A DNA stretch of 61,821 nucleotides, counting the filler, from Platydemus manokwari (taxonomy: Eukaryota): NCBI GenBank assembly GCA_037951405.1. It is 6 parts of 6 records of this genome, joined end to end, with 100 filler letters (N's around TTAATTAATTAA, not from the genome) between each part and the next. Parts side by side here need not be neighbours in the genome. Positions count along the whole stretch, not along the records: positions 38,700 to 51,354 come from JBBMOY010028902.1; 5 more parts are not named here. One strand, given 5' to 3'. A program made the translations under genes and the position numbers. This document shows, in pieces, positions 1 through 61,821 of this stretch; position 1 is the stretch's first letter; the number at the start of each line of letters is the position of its first letter. A model generated the notes under the pieces. That model did not search any database and had not been told where the DNA came from. It saw only the letters and a program-made list of their open reading frames with translations.

Positions 1-1809
1 ATTTTGATTTTATTATTCACTCGTATTATTCATAATTATTTTTCTTTTTCTCCTACATTTAAAATTACAATTCTCGCTCACAACGCCCACATTTTAATTA
101 ATTTATTTTTTATCCATGTTTATAATTTATATTATTATTATTATTATTATTCCGCATACTAATTTTTTAATATTATTATTATAATAATAATTATTATTAA
201 TATAACATATAATTTGAATTTTATAATTTTTTATTCTTTTATATACAATTTTTTCTTTTTTCACAAAAATACAATAAATTCATAAATCAAAATAAAGTCA
301 TAAAATACATTTTTTCATGCAAGATCAGAATAATAGTCTTTTTATGCAAGATCAGAATAGTCAGTCAAATTACTCGGCCATGTCTACCTTCCACTGTAGA
401 CTCTGGTAGGAGGAGGTTGATTGAGGTGATTTGATCTTCTGATATAGGGAAGATATGAAGGATGGGCCAGTTGTTGATAGATTTGATGCATTGTTTTGTT
501 GTGTTGTTGTTGTTGATCCCTCGTTCATTCTGCAACAATAATAATCATATATTTCATATTTATCGGGTTGTTGAGTTTTGGGCTTATAAGTCTTGCCAAC
601 AAGTGAGTTCGATGAGATTGATCTGATTTAAAATCAAACAAACTCTCTCGATTATCAGTCTATTTAAATAACAACTGTTTATTATGTAAACTTTTAATAA
701 ATGATAAATCAAAACAAAGACTTTTAAAAGAATATTTTACTATTGAAACCAATCAAATTGCAAAATGATTCTACAAATTACAATTACAATTATGTACAAA
801 TAAATTTATTTAAACTATTAATCGGATCCACAAAGAATTTATTTATCCCAATAAATTAACATTTAGCTCACACAAGTTATGGACGGGATTGGCCAATTCG
901 AATTTAACGAATCGACCTTGTTAATAAAGATTTTAAATTTATAGATTTTAAGATATTAATTCGACTTTTTAATCCTTCGCACCTGTGAAGTTTTTCCGCT
1001 TTGGTACAATATCCAAAATTGCCAATTCTCTTTAAGCTGTCGTTTATGTGTTTCCCGAAGTTTGTTGATTCTCGACGCGATACGAGTATAGTCACAGACA
1101 GTTTTCAGACTTTTCTTTAAGCTTTAAACTTTTTCAGTTGAGATTTTTAAGAGCGAAAGTTTATGATTTTTGGTGCAGATTTATAGTAGTTTAGAAGTGA
1201 AAATTCTAATTAAGAAATTTGAAATATTTTTATTTTTTCACTTCGGAATTAAAATTATTTTATTTTTCGAGACTCAGATATTGTCAAAACAAGTTGAAGT
1301 TATAATTAAACAATAAGGAAAAAATAAATCGTCGATCCAAATTCCTACAAATAGATAATCCAGCTGAATAAATATAACTCAAGTAAGTTAAAACAAGAAG
1401 TTGGTGTGATTTCTTTGCAACAAATAAAACTGCACGAATTTATGCACCAACCCAATGTAACTCCGATCTCATGATTTTTGAGATCTATTAATTTCAAAAA
1501 ACAATATTTGCTTGTATTGTTTTAAATAGATTTTGAAGTTATAATAATTATTTCTTTCTTAAGGTACAGCTTATGATCCAAAATTACTAAATAACATGTT
1601 ATATATTCGCCAAATTGGATTTTGAATTAATTTTATGAATTAAGTTTAATGGTCAAAAGAGTTTTGTTTAAATATTCTATTTTCTTAATAAGTAAACAGA
1701 TTAATAATATTCTTATAAAATTTTAATATTCCATAAGTCCTCTTTTAAACTCACAAAGATTTAATATTATTTTCATTTTAATTTAATAATAATTACTTTT
1801 CTATTATCC

Positions 1810-2612
1810 ATGGGTTTATTTGGAGAGAAAAAAGTAGATCCGCGTGAAAAGGTTCGGCAAATGCAGGCCTGCATTAGAAAAGAAGAGAGAAAATTGGATA
1901 GAGATATCAATACAATTGATAGATCAATGAAAAAGCAAGAAATGGAAATTAAATCATATGGTAAACAAGGAAATATCGATGCAGCTAAGATTCTTGCTAA
2001 AGAATTAGTCAATGCTCGAAAATCTGTTTCAAGATTATATTCTGCCAAAGCACAAATGAATTCCGTTATTATGAATTTGAATCATCAAGCTTCTTTGGTC
2101 AGGATGGCAGGTACTCTTCAGAGGAGTACAGAAGTGATGAAAACAATGTCCGCATTAATAAAGGTGCTAATTATAATTATTCAAAATTTGTTTTGTAATT
2201 TTGTAGTTAAAATTCATTTAAAGATTTTTAAATATTAAATTTTAAAGTAGTAAATTAGAAAAAAATAAAATTTAGAGATTAAAGCAAGTCATGATTATAG
2301 ATTCCAGAAATTCAGAAAACCATGTGCGAACTCAGTAAAGAAATGACAAAAGCTGGTATAATGGAAGAATTAATCAACGATACCATGGAAAATACAATGG
2401 AAGGCGGTGAAGAACTCGAGGAAGCTGCCCAAGCTGAAGTTGATAAAATCCTCTATGATTTGACTGCTGGAGCAATGGGACAGGCACCCGATGCTGTGAG
2501 AGACACACTTCCTTCCGGTACACCTGTGGCACGAGGTGCCACTGCAGCTGAAGATGATAGCGATGAGGATTTCGATGCAATGAAAGCCCGTTTGGAAGCA
2601 TTGCGTAGTTAA
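1810..2612 (+). CDS. CHMP3: Charged multivesicular body protein 3 (ESCRT-III Vps24); exons 1810-2163 and 2301-2612
   Basis: MGLFG...KEERKLDRDI...AKILAKELVNARKSVSRLYSAKAQMNSV...MAGTLQRSTEVMKTM is the Snf7-family CHMP3 pattern. A GT-AG intron at 2164-2300 joins ...LIK|IPEIQKTMCELSKEMTKAGIMEE in frame, and the protein ends in the MIM-like MKARLEALRS*. Confidence 0.96.
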
Positions 2613-5600
2613 TCAGTAAATAAACAAAAACATCGGCCTAACAACAAGTTCGACCTATCGAAACACGAGTTATTGAAAAATATTTTATTATATCAGTTCA
2701 GTTTTTGAAATTATATTTTGTGAATGATATTTGATTGAGTATATTTTATTGATGGAATGAAAAATGATTGATGTGTGATAATATAAGATTATTATTTCTT
2801 GAACTCATTTCATTGTCCAGTCATGTTTATTCCAATCTATGTTTCAAAATTCATTGGCAATAAAATTCGAAATGAGTTCCTTTTATATATATTTCTGCAA
2901 CAGCATTTGTAATGTTTTCTGTGCAATTATCATGAATCCTTTTCAAGAACTAACAGACACGTGTGGTCCATCACAAGCCATAGTGAAATCTACATCTTTT
3001 TCGAGGTTTCTATTTTGAAATACTAATATATATGAACGCAGACATCAACTTGCAATATAGCTTATAATAAACTTAAATTGGATTTGATAAATAAATTGTT
3101 AATTCGTTCACCATAATATTATTTTAGTTTATTTTGAACAATATCGTTATAGCTATTTTTAGATCAAATATTGGCTTAATTTAAAGAAAAGGGTCATTTG
3201 ACCTACTTTCGCTACAACGAATTTTCGCGCATGAAATAATTTAATAACTTAATTTATTATATAACTGATATGATTTATTTATTCATATAATTGAGTTAAT
3301 ATCTTATTTTTAGAGATGTTTAATACTGACAAAGCATAGATTTAAAGCCAAGTTCCTATTCTAATCACAATACGTCTATATGTTTATTAAGGTTTTTAAA
3401 TTAAAATTTTTATAATTATAAATTGAGTTAGTTAATAAAAGATATGTTTAATAATATCATTGCTTACTCTTATAAAATAATTGTAAAAATTGAGAATATC
3501 TCTCAGTTTACTTCTAATATTAAAAAAGGAGTACTCACTAATTTTCAATAAATTCCAATTCGACCTACTTTTTTAATTTTTACAAAAAAATCAAATTTTG
3601 GGAGGTTTTTAAGCTCTAGTCTATTTAATGTTTGATTTCAAACAACTAAAATTCTTCTTAAGTGCTTAAATAAAAAATTTAAAATGTTTTTAAAGAATAC
3701 AATTAAATAAACTATATAGATTTTTGCAATACACTCAACAAATTTAAAATTTCTTTTTAGGACCCTACTTTTTAACTTTAACTTTGAATTGATGTAATCA
3801 AGTTATATTGTGCAGTATATGATAAAATCGATCAAAATCCATAAGGAAACCATTTGAATAATCATCAAAGGCTTGATACACAACAATCTGATAAGCAGAA
3901 ATCAATAGCCAATTATTGACCTTCAGATTATCATTTTCCAAATGGATTTCGATTTTCAATTTGCATACACCCAAAACATAAAAGTAATACAATTCTAACA
4001 AATGCAAAACAAAGTTGCAAGACTACATAATAATGCATACGCCAAGTATCTAAAAGAAATAAGCTCGATTTTTCTTGGTTGATAAATTATGTTGTTATTT
4101 TTGTGCTTCCATTGAGTGATTCTCTTGATTGGTGGATCCAAGGTCCTACTTGATGCTGAATGAAATATATCTATCAGTGAACTGCACATTATTTTGAATG
4201 ACTAGATTTCTAAAAATATAAATTTTAAATTAATTTTTATTTCATCGATTTTTTCAATTGAATGGATTTTATAATCAATTTCTATAACAATTTTACCATT
4301 GAAAATCAAAAAATACATTGACAAAAACAAATAGAAGAATACTCGGCATTCATATTAGTCGAATAAACAATAAAATAAAATTTAAGACGAAACGAGATGA
4401 ACATTATTCAATGCTAAACGATATTCAATGTTAGGACCAATTAAAGTTTCTATTTATTATTGAGAGCAATAATAAATGGTGACAGAGATTTAGCTGCAAT
4501 TACTATTCTTGTTTCAAACCTGTTGTTGATATCGATTGAATTAAAAATATCAAGACTAATGAATTAAAAAATGAAGATTAGAACATCTGCACAACCTTTC
4601 TGAATCTCATTTGGATAAAAATGAAAATATTCTTTATGGTAAATTATAGTTCCGGACCAATTTAGTTAATAAAATACAAAAAATAATTTAAAGCTATTGA
4701 TTAATTTGTAAACATAACATTTTTCAGTCCAATTTTGAATATTTTACTGTGTTTTCTGGTCACAATTAGATATAAACTCCAATTAATGAGGAATTACTAT
4801 TACCGTCGGTTCTAATCACATGTGTACTGCTTATCAAAATGTATCAACAAGAGTTAAGCAAATAATTATTTGCACTTAATATTTTAAGATTTTTTAATAT
4901 TTGATTCAAGAGTTTGTACTTTAGAGAGTTTTTATTTCAATGTCAGAGTTATTATTGCGTTAATTTTTTTCTGTTTTTAATAAATTCTGTGGTGGACATT
5001 TGATTACGGAAAAAAACCGCTTGAAGGCGAGTCCATACGAATAACTCTTTTGTGAGATAATCATATATATTATGCAAATATATAAAGACAGATCAATTTG
5101 CATATTTTCTAAAGAACGAATAACGAACAAGGAAGTGGAAAATAAATGTAAATAATTAATTGCAAACATCTATCAACAGCTCTGTATTATTATAATATAT
5201 AAAAAATAATATTAATATTAAAAATCAAATTAAAAAAATTCCGATAATCTCAGAAACAAGGAAGGAAATAAAGAATATAAGTATAAAGAGAATAGGCAGA
5301 AATTATATTTTGTGTGGACCATCAAACAACTCCGGATTAAGCATTTATTCCGTGTGAATCAAGGTAATTATTCTAAAAATAAGTCATGCTAATTTCCTTC
5401 ATAAAGAAATCACCTGATTTACCATAGGCAATAATTATTCCGGCTTCATTTCTCTCAGTTGATTACAAATTGTTCTCCGTTTATGTTGGATAGAAAATAA
5501 TTGAAGACGCAGTATATTTTATGACCCGTTTATTGGGTTTATAAATTCTTCTACCAATGTGAAGTTATTTTTTTAATGAAGTGACATCTAAATAATAAAA

Positions 5601-7049
5601 ATATAATAAATTAAAAATTATTAAAATATTTATTTTTAATCTTTTTATAATGTTTTCGTTTAATATGAAACAGTATTGATAAAGATAACGGTTTGGTTTA
5701 AAAATAATCGAATAATAACCACACCTATAAAATGTACAAATATATGCATTTCCGTCTGTAGAGACTAACCGCTTTGTTAAACATTTATGGATGATTGTCA
5801 TACAATTTCATTTAATGAGTTTCAGAATATTTTTTCTTAAAATTCGGAAAAGAATCAAAACAACTCCGTACCCTGCTTAAAGTTTGACTTTATCACACAT
5901 TGGGGTAAATATTTCTTTCAGTTCTTTACAAAAGTATTTGTGATTTATAATTTTAATATCTCTAATTTCATCCATAAGCTGGTTAATCACATGTCTTGGT
6001 CATATTTATATTTAGAAAACCAAGATTATAATTTATTAAATGGTGTCATAGCTTCTTAAGTGGTGAAAATTAATCGAATTAAAATATAGTAAAGAAAATT
6101 TTTTAATAATAAAACATTTGATGTTATATTGGAGGTCCTGGTTTAATTATTCTTATCAGGTTTTTGGTTTTAGGTCCCCACAACTGTTCTAAACATTTCT
6201 TACTGGTATTTTCAGGTATGTAAGGCTCGTAGTTTCACCCATATTTAAAATGATATGTGGTTTTTATCGATTTTATTAATTTCAATTCATATTTTCATTA
6301 ATTTCAAGTAAAACTCGTCCTCAAATAAAGTCCGTACGTAAAAATTGTGACGAAATTATTTGAATAAGTACTGTATTCAAATTATAAATATGAGACATAA
6401 TTTTAAATCATATATAACTTAATATGTATATATATATATATGTATGTATCTTCAAGCTAATTATTTATTATTATATTTGAATTTCAAAGCCCACTAATGG
6501 TAATAGATTTATCAAAATTAATGCAAATTGCAATCGGAAAATCTAACAGAAATAATACTACTTGTAATCAATTCATATTTTCTAAATTTAATAATCACTC
6601 TTCACTTATATCAGTCTCTGTCAATATATTGACAATGGTTGTGTAGAGTTGAAAAGAATTAAGATAAGATAATTGTATTTAGTTGTTATATTTGCCAGAC
6701 AGAATCGAGATGATATCTCTGGTGATATCTAAATAAACTTAGGATAACAAATCTTTTGGTTTTTAAGAAATTGAATAATTCCAGTTAGCATATTATATAA
6801 TTTCTTAATATAATATCATATTTATTGAGATTTTTTACATATAAAAGTTGTTTAATATTATTAATTAGACTCCTTAGGTTGTTATTATTTAATCTATTTA
6901 TAATTGTAATGATTTTAAAATCAATCAATTTTGAGATGATTATTTTAAATAGAAAATATATTGATATTAAAAAAATATATATAAATGATAAATTTAATTA
7001 GTTTAAATATATTGATTTTTTGATATTGCTTAGATATATTTTCAAACTT

Positions 7050-7210
7050 TGTTTGATAAAATTGGATCACTTGACGTGGTGATCATGTTTTGGACTCAGT
7101 TCTAAGAAGATCAATACGAAAATTATAGAAAAGAAGAAAAAAGAGAGAACATATAGGGAACAAATAGAGATAAATAAATATGAAGAGAATATAAAGAATA
7201 TATAAAGAAT
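7050..7210 (+). repeat. Dispersed repeat, related to an inverted copy at ~40262-40445
   Basis: tggtgatcatgttttggactcagttctaagaaga followed by a purine-rich tract aligns by eye with the reverse complement of 40262-40445 (tggtgactacgcatctggattcgattctgagaaga plus purine-rich tract). Confidence 0.45.
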
Positions 7211-10196
7211 TTCATAAAGAGAAAAGAAAAGGTAGCAAATAAATAGGGAAGGTTATAACAAGAAATGCGAATAAAATCATCGATTTTAAAGAAAGAGGTG
7301 TGAGGATTTTAAAATTAATTAATTTTTAAATAATAATTTTAAATAGAAAAATATTTTCCTAATTATAAAAGTTAGTAGCAAATCAAAATTTTATTTCTTT
7401 GAAAAATATGTTTTATTAGTCAAAAAGCTTTCAATTTAACTATTTTCAGTTTTCGTTCTCAAGTTTATACTAATTGATGATGTTGTTATAATTATTAGCA
7501 AGAGCTATCAATGGTTAATGAACACTGCAGCCAGACATTAATTGGTTACAATAATCCAATAGTTAACTTTACAAAATTCCTGAAAGACACAAGTAGTTTT
7601 TAGTTCGTCAACCAATGACATATCAAGGCATTAACATTTTCTGGCACCAGACACAATGATGAAGACCTGAAGTCTTTCACATGTTACAAATACTGCTTCT
7701 ACGCAAATATTTGACTGAATAAAGCTGTTTAAGATATTATACCAATAACTGTTCAGTTTCCTTCATATGAGACGCTTTTCACTTTCTGGATTATGAGATT
7801 CTTATCGGTATTTAATCTTGTAGTGAACCTGATTCGTTAGCACTTAACTGTGATTCTCTTACTATAGAAATCAATTTTTATTTCTTCATTTCAGGTACTA
7901 TTGACTCATCAGTGCTAGTTCTTTCCAAGCCTCTTGCATGTTCAACTTGCTGATTGATTTCATAAAATTTTCGTAAATTAAACAATAATACCGGCTACGA
8001 TGATCTACGTCCGAGGACCAGTTTCTTATAACGACAAAATAATGATTTAACTATCAATACTTTATGCAAAAGGCATTTAAAGGAAGAACAACAAAACATG
8101 TCGCATATTTTTTGAAAACAAATGGTACCATCCATTGAGCAATATGATAAATTTCACTGTCTTTTAATTATTTGATTTTGAAATCAACGGTCTAAATTAG
8201 TATTTTAAATTATAATTTATTAGAAAAAATTAACTTAAAGGTACAATTTGAATATTTTGATAAAAGATATTTTTCCTGATCATTTTAAAAGGTTCGATTT
8301 CAATTCCTATATAATAATATTTTGATAGTCAAAATATTAAGATAATGATTGGATAAAGTAACTCAATTTTCTGTTATGCACGAATCGACCCCGAAATCTA
8401 AAAATTCGAATGTTCCTTACTAATTGGCAACAAATCCTTGCCAACTTAAAACGAAAGCTTTAAAAATAGAGAACTTATCAATTTTTATAATCAGGGCACA
8501 AGATTATGGCTATAGATATGATTATCTGTTGAATATCTCGTCACAAAATTTCGAATAATACTTTTAAATCGTTCCCGATTGCTTTAATAATCGATTAATG
8601 TATAAATATTTTCTGAAATGCATCATTCAAAGTTATTTGCTTCCAAAATGCTCACGATTCTTGTCTAGAATTGTGTTTGCTGTTAACTGAATGTTGAGTC
8701 AGCTTGTAAAATGTTGTTTATCTACCCTTCTGTATAGTGGCATCTGTTTTCTTTGATATTCTCAATGTCATTTTGTATTTGTAACAGTAGCTTTACTTAT
8801 TATTTTCTCTGGCATTCTTATTCTAATCTCGTGCTTTGACCAGTCATCCTGTGACGACCAACTAGGACAAAGACTAATTAACTATATCCTGGCTTTGAAA
8901 TATGATTTTATTAGTTTATATTTCATTTTTTCTTATTTTTATAATATTATATTATATATAATATTATAATATGATATATATTATTATATTATATCTCTAA
9001 ATGATTTTAAATTTGTGTCTTTTCTATCTCATTTGTTTAAATATTTTAGATAAAGCATCTACAATCATATTTTAAAATTTTATGTTATTATTCATTGTTT
9101 TATCCATTTATGTTGGCTTTTAGTATTTCGTAAAGGTTAAATTAAAAACCAATCTAAGAAATTCAATCAATAAAAGTATATTAAACCAAAATTTATTTTA
9201 CATTTAAAATTCTTTATAAATTTTTATAAAGCACGCATTCCCTTTATTGAAAATCTCAATTTTTCTTCGCATTCTTGTGATTGAATTCTCTGGATTTTCT
9301 GTATTTTTATATCGAATTCATTTTATCTTTAATATTCTTTATATCATCCATATTTTCTATATCTTTTATACTTTTATATGATTAATCTTCACAAAATCTC
9401 ATTTAACCAGCTGCTAATAGATCATAAAATACGAATGAAATACGAATAAAAGACAGTCGATCGTCAAAAGTATTTTTTTTCCATGAAAATATTTAAAAAA
9501 AAATTGCAACAATTGTAAATGATATATTACAACTTTAAAATCCTCTCATTTCCATGTATTTACAACGTAATATAATTTAGATTAAATTATATTATAATTA
9601 AAATAACAATTATATAATTCACTGCTTTGGTGTTACATCATATTCGAGTTTATGCTTTGAAAATTTATCGAGAAATTAATAATATTTTCTAAATGCTTGA
9701 TAAATTTTTCATTAATAAATAGGGGGATTCATTTATAATCATGAATTATTTCTCCATGCACGTGCTTCAAAATACAATCAAACCCCCAGGAGAACAATAC
9801 AGATAATAGACCTATTAATAATTAATATCCCACGTAAACCATTTTAATGTATTTGTTTTATAATAAATGAAAAATAATTATTTATTACAATGGAAAATTG
9901 TCTTGTACGTTGTCGTACGGAAAGAAGAACACATCAACAATTTTAATGTTATTTTACAAAGTGTATTTTACAATGAATTGAACATTAAACCACACTCACA
10001 GAAAACAATTACCAATAGAGATGGTATTTAGCCAAACATGTTGGTTCGTTGACTTGACTAATTAAATAGAAGGTTGGTTGCTTAATATTGTTGAGTGAAG
10101 ACAAAATCCTGAAAAAGAAAAAAACGATTTCGTACCTTGAAACCCTTGTTTTAGCAATTTAAACATTGGCACACCTACATAATCATACAAGCTTGA

Positions 10197-10296
10197 NNNN
10201 NNNNNNNNNNNNNNNNNNNNNNNNNNNNNNNNNNNNNNNNTTAATTAATTAANNNNNNNNNNNNNNNNNNNNNNNNNNNNNNNNNNNNNNNNNNNN
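10197..10296. other. Artificial assembly spacer N44-TTAATTAATTAA-N44
   Basis: Identical 100-nt structure occurs five times; the 12-mer puts stop codons in all six frames. Confidence 0.97.
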
Positions 10297-10911
10297 AAAG
10301 ATTAGAAATTATATTTTATATTAAGTAAATATAAATTATTACTCATTATAGTTAGTAATAAATTTAAAAGATTTCAAGTATATTATTTCCAGAATCTTCC
10401 GGGAAAATGTTTTTACAGCGGTAAAATTTCATTGACAAAAAATTAGAGAACACGTTTTCTCAAATCAATTAATAAATTAATTAACAAAAAATTAATTAAT
10501 AAAAAATACTTTCTCATTTCATTTTAATACTTTAGAGGGTTTGTTAACAATTTATTTTCGAGTTTACTTAAATGTAATTAGATTAACATATTTAACTAAT
10601 TATTTTTATATTTAATTTATACATTAAACTCAACGAAGATTATCCTAGGGTTATTTTCATTGATTACTCAAATTTTTTAAAGTTTATAAATTCATTCATA
10701 AAATTCATTTATTAATTATATCTTTAGGGCAGAACAAGAAAAATGCCGTGATGAATAACGGCAAACCAAATGAATATAGGACCAATCAAATTCATTCTAA
10801 TAAAACCACCTTATTTTGAATTTATACAAACGATATGGTATTATTTAAAAATGTTGAATAAAATCATGGGAGCTGATCTTATATATACACACACACATAT
10901 ATATATATATA

Positions 10912-11447
10912 TGTCGGGTTGACAATCAACCATTAAACCTGAAAATTATATTAACTAAAAATATCACAAGCTCAATCACAATAAATGCAGTCAAACCTCT
11001 TTTCACGTCAACGATAATCTATCATACAAGATGGGATCAGCACCGAAAAGTCAAAGACAGAATAGAAAACAACTATAAAGACTGGTTGCTGATAATCACG
11101 TAACGTAAAAATTAATAATGCATAAGTTACCGACTAAACAGGACTGGTAGTTGCTCATGGAACACAATCTCTTTTATAGACTTATTGAGTGTGTCTGCTT
11201 GATGTCACGGATCTTCGTTTTCCTTTTGCTGAATTCGTTCGTACAACGACCTGTTTGCAATGTTTCATGTATCTCTTATGCTATTGGCAGATATTCGACT
11301 TTGCTACTATTTGTAACTATGTGCCTGACAATTCTTAGCTTCTAATTATAGATTAACATTAGAACAAATTTGGTTGGCTGAGAGTACATGTGCTTATCGG
11401 ATTTCTGTGTGTCGATCCTTTTGGTTGATTTTGTGATCTACCCAACA
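10912..11447. mobile_element. Solo LTR (Ty3/gypsy- or BEL-type), 536 bp, inserted in a (TA)n tract
   Basis: Starts TGTCGGGT and ends ACCCAACA (7/8 inverted match, TG...CA termini). It is flanked by TATA repeats on both sides, and a diverged partial copy begins at 12859. Confidence 0.7.
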
Positions 11448-12858
11448 TATATATAGCTAGTAAGTTTGTTTTACAAGATCCTATTAACCTATTAACCTAT
11501 TTTACAAGATCCTATTAACCCTAACCCTATTGAAAAACATTTATCTTTACCGACTATCGGAAATATTTAGAATAAAAAACAGTTTAAAATACGAAGCCAA
11601 AATGCAATAAAATTTAGTTAATCAGAATCATCTTAATCTGGACAAAATTTCTTGCACTGATATGATATCTCGAGATGGCATAATAATCTTTATAAAACTT
11701 TATTACAAGACAAAAGATATTCGCCGCTCATCCGACAGCAAATTGATTGGCTTCTATTCCACTAGTTTTTATGACTTCTCGAGAAAACAGTTTCAACAAG
11801 CAGAACTGTACAAGTTTCAATGATATTTCAATATTTTGTTAATTCAGATCTTATTATTCGAATGCATTCAGAAGCACATTAGAAAAAAAATTCTTTTAAT
11901 TAGAATTCTTAGTTTGAACTTGCAGTGAACGAGTAAAATTTATGCTGTGTTGCCATGATTACAAAGCTTATGTTCATTATAAGACTAGAAGCACGAAAAT
12001 ACATGCGTGTGTTTGCGAGAAGTTGCATCACAATGTCACATTTACATACACACTCACTCAAGTCAAAAATATACTAAATGAATTAGGTCTGATGAAAATC
12101 TACAAATAGAAGATGACTGATTATTTCAGTTACGAAAAAATATGTTGTAACTTTTACAGATAGATGCTTACATGTCTATGTCGTTGAGTATTTAATAATA
12201 ACGATTTCGTATTTATTTCGTTGTACATTGTATCATAGTGAATATTCCAGTTGATTCGAATCGAATTTCTCTGTAATAGTATATTACGATTAACCCGAGT
12301 TTTGTACTCTTTAGAATCGGCATATTGTATGTAGTCGAATAATGGGAGAAATAAATGTCAAAGTTAAAACCATTTAGAGAAATCTCATTCAGATATATGA
12401 TTGATGATTTGTGGAAATAATCATAATCAGAAAAGAATTTCAATTTAAACAACGTTTTAGCATATTTAAACTCAATAGCTTCGAAGTTTCATTTGACTAA
12501 CTGAAAAACGGTTAAGAATAACCGAATAAATTGTGATTTAAAATACACATTTAATATTATTTATGAGTTATGGTTATTCAAAATTTTATAAAATTATAAG
12601 AAACTGTAACATAAATCACGATTGAAAGAAAGTATATTTTAAAACATTTAAACAATAGTAATTGAAATATTAATTGTTGTTGAATTTGTATAAAATACCG
12701 CCCATTTTGAAAAATAAATAATTTTTATCCTACTTACTGAAGTTGTTCATACAAATCTCCACAATAAAAATACAGTTGTTTGAATTGTCGAAAGTTTCCC
12801 AGAAAATATCAGAATTTATTTGGGCAGGAATATCATAATATGTTTTATTTTATAATTA

Positions 12859-13100
12859 TGTTGGGTATTAATAAACAATAAAACCTGAAAATTATAATAT
12901 AAGCTAGAATATCACAAGCTCGATTTGTCATCAGATACAGTTAAAATCGTGTCACAATTCAATAGCGAATTATCATACAAAGACGGGATCAGCACCCGAA
13001 AGTCGAAGAGAGAATAGAAATAATCAAAAAGACCGAATCCTAAAAATCGCGTAAAAGCCAAGAACACAATACAGATCATCGACCAATCATGACTGGCCAT
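12859..13100. mobile_element. Truncated second copy of the 10912 LTR family
   Basis: Starts TGTTGGGT and shares aaacctgaaaattata, aatatcacaagctc, tatcatacaa..gggatcagcacc.aaagtc.aaga.agaatagaaa and gactgg with 10912-11150. Confidence 0.65.
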
Positions 13101-14186
13101 TATTGTCAAAATGGGCTCTTTTTGTAATATTCCTTCACACATTATTACATTGATTCATTTAGACAAATCGTTCTAGACTATTAATTTTAATTTTTTGATT
13201 TAAGAAAATTATTAATGGTTTTCTTTTGGAATATTTCTAAGTATGTTTATTTAGGATTTTTTTTAAATTATATTTTTAGGTTTATTATTTCATACTCGAC
13301 AATTAATAGAGATAAAATTAATTATTTTAAGTTGAAAATATAATTTATTTTTTTGTTAAAAAATTACACTGTTACCATATTTTTACTAGAAAAACACCTT
13401 AACGTTATTCATCATAATTTCCCAGAACCGATACGATTGAACAGTTTTAATGAGAGATAGGGAATCATTGACGATTATAAACTTTACACCTCTATTTAAT
13501 TCTTTGTACAATAATGATATTGAATCCGAGTTATTATCAAGCTGAAGCATAATAAAATCAAATAGACAAATCAATAATAAACACATTTACGGAATAATAT
13601 CGTTTTATTTTTAGGTTGCTAAAAGGATATAATAATGCCTTTATTTTACTATATCGACCATAATTACTCAGTTTGCAATCAACTAAGCAATCTCTTCTTT
13701 ATAGTCAATATTATTACAGATAAATCAGTCTACTGATATGAAAATCCTGATACGATTTCGTCTATTTAATTTATATGTAGTGATAATCGAGTCACTACAT
13801 TGTAGTGCAAAGACTATGAGTGAATTATGTACAACAACTGTGTCACTAGTTATATATTTTATACGTGTACCGATACTAATTTTTATTTCTCGTATTAAAA
13901 TAAAATAAAATTGAGAAATCCATTTAAATCAATATTTTGTGAATATTTATTGATTTGAGAATTAGCCATTGATTTAAAAAATTTATTAATTTAGTTGTCA
14001 TTGAAATATGTTTTGGTTAGACAGTCATTTTGAAATTTGTTGAATGTTAATAAAACACATCCATGTGATTAAATAACGTGTTAATATTGATAAGGACTCA
14101 AAGATTTAAAGTATGATGGTAGTAGCCTCATTTATACTAGGTCAATAATTCCAGAAAATATCACAATGATGATGATGACCTTAGTA

Positions 14187-15050
14187 TGTTGACTTGTACC
14201 ACGATAAAATATACGATGATGCAGTTAAATAAACAATAAAATTATGACCCAAATAATATACTTCCGACATTAAGGCATAATAAAGTTCTACAATGATCAT
14301 CAATGCTTAAGGGAAAAAAGGGCATAGCTACATAAAGCACACATCTAGGGATTGACCAATTTCATTCATGTAAAAACCTAAAAACCCAATAAGAACACAG
14401 AAAGACAAACTCCAAATCAAATTGTACATCATGACACAGACAGAGATACACAGAGATCACGAGTATAAAAGCAATATAAAAATGGATAACTCCTGGTTGG
14501 AAGCCAGATTTGAGTGAAGTTATTGTACTTGTATTTTGATAATCGTGCTGTATGTCAGTTATTGAGTTGTATATATATTAATTGGGAGTCAGAAGTTTGT
14601 TATTCATTTATACCCACACTGTGTATCAAATCTTTTGAGGGTTTTCGTAGCTATCTTGCTTTGGTTTGGTTGCAGATTCAACATGTATTCAAAGAAACAA
14701 AGGGCAAACTTCAAATCACAATGGGTTCGACATCCGAAATATCAAAATTACGACAGAATTTATAGACCAAGGAGGATGACAATTACCTTCAAGAGTTGGC
14801 TCATTTTATAGACATAGTGTGTGTGTTGATTTGTTGTCTTGCAGCTTAGATTTTAAACTGTTAGAACTGTCTGAAGACTAGCCTGCTGACAAATATCGGT
14901 CTGTCTCTTATGTTGTTGGTGTATTTCGATCATATTTACTTGCTGCTGACATGCACCGATTGATATTCGAAATCTCATAATAAATAATTTGAAGGCTTAT
15001 GATTGGATGCTGGCACCTGTCTCTACAGTCCTTGTTTGTATCGACAGTTT
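14187..15050. mobile_element. Possible LTR-like remnant
   Basis: GC-richer than its flanks, starts TGTTG, has TATAAAA boxes (~14464-14481), and shares a ttttatagac..gtgtgt motif with the 10912 LTR. Boundaries are not established. Confidence 0.3.
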
Positions 15051-17302
15051 GAAGGTTTTTGTCATGGTTTCAAAAGGAATGAATAATATAATATAAGAAA
15101 AGGTGCTCAGACTTCAAGCCAAAGTCATTTAGATGTCCAAACGTTTAAATAACTTCTTAAACCTCGATATTACAATGAAGGACTAATTTGATCATGAGTT
15201 TTGTGAATTTTTCCTTTGATTTTGAATATATAAAAGAATTAATTTTTCTAAATTTTATGTTTAAAATATATTATTTCGACTAATCATAGAGAGAGATTTG
15301 TTCTGCAGGTGTCTAAAATCTAAAAACAGATTAATGTAAATAATTATAAAAATTAAAGATATGCTAAAAATTAATTATATTAAACAACATTTTAAACCAT
15401 AAAGATGTCGAAAGGTATAAGAGAATAAATTTTAATTTGAAAAGAATGAAATTTTACTAATTATGAGATCATAAATCTAAAATTATTTATTTAATATGGA
15501 ATTAACCACTAAAAACACAGTACAATTAGCGAGTCATCTCAGTCAAAATACAAAATTAACTTGAAGTGTAAATCGAGGAAAAAGCCGAGACTCTTAAATT
15601 AGAAAATATTAAAAATGTGCAGTAGAGAAATAAAAATACAATTGGAAGAAAGTGTTAAAGTATTATCAATGCACAACAAGGAAATTATTTCAAAATTTGA
15701 GAAATACAAGCATCAAAGTATTTTAAGTACGTAATGCAGTTAATAAATGTATCTACAGACTTATATTAAAATCTATATTAAATAAAAGAAATATTGAAGA
15801 TGTTTATTGTTCCAGAATCTGGCACGCATACTTTTTTAAAACTAACTTTAATTAGAGTTTGAATATAAATATCTGTCGTGGTGTCCTGTAATATTATATT
15901 CTTTAAGAGTTTTGTTTTCATATAGGACCTAACTTTAAATTTAAATTAAAGTAGATCGAAGTCACCGGCTGTGTTAATGCACAACAATAAGTGACGAGTT
16001 ACAGCCAAAGAAGTCCAACGAAGTTATTAATTTGATGGTTATCGGGTCTATTTTAAAATAATATTTAATAAAATAATATTTGGATATTTTGAAAAGTAAT
16101 GCTTTTGTTTTGTGTTCTGAGTTTTTGAGGTTTAATAATAAAAAGTGTTAAGTCAAAAATGAAGGAAAAATAGATAAAATAAAATAATGTCGATACTTTC
16201 AAAATAATCAATCACAATGGTTATTCCTGATTTTAAATCACATCAATTTATAAATCTTATTCGTTTTGAATCATAAGTAAATCTTAAACACCCCAGCCAT
16301 ATAAACCTCTATATAGTTTAGCTGCAGGAACAAAGTAAACAGGAGTGAAGTCACAAATCTTAAATGGATGTGACAATATAATGGTATTTATAATTTAAAC
16401 AATGATTTTTATCATCTACGAAAAGTCTAGTAAAAAAAATTAATGTAATAGAAATAATTACCTAAAATAAATTCATAAGCATTGACTTTGACATATTTTT
16501 AAAAATAAAAATAAATAAATAAAATAGAAAGAAAATAATAATTGTTAAAATGAAATTATTATTGATAAAAAAATATATATTAAAATAAAATTATATTAAA
16601 ATTATAGCGTAAAATTAAATATTTAAACAAATTCAATTTGTTTATTTGAATAAAAATTAATATAAATTTCCAAATTAGGAAATTATTGATTTGAAATTTT
16701 ATACATGCAAAATTAATGGCGAGGAGATTGTTGCAGTGTTGCTAGCAAAATAGTAATTAAAGGGATGGCAGTCAGTTGAGGACTGCCATTAAGAAATAAA
16801 GCGGACTCTTGAAGATTATTGTGGTAAAAGTGATTAGTAGAGTAAAATAGTAGAGTAAAAATAGTAGAGTAAAAGTATTTGTTATTGCAAATGACATTTA
16901 TCGTATCGTAATAGTATTTACGAACGAAGTAGTAAGGTCAGGAGTAGATACTTGACTGGTACTTACAATTTTGTGTCCTGACTCGTTCTGATTTTTATTG
17001 ACAGAATTACTTAATGACTCGATCGTTGTGATTAATTCTTGTTCAGTGACAGCTTATACAGTGTCATAATAAATAAATCTTAGTGATCAACTTATTTGTC
17101 TTTTCGAATCAGATTAGTAAGTTAATAGTGTATTGTTGTGCTCTACACCAGGTAGACCCAATAATATTGGCATTTCATTTTTATCATTACGAAAATTTCA
17201 TATTAGTAATAATGATAATTTGTAATGATTTTAATTAAAATGATTATTATTAAGATTACACAAAAACTAATTATTTCATAAATTTGCTATTCTTATATCA
17301 AG

Positions 17303-17901
17303 GTAAAATGATTTGGTCACGAAGTTTATACGAAAAATTAGAAGAGCCATTACTTATTTTCAAAACTTATCAACCTGATGTTTTTATTAGCCGAGAGGGC
17401 CAGAAAATAATTGCGAGGTATAATCGAGTTTGCCAAACGTTGATTTCATACGAAATTTTGAATTATAGAGCTTGGAGAAAAATGGTAAATTTTAAATCAT
17501 ATTATTAATATTTACTGTATATATCAGTGGCACCCAGGAGATTGAAAAATATTAAACTAATCTACTTAAGGAATACTGAGATTCAATTTTTATTAGTAGT
17601 TTTAAAGAGTACAGTCGTTTTTATTTATGGTGATACTATTACAACACTTTCGATTTTTTCGATTAAAGATATGGAATATATCATTGTTAATATGACATTG
17701 GAATATTATTGCTATTATTAATATATCTCAACAGAAAAAGAAAATAAATAATGTTTTTATAAAATTTCCGGAATTGAATAGTTATGCTCTGGTTGAAAAA
17801 GTTTGAGAATAAAAGAATGAATAATCAAGAATTGAGTATTCAACCGATATTACTATTTTTAAGGAAATACGTCTTTGTATTTTCATTTTTATGCAAATAC
17901 A

Positions 17902-17962
<61 letters not shown>

Positions 17963-18831
17963 TTATTAGATACGTCATCGTTCTCAAGGTCTTAGAGCTT
18001 CCATTCTAGTTCTTAGTAAAGCCGAACCTTATCCAAATTTATTTGTGAATTTTGATCCGGATATTTCCACATTATTTAGAGAGATGCGATGCATGGAAAA
18101 GGCAATGTGTCCCATTCCTTATCAAGTAAAATATCTCAAAATCATGATTCCGACATTTTTGAGATATAAGATGGAGTTACAAGTGAGTTTAGGTCATAAA
18201 AGAATTTTCAAACAATGAATTAAACTTATCAAAAATAAAGTTATTATTGTATTTAGTAGAAATAAATTAATATTCAATGCATAATACAAAGATATTTGTA
18301 GGGTTTGGTTGATCAATATACGGATATCATTAACAGACTTCCTTCTGAATACGAAAAATTGGTAGCAGTTAAATTTTATCAATTGCAAATGACCCTGTCA
18401 CCAGGGTTAACCGAGCATGACTGGTGTAGCATGAATATCGATTCATTTATTTTGGTTGGTTACGTTTACGTTCTTGAATCTTTCATAATTAGTTTAGAAA
18501 AACAAAGACAACTTTAATCAGTGGATAGCAATGCTAGACAGAGTGGAAAATATTCGAACATACAGAGTAGAGAAAATCTTCGAGAGAATTTCTGATAAAA
18601 TTTTCATTACTTTTCCTGAATATAGTGAACAAAATCGAACAACCTATTCACTAAATGAATATACAGAAATCACTACACGACAGACTCGTGCAGCAGCTAT
18701 TGAAATAAACAATCTTACCAAAATTGCTCTGGAATCCACGCAAGAAATTTTGAATATTCTTTTAATCGAATTTGACGAATTCATGAAGCTTAATGGATCG
18801 AATGCATTTCTTGCTGAAGAAACTGGAACGA
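17303..18831 (+). CDS. Axonemal dynein heavy chain (DNAH5/DNAH8-like), N-terminal tail region 1; four internal exons 17303-17484, 17970-18182, 18302-18454, 18498-~18831
   Basis: Spliced translation gives GKMIWSRSLYEKLEEP...YNRVCQTLISYE..YRAW, then LFVNFDPDISTLFREMRCM, then PGLTEHDWCSMNIDSF, then LDRVENIRTYRVE, matching DHC_N1 motifs of outer-arm dyneins. All three introns are GT-AG and keep frame. The rest of the gene was not found in the window. Confidence 0.85.
17903..17963. repeat. (TTA)n microsatellite at the 3' end of a dynein intron
   Basis: About 20 uninterrupted tta units immediately upstream of the AG acceptor at 17968-17969. Confidence 0.95.
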
Positions 18832-19835
18832 GTTAGCGAAATTAGAAATTTAGTTATCATTTTTAATAAGTTATCTTTTTAGAAAATCTTTCATAAATCT
18901 TAGAATAATTTTCATATAAAAGCAATTAAATTTGTTAGAATATGAAGAAATTTAAATTAAGTTTTACTTTATATTATCTTATAATATCATGTCATGGCAT
19001 CCAAATATATTTTTTTAAAATAAAATCTAGATTACAATAAGGGAAAGTATTAATTATAAAATGTTGAAAGTACTGTCTGTGTTCAGTTTATTATAATATT
19101 AATAAAAACTATTATTAAAAAAATAATTAAAAACGAGTTAAAACGAGTTAAAAACAAAATGCAATGAATGAAGGATCTTAGATTCAACTACAAGAAGCAA
19201 AAGGTTTTGTCACCAAAATAATAATTTGTCAAATCTAACTTTAAAATAATTTTTAGCTGAATTTAATAATTGTAGATATGTTTCTAAATTATATAATATC
19301 TTTTTTCCACCAGTCCAGACAACCTAATTGGATCAAATCTGTTAAAGTGATATTAAAAAATTCAGAAATTTTAAAATATTTCATAGACATTACCTTAAAC
19401 ACATTTTGATATTAAGAGATGTGATGTTAAACAAAAGAGTTATTAGTAAACTATAAATGGTGAATGGATTTTCTATTACAGCGATATTGTGTGATGTGAG
19501 ATTAACCAGAGATGAATAAAAATTCTTATCGTATTACAATTTTACAAAAAAATGTTGTGGTTTTTGACACTATGCCTCGTACTACTCAATTTTTAATACG
19601 GGTCTTTCTCTTAATCATATTATGTTCTAATTCGGATTACCCTCAAAGGTTGTGTTTAAAAATTTATTTATTATAAAAAAAAAGTCTCTGTTTCTAAAAC
19701 AAAAAACAACAAAACACAATATAATTTATAATCACATATTTATTCTCATTGGTATTAATTATAGCGTAATTCATATATAGGGCGGCAAATTTTAATTTTA
19801 AATATTATAAAAGTTAAGAATTTATTTAACAAAGT

Positions 19836-19935
19836 NNNNNNNNNNNNNNNNNNNNNNNNNNNNNNNNNNNNNNNNNNNNTTAATTAATTAANNNNNNNNN
19901 NNNNNNNNNNNNNNNNNNNNNNNNNNNNNNNNNNN
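19836..19935. other. Artificial assembly spacer
   Basis: N44-TTAATTAATTAA-N44. Confidence 0.97.
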
Positions 19936-22900
19936 AATAGAATTAAAAAAACAATATGGTTAAAAAATATTTTGAATTAATTATTGAAAAAGAAATAAAG
20001 CTAAATTTAAAAATAACACATTAGGGATGTATTTGTAAATTGTTAAATAATTTATTTTACGGAACAACTTTAAAAGTAAGCAAATGAAAAATTAATAAAA
20101 TCGTTTTAACAAATAAGTGTTTCAATTATTAGCAACAAAACCAATATATCTAAGATATATCATGAAAGTTCTGCAGCGTGCCAGGTGAAAATATTTAAAA
20201 TAAAATGCGATAAATTTCATTATTTAGGATATTTTGTTTTAGTATTTAGAGTTTTTAATGTATGCCTTGGTTTATGATTTTATTGATAAATTGTTTTCCA
20301 ATAAAAATATATTCATTTCGGAGATACATAAATTTTTACGTCGGTTTTATTTTAAACTAGAATAAAGATAAAAAGTATATTAAAGAAAAATGAAATATTT
20401 TATCTTTAAAGATGAAAAACTTAATGAAACATTTAAATTGTTATATTTTATAAAATCAAAATCAAGCACATGTGATGCAGTTGAAATAAACAAACGATAT
20501 TAGTTTTAGTTAAAAATGGTGTATATTAATGAAAGATTAAAGACAGACATGTTGAAAACTAATAAAATCAGTTCATAACATTTATTAGTATAAACACGGT
20601 AAAATACTATTATCGCCTTTTGATGACAAAATATTAATAAAAATATGGAAATTACTTTTTGTGAGGAAATAAATTTTCAGCTTAGCACTATTTAAATAAA
20701 TATAATTTTGTTTGGAGAAAAAGGAAAGTTTTAGTAAATTCATAAATTAATAAGATTGATTTTAAACAGAGATATTCTGGCTAATCTTTTAAATTAAAAA
20801 AAACACTTCCATCCTTTGTATCTATGCAACATTCATCCTTATTTTTTTTCTATTCATCTTTTCCAAAAAATTTCTGTTCAAATGTAAAATTTTGACTTTT
20901 CATTGTTTCATCTAATGTTTTTCGCTTTTTAACATTGAAATTATTTTATCACATATCTTTTTATTATATTATTCAATTTTCATGTATTTATTCCCACCTG
21001 AAAAACAGAGTAAACACTATAAGCTTAATAAACTATTAGTCTTTATCTACAGACTTTTCCAAAGCATTATGTTTTCAGTAAATTCAATGTATATTACAGT
21101 ATATTTTTGCAAATCTAATAGTAAAGTTCAGAAACTTGGTTCTTAAAGTTTCCTTATATTCTTTCCTTTGTATCATTTTGCGGTCGTGAATTAGCTTGAT
21201 TCTCCATTTCCTATATGAATTAACTGTTAAAGTTCCTTTAAACTTAGTATGAAAAACTTTGTAAATAGAGAACTTTATTGTGAAAAACTATCTTCCATGA
21301 ATAAGTTTAAGTGTATCTTTTTGTATATTATATAATATTCAAAAAATGTTTAAATTAATAATCGGTACAATGCGTTTAATCTGAATAAAACTATGTATAA
21401 CTATTTTTATGAAATTCATCTATTAAATTTTCTCTTTAAATCGTATTTTAATCAGAGAAGCTATTGGTAAATATATAAAAATATTTAATTATTTATATTT
21501 AAATATGTTAGGTTTAGGTCTACAGAAACTTAACTGCTCGATCAAGTTCTTTTCTGATTCCTTACTTATGTCCGGTGCACACCAAGATTTGACACGTCTT
21601 TATAAAACAGTTTACACTAACGATAACAACAAGGATCACAAGTCCCAAAAAGTTATGTCAATAAACCGAGGACTAGGTCTCGGCACTTCTCTTGAATACT
21701 TTAGCTCAGAAACTGCTTCTGGCTAATAACACACTATACTACTCTACTGCTAACCGGTTTAGCTCAGTAAACCAATACAATATACCTTTACAATACGTTA
21801 AACTACGCCCGTACAACTACATTGGTTACAGGGTTTAATATACTGTTAATAACAACCATATTACCTTTTATGAAGTTTTTTTTATCATAACCCAGTTTAT
21901 TATTTTTGGTTGAAATATTTTAATAATTATTACATAACTCAGTTTATTATTAATTTTATCATAACTCAGTTTATTTTTTTTGTCTTTTGACATTTTGATT
22001 GATTAAAAATGCCTATGGCATTTGGGATAAAGAAAGAAATTTTGTCAATTTTTTATTATCTCTACTTGTTTTCTCTATTTAACAAATATAAACGAAATAA
22101 TAAAAAAACCATTAACAAACCTCCATATATTAAAATGGCTTATATCCAATTTAAAAAAGTCCAATGAATATATACCCGCGTAAAATTAATTTAATAATCA
22201 TTTTTAAATGTATGTCATGTTTATTGTTAATTGGTTTAAATTTATTATTTTTATATTGATTCCATTTTAGTATATGGAATAGGTTCGAAGAGTAATGTCA
22301 ATGACTTTCACAATCTCTGTCAAAATTGAACTTCACAAACCCATTGTCCACTATTTCTCTGAATATCATGACCTGGACTATTGTCTTATCCGACGTAATT
22401 GTCATTTATTTATATTGTCATAATATATTAGCATAAATTTGTTTGTCATCTTTTAAAATGTATTTATAACATAAGCTTATCCTTCCATGGGGTGTTCATT
22501 TGTTGGATACTAGCCCCATTCCATATTGTAATTGTATATGATCTTAAAGTCACAACTACCCCCATAGTGTACATAAGTCTAAAAGTCAAAAGCACATATA
22601 GCCCGCCGTATGATAAAATTCTAAGATAGTGTATACCTTAATTGTGGACTGACAAACCGAGAAACAGAGCATTAAACAAAGTCATACCCAACAATGTCAA
22701 CAATATTCAATACCCAACAGTGTCAACAATATTCAAACTGTCTTTATTTCGTAAACGCTTGATAAATAGTTAATTGTTGTGTTTCAACTATCTATATTAT
22801 GTGAATCATTACTAATCAATTATTCCTTATTTATATGCTCTTATAATTAACAATTGATGTGTTGACAATTCAATTATTGTGATTATTATAAATGTTTATT

Positions 22901-23449
22901 TACAAGGGCGGAGTGGATGGTGAAAGTGGGAGATGAGTGCCGACGCGGAGAAAGTAATAGGAAATGATAAACTAATAAAAATATATTAAGGGATATTAAG
23001 TCAAAAGATAGGTAAATAATAAATAATAGAAATAAATAGATAAGTAGATAATAGAATAAAATATGATAGCTAATAAATATTAGAAAAATAATAAAGTAAG
23101 ACAATTATTAGAAATTACAAAATAAGATAAATAATAATTATTAACCATATCCCGTTCATAAACATTGTATAATTTTAATAATATTTTAACATTATTATAA
23201 CATTTTGTAACGATAATAATATTTTACATTGTTGAGAGTGGGCAACTAATATCTTCCATCTTTAATAATCAACTACTTCGTCCGTCTTACGTATTTACCG
23301 GTTAATCGCTCAGGCGAGGTACTGTTTATTTTGCAAAAAATCTTTTGTTGTTTGTTTTTTATTATAATTGTTCTGTTTTCTATTTCAATATTAATAAAGA
23401 TTTGTCGTATCACGCATTTTGTCTCAACTATGATTTATTCGTGGGACAT

Positions 23450-24050
23450 CAATTACATTCTTAACAGCAAAGGGAATAATTTTTAAAAGCTATTTAAGTT
23501 ACCATGTTATTATAAACTAACTCGATTTCATTCGAGATTTACGATTTTTCATCGTTTCAAGCTCATAGCAACATCAGTTTCTCTGCGCACAGGTCTTCAG
23601 TCTATATTTATAATTTTACCAGTAATTTGATCTTCATACCGGTTATTGAAGTCCCAAAGAACCAGCAATATTTAAAATAAATCGACAACTCAATAACATA
23701 TTTAAGACATTGATTGTTGTTAATGAGGTAATTTTTGATATAACAGTTCAATTACGAAAATTTTCTGTTTTTGTTATTAAATTGATCTATTCCTTGGGTA
23801 CGATTATGCTAATTTTTCTTATTCCAATTAAGGTTCTTTTGAAATTAAGTAAAGATTCTTCTCAAATTTGACCACTTAAACTATAAATCAAGGTCTCTTT
23901 CAATACCTTGGGTGCAAATTTTCATTAGTGATAAAATGGTTCATTGCCGTTTATATTAAGTCTGCCTATAAAACCAATCCCACCAAAGATAACTTGATTA
24001 CAGGAACAATCTTGTGATAGTAACCACAAACAAAATTCGATATCATAAAG
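23450..24050 (-). pseudogene. Heavily decayed LTR-retrotransposon RT-connection/RNase H remnant
   Basis: Minus-strand fragments LSLVGL, FKWSNL..ESLLNFKRTLIG and ETDVAMSLKR weakly resemble the gypsy SFLG, F.W..AF..LK..L and ELLAVV motifs; many stops and shifts. Confidence 0.25.
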
Positions 24051-24719
24051 TTACAGTAATTGAGTTAAGGTTTAAAATCAGTTAACTATTAATTTAATTC
24101 CTGGCTTAGTCTTCAAACTAAGCACAGAATCCCCGAGCATTTGTTTAGAATATTACCAATGTGCAGATTTGGCATATATAATTTTAGCTAAGAAAATTAT
24201 CAAATTCTATATAATATTATCAAGGCGGATTTTTCAAATTGAACTTTCAAATTAAATTAGTTTATTTGATATACTAATATCATTTAATGACGATGCATTT
24301 TTGTTGTGAATTTATTCATGTAATACTTCTGACAACTTAATACGATGTTCAACAGATCACTATACAATCATATGAATATTTATTTAATAATTATTTGCTA
24401 ACTATAAATTTTCTTTTTATTAGCGGTTCTTTATGTTATCATTTTGTATGAAAATGAAATTATAAGTACAAAAAATTGTCCTTAACTCTGATTTTTGTAC
24501 AACTTTTATGTAAAATTACAATTATCAAACTTTATGTTGCAATAAAAAAAGGTTAAAAAGTAATAAAAATGAAAATTGATGTTTTATTTATATTAAATTG
24601 TTCATTATATCATTTATACTACAAAAATTAATATATTTAACTCAATTTTCTTCTGATTCGATGAAATTGTTTTAATACTTAATTTTGTTATTTTGTTAAA
24701 ACTATCATAATATTGGACA

Positions 24720-27021
24720 ATGACATGGGGATTTAAAACTTGTGGTCCAAATGAGGCTATGGTTGTTTCGGGTTAGATTAATTATCTCGACATTATTATA
24801 ATATTATATTGTACATTGTTATGTAATAGGTTGTTTTTATGGGAAGCCTCATTTGATTTCTGGTGGCCGTGTTTTTGTTCTTCCAATATTTCAAAGAGTT
24901 GATAGGTAAATAATTGGACTTGCAATTTTTAAATTTATTATTAAAGAATATCTCTGAATATTATGACACTGAAGATTGAAAGTCCAAGAATTTATACACA
25001 ACTTGGAGTTCCTATTACAGTCACAGGAGTTGCCCAGGTAAAATGTAGTTGATATTTTTTGTAATATTGAATGATATTTTTGAATAAATATTTACTAATT
25101 ATTTAAATTTATCTATTATTATTTATTGAATCAACGTTTTAACACTTTAATTTGGGTATCTATTCAATGAATACATTTTTAAGAATAAATAATCATAATT
25201 TCAATTGATATCAAAATTGTTTAGAATTTCTTTTGAGTTTCCTTATATTTTCTTTTTGACAAATTGTGGCGACTATGAAGTCAACTGATTTTTGTTTCTC
25301 ATAATTATTTATGTTATCTAAAATTTTTAAAAATAATATGGAATTTTTAAACGCAATTAAAATTGTTTAACTTTATACTTATTATTTTCATCAAAATATG
25401 TTTATATTTCGAGTAATTAAATCTAAAGTTAGAAGTAGCTTTAACGAAAATTATCAAAATTCAATTAAATTAAAAAACAAATTAGTTTAAAAGATCTGGA
25501 TTTATGATTTCAGTTAAAGAATTAATAATCATTTCTAGAATAAATTTATCAATATCAGCGATAGTTGTTGATGTCTAATCAAAAATGAATTTTATCTTTG
25601 ATGTTTGTGTTTTGATTAATTTCTAATAATAGAAATTTTCATTTATTTTCGATAAAAATTTTTGGATTACTTGATTAATTTTTTGATTTTAATATTTATA
25701 AATCTATCATCCGGAATCAATTATAGTTCGGAGGCAAATTCAAATTAATTAAATATATTGTTAGATGTAAATGAACCAAATTGTAAAATACTATTTCATT
25801 ATTTTAATTTTGAATATTAGGTGAAAATTCAAAGCTCCAATAAAGAAATGCTCGCAACAGCTTGTGAACAATTTCTTGGTAGATCCGTTCATCAGATTAT
25901 GGATGTTGCTAAAGAAACTCTTGAAGGTCACCAACGAGCGATAATGGGTAATATGACCGTCGAAGAAATATATATGGATAGAAAGAAATTTTCCAAACAT
26001 GTTTTTGAGGTGGCCTCGTCCGATTTGGTAAACATGGGAATTAGTGTTGTCAGTTACACGCTGAAAGATATTCACGATGAAGAAGTAATTGTTGGGTTTC
26101 GATCGAATCGATTATTTGATATTTTTTTCTAAAGGGTTATCTGAAATCTTTAGGCTTAGCTAGAACGGCACAGGTGAAAAGAGACGCTCGAATGGGAGAG
26201 GCAGAAGCTCAAAGAGATGCTGGAATCAAGCAAGCAAAAGCTGAAGAAATGCAGGTTTCATCAAAACTGGCAAATGGAACAATGATAGCACAAGCTGAAA
26301 GGGATTTCCAATTAAAGAAAGCCGAATTTGATAAAGAAATCGAAACGAAAAAAGCCCAATCAAAATTGACATATGACTATCAAGTTATTTATTTATTTTT
26401 ATCAAAATAAGATTTATCTGATTTTCAATTTCGAGGTTGCTGTGACGAAACAACAAATCAAGGAAGAAGAAATGCAAATAAAAGTCAATGAAAGATCACA
26501 ACAAGTCAAACTACAGGAACTTGAAATTCAGCGACGAGATAAAGAGCTCGAAGCCAAGGTACGAAAACCGGCTGAAGCTGAAGCTTATCGAATGCAAAAA
26601 ATTGCAGAAGCGGAAAGGCTTAGAATAATCAAAGAAGCTGAAGGAGAAGCAGAAATGATTCGTTTGAATGGAGAAGCAAAAGCTTATGCAATAAATGAAG
26701 TGGCCAAAGCAGAAGCTGAACAAATGGTGAAAAAAGCTGAGGCCTGGAAAGAGTATGGAGTATGATTTTGTCAATACGAATTAGAAATATGGTTTATCAA
26801 TAATGACAATTTAGAAAGCAGCAAAACTAGAAATGTTTCTCAACACAATACCTAAATTAGCAGCAGAAGTAGCAGCTCCTCTTTCATCGTGCCATAAAAT
26901 CACAATGGTTTCATCTGGTTCTGGTGATCTTGGAGCTAACAAAATAACAGGAGAAGTCATTAATATAATGGAGACCATGCCAAATCTCTTGAAAGGAATG
27001 ACTGGTTTTGATATAGCCAAG
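24720..27021 (+). CDS. FLOT1: Flotillin-1; exons 24720-24771, 24830-24905, 24947-25037, 25821-26084, 26135-26383, 26436-26759, 26815-27021, with the last few codons unresolved
   Basis: [91 protein letters not shown] and [12 protein letters not shown] are flotillin-1 signatures. All introns are GT-AG and keep frame. Confidence 0.96.
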
Positions 27022-28735
27022 GTAAATTTTATTGAATAGGTTGATTTTGTCGATATGATTATTATTTACAATTGTAAATCAAATATATATATATGTGTGT
27101 GTGTGTGTTGATGCGATCTATGGGTTTGCAAAATGTATTGATTATCCCTTAATCCATATCTATAAATCCACACAAATATTCCTTATCAAAAGTCAACCTA
27201 TAAAAAAATAATTAAAACACATTTAATAAAAGCTGTTCAATTTTTTCTGTTTTCTGGAATATTATGTGTAGGTGTTATAAATGTACAACAAATTATCTAG
27301 GGATTTATATACATAGTGCTTATATTAATATTATTTATGGTAATAAAATATATTCATGTTTAATATTTCTAAAATATTATAGCGATATTGTGAATCAGAC
27401 TAGTGTATTTTCATTTTGTGGAAAACTTTATTTTTATTCTTTTTAAAATTTTATTGATTTGTATTCGGTATTCTCTTCAAGTATCATTTTTTAAAAAGCC
27501 TTTCAGAATGTAAGCATGTACTATGAGTACTCAATTCTTTACATTAATTTATAACTAATAGCTTGAAATAACTACTTCCCTTTTGTTTTCAGACCATTTT
27601 CATATGTATTAACAGATCACGTTATTAATGAATACTTCTTTAGAAAAAGTATGTATTTAAAATTATTCAGAAGATTTTTAGCAGTACCAACTTGTATGTC
27701 AGGGTCATGCAGTACTTAGGTTCTAGATGAACAAAAAATAAATTCGATATTTGATATAGTGTTGGCTATGTGCCAGAAAATATTTTTATTATATTTCATG
27801 TGAGGATTTTAAAATTTTTACATTTTATTTTTTAAAAAATCAAATATTATAAAACGATAATTTGTTTAAAATTATATTGAAATATACTTTCTGTATTGCC
27901 TTTTAAAAAATCGTGTAGAATGAGCATTTAAGGAAATAGTAATAGATAACATCTCAAATGATAATTCAATTAATTCAGCGATATCATATTCCTCCAGTTT
28001 ATACTGGATTTCATAATTATTGTTATACATGTCTTGATATCTTATGGATTTCAGAAACAAATTTCTTATTTTAAATTATATTATATAAATATCAACACCA
28101 TTTTATGCAGCGCCATACCAATTATAACCAATAACATTATTTATTCTTATTTGTAATTCTAATCATGGTCCGAATTTCATGGATGGGATTATTGCCGAAG
28201 ATAAATAACATAAGGAATATTCAGAAATTGATGAGAGCTTACAATCAGATAAAATTGGTTGAATTATTCTTTCGATAGTTATTACGAATTCTATGGCAAT
28301 TATAATAATTACTCTTTAAACATTAATGATCTGGAAAATAATTGGATTTAAATTGACTAGTCTAAATTTTTTAACAGTTATTAAGAAAAATCTAATAACT
28401 AAGAGAAGCCCAAAATATTGAGATAATGAATATTTATAGAAATAATTTACTATACAGCTAAAATCAAAAAATAATCGATATTTAAATTTACAACTTTTAT
28501 GAAAATCTGATAAAAGTTCAAGATCCAAATGGATGATTCTGTCAATTTGTGAATTTAAAATGTGTTATCCACAGATTATTGAAATCATTTGATTCATTTT
28601 ATTATCAGTAGTCTCGATTTGATGATGTTATGTAAAATTTTGTCAATGAAATAAAATTACATTGATTATTTATGTTTTAGAATATGACAGTTCGATCCAC
28701 GTAACAACATGAATTTATTTAAGATCTGACTTTTT

Positions 28736-28835
28736 NNNNNNNNNNNNNNNNNNNNNNNNNNNNNNNNNNNNNNNNNNNNTTAATTAATTAANNNNNNNNN
28801 NNNNNNNNNNNNNNNNNNNNNNNNNNNNNNNNNNN
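28736..28835. other. Artificial assembly spacer
   Basis: N44-TTAATTAATTAA-N44. Confidence 0.97.
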
Positions 28836-29419
28836 TAAATAATCAGTTAAACAACCTTAACAAATAAGGTTCAAATATATCGATCACTTTTTTAATAAGT
28901 TAATAAAACATAATCAAATCACAATTTCTGATTACAATTTATTGCACAGAATTAATTGGTAATATTAATTATGCATAAGCTTGTTTTCTTCACGACGGGT
29001 TGGGAGATTTCCTCATGTCATCAAAAATAAATGTAATTTTCTTTTATTGCGAACTGAGTTTCATATGGATTTGATATTCGTCTTTGATCCATGATAAAAC
29101 TAAGACTTATTTCACATAAACATAATTTTCTTGGCAATGTGGTGTACATGTCCTCACATCAATATACATTATATACAATTGCATTCTTTCAATGATTCAT
29201 TCGTCTTCGAGATTTTTTACTCAGTTTTCTCATGTTTCATTCGATAGATATCTATCAATCCGTAGTTGTTGTGCTCAGTTGGTTGAAGGCCCTTGTCCAC
29301 GATAGTGACTTAAGTTTCCGTTGATTAGTGTGTGCTTTATATGTTTCAAAGGCATCTTTTAATAGTGTTGCAATCAGGAAGCCTGCAATGTATGTAATCT
29401 GTGCTTTGTCAAGGCCGAT

Positions 29420-29790
29420 ATTGTTGAAAACCTTGTTGTTTTGTTGGTTCCACGAGCCAAGTACTCCGATGCATAGTACATCCAGTGACGTTTCATACCT
29501 GGTCTTTGTTTTGATTTCTGATGCAATTGATCTGTATTTCTCGTAGTTAAAGATCCGGTGTCGAAAGGGATCTTCAAATCGATGATGTAAGCTTGTCTTT
29601 TTTCTTTGTTCCTGATGATTAGATCCGGTCGTAGTTTCGTAGCGGTTTCCGGTGGGCTTGTATCTATGTCGGTGTCCAGTCCGAGAGATTGTAGATAGCA
29701 ACCGAAGTGATTTAAGATAATTGTTATTATGTATGGACAATGTATGAAGATATGAGAATCAGTCTCCGGCTGTGTTTGGCATTTTCGGCA
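29420..29790 (-). pseudogene. CCHC zinc knuckle plus PD-(D/E)xK restriction-like endonuclease of the retrotransposon
   Basis: CxxC-x8-H-x4-C, then RPDL...DLK, then (after a frameshift) KY...GVLGSW. Confidence 0.88.
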
Positions 29791-30164
29791 TAGTATAGAT
29801 TTCCATTGTTTGATGAAAGATGGTTGTAATTGAGCAGGAGGAGATTGTTTCTGGTTTGGAATGCAAAAATCCAAACTTTCGGTGATAGGTAGAAATTTTT
29901 GAGCGGTTTCTGCGAAAGATTGCTGGCCGAGAAGCAGTGAACTAATCTTCCTTGTTTCTTCATTTTCGCCCATTCTTGGTAAAAGTGCATAGTTATGGAA
30001 TCATGTAGTAAGTCTGATAGTTTTCCACGATAATCAAAATTGAAATGGTATGTCTTGTCGTTGTCCACGGTTAATTTGAGCAAGACATCGGCATTGCGGT
30101 TATAAAATTCCACGTTGATTTTAATTTTTCTGAGTTTTCTTGCAGCGAACCGAGTTTTGGTCTA

Positions 30165-31640
30165 CTATGTTGCTGCGGATGATGGTTTCTCAGTGCGAAA
30201 TTTGTTCGATATCCATAGTAGCGCTGTTGGTAAATCTTCCGAGTCTGTCCCGCAGTGTTTGATGATGTTAATGATGTGATGTTCGATGAAAGTTCTGAAG
30301 TCGTGATCCGGGCACGTGAGGTATCTGAAGGCTCCGATTATGCTCTGGACGCAGTATCTCATTAAGGACGTGGTGAGTCTGATTCCACCAAGTTTCGTTG
30401 GTGTGTATGGGAAGTTGTTGTCGCTGGATTTGGAGCTGTTCATGTTAAGTATTTTTCTGGGGATTTGGCAAATTTTCTTGTCAAACGATTCCACTGATTG
30501 TCCGTGTTGGTCTGTTATTAATGATCTTGAATCCAATTTTGTGATTTCGACCTGCTGGATTCTGAGGTGAAATGGCATTGTTGAGTGTAGGAAGATGTTG
30601 TAGGCCTGGAACTTCTGCGAAGGATGCAACCTGGATTTTGTGATCGCTTCAAAGTCGGTGACGATTGATTCCAGTATGTTATCCGCTGATGTTTGTTTTG
30701 GAAGTCCGAAAGGCACCCCGAGATATTTGTATAGGTTATTCAAGTCCACGATTGACATTGGCTTGTCGAAGATTGTTAGGTTTTTACGGTTTCTGATGTT
30801 TTTTGCAAAGTTTCCGCATTTTGATGTATTGATGGTGAGTTGGATATCATTTGATTGGTGTGCCAGGTAGTTGGTCCTATTTTCCAGGTTTTCTTCAGAG
30901 TTTACGATGATGACGATGTCGTCAGCGTAGGCCAATGTCGAGAATTGGTTATTGTAGACGGTCAGTAGTTCTGATAGACTTGCAGTCGAGCGCAATAGAA
31001 AATCTATTGATAAACAGAAGAGAGTCATTGACAAGGGGCAATCTTGTTTGACCCCTCGGTAAATTGGAATTGGCCGTGCTTTCAGTATTCTACATGTGTA
31101 AGTTGATTTGCAGTCCTCATATATAGTTTGAATCATCTTGATGTAGTAAGTATTATACCCCATCTTGTTAAGTGTAAACCATATGATGTCGTGAGGCAGG
31201 CTTGGAAAGGCTTCTTTAAAATCAATCCAGCATATATGCATGCCTTTGTTGTGCTGGGGCATGTACTCCCGTATCGAAAACAGGTAGGCGTTGTGTTCAG
31301 CGCAACCATCCGATGCGGCCATGGCTTTTTGATTAGTAGATAGTAGGTTGCCGGCATCAATCCATTTGAGTAAGCGAAGTTTGAGTATGGTTGCAAAAAT
31401 CTGGTAAGAAGAGTCCGTTAGAGCGATTGGCCTCCATGATGTAATGATGTGGGAGGTAGACTCTTTTCCCGGATTAATGAGCAGGCTTGTGTTGCACTTT
31501 TTCCATTGATTTGGTATAAATTTGGTTCGAAGTATCTTGTTGAAAAGTGACCGGAGGAAGATGTGCTGCGGATCTATTGATTTCTAGTCTTTGTAAGTTA
31601 TTCCGTCATTTCCAGGTGCTGAGTTGGCTTATTTTTTGAA
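30165..31640 (-). pseudogene. Reverse transcriptase domain of the retrotransposon
   Basis: The 385-aa ORF 30165-31322 contains YADD. The upstream in-frame region carries APGNDG and WRPIAL but is interrupted by a stop. Confidence 0.93.
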
Positions 31641-32119
31641 TGTGTGTTCAATCTCTGCGAGGGTGTTGTCCTTTAGGTTGGAATTGTCCTCGTTTTTTGG
31701 CAGGATTGGGTTGAAGTTTATGTGGTGCCGGTTTCGAATAATGATCAATGATTTCCTTCAAGCTTGGAGTAGATGTCGGGTTTGTTGATGGCATTATTCT
31801 TCTTATTGCTTTTTAGGCTCCTTTAGGAATTGATTATGGAACTTATAATCTGAAGTCGATTGATAACAGAAAAGGAGTACTGATGGTTTTTACGACCTTT
31901 TTTGAAGCAAATCTGGTTTGATCAGTTGCAGCGATTGCCGTTCTAGCGGATGTAAGCATTTGTGTTAGAACGGCTGCTTCAGTTTCATTTAGTTTTATGG
32001 CTTCGATAACTAGTGGGTTCATTTGAGAAAAATTGGTTGATTGTGAAGATATTTTTCGGAGCAGAATGAGGTTCGAGATTGTTTTATTGATGTCATTTCT
32101 GAGTTGAGGTAGCACTGGA

Positions 32120-32600
32120 GGAAAAGAAAACTGGTGAGTTGTTTGAGTAGTCCAGTATGTGCTGAATGACAAATAGTCCGCAGTCTGGTGAGTTCAGTTG
32201 CATTGGTAGGTCTTGTAGAGTTGATTGTGTCAAATTGATGGGCTCCTTGAGGATTATTAGATTATAAAGGATGGGGTCCAGCTTGTTCCACATTGTTTTT
32301 TGAGCAGGAGAGAGGTGCTTTGTGGCCGGGTCGATAAAGAATTTATTTTTTTGTTGCGATCCGTGATGTAAAGGTTCCAATGGGAGTTATTCCAGTGAAT
32401 TAACCAAAAGGCACATCTCCGAGTTTCTAGTTTGTGGAAAGGAAATGACTTGTAAAACGAATTATAATCGTTGTTCTGAATCGCTTTGGCAGGTTGTGGT
32501 TTGATGAAAATGTTGGAGTCCATATCTGATAGTTTATTGGTCAGGTAGTCTTTTATTGCGGCACTCGATAGTCATTGTGATGTGAGGTACTCGGTGGTCA
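32120..32600 (-). pseudogene. Ulp1/SENP-like C48 cysteine protease domain of the retrotransposon
   Basis: (W)LSSAAIKDYL, NSHW (His), IDP (Asp) and QLNSPDCGLFV (Gln/Cys) occur in canonical order, with a frameshift at the homopolymer run ~32346-32352. Confidence 0.85.
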
Positions 32601-35600
32601 AAGGGAGTGCATCGATGTCAGTGGTTTGTGGCATTGGAAGTGATATTTGAAACCTGTTACTGGTCCAACATAGCCACAGTATCATTGTACTGCAAATTCA
32701 GATTAAAGATTGATGTTGTGCGCTTGGTTGAAGTGTTTTGGCACAATAATAGTGTTGGCAAATGGGAATCGATATAATTTGAGGCATAGATTACATTTTG
32801 CGTTTTTTCGTCTACCAGAATCATATAGGCATCAGTATGTGTAGCCCCTCCATACAGTTTCGATAAGCATTGGTTTAATTCGATTTGACTTTGAGCGAAG
32901 TTTGTTGTGGTTTTTATGGTTGATGAGTTTTCAATTTCGGGTGTTTGGTGATTGTCACAGTCCGATAGAGTATAAGGGCATGTCATTGATCCCTCTGAAG
33001 ATTGTGATAGAATGATATTGTCCATATCGTTATCCATTAATATTTGTCCGAGATCTTCTGTTTCGTGTTGGGGAGTTCTGACGGTTATCAATTCGATGAT
33101 TTCTCGGTTTTTAGGCTTATTTGTTCACATTCCTGATTGGCCATTGTGGATGATTGAACAGTGTTTAGTTGAATGTAAAAATATTTTGCAAAGTTGTTCC
33201 ATTTATTAAATACTTCTTTGATTTTGCCCATGGTAGTCTGGTAGCAGTATTTGCAGGAGCATACCAGTAGGGCAGAGATGTGCATACGTTGATGTGGGAG
33301 TTCTTCTATTGCTGGTTGGAATTTAACTTTGCACATTTCTCCTGTTGCTGCACCGTGCTTATTATTGGGCATATGTCCGTTTTGAAAAAATTTGTACAAT
33401 CTTCACACCCAGATTTGATGTATTGCAGGCCATTGAAAGCTATTCTTTGTTCGATTTTCCGGGCTGTGCTTTTTGTTGCTGTGTAAGTATTTTCGGTATT
33501 CTGTTTCCTGAAACATTTTAGATTCTGGAATATTTTCTTGTAATTGATTAGGCAATGGTTGCCTTTGCAGTTGAGGTTATCCAGCATTGAGTTTATCTTC
33601 TTGTGTTTTTTGTAGGTCTTCCGTTTTTTAGAACAGTTTTTGCCTCTGGGGGTAATTAAATATAGTGAGAATTTGTTTTTGTAATCATTCTCAAGTTTTT
33701 TGCATGTTTCATACTGACAGGTAATTGACCCGATAAAGTTGATAAGTTCGGAGAAAGTTGAAAGATGCTTCCACTTTTTTGTATTGGATCACTTTACAGA
33801 CTGTCTTCTTTGTTAATTTTGACTGGTCGAGTGGGATATCGTTTAGTTTGTTGACGGGTACTTCCGTTGTGTTTTTATACCTGAAGTTATATTTCTTGCT
33901 GGGTGCGTCTTGCAGTGTTTGAGCAGATTTTGACTTTAGATTTTTTATGTTGATTTTTCCAATTTTGAGCAGATGGTGTATTTTTGGGTGTCCAGTAGTA
34001 GGCATTGCTTAGTTGAATGTTGTTAGAATACGAAGATTTGAATAGTCCAGCTTGATTCCCATTGAAATTCTATTGTAGCGGAGCATAGTTTCATATTTTG
34101 TAAAATTTGGACACATTTTGGGAGTCCTCAATAAAAGTTCGTTCTACCGGGACGTTGTGACATAATCGTGTTTGGATATCGTTATTTTGTTTCGTTATTT
34201 CATTGCTAGAGCGAAATTTTTTGGTCCAGTAGCTTTTTTGGTGCTGTTCATTGATGAGAGACGCATAAGTCATTTCTTGTGTCTTATAATTTTTTGCTAA
34301 ATGGGATTGGTCGAAACGATAGTTGGTTTTACCGACTCTCCATTAGCTCGGAGTTCGTGAGAGAATCTTCCGGTATAGAAGCGAAATTGATTCGATCAAT
34401 TCTGGTCATAGTGATCTAGTAATCCATCAGAGTTGGTCTAATAGTTGCTTTCGATTTGCAACATTTATTGCTCTAAATGGTAGAGGTAATTCCGTACTTG
34501 CCGAAACTCCTTTCCAAAGTGAGACTCAATCCATAGGGCATAGTCAACCGTTGCATTTTCGTCCTTGAGAGTGCCTCTATGTTGTTCTCCGTATTGACTA
34601 GCCCTAGAAAAATAGTCGTTAGTTAACTTAAAAGTAGTTACTTTGTTAGCCATTTTTAGGTAATTCGTGTTATGCAATAGGTCGGTAGCGATCTTGACTT
34701 GCCTAATATTTTTTCAGGTCTTGACGTGGGTACTTGATTCAAATACACCAGGAACATGCAGTATTGGCACTTCCGAAGTAGAACTGGAGAGTTATAATAT
34801 TATGCAGTGGTTAGACCTTCTTTGTGCTTGTTGAGAAAGAGGTGGGTTGTTACGATCATAAAATCAGGTGGTATCGGCTCGGTAGACTCCATGTGGAACT
34901 TGTAGGTTCGGTGAAGTAAAGATAGTTCTTCTAATTTGGTGAGATGAGATGAAGTATAATAAATTGAGATTGGTAAAAGTTATAATTAAAGTGGATAAAT
35001 TTATAAATTATATATATTAAATAAAGTAAATATTAATGATAATTGGAATTATTATGAACGAGATAAAATTAATTATAATAACAAACAAGAATGAGAATAA
35101 GGGAATAACTCTGATTAATGCTGGACTTATTTTGTGCCATTGAAGCGGAATGGGTGCATTTTTCAATATATTATATTAGTGTGTATTGTTGTTAATTTTA
35201 TTGTATCTAGCTAAGGGGCTTCGATTGTAAATATTTAAGAAATAATTATTTAAGCCTCCTTTTGATTTTTTAAGGTTTACGGTTAAAACACATATCTAAT
35301 TAATCTGAACACAACCTAGCCAGGTACTAGCAAAAGGGACTTAATTAATAAAGAACTCTTAACTGATATTTATTTAAGTTACGATATGAGATTGATATAA
35401 ACTTCACTGATGATTATATACACGACTACAACTTTATAATAGCTTTAAAAAGGCTATTATGAGGCAATAATTATATTTTGGAATACTTGAAATACAATCA
35501 AAACAACAAGATAACAAAAGATTGTTTTACAATGCCCGATGCACAATGCAAGTGGATTACCGAAAGTTAAAAGAGGACAAATAAGATAAGTGATTTGAAT

Positions 35601-36357
35601 AAAAAATTTATGTGGAATAAATTATATTTAAATTAATACGAAACTTCAAAACTCGAATTGATACAATTCATAAATAACTTATATCCACAATGAAAATGCC
35701 CACTGATTGACGTTGACTCTACTAGATCAATTAACAAAATACATTTGAAGTTATTTTGGGAAAGTCCTATAAGACTGAGGATCCTGTCATTGTGCGTGAC
35801 TAAGGGACCTAAAATATCTATCTTAATAACTTTGAGAACTGTTTTGTAAAGCTATGTGATATAAACTTCAATGGTTAATGTCTTATATTTCTCATTTTCT
35901 AAGTTGAAGTGAAGTTCAAATTTTTTGTCTAGGTCATATGGGGTTATAAGCTCAATAACGAATGTTTGCTGCTTGGAATGATTTCTAATAATTGAGTCGG
36001 GTTAGAGTTTAGTGTTTATTTCAGAAGGCGTTGTGTTGGGGTTTTGAAAAAATAAAAAAATGAAATCAAATTTTGTATGGCGAGGTGTGGCAATTTTTAG
36101 AACAATTGTATTTTCCTGCGTGACAATATGCATTGCATGAGCATTGATTTCTAATGTATTTATTTTTATCCTGTTTTAATCAGTGTTTATATTTTATAAT
36201 TTGACAATTTCTGGAGTGCAAAAGCAAAGGCAGTTTATTAAAATAATTTCATAAAATAATATATTATATATTTATAGTAATTATTATTATCCATTAATAT
36301 TTAAAAATTGTAATATCTAGAATATCCATTAAAGAAAAATCCATTAAAACTTACTTT

Positions 36358-36416
36358 ATAATAAATTAATTTTTCTCTGCTATAATAAATTAATTTTTCT
36401 CTGCTATAATAAATTC
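36358..36416. repeat. 24-bp tandem repeat, ~2.4 copies
   Basis: taataaattaatttttctctgcta repeated directly. Confidence 0.85.
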
Positions 36417-38240
36417 CAGTATGAAAACCAAATGAATGGCAGATAATTTCTCATCGCTACCTATATAATGGGCAAATCTTAATTTAAATTATTTCATATG
36501 ATGTCAGTCTTACGATTTACAACTGGCAAGTTCAAAAATGCCTAATATTGAGGTTGCGATCCTTGAGAGAAGAAAACCCTATAGTAGGACACATTTCTAT
36601 AAAAAAAATTGATAAATATTACATATCGTCCATCCTGTATTATAGGGTTTTCGGTTTTGTTCTAGGGGTGCTTGTTGTGAGGTTTGATGAATAGTGTAGC
36701 ATCAAAATAAGCTTGTGATTCTTATTTTATTATTTTACTAAGCCATCAAATATTATGATTGTTACATAGAAATGAAAATATGCAGATACAAGCCTTAGTT
36801 ATTGATTAAATAGGGATCATAAATCATTGCTCATTACCATTGGTGTCAGCAAATTACGAAATTAAAACAAGATGTATAAATTGAAAATAATCGTTTAGAT
36901 ATATCGCTATTGTCACACTTTTCTTTATATAATATACTTCCGCGGCCTAAATCAAGAAATCAGTGAGATCGATAAGACAAAAGTAGTATCAAATAAAAAT
37001 AAGATTTATCAAACAATAAAATCAATAGAGCGCGTATCTGTTGCATTTTTATATTAACTGATCACAGGTAGTTTCCAAGAGTATCAAAAACTAAGTTGTT
37101 ACGTTTGGTGCACTTACTTAGGTAGCTTGGCATTGTAGAAAAATATGCGCATCGGCTCCACTATTGAATGAACTACAAATATATAGATTTGTTGGCTTTC
37201 GTATAATATGAGAAGTAATTCATGATGAGATTTTATTAAGAGCTAAAGGTGAAAATTCAGATTTCTTTTTTTGAGTTTGAACAACTGAACGAAAAAGCAC
37301 ATATAAACATCAAAATGTAGAGTATGAGATGGCTTGTTTTGTTGTTCACTTAAAAGAGAGTATCTTTCATTATCACTGTTGATCTTGAGTTGAAATTGGA
37401 AGTGATAATATATAAATCGATACCTATATCTTTTTTTCTGATTTTTCTTGAGGTAAATCTGATTTCGGCCTAAAAAGAAGAGCATTATTGGTTACGTGAA
37501 GGGGATTCTGTCACTGATTCAATTGAAGAAAGTTGTGATGTCATGAGTGAGTTGAGATGAGTTTTCATTCAGAGATTTAAACAACATGGAACATAATGAA
37601 AAGGTGAGACAAAGTATGATACTAGGGAGAGATCTGAATGGACACATAAAACTTGTTTATATAATATTTAATTAGGCCGGGACAATCAAGATTGTAGGTT
37701 GAATAAAATAAATTTGTATTTTAGGATTTTGTAACATTAATTGTGAGAATGTCGCGAAATGTATGTCTAAATCTTTTGTCAAAGGGGTGGGTTCTGAAAT
37801 TGTTGCTATCAGTGGTCAAAAGTCTAATTTAGTTGCTTTGATTTATTCTATCTGGAAGTAGTGCGAATTTTTGTGATGAGTGCAGGCGAGATTTGCAAAT
37901 GTTTTTGAAGTAGTAAAGAATAGAGTTTAGGATATGGGCCAGAATGTACGTTTTGATAAGACGAATGGGACCCTGAGATATTAGTAAAATATACTGAAGA
38001 CAATCCTGCTGTATCTTACAGTACATTACGATACATTATGTTAAATAATGCACCTTTATGGTATCTTATTAAAAAATGCAACACATTTGAGACCTTAGCA
38101 GGTAATTTATCACTCATTTTTAATATGAATGGGATTTAAAAATATGCCTCTTATTTTAATAGTTTCAAATGGACATGCGAAAATTTTCGTCAGATTTCAT
38201 AAAGTCTTTTTATTGCAAACCGTTTAATGTTCATCTATAT

Positions 38241-38599
38241 CATTGATTCCCAAACTTTTCGGGCGTAACGCCCCCTTTTCAGCATAAATATCACTTATCG
38301 CTCCCAAACTAACCCGCACTAATTTTTTTAAAAACTTTTAGTAGCAATTTATAAAAAACCTTAATGTTGCTATATCTTGTTAATTAATTTTAACTTCTCA
38401 TAATGTCACAACAAATTAACCTTTCTTTTAGTTTTATTTCAGTTAGTCATTACGGGGAATCCCAGAAATACTACCGCTCTACTACCAGACTTCGGCGTTC
38501 CACGTGACGTTGCATTGAGTGCTGATTACACATACTTCAATAAAAATTAGTGAGAACGTACAGTACGTTGTTTAAAGACAAATTAAGCGTTTTGAGCAA
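38241..38599 (+). mobile_element. Probable hAT (Charlie-like) left end, cut by the assembly spacer
   Basis: Starts CATTGATTCCCAAACTTTT, close to the Charlie-type TIR CAGTGNTTCCCAAACT, followed by a GC-rich subterminal cgccccc tract. Confidence 0.45.
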
Positions 38600-38699
38600 N
38601 NNNNNNNNNNNNNNNNNNNNNNNNNNNNNNNNNNNNNNNNNNNTTAATTAATTAANNNNNNNNNNNNNNNNNNNNNNNNNNNNNNNNNNNNNNNNNNNN
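38600..38699. other. Artificial assembly spacer
   Basis: N44-TTAATTAATTAA-N44. Confidence 0.97.
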
Positions 38700-38792
38700 T
38701 AGATCTTTTTAAAAAATCTGCTTTATTTCCGATTTTTACAACATATTCATCAACAAAATATAATTATTGATTGTAGGATTTCGGTAATTTAG

Positions 38793-38987
38793 ATATTTGT
38801 CTTCATTTTAATATTGCCTGATTTGCTGAATGGATCATTTACAACAAAAGTTGATTGTGTTCGAAAATGTCCCGGACATACAAAATATTGTCGATTTCAT
38901 AATAATGGACATTGGTTAATTAATTCTTTTAATTGTAAAAAAAATTCTGATCCATGCATTAAGAAATGCAAACTTGACCCAAAATGA
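38793..38987 (+). CDS. Small secreted six-cysteine peptide (copy A+); coding exon, start codon not in this exon
   Basis: Open frame IFVFILILPDLLNGSFTTKVDCVRKCPGHTKYCRFHNNGHWLINSFNCKKNSDPCIKKCKLDPK*. It has a hydrophobic N-terminus, the same Cys frame as 43467-43655, a preceding tttag (likely acceptor) and AATAAA at 39001. Confidence 0.7.
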   Translation: MFVFILILPDLLNGSFTTKVDCVRKCPGHTKYCRFHNNGHWLINSFNCKKNSDPCIKKCKLDPK

Positions 38988-40051
38988 TTTGATGAACATT
39001 AATAAATCGATGACTTATCATTCTGTTATTTGATTATTAATTAGTTTATCGTCAGTTTATTTCAAATAATACATAATTATACAATTTCATATAAAATACT
39101 TTTAAAGATTTTTATAATAATTATTCAAATGAATAAAACATATTTTTGTGTTAAACAATCACATTAACCAGCAAATTTAAAATCAATATTTGAAATGTGT
39201 TTTAATATTATTTGAGTCATTCTTTGCAATAGTTTATTGTAAATTTCAAGAATATTTCTGGCAAACTTAAACAACTCGAAATATTTTATTTTCATTTCCA
39301 TCACGCTATGTTCATCTGATATTAATTTAAAGACATGTCCGATTTTAAGAAAATAATATATCCAATAAGAAAATACTTGAAATATAATAAAACTTATAAT
39401 TAAACAATGAATTTTGATTGAATTTTGTGTATTTGATATTATGTCGTAATCAATATAATAAATTTAGATATTTAAGCTCTATTTTTTTTCACACTGAAAT
39501 AACACTATCAAAATTCCTTGTTCCATTATTGATTAATTATAGAAATATTTTAAATTTAGACTTTTTTATGGGAAACGTAGTCTCAATTGGTCGTAGTAGT
39601 CTCAAAGTCTCAATTTATAAAAATTTTGAATTTAAAAATTCATATTTCTTACATAAAAATATTCGACAATCTTGCTTAAAATGGGAAATGAGTTCCATAT
39701 TGATTTATGAAACGTCTAAATTTTAAAATAAAACATACTTTCATCGATTTATTGTTTTGTATTCCACTGCGTTGCAAAAAATAAAGAATACATATTGATC
39801 TCTGGATAAACTCTTATTAGTCGTTAACGGAAGTACGTATTGAATTTCACTCTATATTTTCGAAAGTCACACACCATATGTGGTCCCAAGTAATTTATTT
39901 TATTTCCATGCATTTGATTTCTTCTTCATAAAATATTTTACAAGGTATCGATACCATAAATAAAACCATTCTTTACGTGATATAAAATCTATTGTATAGT
40001 GTAAATTAAAAACTAAATTTTATAAATCAAGTGAAATCGATTCTAATTTAT

Positions 40052-40218
40052 TTAGTTATCATTATTAGGTTTGCATTCAAATGTAATTAAAATATAAGCA
40101 TTGAAGTATATGTGCAGTATTTTGAAGCATTGGGACAAAGACGTCTGCATTCTTTCCTGGTATTCAGAGAACCGAGATAAATAAACACCATTGTAAATAT
40201 TATTAATATTTTTGACAT
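40052..40218 (-). pseudogene. Six-cysteine peptide pseudogene (copy A-), paralog of 43467-43655
   Basis: MSKILIIFTMVFIYLGSLNTRKECRRLCPNASKYCTYTSMLIF* has a premature TAA at 40087-40089, then a 1-nt deletion and loss of the segment encoding the last two Cys. Confidence 0.85.
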
Positions 40219-41589
40219 ATTCTAAAATAAATTATAATTACAATAAATTTTAACCAATTAGATATCCTCACTATATCTTCTTTATATCTTCTTTATATCT
40301 AATCTACATCTTTTTATATTCTTTACATATTCTCTATATACTATCACATCTTTCTACTTCTTTTCCTAAATTTATAGTCATCAGTCTTCTCAGAATCGAA
40401 TCCAGATGCGTAGTCACCATGTAAGCTGCTATTATTTTATAAAACAATACGCATCGAAAACGAATTGAAAAAACAAGACATTCAATTCTATTCAAATACA
40501 ATTATTTAAACAAAATAAATAAAATTTAAAATAAAATAAAATTCAACATCAAATAAATTCAATACAAATTCAATTTGATATCCTTACACCAGGCAAGAGA
40601 AGTAACCAGAAAATTAATTTCCCAATTTTAAGCAGAATATCCAGTACTCCTAGATTTCCAGGGACGGCCAAAACTTTGATGAACTGAGTGGATATAAAAG
40701 ATCTCAGAAATTACTTACGAGCGAAATTATATATATTTTAGATTTACTTAAAAATTCTAGAAGTTGTGTCAATTTGAAACAATAAAAAATTTCTTTAGTA
40801 CAAACTTTCAATAATTTAATCCAAATCAATAATAATTTGCTGCAAGATTCATATTTATGTCGAAGTTCTGATAAAAATTATTTAATAAATGTTAGAAATC
40901 ATTTGTAGATCATGATGAGAAATGTAAAATTTTTAATTTTAATTTTTACGATAAATTCTGAATAAATATTTAGAATATAAATGAAAAATTATTTAAGTCA
41001 AAATGACTAATATACCTTTATTACAACCTTCATACAGCACAAGCAAAACATGTCCTCCATTTTCAATCATACATAATTTTACCTCAAGTAATTCAATAGA
41101 AAATAGTGTTTTATATTGATTTATAATATTATAAATCAGTGCAAAATCATGACAGGAAAAGTAAGCGTTTAGTTTTATTTTTTTTTTAATTTTGATTGAA
41201 TATTAAAAATCTAAACTGAATAAAATGTGTGCTTTAAAAACTGATTAAAATAGTGCTTCTAAGTGGCGATTTTATCGATTACAATCAATTTATGAAAATA
41301 AATATAAATAATAATATGATTGTATATATTTTAAAAATTATTAAAATTGCTTTAAAAATATTATAAACATCGCCTATCCTCTTCTAATAAAATTTTATTC
41401 AAAGCATTTAAAGATATTCGGGGATGTATTCATATTAATTGGCTGATATTCGAAATTGCATGTTTTATCATTTTATTGGTTATTCAGTTTATTATAAATT
41501 GTTTCTGTAATTCTTTGTGTACCAAACTTTAAAATCATAATTAATTCATTCGATTATTGCTTCAAAATTTAATTAAAATGAAATTGATT

Positions 41590-41890
41590 TATTATTGAAA
41601 TATTTAAAAAGTAGAGTTTTTGATTGAAAACGTCCCAATTTATAAAATTTTGTCATAAAAAATGCATAAATAATATTCTCAACAATCTCGCTTATAATTG
41701 GAAATGAATTCCAAATTGATTTATAAAATGCTTAAGTTTAAATATTAGAAAGAAGTTCAGACTACTATAAACCTTTCTTAAAGCGAAATGCCTCTCAATT
41801 TATTGTAATAGTTCAGATTATATTATCCATTGCAAAGAGTACACCTTGAAATCACATGAAATATACACTTGAGTGTGTTGATATTTCTAG
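41590..41890 (+). repeat. Local repeat; inverted copy at 46650-46950 and partial copies in both peptide cassettes
   Basis: acaatctcgcttataattggaaatgaattccaaa...gaaatatacacttgagtgtgttgatatt matches the reverse complement of 46651-46950; the core also occurs at ~39600-39730 and ~43030-43170. Confidence 0.85.
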
Positions 41891-42445
41891 GAAAGAAATG
41901 TATGATAAATTTTTAAGTAGATTAATAAAAATAAAACTGTTTTTAAAAATTATTTTTTTATTTTACACCTGATTCTGTATTTCTTTAACCACGAATGATT
42001 ATCATGAGCAAATTACAAGTAGTATGTTATTATATTTAATAAAATCAATAACATTGTTCGATTTTATTAAGAAATAACAAATAAAAACTTGTAAAATAAT
42101 TTAATTTCAGGATAATCGGTCGACTGCACATTGACAAATATATTTATGAAATTTGATTTTTCATTTGATTTTTATAATATTGATTTAAGACAAAATAGCT
42201 AGAACAATAAAATAATGATAACTGATTTCGAGCCACTGGTATGAATATTAAACGATTGAGATCAATATCAAAGAAATGTGGGATATAAAATACGACATTT
42301 GTAAAACAATTGTTTAAATCTATTTATGAAATATTCAAAACATGCTATTCATGTTGAATCTTAAATCATATTATCGTTATTGGAAAGGAAGCTTTATTTC
42401 CGATTTTTATAATATATTCATCAACAAAATATAATTATTTATTGA

Positions 42446-42583
42446 ATGATTTCGGTAATTTAAATATTTGGCTTCATTTTAATATTGCCTGATTTGCTGA
42501 ATGGATCACGTCCTAAAGATTTTGATTGTGTTACACAATGACCCGATTACGAAAATTATTGTGGAAAAAGGGAAAGAGTATAA
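42446..42583 (+). pseudogene. Six-cysteine peptide pseudogene (copy B+), paralog of 38793-38987
   Basis: MISVI*IFGFILILPDLLNGSRPKDFDCVTQ*PDYENYCGKRERV*. The second Cys codon is TGT>TGA, the putative acceptor AG is AA, and the C-terminal half is missing. Confidence 0.85.
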
Positions 42584-43466
42584 ATATGAAATTTTGTACT
42601 CTACGCATTAACAAATTCTACATAAATTTACTTAAACTTAAACAACTCGAAATTTTTTTATTTTTATTTCGATAACGCTATATTCATCTCATATTAATTA
42701 AAGGACATGTCCGATTTTCAGAATATAATGTATCCAATAAGAATTTATTTGAAATATAATTAAAAATTATAATTAAACAATGAATTTCTATTGAATTTTG
42801 TTTATTAAAATGACGATATATGTATTTAAAATTATTGATTAGTATGAAATTATTGATTGATGAATGAAATGATTAAAGTAATTAATATTATGTCATAATC
42901 AATATACTTAATTCAGATATTGAAGCCTTATTTATTTCACACTGAAATACCAATTTTAACAAAATTATGTGTTCAATTATTGATTATTGATTAAATTATT
43001 TTAAATTAAGAGTTTTTATGGGATACACAAAGTCTTAATATATAAAAATATTGAATTAAAAAATTCAAATTTCTGACATAAAAGTATTCGACAATCTCGC
43101 TTATAATGGTGGAATGAGGTCCATATTGATTTATAATAATGCCAAATTTCAAAATACGAAAGAAGTCAGATGAAACATATTTTCAACGAATTATTGTTTT
43201 GTATAAAACTTTGATCTCTAGATAAACTCTTATTAGTCGTTAACGAAAGTACGTATTGAATTTCACTCTATATTTTCGATAGTCACACGCCATATGTGGT
43301 TCCAAGTAATTTATTTTATTTTCATTTGATTTCTTAATAAAATATTTTTTAATTTCAGGGTATCGATACAATGAATAAAACTTTTTTTTACGTGATATAA
43401 AATCTATTGTATATTGTAAGTTAAAAAATAAATTTTATAAATCAAGTGAAATTGATTCTAATTTAT

Positions 43467-43655
43467 TTAGTCATTACATTTGTTAAGGCATGTATCATTA
43501 TTAGGATTGCATCCAAAATGTAATGCAAAATTACGCATTGGAGTATATCCGCAGTATTTTGAAGCATTGGGACAAAGAATTCTGCAATCATTCTTGGTAT
43601 CCTGAGAACAAGAAATAATACACATCATAGTAAAAATTATCAATATTTTTGACAT
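43467..43655 (-). CDS. Small secreted six-cysteine peptide (copy B-), 62 aa, intact
   Basis: MSKILIIFTMMCIISCS|QDTKNDCRILCPNASKYCGYTPMRNFALHFGCNPNNDTCLNKCND*: signal-peptide-like N-terminus, mature C-x3-C-x6-C-x13-C-x6-C-x3-C, AATAAA overlapping the stop, and three paralogs nearby. Confidence 0.82.
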   Translation of the reverse strand: MSKILIIFTMMCIISCSQDTKNDCRILCPNASKYCGYTPMRNFALHFGCNPNNDTCLNKCND

Positions 43656-44529
43656 ATTCTAAAATAAATTATAATTACAATAAATTATGACTAATAAGAT
43701 GAAATAAGTGTTTTATTTGATTAAAATTTAAACAAATACTTATAAGCTTAAATCATCTCCTTAAATAATACACAGATGATATGTATCAATATGATTTATC
43801 GACTACTTTGGGTACATCATTTATAAGTTCGAGCAATAGACATTGTGAAATATGAAAATTCATTGTACTTCTAAAATCATCTCTTATGTTACCTTTACCT
43901 TCATAATGCAGATAATATCAAAATATATTAAAGAACAAGAGCATTCAATTTCATTAAGCTCGAATAATGACTAAAAGTTAATAATAAAGATATTCAATAA
44001 TGATCTAAACATATTTACGCCTACAATCCCGTAATTTGATTTAAAAATTCTAATTTCCCAGAATGAAAGTAAATAAGGAAGGCCTTATAATAGGTTCTAT
44101 TGAAACAATTAAGAATTTTAAAAGTCTTTGTTTTATAAAATTTATTGTTTTATTGATATTATTTGTGTTTGGTATCACTATGGTCCATTAATCGAAATGT
44201 GTTTTTTAAAAACCACAGATGTAATGAACCTTATGAAAAGGAATACTAAATAAATCAGAGCCTATTTAAAAAATATGATTATCGAATCTGCATCTTCTTT
44301 CGTGATTTCATTTAGTTTGTCAACATTAATAAAATTATAGTAGGTTCATTTAGATAAGAGACGTGTATAATTTCATTAAATTAAGAAGCCATGAATATAG
44401 AAGTACCTTGTTTTAAAAAACATTCGTGTATAAAGTTCAAAAATAAAATCATTGTTGAGGCATTGTGAGTTCAACCAAAATGGTCATGTAAGAGTTTAAG
44501 AAAATTGAACAAGGTCAAGATAACGCTGA

Positions 44530-45115
44530 GTTTAGAAAATGCCAGGGTATGGCCTTTAAGAACAAGAACAAAGTTAGCCCGACGAATCCCTGAGTTTTGA
44601 GAAGAAAAAGTCTTATCTTTTCACAAATTTTTATATCAATACGGTGTTTTGACCTGTATGGCTGATGGCACCAAAATGCCTCCACTATTAATCTTCAAAC
44701 GTAAAACCCTGTCTAAAGACAAAATCCCTCCTGGAGTATTGATTTATGTTCATTCAAAAGGATAGATGGACTAGCAAGGCATAGAATTATGGTTTGTTAA
44801 AGTACGGTCTAGTCGTCTTGGAAGCCTGTTGAAGAAGAAATCTCTTTTGGTTTTTGATCAGTATAGAGAGCATTTGACTAAAAATGTAAATAAAAAGCTA
44901 AAGAACTCAGAACTATTTATTCCAAGTGGTCTCACAAACCATTCGCAACATCTTGATATTATTATCAAATGAATTAGTGAATCTGACTTAATCTCTTGAA
45001 GAAGACGAAAACCTCGCAATTCTGGTAATTGGTGAAAGCTTCATGGTATCATCAAATCATTTAAGAAAACCGATATTTGTAATGACTTTGATGGCTCTGA
45101 GTATGATGTTTTCTT
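44530..45115 (+). mobile_element. pogo-family (DDE_1) transposase remnant
   Basis: LRTRTKLARRIP..EEKVLSFHKF; LTCMADGTKMPPLLIFKRKT; KG*MD; SLLVFDQYREH; IPSGLT..QHLD; IKSFKK..I.NDFDGSE; contains stops and deletions. Confidence 0.88.
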
Positions 45116-46649
45116 TCAAAAAAGGATTCAAAAAAGTATTCAGATGATGAGAAAATTGAATACTTAGCTACAAAACTGGTTAATCAACTTGGTGAAAATT
45201 TAAAAAAATTATTTTTTTTCATTTAATAAAGAAACTTTAAATTATCTAACTTTAAATAAAAATGATTTTGATACATTTTCTTATTAGATCTAAAGATAAA
45301 GATATGAATAATTCATTAAATTCAATGAAACAGTTTGCTGATATTCTTTCTGTTTTCTTTGTGTAAGTCAAAAGATTAAAGAGATTTTGTGCTAAGAGAT
45401 ACCATAATACAAAATTAACTGAGATAGTAAATCAATACACTATTTTTAAACCCTGAAGTAATACTCATGACATTTAAAATTAAATACAATCGCAAAGCGG
45501 ATAAAATATTTATTTTATATTTTTAAAGATTCTATTTTGTCATAATTCTAGTTGTTTTTTTAGACTATTTATTTATTTGAGAAAAGCAGTGCAGAGTATA
45601 TTTTAACGCTTATATGTATTTTATATTGATTTGATTGAATCAGTTTAACAAAGCATGCCCTGCATTTGCTAATAAAAAATATATTACAGAAAAAAAGATG
45701 GAGGGTAAATCGATTGTTTTCCTCAGATTATTTAAAATACATGTATTATAAATAATTGAAATATCAACATAGATTTCATGGATATCATTTAAAAAGTATT
45801 TACTTGGTTCAATCAATCAGTTTTTTTAAAATGTGCTAATCATAATAATCATAAATATGATAAAAATATTATTACAATGACGTAAAACCATTACAACTTA
45901 AAAACTTTCAAAATTTAAATTCTCACCTTCCCAATCATAATTTTAGTCTTGATATTGATTGGAACAACTAAATGAACAAAATCAATTTATCAACATGGTA
46001 TTATGTTATAGTGATTTACATATGCAAATTATAACGCAACTTGCACCGAGGAGATTATCATAAAACTAGGAAATTGTTAACAATCTTAAATTCCTTTTTT
46101 TAATATTATAATACCAATGACATTAATCAGATCCAATGTAAATAATATTACAGATGCGATAATGAAATATTTTTATTTAATACAACGGAATGACATTGGA
46201 AAATGTTTTATGTAGATTTTAGCAACATAAACGACAACGTTCACAATTTTCTTAACGTTAATCTATTGCTTTAATGAATATAAATATGATTTAGATTTTA
46301 TAACTTTATTTAGGATTTTGAATTTTTTTTATTACATAATTTATAATCAACCTGAACCATTTTATAAATAATATTATTTTGAATTAATTTTTGCTAAAAG
46401 ATATTTACAACAATATGTCAAAAAAACCATTTCACCCTGTTTATTTTGTTTTATTATTTATTATATTATTAAAGCATCCAACTTGCTAAATTTACGCATT
46501 TCTTTGAACATATCTTATCATTCACCTAAATGTCTGCTTGCAGAAAATGGTTAACAAATTCAATAACAAATAATTTTATCCAATGAAATATTTAAATAAA
46601 TAAAGTATTTTTTAAATCAAAAATACATTTAATAAAATTAAAAAAAATT

Positions 46650-46950
46650 AAATATCAACACACTCAAGTGTATATTTCATTTGGTTTCAGGGTGTACTCT
46701 CTGCAATTAATAATATAATCTGAAAATTTACAACATGTTTAGACGCATTTCGCTTTTAGAAAGGTTTATATTAGTCTGGACTTCTTTCTAATATTTAAAC
46801 TTAGGCATTTCATAAATCATTTTGGAATTCATTTCCAATTATAAGCGAGATTGTTGAAAATATTATTTATGCATTGTTTATTTCAAAATTTTATAAATTG
46901 GGACTTAACGTTTTCAATCAAAAACTCTATTTTTAAAATATTCCAATAAT
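46650..46950 (-). repeat. Inverted copy of the 41590-41890 repeat
   Basis: Direct reverse-complement match over ~300 bp. Confidence 0.85.
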
Positions 46951-47049
46951 TTATCAATATTGAAAAACGGGATTTTTTAAAATGTTTTATTTTTAAAAAA
47001 TTAACAATAAAAAAATTTATTTTGATCACTGTAAGACTCGTGATTTTTA

Positions 47050-47530
47050 TTTTGAATTCAGGGGGACTGTATCGACTTACCCAAATTTTTTCGATTGTTG
47101 AGACCACTGATTCTGCTGTGATGTCGGTAGAGGGATTCCCTTGGGCCAGGAGGTGTGTGTATCAATTAAAGTGAGAATAAATCGTATATTGTTACTTGAC
47201 GGAAGCTGTCCAACAATATCCAAGTGCATTACTCGGAATCTACCTCTATCACGTAATTGACCAAATTTAGATTTTGTATGCCTGATAATTTTTTGAGACT
47301 GGCATAGGTGACATTGTCAGGTCTACTCTCGAATTTCATCTCTCTTTCCGGGCCAAACTTATCGTGATGTATGTAAATCAATGGTTTTATTTGCTCAAAG
47401 GTTGGCAATTCCGTGCAGTCTTTTAAATTCCATCATGCGATAAGGAGGTGGAAGAATAATGCGCTCTGTTCCATTGAGGATATCCACATTTATTCCATTC
47501 CTGATCACTTTGGAATTGACTTGTGGGAAG
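47050..47530 (-). pseudogene. Ty3/gypsy integrase remnant (HHCC zinc finger and start of the rve core)
   Basis: RIILPPPYRMMEFKRLHGIA; SR*VWPGKRDEIRE*T*QCHLCQSQKIIRH; RFRVMHLDIVGQLPSS..RFILTLIDTHTSWP; DITAESVVSTIEKIWVSRYSPP. Confidence 0.85.
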
Positions 47531-47591
47531 GTTTTCAGTTGATCGATGGCCACCATCCTGGTGGTGGGTAATTTTCAGTCTGTTGGATTGT

Positions 47592-48146
47592 TCAAGTTGG
47601 AGATATTTGTGCTAATCTGTCAGCTATTTGACTTAGCTCTGTGGTAGGTTTGTCATCGTGTGCCACGAGGTGTTTTTGGATGTGAAATGGCATGCTTCCT
47701 ATAAACGCCGTTCGAAGAATATTGGAATTCACATCGACACCGTTTGGATCGATGGCTTTGTGATGTCTGAGAAGAATTTTTAGATGGTCTGATGGGCGTC
47801 GATCTCCGATGTTTTCCTTGGAGAAGAGTCGTTCGATGTGAACCGATGTCGGGATGCTCCTGCTGTTGATAATGGCCGATCGAATATCAGAGTAAGGAGT
47901 GGGTGATCCAGATCCAAGAATTTCGCGAAATTCTGAGAGGGTCTCGGAGGGAAGATTGGCAACAATGTGCAAGTATTTCGTTTCTTTTTTTGTGATCCCT
48001 GATATCCGGAAGATGGTGTCTGCTTGCTGGAACCAGATGTCGGGACAGTCAAAATACCGTGGAAATTTGACGGCTACATGGTTGCATTCTAGCAAACCGC
48101 TTCTGACACCAATGTAAGACTCGACATTTTTATCTAAGTTGGGCAT
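47592..48146 (-). mobile_element. Ty3/gypsy Gag-like ORF, 184 aa
   Basis: VKFPRYF.CPDIWFQQAD..F...GI.....KY, YSDIRSAII, IGDRRPSDHL and LRTAFIGSMP...ELSQIADRL match the VKLPPFW/GDRKPS/LA..AD gag pattern; integrase lies directly downstream. Confidence 0.85.
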
Positions 48147-49619
48147 AAAGACAGAAGACGAGATTTACACTTTGAAAGTAATTTTAAATTTTATTAACAT
48201 TTGATTTAAACAAATGTGATTTTTAATTAAATATAATTATTATTATATTTTACTGTTACAATTATTATTATCATTATTATTATTATTATTATTATCATTA
48301 TTATTTTATTGTTATTATTTTTACTCTTATGTGAAAAATGTATGATTATAACTACTGATCGACACGATAAACAAACACAAAAACCTGAGTAATGAATGAG
48401 AATTTATAACACCAGAAATTGGACCAATTCTGGTATATGAGCAGTGACCAAAACTAATTAAATCACCACATAGAAACATATCGAAAAATAACTCAAGAAT
48501 TAATTTTAAGTATTATTATCAAAAGTCCAAAGAAAATAAAAAAAGGTAAAATATTTTGTTATGTTTCGGATGTTTTGTTTATATACTGATTACCGAGCCA
48601 AAGTAAAATAACAGGTGATTGTTAAAAATACGGGTTGCATTTCCTGTTTACTTGTTATAATTATCCTACAACCACGGGTTGAATAGAAATAATATTCTCG
48701 ACACATTGTTGCTATGAGGGTATTATTCTTTTTATTATTCTCGGGATTATGGGTTGAATTTAAGATTCATTATTAATATTTTCAGTAGGCTATTAAATGC
48801 AGTGTTAATTATCATTAAGCCTATTTATTGGTAAACTAAAAATTTCATTAAATTACCATTAATTTAAATGGTAATGAAACTTATTATTAAAATTATTATT
48901 ATTATAGCCAGAATTATTATTATTTTCCACTTGGGCCTTTGTTAATCCCGTTTAAGGATTACTATTATTTAAACTTCAAGTTCAGAATTTGTTGCACATA
49001 AAAAATAAAGAATTAAATACATATAAATTAATATTTACGATTCCCCACAATCATTCATTACTGATATATACCCAATTAGTACTGATATACATTAAATCGT
49101 TGAAAAATTCATACAACAATTCATGCAAGGCAAATTTCGAGCCAATCACATGATTAAATATTAATTATTATTAATATATTTTTTTAAAAAAGTAGGACAT
49201 AAATTATAAAAATAACAATAACCGAAAAAATTAATGTGTTTAAATATATCAAAAATTACATTTATTTAGGTGCTTTAAAATATAGTCAATCATGTTCAAT
49301 ATGAACACTAACGTTCCAATTTTTTCAAATGATCATATTAAAAAATAATATGAACAGTTATTAACATAGCAATATCAAAGATTTCTCTAAAAATTATTTA
49401 TTAAACCTTTTTATCACAATTTTTATTTCTTTGACACATAATAAAGTCTTTTAATTTCAATGGTCTTCGTGCTTTTTCTCCTTGAATTTCTTCAATCGAA
49501 TCCTATATTTTGTTCAACTTATTAGGAATATTAGTTTGGGAGTATTTTTCAAGATTTTTTGCATATTCAAAGTCTAATCCTGTTATTACTGTATCTTCTT
49601 CACCTCTTCAACAAAATTA

Positions 49620-49940
49620 TCATTTGTTTCTTTTATCAACGTCTTTTTGGTGAACAGGTGCGTTGTCTAACAATAATGCAATTTTCCGATCCTCTGCTTT
49701 CATTGTATTGTTTAAATCTTTTAATCAATCGTGAAAAATTACCAACCAATTGTCACTCAAGATTTTGTATTCCAACGATAATAGGTAGGCAATTTTCCCA
49801 TATCAAAATTTCTCAAACTTCGATCGGCCTATCACTAAAGGCTTTTTAATATTTCTCCTAATATGTTTGCATCCAAGATAATAGTAATTAGACCTTTAGA
49901 AAACTTACCATTTGCCTTATCCTCTTTAGAAATTGCAAAT
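49620..49940 (-). mobile_element. Tigger-like (DDE_1) transposase remnant
   Basis: GKFSKGLITIILDAN, PLVIGRS, KLPTYYRWNTKS and LKDLNNTMKAEDRKIALLLDNAPVH, with frameshifts. Confidence 0.75.
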
Positions 49941-50449
49941 GTTCTGTTTAAGAAGCATTTCCAGAACAGTCAGTTAAAAATTAAATATTTTAACCAAATT
50001 TGTATAATTTATTGATTTATTTTGCATTATTTTTTGTTCACTGTTCAAAATAAACAATGTTCGTTTTATAAAACATAATTTTCTATGAAAATCATATGAT
50101 TTCCAATAAGTTTTGACTTAAATTTTCACATTAAACTGGGTCCATATTAAACAGGGCTTATATTGAATAGGGTTGACTATAATCAAATAGCTTGTCTGAC
50201 CTCAAGGTCAAAAAATTTTATCAGAAAATATTTTTAGTAAAATTATCAAATAAAGTTATAGGTTTTTACTAAATTTAGTACTGACATGTAAACATTGCTA
50301 AGAATAATAACAAATGTAGGCAAGTTACCTAATCATACATGCAAAGGACTCTAAACAGTTTATTAACATGAAGCAATAATCATTTACCGCATAATTTCAA
50401 CGATACACAATTTTGTCACTTAAGTTTGAACGTCTAATTTTATTCTATT

Positions 50450-51105
50450 TGCGATATCCATAGAAGAAGTATTCCCAACATGTATGTACAAATAATTTGA
50501 TTGATCCAGCAGATCATCTAAAATTGAATTTTATTATTTTTGAAATCGTTCCAGCATATCAATGGTGTGCAAAAATTTTAAATTGCGCCGGCATTTTTTT
50601 ACATAAGCTTTTCATGTCTTTTAAAGAAATCAATTTTCTTATTGATATGTTCAGGACGTTTGATGTTTAGATGTCGCTTGGGCTTCGCTGGCTTTAAACT
50701 ATCATTTACCAAATTATCGAAAAGAATTGCACCAATCATCTGCTGTTCATTATTAACCATGGTAAATGAAAACCACAAATTAATAAATGTATTGTACAAT
50801 TACTTATTTTTGGATCTTCTTTTTTTTGTAAATTTTTCACAGAGCTGCTCGCATTCTCAACTTGTAATCGCAGATCTGAAGCTTAAGAATTTCTTGCATC
50901 ACTTTTTATTAACCACTTATCCATTTTCCTGGGTATGAAATTTTCATAAATCTGCCTTCTTTCAATATTATTAAAACAACAGCAATGAAATAAAGAGTTT
51001 AATTCATACAATAAATTACTTTCAACAAACCAGAAATTATAACAACCAAATTTTATTTTAAAATTACAAATTTTAGACCCCCCCTAGTTTGCTCACCCCT
51101 ACAGT
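50450..51105 (-). mobile_element. Tc1/mariner-like remnant
   Basis: SLKPAKPKRHLNIKRPEHINKKIDFFKRH resembles the Tc1 GL.ARRP.KKP.L...H...RL.FA..H motif. The minus strand at ~51105 begins TACTGTAGGGGTGAGCAAA, which is TIR-like after a TA. Confidence 0.5.
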
Positions 51106-51354
51106 ACATGACCATGAGTAAATTTTTATTTGTTTAATTTAAATTACGAAACACAGCTAGTTTTAGCCTTGTGGTCTTCTAAAATCATATAAGCACAACG
51201 ACTGATTCTCCACTGTATTTTTATTCTTATCACAATAGAATTTGTATTTACCTTGAGTATTTTAAATTATCTTATTATTAATTGATTATATTTTATTGTA
51301 TTGACTTATTTTGTTTCGATTATTTATATTTTAAATATTATTTATTATTATAAT

Positions 51355-51454
51355 NNNNNNNNNNNNNNNNNNNNNNNNNNNNNNNNNNNNNNNNNNNNTT
51401 AATTAATTAANNNNNNNNNNNNNNNNNNNNNNNNNNNNNNNNNNNNNNNNNNNN
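51355..51454. other. Artificial assembly spacer
   Basis: N44-TTAATTAATTAA-N44. Confidence 0.97.
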
Positions 51455-52439
51455 ATTGTACAAGATTTTCTTTAATAAACACTCAATTGTTCTAAAAAAA
51501 TTCCGGTTTTTAAGTTATAGACCCAATATATATATATATATATATAACAGTAGATAATCTTATTTGGTTGCATTAATTCATCACAAACCAAATTTACATT
51601 AAAAAGTAAAATTAATTTGAAACTGCAAACCATTGAAGTTGTTGATGAAAGAAAATCATCAATTTGTCAAATCGGTTTTCGAAAACAATTAAATTTTTTG
51701 TTGAATTAAAAAAAAGCAAAAAAATTAAAATCAATTATTTTGAAATAATCTGTTAATTGGTTCTTATTTGCACGTTTCAAATTAGAATTCTGTGCATTCT
51801 CAGGTTTAATAACATCTTGAATTTAGTTCCTAGGTCGAGCTCATTTAATTTTTAGCAATGGTGATAACAAATACCTAATTATGTGAATTATTTTAAGGTC
51901 GAAATTTTAATAATATTAACATCAATATAGGTTTTATAGTTACTAGGGTACCACTATATTTTTGCCATTAATATGGCATACAATTTATTAAATAGATGCC
52001 TCATCGTGCTCGTTAAATATCAGTGATAAGTATTTTAATGTTTTCATAACATTGCTAGAAAGGAAACCGTGTGTTTTAATAGGTTTCAATTAAATTTTCA
52101 GTTGAATACATTTACTCTTTATGTATAATTTTGGAAAACTATAGATAGCCAGATGTTTATAAGATAAGAATATATAAATAAATTACAAACAATTTTCAAA
52201 TAAATGATTACATATAACAATCCAAATATATTAAATATTATTTTTTCATTAAAATCAGTGTTGAAAAATTTATTTCTATCGAATAGGGTCAAATGTTGAA
52301 ATAATTGTCTCCCCGGGAATCAAATCGGATAATTTCCACGTCTATGTCTTAATCTGATGAAGAGCTTCATTAAATCAATTCATCAAATTTATCGCAATGT
52401 CAAAATAATTATGATAATAAATATTTTCACAAAATGATG

Positions 52440-53320
52440 ATTTATGATTTTCTAGATTTCCACGTCTTTTACGAATGAATTACAAGCCAATCTGTATCAT
52501 TGAAACTCCATGACATATTTCTGTGTTTCTGAGCTTATTTATCTTCGTCATGAAGATTAGCTTTTAATTATTGAAACAAACGAAAAATCTTCATTTGAGA
52601 TTTTATTATTTGAATTCTGTTAATTTTATTCAGCCGATTTAAAATAGGCTTTTACTGGACGAGTGAAAACAAAATGAATTAATTTATCTCAATTTTTCGA
52701 TGAGAATACTTTCAAATGTGAATCCGCCACAAAAATCGAAATATATGCTCATATGCTGTGTTATATTTTAGTGATTTTGAATTTGACCTTTAATTATGTT
52801 GCACCCGTCAATCATTCTAGTAGGTTTATTGAATATTGCATATATTTTACCTCAAGCAAACAGGAAGTTCAACCAGCTAAGTATTTAATGAAAATATAAT
52901 CAATTATTGATAATAACTCCTCGTTAATAAAGTTTTTTATAAAGATATTTTATATTTATAATAAAATATTTAATTTATTTTTTAATAACACAAGAGAATA
53001 TAATAGCTTAAAATGTGTGTAGTAATATCGATCGCGTTTCCTTTCATACCAAATTAATTAAGAAGTTATAAGATATGGTTAATAATTAAAAAGTAGAAAA
53101 TGTGCATTTCAGATTCACTGAGTGATTGTGTTCTTCAATCGTGGTTTTTCCAACAAATCACATTCATTTGTATTAGAACCTGCAATTCAGTTTTGGCTGC
53201 TTTTTGTAAATTATGGATTATTTATGCAATTTCAATTTCGTCAATCCAATTCTATCTCATTGGTGAAAACAATATTAAGAACAAAATATTGCAAATTTGT
53301 TATGGGTGATTTTTAAAATT
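52440..53320 (-). mobile_element. Possible MULE transposase remnant
   Basis: Fragments KLNCRF...IEEHNH (FAR1/WRKY-like zinc ribbon) and MIDG; highly degraded. Confidence 0.25.
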
Positions 53321-55255
53321 TCATGGGTGACTGAAATAAATCACCAGGAATGGTAGATGGGGATTAACGATTATTACACAATCAAAAGAGATGATATTAA
53401 CCTAGTTAGCACATTAAATTCTCATCATAATTGAAATTTTTCAAGATTTTATAATGGAAGTTTTAAAATATAAAAGAAAAAAGCTGATAAATTTTGTTTT
53501 AAAATATGTCCTAAAATATCAGTAGCTATTAACTACAACGAACTGATAGAAAATCATAAATTCACCGCGTTATTGAAGTTCTTTTCCTTAATAAACCATA
53601 GTCGCCATATGTATATTGTCAAATTTTTCATTATCATTAAAAATCTTGTACGAAAATTTTTTTTGAAGTAATAACAAAATTTTAATTAAATTTCTCTATA
53701 AATTTTTTAAACGAAATACATTAATCCAGGAAGTAGTTTTAAAATCTAACAGAGAAAAAGATTACATTAACTTTGTAAGAAATTAATTTCACGAATTATA
53801 ATCTCAAACAATTACAATACAATTGAATGTGATGTTACGTTCTATTTTATCGATTCACAAGTTGAATATTTTAAAATATTTATTTCACGTACCAACTAAT
53901 ATTTAAACAATCATTAAATATTCATTCTAATTATACAACATCTGATGTAGAGAAAAATGGAATATCAATTACAAATGATATATTTCAAAATCACAGAAGG
54001 ATTAACAGAAATACAAATTTGATTGGATAATTTTGATTTATTTCTTGCCATAATAAATTGACGGATCTCACTCGATTTAAATACTGTATTATTAAATGTT
54101 TTATATCTTTCGTAAACATGATTTTTCGATAATTTAGTTTCAATAACTTTACTTCAAACTCGATTCTATCAATCAAATTCAATACTATTTATTAAAGATT
54201 AAAAACAAAGCGAAATTTAGAATTTATAGCTTAAAAATTCATTAATCAGTTCTAAAGTTGTACGATGTAAACTAATAACATTGAGGTGAATTGCAGGAAA
54301 AACAAGGAATATATTTATGTAAATGTAGAGGCGTATTATTCTGATACACAACCTGAATAAAAAGGAATTTGGGATTTTTGCATCAATATGTGGTTTATTG
54401 TTTTTGTTGATACCATGAGAAGTAATCTGAAAATCAATTTTTCAATGATATGCCTATCATCATTGACATTTAGCTTGTTAATTTTGCTGACGGATATCAA
54501 CATTTTTCTAAGTATTTTCAAAATTTTTCACTGAGAATTTTAAGTCCTTTTGACAAACAAGGTACCTGAAGCGTGATTAACATATAACTTTTCTTTATTT
54601 TGTTATTTTAAAAAGTGTGCTGGAAGTTTGTCGAGTTTTGCAGGAAATCGATATACTTAGCTGATTTCCTAGGTTTCGTTTAAACATTTATTATCGTATG
54701 AATTCAAAGTCATCGGGTGCTGTGCTTGATTTGATTTAGAGTTTCATTATTAAAATACATCTATACGTAGTTAGGGTAAAATTTAACCGAAGGAAGTGAT
54801 AAATTATAAAAATATTTGCATGAAAAAATTCTTGAATTATAAGTGTTCGCCGATAATGGATTATTCCTTTCTGATAAAGATAATTTAAGTTGAAGATTGT
54901 GCTATTCATCAGTTTTATGTTAATTTAATATCAACCTAAAGTAACGAAAGATGAAAATTGTTTCGCCTAATATTTCTATGTTGATTAATTAATATTTGTT
55001 ATCATGTGTATGTTATGTTATAAGCCTCAAAATCTGCATTGCATCACTACAATAAAATAAAGCACAATGAAATTAAAATAAATTTGAAAATAGTGCAAAA
55101 ATCTCAAGAATTTATTTGTCTATTTTATAATTCTAGCGCTGTTTTATAAGATTATCCAGTATTTTAAGCTACTTAAAAAATAAATTAAACATAAACCGCA
55201 ATTAATTCTTGCTAAACAAGAAATTCATCACCAAAATTTTAACACAAATATTTGT

Positions 55256-55479
55256 GCCCTTGATTATGAAAGTGGTATAAGTCATATATTTCTTGTTTGA
55301 AGATATTAAGGGATTTGCCTGTTAAAGAATTAAAAAATATTTGTGTAATATGGAATGAAATATTTTGACAATTAATTAGCGGCGGTAAATCAGCATTTAA
55401 TATGATTGTGAATTTTATTACCATTTAAGTTTGTTTTTGAAAGGTTGAAATGACTTATACCACTTTCATAATCAAGGGC
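55256..55479. mobile_element. MITE-like element with perfect 30-bp terminal inverted repeats
   Basis: gcccttgattatgaaagtggtataagtcat (55256-55285) is the exact reverse complement of 55450-55479. Confidence 0.8.
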
Positions 55480-57094
55480 TCATTTATAAACAATGAAAAA
55501 CCAATGATCCTTCTTGATTGAGTTTTTATTCGATTTGTTTTAATAAAACCTCACATTAGTCTATTAATAAATGAGAAAATAACACCTTAAAAATTTCATT
55601 TTGTCTTAGATTAAAAAAACCTAGTTGAGAATGAATTTGTATATATTAAAAGAAGCGAAATTTAATCGTATCAATAAATTTTAAATTATCTGATTTTTGT
55701 GGTTGAATTTGATTGGTTGGATGGATGGAAACAAGATTTTATATGATTTATCTAAAATTTTCTTAGAATCAGATAAAATTAAAGAGTTCTAGTTTGGCTA
55801 ATTATGACAAAACATCTTTTAGTAGCACATTAATCGGTCGCCAAGAATGAAATTTGTTGATAATTGTAAAATATTATGAATTATTTTATTTATAAATTAG
55901 TTACCCATGTTATCCATAGAATTTTACCATTCAAACGGTAAATTTTGCAGGCTGCTGATATAAATTCATGACATAAGAGAATAAATATCTAAGATCAGTA
56001 AGAACCAAAGCTCATCTATACTTCGTTATTCTTAACTTTTGATTCTGGGACACGACGTGGCTCATTTGAGAGAAACAAAGTTACCTTTATGAAATTTGCC
56101 GAACCAATTTCTTAGTATCTGTTTGGTAAGAACATTGAAATCAAATACATTCCGATCATTCCACTTTCAAGAAAATAAATTCATAAATAAAGTTTTTGCA
56201 TTTTCAGAGCTTCAAATGATTACTTTAAACAGGCGAGATATGTAACTGTCTTAAAAATAAGAAAAATGTGAGGAAAATCGGTCTGTCAAATAATCAAGTT
56301 GATAAATGGGGTATTATTATTCGATTACATTCTTTTGCATTAATTATAATAAACATAAACATTATATATATTCATTAATAATATTTAAAATAATATATCC
56401 ATGTTATCTCTTATTTATTAATATATTTTTTTATATCTAAAATTCACATAAAGTCTTGTTCATATGATCAGTTGCGCAATCATAAGCTTAACCTTGAATA
56501 CCCTTAAGCGGTGCTTGAATCTGTTTCAAAACATGGCCTATCATTGTCATACAAATTACATCTGACAAAGTTCCCATGAATTATTTCAAACGATATTTCA
56601 TTGAATCCCTTGATATTTAAAAGGCAGGAAATGTGTTTCACTTTGATAAATCATAACTATTTGAAAGAGATAAAATATAGTATATCTCACTAATGCGTAT
56701 GAAAATTGTGAGAATTTTTCATCAAGAATTAGATTTATTTATCACGAATCTTACAGTAAAAACAATTTCATATAATCGAAATAAATCAACATGTTTATTT
56801 GCATAACTTTACAACAAGTGAATTGGTTTTTGACGATTTGTTTACTTTACATTTTAATAGTTCGATTAAATCAACAAATTATCTGATTTTATTCATTTTT
56901 ATATTGTATTTTCAATTGAAACTTTCTATCAATTAATTTGTTTCGTAATTATTTTCAATCTTTTTGAATGATTTTATACAGAAACTTCATGAAATAAAAA
57001 TTGTTTATTATTCAAGACAGTAATTAAGAAAGATTTTTGCATCTTCAATCTTTGTAAAACTCCAATATGTGTAAGGGTTAAAAGGACTTGGTGA

Positions 57095-57786
57095 CAATGC
57101 TCCCTGTCTGCTCTCTGTGGGTGCACACACAGGGTGAATGTTAGTTTAAATATAGTTTTTGAGAATGAGATTTTTATTTCCTTAGCAACGGACAGTGCAA
57201 TAATTTCAAATTTTATGCTCAAAGAAAATTGAAATCAAAATCTGTGAACAGTTTTCTAGAACTTCTGCAACTTGATTTTAAAAGCCAAGAATATTATGAT
57301 TTGACAAAGTTGTTGGATACTACTGGAACATTTTAGGTATCAAGTACTGATTGTGAAAGGGGATTTAGTTTAATGAAATCCATTAAAGCCAAGCAAAGAA
57401 ATAAAATAGGTGATGTACATCTGGACATGATTGTGGGAATTAAGAGCTATATTTAAAGTAATGGTGTGTTTAATTTATATTGAATGTTCAAAAAACAGAA
57501 TAAAGAAGAATTAAAATGTTTGTACACAATTGTCACAAACAAAAAGCAGTTGGTGCAATTTATTTGCTTTAAGTACTTGTTTCATTGTAGCTTATAGTAT
57601 TATCTTCAACAGTTTCTTGTATCCCTACTATTCGTCTTGTAAAGAAATAAAAAATATTTAAAATGAATAAATTTTTTACGTGTCTTATGTTTATTGTTGT
57701 GTGCACAATTAATTTTAGTTTGCCATATTTTGCACAGCGCTAAGTATTGCGCAAGGGGAGACTTGCATAAATTAGATGGAACATTA
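57095..57786 (+). mobile_element. Non-autonomous hAT (Tip100-like) element retaining the C-terminal dimerisation-domain coding remnant
   Basis: TIRs CAATGCTCCCTG and (reverse complement) TAATGTTCCATC; 8-bp TSD CTTGGTGA (57087-57094) / CTTGATGA (57787-57794); internal SSTDCERGFSLMKSIKAKQRNKI...LDMIVGIK. Confidence 0.88.
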
Positions 57787-59559
57787 CTTGATGATCAAAG
57801 TTTTGTGAATTACACATGATATTCCACCGAGAGATTGGATTATTAATTATTTCTAATAACCACTATTATTAAATCAATATTATCTCAACATTATTAACCC
57901 ATGGCCACTCAGCTTTATCTTTGATTTCCACTAGTCCAGACCAATTGAATTTTAGTAACCAGAATATCATTCACAAATATAATTATAACATAAAGTCAAG
58001 AGTGTTAAAATTGTCAATTTTACTCGGAAAACCTTTCAATGAAAATTCTACAAGATAGATTAGGTTTTTTAAATACCAAATTTTACCAAAACATGTTTAA
58101 AATATAATTATTTTTAATTATTTGCACCGAAAATTTAGATGAGTTAAATTTAAAATTAAGATAATAAAGTGTAACACCCAGTATTTATCTACGACATTAA
58201 TTGTTGTTAAATTAAATTTATGTAATTCAAAATAATAGCTTACAAACATAGTATTAATTTAAATGTTGAAATATAAAAGAATATAATGTATTAACGTTGA
58301 AGTTTTATAAAAATAGAGGTTACGATTTGAAAATAACACTATAATTATTACTCCAATTTTAATCCAACTACTATGGTTTTTCATATCTAATGCTAGATAA
58401 TTCGAGTCTCGAAATCAAACATGATTATTAAACACGAAAATATGATATCAATGATACAAAAGCAATGAGACTAAATAAACAAATAGCATATATTAGTTTA
58501 AAACTGAATTTAATAATTTTAAATACACTTATTATGCTTTCAATGTTAGAGCTTTAAGAATACATCCTGCAAAAAAGAATTTGATTGTTCTTAAATATTG
58601 GACAGGAAACCCTAGTAAAAAGACTAAAATAGAGATGTTTTAAGAGAGGTCTCAGATATTTAACAATATTACTAGTCTATGAAAATTGATGAAGGCTTAA
58701 ATATTAATTATTATGATTTTAACAATTGAAAAATGGATGATAGATTTGATAAACATTTCTCTGATTCGAAACATTTCTTCTCAAAATGATCTGGATAATC
58801 TAGTAAAATTTTCTAATAAGTGTTTCGCGAAACATGAAAAATTATTTATGAAGATTTACGCTAGAAGATTAAGTTATAAATTGTAGAATTTTTATGATTC
58901 TTCTGCGTTGGATATGAAATGTAGCGGGTTGGATTTCACAATATAATATAAGGAAATTCTTCATTTAAAAGTATTAGGAACTTTATAAAATTTTATTTTT
59001 AAAATAACATTAAGAACAAGATTTCAGTGACATCTAAGGTTTATCGTAACCTTAAAATATGATTATTAAAACAACATGATTTAATATTTTAATCTTTAAA
59101 AATGTAAATTTGAAATATATTTAAAATATTATTTAAAGCACCTAGCCCGATCAATATCAAAATTAGAAAACAATTCGAAAGAATTTTCTTCATTGTAAAC
59201 AAAATTTTATGAACAGAATGAAAAGCGGAGTAAGTAAACAAAAAATAACTTCAATTTTTATTTGTAAATAAAATCTTATTTTCAGAAGGAAATTGTAAAT
59301 TTATGAATAAATCAAGTAAACATATCTTGTAGTATAGATGATTGTGATGAGGCAGCAACATTGGCGAATTACCGTTATCGAATCATTTATCATTCGACTT
59401 TATCATTACATAGAAATATATATTTTCGGATATTGTCTGTTGGGTGTGTTCATTGATTGATGTTTCTCTATAATTGAAATATAACAGAATCTGATATATA
59501 ATATAAACACCTTAGTAGATTAAATGCTAAAATATCGAGTTCATTATATTTTAAAAGAT

Positions 59560-59950
59560 TTTCGGAAAGGAACTACAGATAGTCTACTAGATTGAATTAT
59601 CCCTTCTCATTAACTGATATACTTGGTCCATATTTATGTCCTATAAATCCAGTACATTAATTTCTGGATATCAGGTACTGGAAAAGAAAATTTTAGGCTT
59701 CTGTTTCCAGAAGTATAAATACATTTTCATCGAGGCATCGATTTTTGGGAGGGGAGTTTCAATTGGTTTCGCCTTGTGTAATAATATTATTTTTTAGAAG
59801 GCGTTCTATCAATTCTAAAATTTTACTTTCTAAATATATTTGGGTTTTTTGCAATATGTACCCTTTAGTTAAGAACTCGTGTTTGATGAAGTTTTTTAAG
59901 TGTAAAGTCACGCTTATAAGCCATACTCTTCATGCTCATTTCAATTTTAT
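59560..59950 (-). pseudogene. Decayed gypsy RT N-terminal remnant
   Basis: IKHEFLT...ILELIERLLKNNIITQGETN*NSP and FPVPDIQKL resemble the I..LL..GII..S.S.WASP and YPLP.I.EL motifs. Confidence 0.45.
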
Positions 59951-61821
59951 CTCGATATATTGTTTCTTAGATCTTCGGCATCAATTGATTCTATCCTTAT
60001 AAAGAATATTTCGCATATCACAATCTTATTCAAGTGAAATTTTTTGAATCGAAAATATGTCTGTATTGGAAAATTCTGTATGCCATTTCACATTTAGATG
60101 GTCTTATCCAGAAATATCAAAACATTTCAATTCTTGTGCCATTGTAATATATTGTATTTCATTGACTGTTGCCAGCCCGGTCTCTCTTCGTGTCCTCATT
60201 CTTTATTTATATTTTAACTCTGTTTGATATATATATACAGAGAGAAATATAATAGAATATGTACTAGTAAGCCGATACCAATACATAAAAAAATGAATTT
60301 ATAGAGAAATTTTAGTGACCGAATATTCATTTCGGTTACAAACTACTTAATTAAGTAGCTATCAAAAGTAGCAACCATAAGAAATTTATGAATGTCATAT
60401 TTTTATAAGTCCAATTACTTATAGTATCGATCTATTAAAACATAAGTCTATAATTTATACCTCATCACAATTTTAAGTTTTTTTTACCCCTTGAGCTATA
60501 CTTGATTTCATTGAATATCGGAATTTATTTGAGTTTACTTGACTTTTTAATAATAAACCCCAGCATTTTAAATGGTCTTTCGAATTGAAAATCACCTTGT
60601 AAATTTTATTTGTCCTTTTATTATCGAGGTTTCTATTTTGCTTTCTTTGATGATGCCTTAAGAGTTCGAAGTTTAAATGTATATTATATACAAAAACTGC
60701 CTCAAATGATAAAAATGTTGTAGATGAGCTATTATATTACTGAAATATGTTAGTAGAAGAATGTCATAACATTTTTTCCACCTTGATTCTCATTTTAGTT
60801 TAAATCATTTAAAGTTCACAAATGTTAAATATATTTGTTATTTAGTTTTCCTTTGTGTTGTTTCTTTTACTTAAATTAATCGATTCGGTTTGGTCACTTT
60901 AGCTACAATAACTATTTCTTTACCCAACCGTATTTAATGTATAAAGCAGATTGATTGAAAACTCTCGAAATTTTTCTCAATGGAAATTCAGGACATGTTG
61001 AAGAGTGTTGATAAAATTCCATTATTCAGGAATTTTCTTTATTAATTACACAAACATGATAGGAAATACCTTGAAAAATCAATATTAAATAATTCAAAGA
61101 TAATTAAAGTCTTAAAAATATAGCAGTATCAAATTTATCGATTAAAAATGATGAGTCTTTATCATCAAGTTTCATTCTTTTAGATTTAATTAAAAGATTT
61201 TGAGTTTTTCTGTTTATACATAATTTTTGAAGTAATTTTTGAGAGATTAAATTAATTTAAGACTGCTTTAATTTTTGGATTTTCTTTGTGAATGCTTTTG
61301 TCTTCAGAAATCTGAATCTCGATTACATCTTAAATCAACAATAGATGATATTGGATTCATAACCATTCATCAGTGGTTATGTCTGTCATCAGCATGCCCG
61401 TATTAATCTCCAAATATCTGATTTGAAAGCACGCCATTTTCAAGATTAACCAATTTATGTGAATGATATAAAACGAATCATCTTTGATGAATTCATTCGA
61501 AACCATTATGGCGTAAAATAATTACCTAAAAACAAGTTTGGAATTGTCATTGGGAACAGATGAAACATTATCACGCTTACCGATGGAAGCTATTCAGTGA
61601 TGCGCAATGTAATTTGATCTGTACATTTTATTTCAATTGGGAAATATTGAAAACTAATTAAAACACTGGAAAATGTTTTAGATTGATTTAACAAAATGAA
61701 AACCGTGAAATTTTACATTTCACCAAAAGATTTTTGACAAGATCGACAAATTGTTATTGTTTGATCTTTTGATAAATAATGAAGCATGAAATTGGTTTGA
61801 AATTAAAAATAGCAAAAGATA

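Follow-up and report, generated by a model that had tools for sequence, protein, structure and literature searches.

The window, the 61,821-nucleotide stretch of DNA that was analysed, contains what is probably a small gene family, fast-evolving and lineage-restricted, that encodes secreted, disulfide-rich peptides. The two members with open coding sequences, designated A+ and B-, share a common frame of six cysteines, C-x3-C-x6-C-x13/14-C-x6-C-x3-C, behind a hydrophobic N-terminus. If expressed, these peptides would be the founding members of an undescribed secreted three-disulfide peptide family, whose frame is related to that of the aphid BCR3 peptides by spacing only. Families of this kind are a source of toxins, antimicrobial peptides and regulators of symbiosis, and illustrate the birth, duplication and loss of orphan genes. 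Invertebrate genomes, however, abound in orphan cysteine-rich peptide genes, which tempers the weight of the finding.

The family is located in a very AT-rich piece of the window (positions 38,700 to 51,354) that is littered with transposon debris. The first-pass annotation had placed four related loci in this piece, namely A+ (38793-38987, plus strand), A- (40052-40218, minus strand), B+ (42446-42583, plus strand) and B- (43467-43655, minus strand), and re-reading the sequence bore out the coordinates of all four. Its description of these loci as a cluster of four genes was overstated: one is complete (B-), one is without a start codon in the available DNA (A+) and two are decayed (A- and B+). 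Absent from that annotation is the finding that the four loci represent two copies of one 1.5-kb unit, about 85% identical, each composed of a convergent pair with one gene of each of two old paralogue types. More specifically, unit A (38720-40263), with the pair A+/A-, aligns to unit B (42391-43700), with the pair B+/B-, at 85% identity in non-coding and 82% in coding sequence. The non-coding divergence between the units corresponds to 15% substitutions and 13 indel events in 915 aligned nt. In compact form, the locus combines two old paralogue types with a recent duplication and a complementary loss that left one copy per type. The 1.5-kb unit adjoins dispersed repeats; a probe from the dispersed repeat, with which prokaryote assemblies were searched for contaminating host DNA, gave six matches, all attributable to chance.

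B- is the sole complete gene, with a reading frame of 62 aa from ATG to TAA. By simple rules, residues 1-17 resemble a signal peptide: the n-region contains a Lys, hydropathy peaks at 2.9 (9-residue maximum), and the residues at positions -3 and -1 are small. This agrees with the hydrophobic, signal-like N-terminus reported earlier for the open loci. The presumed mature peptide of 45 aa has a pI of 7.8 and contains two N-x-S/T sequons and six cysteines with spacing 3/6/13/6/3. An AATAAA (43462-43467, minus strand) overlaps the stop codon. Homology from unit to unit stops in the 5' flank of B- (43656-43700, minus strand). Over its proximal ~40 nt this flank is identical to that of A-; the shared sequence contains TATAAT and, three bases ahead of the ATG, TTTTAG.

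A+ remains open for 64 codons up to a TGA, with a hydrophobic N-terminal stretch followed by a six-cysteine domain with spacing 3/6/14/6/3. The part presumed to be mature has a pI of 9.5 and a net charge of +7.7 and is thus strongly basic. No in-frame ATG was found in the 93 nt available upstream, and an in-frame stop lies directly 5' of the open stretch. The AG of this stop could serve as a splice acceptor; a join at this position would be exactly in frame. A non-standard genetic code, under which the stop before A+ would be read through, was rejected: read with the standard code, A+ and B- terminate at equivalent positions, and otherwise a long low-complexity tail would be added to B-. As the first-pass annotation stated for both open loci, an AATAAA is found at or just after the stop codon, in A+ 14 nt past it (39001-39006, plus strand). 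Because AATAAA is so frequent in this piece (4.6 per kb per strand), these poly(A) signals constitute weak evidence.

The other two loci are decayed. A-, a copy of the B- type, retains the ATG and the first three cysteines; its downstream part carries an in-frame stop, a frameshift and a short deletion (one of each) and has lost the last two cysteines. B+, which belongs to the A+ type, is interrupted by two in-frame stops and has also suffered one large deletion; cysteines 4-6 are missing.

The relationship between the two old paralogues is evident from the alignment of A+ with B- (30% identity), in which the six cysteines, the CP and KYC motifs and the D before the first cysteine are all in register. 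The mature frame D-C-x3-C-P-x3-K-Y-C-x13/14-C-x6-C-x2-K-C described in the first-pass annotation is accordingly real, and the cysteine frame is conserved across the old paralogues. The coding parts of A+ and B- align with z 4.3, whereas their flanks are unalignable (z about 0). Furthermore, four of the six cysteine pairs are written with different, synonymous codons; the cysteines have therefore been retained at the protein level.

Length alone is not significant for these reading frames, with three ATG ORFs of at least 62 aa seen in the piece and 2.7 expected by chance. The chance expectation of an ATG ORF with at least six cysteines behind the N-terminus is, by comparison, 0.02 per piece, and when A+ was shuffled 200,000 times, the spacings of B- came up in 41 trials. 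Between the mature parts of A- and B-, we counted 12.5 residue-changing differences versus 0.5 silent ones (small numbers, with A- being decayed), a replacement excess that is typical of rapidly diversifying secreted peptides. The short precursor, hydrophobic leader, even number of cysteines, conserved frame and hypervariable sequence in between are those of the general class of secreted disulfide-rich peptides. On the basis of these sequence features, and of the neutral simulation described below, the family looks protein-coding.

The same locus could be read as a set of relics, with all four copies being dead remnants of a once-functional family and both B- and the A+ domain having remained open by chance. 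Several observations fit this reading, which we nonetheless consider unlikely: A- and B+ are clearly decayed, A+ is without a start codon and has a stop just upstream, the region is full of transposon debris, and the B- product is absent from gene collections by exact look-up. There is also no excess of coding conservation between the recent duplicates, which are 82% identical in coding and 85% in non-coding sequence, with an overall pN approximately equal to pS. These observations have to be weighed against a neutral simulation covering the time since the unit duplication and based on the non-coding divergence between the units, which apportions that divergence evenly to the copies and lets non-coding DNA drift freely. 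Under these assumptions, a copy stays intact with six cysteines in about 3% of cases (0.03), and the chance for two of four copies is therefore about 0.5%. Two of the four did stay intact, and these survivors are one of each paralogue type.

Searches for relatives found no homologue outside the piece in Pfam, the PDB, 1.84 billion protein representatives or two metagenome scans. A Pfam search of the A+ and B- peptides, which the first-pass annotation had proposed, matched no family at E up to 10. A word-index protein search with B- and then with the alignment gave no candidates, and sequence searches of the PDB, with a single sequence and with a profile, reached best E values near 1 only. An exhaustive profile (HMM) search of the 1.84 billion representatives at E ≤0.001 returned three matches, all of them translated tandem-repeat artefacts; this blank is not strong, because with a 0.001 cut-off and a 45-residue domain the search misses relatives much below ~40 bits. 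One metagenome scan, using preset patterns, found nothing. The other, using the degenerate pattern (D/E)-C-x3-C-P-x3-K-Y-C, found at least 120 loci, and none among the matches listed has the downstream cysteine frame. The outcome is in line with the earlier proposal of a lineage-specific family. With no homologue found outside the piece, the evidence for cysteine conservation comes from the four copies of a single locus, which counts against the preferred explanation.

Structure prediction with AlphaFold2 (two runs) resulted in models of low confidence (pLDDT 50 and 64), with strands (three in one of the models) and one C-terminal helix, and a Foldseek search against the PDB at this low model confidence gave nothing at E below 4. 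We count these models against the preferred explanation, as we do the single complete copy, the surrounding transposon debris and a coding identity no higher than the non-coding one. CS-alpha-beta defensins, ShK, Kunitz, Kazal and knottin domains were rejected as candidates: their spacings differ, and there was no Pfam match (E up to 10) and no significant PDB sequence or fold match (the latter with the low-confidence model). They share with the predicted A+ and B- products the general type of small secreted three-disulfide domains.

The framework had been called unfamiliar in the first-pass annotation. This holds with respect to ShK, Kunitz, CS-alpha-beta, knottin, Kazal and Ly6, none of which matches; it does not hold for the outer spacings, which equal those of the aphid BCR3 subfamily, CX3CX6CX21-25CX6CX3C (PMC9604261, Table 3). 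BCRs (Bacteriocyte-specific Cysteine-Rich peptides) have been described in aphids (PMC9604261, PMC3574423, PMC6594739). Those comparable to A+ and B- in size and outer cysteine spacing are secreted, and several are antimicrobial (PMC9604261, PMC6594739), which favours the preferred explanation. BCR3, of which 30-odd sequences have been published, is the nearest described framework, with the same four outer spacings (3/6...6/3) as A+ and B-, and the literature searched contains no other published family with a 3-6-loop-6-3 spacing besides an unrelated PLA2 sub-motif. Both BCR3 and the family described here have a small six-cysteine mature peptide (presumed in our case), are apparently lineage-restricted and have no wider homologues; BCR3 has a signal peptide, and B- a putative one. 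BCR3 mature peptides range from 44 to 84 aa, compared with 45 aa for the presumed mature part of B-, for which the leader was delimited by hydropathy and the -3/-1 rules. Tandem duplication has given rise to clusters of BCR family members, and the A+/B- family is likewise duplicated. However, the central loop has 13-14 residues in A+ and B- instead of 21-25, which is 7-12 residues too short for the BCR3 motif. Moreover, BCR3 sequences are Ala/Gly-rich and hydrophobic whereas the A+ and B- peptides are polar and basic, and a by-eye comparison with the sequences in the supplement of the paper revealed no residue similarity beyond the cysteines. To our knowledge, BCR3 has neither a structure nor a disulfide map.

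These likenesses raise the question of whether A+ and B- are divergent BCR3 members, expressed in the bacteriocytes of an aphid or another sap-feeding insect and controlling its endosymbiont. BCR3 is the only natural peptide family with both half-motifs in the literature searched, and BCRs are orphan, small and signal-peptide-bearing, with BCR1, BCR4 and BCR5 tandemly clustered. For at least one BCR, the genomic coordinates form one uninterrupted range of 204 nt, suggesting a single coding exon. The very low GC content would presumably fit an aphid genome as well. We nevertheless assign this reading a low probability, given the shorter central loop, the different composition without similarity beyond the cysteines, and a profile search in which no real protein was retrieved at E ≤0.001 (from a library that may or may not include BCR3).

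Two further systems invite comparison. According to the family description given in PMC4558851, MgCRP-I of Mytilus galloprovincialis consists of short secreted peptides with six invariant cysteines and a highly variable mature region. On this description they resemble the A+/B- family in being orphan, lineage-specific six-cysteine secreted peptides of an invertebrate, and they differ, as far as the description goes, by a cysteine pattern likened to other known cysteine-rich peptides and by a conserved pre-pro region (PMC4558851). No pro-region is evident in the A+/B- family. Helical hairpins with twin CX3C motifs (alpha-hairpinins, CS-alpha/alpha toxins) have four cysteines and two antiparallel helices pinned by the CX3C pairs. 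They are similar to the A+/B- family in having two CX3C motifs placed mirror-symmetrically at the ends of the domain, whereas the A+/B- family has six cysteines and, in the low-confidence model, three strands and one C-terminal helix.

Under the preferred explanation, a small family of secreted peptide genes, the two convergent paralogue types would stem from an old inverted duplication. A single, much later copying of the 1.5-kb pair would have been followed by decay of the redundant copies, so that each type retains one usable copy, the A+ domain (unit A) and B- (unit B). B-, if currently expressed, would be translated from its own ATG and would enter the secretory pathway by means of a signal peptide of ~17 residues, which would then be removed. 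The 45-residue product, with a predicted mass of about 5.1 kDa (6 Da less once three disulfides have formed), may fold around three disulfide bonds set by the mirror-symmetric C-x3-C-x6-C ... C-x6-C-x3-C, and an N-terminal pyroglutamate or a glycan may be present. The start codon of A+ would have to come from upstream of the piece, with either a further exon or a spliced leader being joined to the open stretch at the AG that precedes it, and the A+ product would be strongly cationic (+7.7). We hypothesize that the most likely role is that of an extracellular host-defence peptide acting against microbes or symbionts, the alternative being a toxin or signalling function. B- is nearly neutral in charge, which is untypical of membrane-active antimicrobial peptides and counts against the preferred explanation.

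A more far-reaching hypothesis combines two elements: the mirror-symmetric 3-6-loop-6-3 frame would be a new disulfide-rich fold shared with aphid BCR3 within a wider invertebrate superfamily, and A+ would be a working gene with an external start, provided by an upstream exon or an AUG-bearing spliced leader. Flatworm spliced leaders carrying an AUG have been described (PMC9851317). We regard this combination as improbable.

Least probable is that A+ and B- are chance ORFs in AT-rich repetitive DNA or ORFs of a mobile element, with no cellular peptide gene family involved: chance alone would yield 2.7 ORFs of such length per piece, and the repeated unit adjoins dispersed repeats, but the cysteine content (0.02 per piece) and spacing (41/200,000) are far from chance, the similarity between old paralogues is limited to the coding part, and no transposon domain was found inside the unit.

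Two other readings of the region were rejected, and no feature of it suggested a virus. One is an RIP-mutated fungal effector isochore (Ts/Tv 0.65, TpA/ApT 0.78, CpA index 1.4), and the other an RNA gene in a highly conserved non-coding block, for which there was no Rfam match, no tRNA and no fold signal. Further along the piece, retroelement debris at 47077-48146 (minus strand) comprises a gag-like ORF that is open over 184 aa (DUF7041, E 3.5e-13) and, after it, a stretch broken into three or more frame pieces, which we take to be integrase-like. This stretch has no Pfam match, and neither a protease nor a reverse transcriptase was seen in the debris. For the gag-like ORF, neither an exact look-up nor a search for homologues returned anything. 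Closer to unit B, debris of a pogo-like DNA transposon (DDE_1) is found at 44505-45147 (plus strand), in the form of several short ORF pieces with Pfam matches below the family cut-off.

All four small six-cysteine peptide loci reported in the first-pass annotation are present at the coordinates it gave: A+ (38793-38987, plus strand), A- (40052-40218, minus strand), B+ (42446-42583, plus strand) and B- (43467-43655, minus strand), the letter denoting the unit and the sign the strand and paralogue type. They lie in two copies of a 1.5-kb unit, unit A (38720-40263) and unit B (42391-43700), which share 85% identity in non-coding and 82% in coding DNA. Each unit is a convergent pair in which the plus-type gene runs rightward and the minus-type gene leftward, with 3' ends ~1 kb apart. 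Because the DNA between the units (40264-42390) has no homology to the DNA past unit B (from 43701), the two units do not form a plain head-to-tail tandem array.

B- is intact, a complete ORF of 62 residues running from ATG to TAA. A+ stays open for 64 codons up to a TGA and retains an open six-cysteine domain; an in-frame stop lies directly 5' of this stretch, and the 93 nt available upstream hold no in-frame ATG. Since an AG immediately precedes the open stretch, A+ may serve as a downstream exon, or as the body of an mRNA produced by trans-splicing, with a start codon outside the piece studied (38700-51354). The other two loci, still recognisable as relatives and compared unmended, do not read through. 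A- has lost its last two cysteines and is disrupted by one in-frame stop, a single frameshift and one short deletion; in B+, cysteines 4-6 are missing, and two in-frame stops accompany one large deletion. Read from sequence, the tally would be one complete gene (B-), one possibly functional locus with no visible start codon (A+) and two decayed copies.

The B- product opens with an n-region lysine and a hydrophobic core (9-residue Kyte-Doolittle maximum 2.9), followed by small residues at -3/-1 and then Gln. The mature peptide predicted from this would comprise 45 residues (5.1 kDa, pI 7.8) with six cysteines and two N-x-S/T sequons. The A+ product has a hydrophobic stretch like that of B- and then a basic domain of 50 residues, with a pI of 9.5 and a net charge of +7.7. 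From these features we infer that both products would be secreted. AlphaFold2 models of the precursor (pLDDT 50) and of the mature part (pLDDT 64) are of low confidence and contain three strands and a C-terminal helix. In the minus-type 5' flank, ~40 nt adjoining the ATG are identical between A- and B- and include TATAAT, plus TTTTAG three bases before the ATG. Direct reading of the sequence also confirmed an AATAAA at or just after the stop of both open loci (14 nt past the A+ stop, overlapping the B- stop), which is of little weight because each strand of the piece carries 4.6 such motifs per kb.

The cysteine frame said to be shared by the two open loci is borne out by their alignment, in which 30% of residues are identical, there is one single-residue gap and all six cysteines are in register. 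Also in register are the D before Cys1, C-P and K-Y-C, and in the second half F-x-C, N, D, C and K-C. The cysteine spacings are 3/6/13/6/3 in B- and 3/6/14/6/3 in A+; of 200,000 shuffles of mature A+, 41 gave all five B- spacings with a tolerance of one residue. At the DNA level the two are 51% identical, with silent sites near saturation and different cysteine codons in four of the six pairs, and the flanks of the two types are dissimilar (5' z -0.3, 3' z 0.8; coding parts, z 4.3). Over a long period, therefore, the cysteines have been maintained at the level of the protein, and the plus and minus types are, judged by this comparison, old paralogues.

Chance was weighed by simulation. ORF length is uninformative because Markov simulations predict 2.7 ATG ORFs of at least 62 residues per piece and three were observed; for ATG ORFs that carry six or more cysteines past the N-terminus, the expectation falls to 0.02 per piece. 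Furthermore, each ORF was allowed to drift neutrally at the substitution and indel rates seen in non-coding DNA of the aligned units, assuming that divergence is split equally between the copies and that non-coding DNA is unconstrained. An open frame with all six cysteines survived in only about 3% of the simulated copies, against two of the four real ones, one per paralogue type. This pattern fits selection for one working copy per paralogue, with redundant copies lost. Between A- and B-, the mature part shows 12.5 residue-changing and 0.5 silent differences, small numbers that involve a decayed copy, and such an excess would resemble that of rapidly diversifying secreted peptides.

As anticipated, the six-cysteine frame matched no described family in Pfam (E up to 10) or in PDB sequence searches (nothing significant), and two metagenome scans gave no match among the loci listed. 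A word-index search of 5.8 billion clusters gave no match, an exact-product look-up found nothing on record, and Foldseek against the PDB, queried with the low-confidence models, returned no match. Searching 1.84 billion representatives with an HMM profile yielded three matches, all translated tandem repeats; at the 0.001 cut-off of the exhaustive profile search, so short a domain scoring much below ~40 bits would be missed, and distant kin could lie below it.

[quoted passage not shown] BCR peptides are orphans whose signal peptide precedes 44-84 mature residues, and the cells that house the symbionts express them; tandem duplication has clustered BCR1, BCR4 and BCR5. Synthetic BCR1, BCR3, BCR5 and BCR8 kill E. 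coli (PMC6594739). A+ and B- have the same four outer spacings as BCR3, but a central loop that falls 7-12 residues short of the BCR3 loop. BCR3 sequences in the paper's supplement are Ala/Gly-rich and hydrophobic (PMC9604261), and comparison by eye revealed no residue similarity to A+ or B- beyond the cysteines. With too short a loop and similarity confined to cysteines, BCR3 membership is unsupported on the tests run; a resemblance in how the peptides would work (secretion, three disulfides, perhaps antimicrobial action) is plausible. The framework, described as unfamiliar, thus has no sequence relatives found but shares its outer spacings with a published motif.

Taken together, the loci most likely represent a real, fast-evolving, lineage-restricted family of secreted six-cysteine peptides. 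The first-pass interpretation stands in part: such a family is likely, and two of its four copies are decayed. It is somewhat favored that the family encodes secreted peptides and that one or more of its genes is live; among roles, host defence is the tentative preference. They would be a new family inside a well-known kind of gene, a result of modest significance.

Between the convergent genes, a non-coding block (39795-39909 in unit A, 43211-43325 in unit B) is 95% identical across units, exceeding the peptide ORFs (82%) and the remaining unit (85%); Rfam yielded no match to it, and RNA folding is not in excess on either strand. Just beyond unit A, on the upstream side of A-, lies a short run of imperfect direct repeats of TATATCTTCTT-like units (40260-40340), with no counterpart at unit B.

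The piece is very AT-rich (GC 21-34% per kb). Its CpG observed/expected ratio is 0.95, with no RIP signature and no CpG depletion or methylation decay; unit A and unit B differ with a Ts/Tv of 0.65, A-T transversions being the commonest class. No RNA gene was found in the piece, and its remainder holds only mobile-element debris. The kinds of element present are typical mainly of animals and would suggest an animal as the source. A decayed pogo-like DDE_1 transposase (44505-45147, plus strand) survives as several short ORF pieces with weak Pfam matches under the family cut-off. A retroelement remnant (47077-48146, minus strand) comprises an open DUF7041 gag-like ORF of 184 aa, without relatives in the word-index protein search, and then a segment split among three or more reading-frame fragments, presumably integrase-like and without a Pfam match; no protease or reverse transcriptase was seen in the remnant, including between these two parts. 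Finally, an unclassified dispersed repeat of 150-330 nt occurs four times in 12.6 kb (39540-39760, 41570-41900 and 42975-43190, plus strand; 46640-46970, minus strand). Its two short copies lie within the peptide units, its two long copies are 91% alike in inverted orientation, and it looks like a MITE or SINE.

Follow-up and report, generated by a model that had tools for sequence, protein, structure and literature searches.

In the window (the whole stretch of DNA that was analysed, 61,821 nucleotides) a cassette of ~1.5 kb has been duplicated in tandem, and each copy of the cassette carries one convergent pair of small peptide genes. The second copy, cassette B, lies 3.4–3.7 kb downstream of the first, cassette A, in the same orientation. 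Around the plus-strand gene the alignment of the two is gap-free, with the copies offset by 3671 nt. The upstream end of cassette A is possibly cut at the edge of its sequence piece, at 38700. The four genes are paralogous. In cassette A the plus-strand gene (A+) is intact and the minus-strand gene (A-) broken; in cassette B it is the other way round, with B- intact and B+ broken. The features are as follows.

38720–40263, no strand assigned: cassette A, duplicated unit with a convergent peptide gene pair (direct-repeat families D1–D15 and alignment to cassette B)
38793–38987, plus strand: A+, intact terminal coding exon (translation and paralogy to B-)
39506–39760, no strand assigned: copy of a ~300-nt dispersed repeat within cassette A
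40052–40218, minus strand: A-, broken copy of the minus-strand peptide gene
42284–42352, plus strand: TATAAAA box (42284–42290) and candidate 9-codon first exon of B+ (42326–42352), as inferred from reading the sequence
42391–43700, no strand assigned: cassette B, second copy of the unit (repeats and alignment)
42464–42583, plus strand: B+, broken copy of A+ (cassette alignment)
43467–43655, minus strand: B-, intact single-ORF gene of 62 aa

Further copies of the dispersed repeat lie at 42957–43204, 41561–41886 and 46650–46976 (inverted). The DNA is very GC-poor and animal-like (GC 22–24%), and its standard stop codons, together with metazoan-type pogo and retroelement remnants, speak against a ciliate or Dictyostelium origin, which was rejected. 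Rfam gave no non-coding RNA match over the piece, and a word search with a 184-aa gag-like ORF gave no relatives. Neither this ORF nor B- had an exact protein match.

The A+ exon opens directly after an acceptor-like ...tttag and closes with TGA, with AATAAA at 39001–39006. An in-frame stop lies directly upstream, and the first exon falls outside the piece. The exon codes for the 3' part of a predicted signal peptide and for a mature peptide of ~50 aa with six cysteines and a net charge of about +8. The segment that was labelled a signal sequence in the preliminary description covers only the 3' part of the signal, on an exon that has no ATG of its own. Three lesions break B+: an in-frame stop, a substitution at a splice site, and a large deletion or replacement that has taken away the 3' portion of the exon. 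Its candidate first exon runs up to a GT and matches the phase of the exon at 42464. A- carries two indels, of which one shifts the frame, and its reading frame comes to an early end after 43 codons. Both broken genes were read only as they stand, with their breaks unmended, and the stop in B+ is shown as an asterisk. B- begins with an N-terminal signal-like segment followed by a six-cysteine mature part (C-x3-C-x6-C-x13-C-x6-C-x3-C), and its poly(A) signal overlaps its stop.

The framework of the family is C-x3-C-x6-C-x13/15-C-x6-C-x3-C, the central loop being longer in A+ (15 residues) than in B- (13). Between A+ and B- all six cysteines align (31% identity, E=2e-8) and the loops vary. The first three cysteines of A- also match the framework in the alignment, and B+ as it stands is without the full set. 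The signals of the plus and minus genes are unlike each other, 25–27 of 45 nt being different. Judging from their sequences, the peptides would be secreted and would hold three disulfides. AlphaFold2 reached a pLDDT of 60 with the family alignment and 49 with the mature A+ peptide, and the models are unusable.

Word-based searches with B- and with A+ returned no relatives, and an exhaustive profile search of 1.84 billion protein representatives returned no credible one. The sole match of the profile search was a 676-aa repeat protein, which was judged spurious. A sequence search of the PDB found no relative (best E=0.099), Pfam (E up to 1) and NCBIfam gave no family match, and metagenome scans with the conserved signal DNA and with the protein alignment gave no match. 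Peptide words of the family were found neither in the papers searched nor in the supplementary files of the genome study on Aphidius and Lysiphlebus. By these comparisons, the peptides form an orphan family without detectable relatives in the collections searched.

The divergence between A+ and B+ is very unevenly placed. In the signal part (38793–38837) the two copies differ at 1 of 45 nt, whereas in the mature stretch that follows (38838–38894) they differ at 20 of 57 (35.1%), and the jump sits at the predicted signal/mature junction. A recount thus returned the same figures as the preliminary description. Its statement that every changed codon alters the residue is likewise borne out, as 13 of the 19 codons in the stretch are changed and all 13 changes are replacements, with the D-C-V, P and Y-C codons kept. 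The flanks had seemed more alike than the mature stretch, and they are: in strictly non-coding DNA common to both cassettes 103 of 847 nt differ (12.2%), and at this rate the binomial probability of at least 20 mismatches in 57 nt is 6.6e-6. The intron-like upstream flank (38720–38792) differs at 6 of 73 nt, and all other aligned cassette DNA outside the compared stretches at 132 of 1059. No other 57-nt segment of the cassette is as diverged as the mature stretch; non-coding segments of this length have at most 15 mismatches (mean 7.1, sd 3.0). Directly after it the homology between A and B stops, B+ being without the rest of the exon, and a non-homologous block follows that measures 368 nt in A and 68 nt in B. 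The A-only and B-only blocks have no match elsewhere in the piece. With the coding parts of both gene pairs pooled, 49 of 269 nt differ (18.2%), more than in the non-coding DNA (P=0.014).

Base composition reduces this contrast. In the non-coding DNA, 33.5% of G/C sites differ versus 4.9% of A/T sites if a site counts as G/C when either copy has G/C, and 23.9% versus 8.8% if sites are classed by copy A alone. The composition correction uses the either-copy classing, in which G/C sites differ ~7 times as often as A/T sites. Since the mature stretch is richer in G/C (33.3% in A+, 35.1% in B+) than the non-coding cassette DNA (22%), its expectation rises from 7 to 10 mismatches, and the 20 seen still exceed the corrected 10.2 (P=7e-4). 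The single mismatch in the signal part is unexceptional without correction, 5.2% of non-coding 45-nt segments being equally conserved, and it falls below the corrected expectation of 6.2 (P=0.007). The contrast of the mature stretch, which was picked post hoc, is real, and after correction it is about two-fold rather than three-fold.

Selection is not demonstrated by these changes, because dN/dS in the mature stretch of the plus pair is 1.6 on 18 codons (Nd 16/42.7, Sd 3/11.3; Fisher P=0.73). The pN of 0.375 exceeds the flank divergence (Fisher P=5e-5), and the pS of 0.265 also lies above the flank value of 0.12, not significantly (P=0.15). The minus pair is without the contrast of the plus pair and has the reverse tendency, with 13 of 60 nt different in the signal and 15 of 107 in the mature part; conservation of the signal beyond the corrected expectation is found in the plus pair and not in the minus pair. 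In the mature part of A- and B-, dN/dS reaches 5.9, from 23 codons in which synonymous change amounts to just 0.5; for either pair, sites and copies are too few. Polarising by the minus genes assigns six changes to A+ and nine to B+ (15 assignable), so the intact A+ has moved as well. Over the 19 codons, 13 residues separate B+ from A+, more than the 10 that separate A+ from its distant paralog B-, and residues common to A+, A- and B- are lost in B+. Such losses look more like a framework coming apart than like diversification that kept to it. The preliminary description had proposed that B+ diversified under selection before it was inactivated. The excess over the flanks, almost wholly of replacements, bears out the pattern behind this proposal; the dN/dS value, the lost framework residues, the end of homology right behind the stretch and the minus pair do not bear out the proposal itself.

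The best explanation, to which we give about an even chance, is cassette duplication, reciprocal loss, fast and probably adaptive turnover of the mature peptide, and then decay of B+. A 1.5-kb cassette with two convergent genes for small, putatively secreted, disulfide-rich peptides was duplicated in tandem, and after the duplication (~12% non-coding divergence) one member of each pair would have been lost reciprocally, A- in one case and B+ in the other. The stretch that codes for the first third of the mature plus peptide has changed ~2–3 times faster than the adjoining non-coding DNA, nearly always by replacement, with the signal-coding part held under constraint. The exposed mature peptide may have gone through a fast, probably adaptive turnover of the kind that marks secreted families of toxin, effector and antimicrobial-like peptides, and B+ would have decayed after its mature peptide had changed. 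The sequences themselves show the duplication, the paralogy of the four copies, the excess over the flanks and the broken state of two copies; we infer both selection as the cause and this order of events. Venom, effector and antimicrobial peptides already provide cases of fast change in the mature part, and the pattern is documented for the SSSGP genes of the Hessian fly (PMC2955719) and for venom peptides of Aphidius ervi (PMC4035087). For now the locus, with its 19 codons, is an unremarkable case of an evolutionary pattern that is well known.

A mosaic history is possible, if somewhat unlikely. The mature stretch of B+ and its flanks would then differ in age, either because gene conversion homogenised flanks, intron and signal of the two cassettes and spared the stretch, or because the stretch was overwritten from a third, more diverged paralog elsewhere in the genome. 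The synonymous divergence of the stretch fits such an older or foreign origin as well, the stretch adjoins the non-homologous block, and concerted homogenisation has been proposed for a like pattern in the SSSGP genes of the Hessian fly (PMC2955719). The rest of the cassette, however, is fairly uniform (dispersion test, P=0.06), and the 37-nt run of identity in the signal is exceeded by a perfect run of 45 nt elsewhere in the cassette. This argues against a separate conversion tract limited to the signal, which the preliminary description had named as another source of the contrast. No third paralog was found within the piece or in the collections searched, and a boundary at the signal/mature junction is not what the mosaic model predicts. 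With no more than two copies to compare, such a history and rapid adaptive change cannot be told apart.

A process without selection, in which a cluster of mutations came with the truncating rearrangement of B+ and G/C sites decayed faster under AT-biased mutation, is quite unlikely. The higher rate of change at G/C sites and the G/C-richness of the stretch are in keeping with it, as are the even spread of the changes over the codon positions (9, 5 and 6), the loss of framework residues in B+ and the deletion or replacement next to the stretch. Yet the excess survives the composition correction, B+ is no AT-richer than A+, the lineage of the intact A+ accounts for about 6 of the 15 assignable changes, and the frame is retained together with the conserved codons. 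Very improbable is an ordinary fluctuation, for although the stretch is short (57 nt only) and was selected by eye, and divergence along the cassette is somewhat uneven (2 to 13 mismatches per 50-nt bin), the corrected P multiplied by ~20 independent windows is still ~0.01–0.02, and no non-coding segment exceeds 15 of 57.

Several known systems resemble the duplicated genes in part. In Aphidius ervi, three venom toxin-like peptides, which are knottin-like, measure 27–36 aa (PMC4035087). As in these and in conotoxin-type peptides, the plus pair joins a conserved signal to a mature peptide that diverges strongly, and the framework of the family has six conserved cysteines. The peptides described here differ in their length (~43–50 aa in the mature part), in the symmetric, non-knottin spacing of their cysteines and in the dissimilarity of the plus and minus signals, and Pfam and sequence searches gave no match to any toxin family. 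With defensins (CS-alpha-beta and beta-defensins) they share small size, secretion and three presumed disulfides, and A+ is strongly cationic. Membership was rejected, the cysteine spacing having no CXC or CC element (patterns in PMC9604261 Table 3) and Pfam finding no defensin domain. The toxin- or defensin-type signature read from this locus in the preliminary description holds as a pattern at the signal/mature junction; no sequence kinship with conotoxins or defensins was found.

The BCR3 peptides of aphids are bacteriocyte-specific, cysteine-rich and built on the motif CX3CX6CX21-25CX6CX3C (PMC9604261 Table 3; PMC3574423). Six cysteines with identical outer spacing are common to both, as are small size, secretion and an orphan, lineage-restricted occurrence, and some BCR genes are clustered. 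Membership was rejected here as well, because the central loop has 13–15 residues versus 21–25 in BCR3, outside the consensus motif. Nor was kinship accepted: no similarity of loop residues to the published BCR3 sequences was seen by eye, the BCR3 loops being hydrophobic and Gly/Ala-rich versus polar or basic here. The profile search of 1.84 billion proteins gave no BCR-like match.

The SSSGP genes of the Hessian fly (Mayetiola destructor) encode small secreted peptides, lie in tandem or inverted clusters and show an 'unusual conservation', the DNA for the mature peptide being less conserved than promoter, UTRs, intron and the part that codes for the signal; positive selection and homogenisation were proposed as its cause (PMC2955719). 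Tentatively, and with more doubt than assent, the four copies could be read as a new lineage-restricted family of six-cysteine secreted peptides in one of the most GC-poor animal genomes, with coding DNA that changes faster than introns and flanks. A GC content of 22–24% is reported only for aphid-parasitoid wasps such as Lysiphlebus and Aphidius, which gives no more than a lead. Under this reading the four copies would be a second, independent case of Hessian-fly-type 'unusual conservation' and possibly peptides of host manipulation (venom or teratocyte) or immunity. If the pattern holds over more paralogs, an unrelated peptide family would join the few cases in which non-coding DNA is better conserved than mature-coding DNA, and two cassettes with reciprocal loss would make a compact system for separating selection from homogenisation. 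The locus also draws attention to small, easily missed genes for secreted peptides that are absent from standard annotation and protein databases. The locus differs from the SSSGP genes in having no more than two copies, of which one is broken, and in a milder contrast (65% mature identity, still alignable) that the second gene pair does not show; it also has a fixed six-cysteine framework. Likened by pattern alone, the two systems share clustered small secreted genes, an intron (putative here) tied to the signal-coding region and, as the 12.2% versus 35.1% divergence shows here, non-coding DNA that is more conserved than the DNA coding for the mature peptide.

Two direct copies of a ~1.5-kb unit, cassettes A and B, lie in the piece at 38700-51354 of the window, and each carries two convergent small peptide genes, one per strand (A+ and B+ on the plus strand, A- and B- on the minus strand). 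No copy beyond these four was found elsewhere in the piece. B+ and A- are read as they stand, with no mended, joined or consensus version.

38720-40263: cassette A, direct copy of ~1.5 kb, from the cassette alignment
38793-38987, plus strand: A+, intact; last part of a hydrophobic signal, then a strongly basic six-Cys peptide of ~50 residues
40052-40218, minus strand: A-, broken by two indels, one of them frameshifting
42391-43700: cassette B, direct copy of ~1.5 kb, from the cassette alignment
42326-42352, plus strand: candidate first exon of B+, proposed from the sequence alone
42464-42583, plus strand: B+, broken by an in-frame stop, a splice-site substitution and a large deletion or replacement that takes away the 3' part of the exon
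43467-43655, minus strand: B-, intact; 62 aa, typical N-terminal signal-like segment, six Cys

The fates of the genes are reciprocal: in cassette A the plus gene is intact and the minus gene broken, and in cassette B the reverse, so that exactly one working copy of each gene type remains. The plus-strand gene appears as a terminal exon without its own ATG, with an acceptor-like ...tttag directly 5' and an in-frame stop just upstream; A+ ends in TGA, with AATAAA 14 nt downstream. On the minus strand the gene consists of one ORF. A perfect 45-nt identity (40205-40249/43642-43686), ending in an acceptor-like ...tttag, lies directly upstream of its ATG, and cassette homology stops ~50 nt upstream of that ATG. 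An intron and a non-coding leader exon may thus precede the coding part of the minus genes, whose promoters may lie outside the duplication. The best-kept long block (39795-39909/43211-43325, 95% over 115 nt), downstream of the minus genes, is non-coding, comparatively G/C-rich and without a match in Rfam.

The two plus-strand genes differ very unevenly. Strictly non-coding DNA shared by the cassettes differs at 103 of 847 sites (12.2%) and the upstream intron-like flank at 6/73. The signal part (15 codons) differs at 1/45, and the mature stretch, the next 19 codons, at 20/57. The preliminary description had counted these last two exactly, and it was also right that all changed codons alter the residue (13/13 replacements, with D-C-V, P and Y-C kept). 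No other 57-nt window in the whole cassette is as diverged as the mature stretch (P=6.6e-6); non-coding windows have a mean of 7.1 and a maximum of 15 mismatches. The raw signal count is ordinary: 5.2% of non-coding 45-nt windows are equally conserved, and the run upstream of the minus-gene ATG is a longer perfect one. G/C-carrying sites in the non-coding cassette alignment (38720-40263 vs 42391-43700) differ at three to seven times the rate of A/T sites (33.5% vs 4.9%, or 23.9% vs 8.8% when sites are classed by copy A alone), which indicates strongly AT-biased mutation. The exon is richer in G/C than its flanks, and raw exon-versus-flank comparisons thus exaggerate its excess. After composition correction, 10.2 differences are expected in the mature stretch and 20 observed (P=7e-4), bearing out the earlier remark that the flanks are more alike; for the signal part 6.2 are expected and 1 observed (P=0.007). 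Both the mature excess and the signal conservation survive, at about two-fold.

The minus genes lack such a contrast (signal 13/60, mature 15/107, the latter as the flanks predict), so a conserved signal next to a divergent mature region is seen in A+/B+ and not in A-/B-. Pooled over both pairs, coding DNA is more diverged than non-coding (49/269 vs 103/847, P=0.014). B+ may, as had also been proposed, have diversified under selection before its inactivation. The excess over the flanks agrees with this, but over 18 codons of the mature stretch pN is 0.375 and pS 0.265, a ratio (1.6) no different from 1 (P=0.73). Against the flank rate, pN is significantly higher (P=5e-5) and pS higher but not significantly so (P=0.15). 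At the nucleotide level A+ and B+ (20/57) are closer than plus and minus genes (28-34/57), whereas 13 of 19 residues differ between A+ and B+ and only 10 of 19 between A+ and B-; residues common to the three other copies are lost in B+. With the minus genes as outgroup, six changes fall on A+, nine on B+ and five are unassignable, a rough polarisation because this outgroup is near saturation. It suggests that the intact copy A+ changed too.

Only two copies and 19 codons are available, so the explanations are inseparable. The one we favour, at about an even chance, is duplication of a cassette with genes of a fast-evolving secreted-peptide family, in which the mature part of the plus gene would change faster than neutral DNA, its signal would stay constrained and B+ would decay later. 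It is favoured because the switch falls at the predicted signal/mature junction and changes occur on the intact lineage. A mosaic history, with homogenised flanks or a B+ stretch derived from another paralog, is less likely but the main competitor. Directly after the mature stretch, homology gives way to 368 nt in A (remaining exon and 3' flank) and 68 nt in B, two blocks with no similarity to one another or to the rest of the piece; this adjoining block and the raised pS fit a mosaic, but divergence is fairly uniform across the rest of the cassette and no donor paralog was found in the piece or the collections searched. A mutational or neutral origin of the changes is rather improbable, given the excess left after composition correction and a B+ no more AT-rich than A+. 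Chance is very improbable.

The surroundings look like intergenic animal DNA, with G+C of 21-26% over most of the piece and islands of up to 42% at transposon remnants.

~44400-45200, plus strand: pogo/Tigger-like DDE_1 remnant, weak (E=0.0045, below the Pfam cut-off)
47592-48146, minus strand: gag-like ORF, Pfam DUF7041 (E=3.5e-13), intact, 184 aa
~49400-50900, minus strand: further DDE-like remnant, faint DDE_3 match only
41561-41886, 46650-46976, 39506-39760 and 42957-43204: four copies of a ~300-nt dispersed MITE/SINE-like repeat

Both DDE-transposase remnants are decayed by many stops and frameshifts. The G+C-rich island at 47022-48146 (minus strand, up to 42%), a gag-like ORF followed by three short ORF fragments, looks like an LTR-type retroelement remnant with most of the pol region absent; a word search with the 184-aa ORF gave no relatives. 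Repeat copies 41561-41886 and 46650-46976 are inverted, 91% identical, and flank a 4.8-kb segment with cassette B and the pogo-like remnant; the in-cassette copies are older (~70% identical to these). Simple repeats (48230-48310, 48880-48930, 40262-40335) comprise (ATT)n-type microsatellites and, just past the end of cassette A, a few imperfect 'ctttatat'-like units in a short run.

As paralogs, A+ and B- share 31% identity (E=2e-8) and align at all six Cys in the framework C-x3-C-x6-C-x15/13-C-x6-C-x3-C; net charges of ~+8 and ~+1 make them strongly different in surface character. From sequence features we infer that the genes code for small secreted peptides, which probably have three disulfides. 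Pfam and NCBIfam gave no family match for these peptides, and two word searches, PDB sequences and two metagenome scans no relative; among 1.84 billion representatives a profile search matched only a repeat protein, judged spurious. The family is thus an orphan as far as these searches reach. AlphaFold models were too low in confidence for use (pLDDT 60 and 49).

At 22-24%, the G+C here equals the lowest reported among insects, 23.8% in Lysiphlebus fabarum and 25.8% in Aphidius ervi, both aphid parasitoids (PMC7257214), as a lead only; peptide words were not found in the supplements of that paper. The Cys spacings do not fit defensins. The aphid bacteriocyte-specific cysteine-rich subfamily BCR3 has the motif CX3CX6CX21-25CX6CX3C (PMC9604261, Table 3), identical to A+/B- in outer spacing, but its central loop has 21-25 residues against 13-15 here, and comparison by eye with the BCR3 sequences of the supplement showed no loop similarity; membership is unsupported. 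The pattern of conserved signal and diverged mature region is already established elsewhere. The signal is highly conserved among the three venom toxin-like peptides of A. ervi, which share six Cys but diverge in their mature parts (PMC4035087). The tandem and inverted clusters of SSSGP secreted-peptide genes in the Hessian fly (Mayetiola destructor) combine super-diversified mature-coding regions with a conserved promoter, UTRs, intron and signal-coding region, which is attributed to positive selection and homogenisation (PMC2955719).
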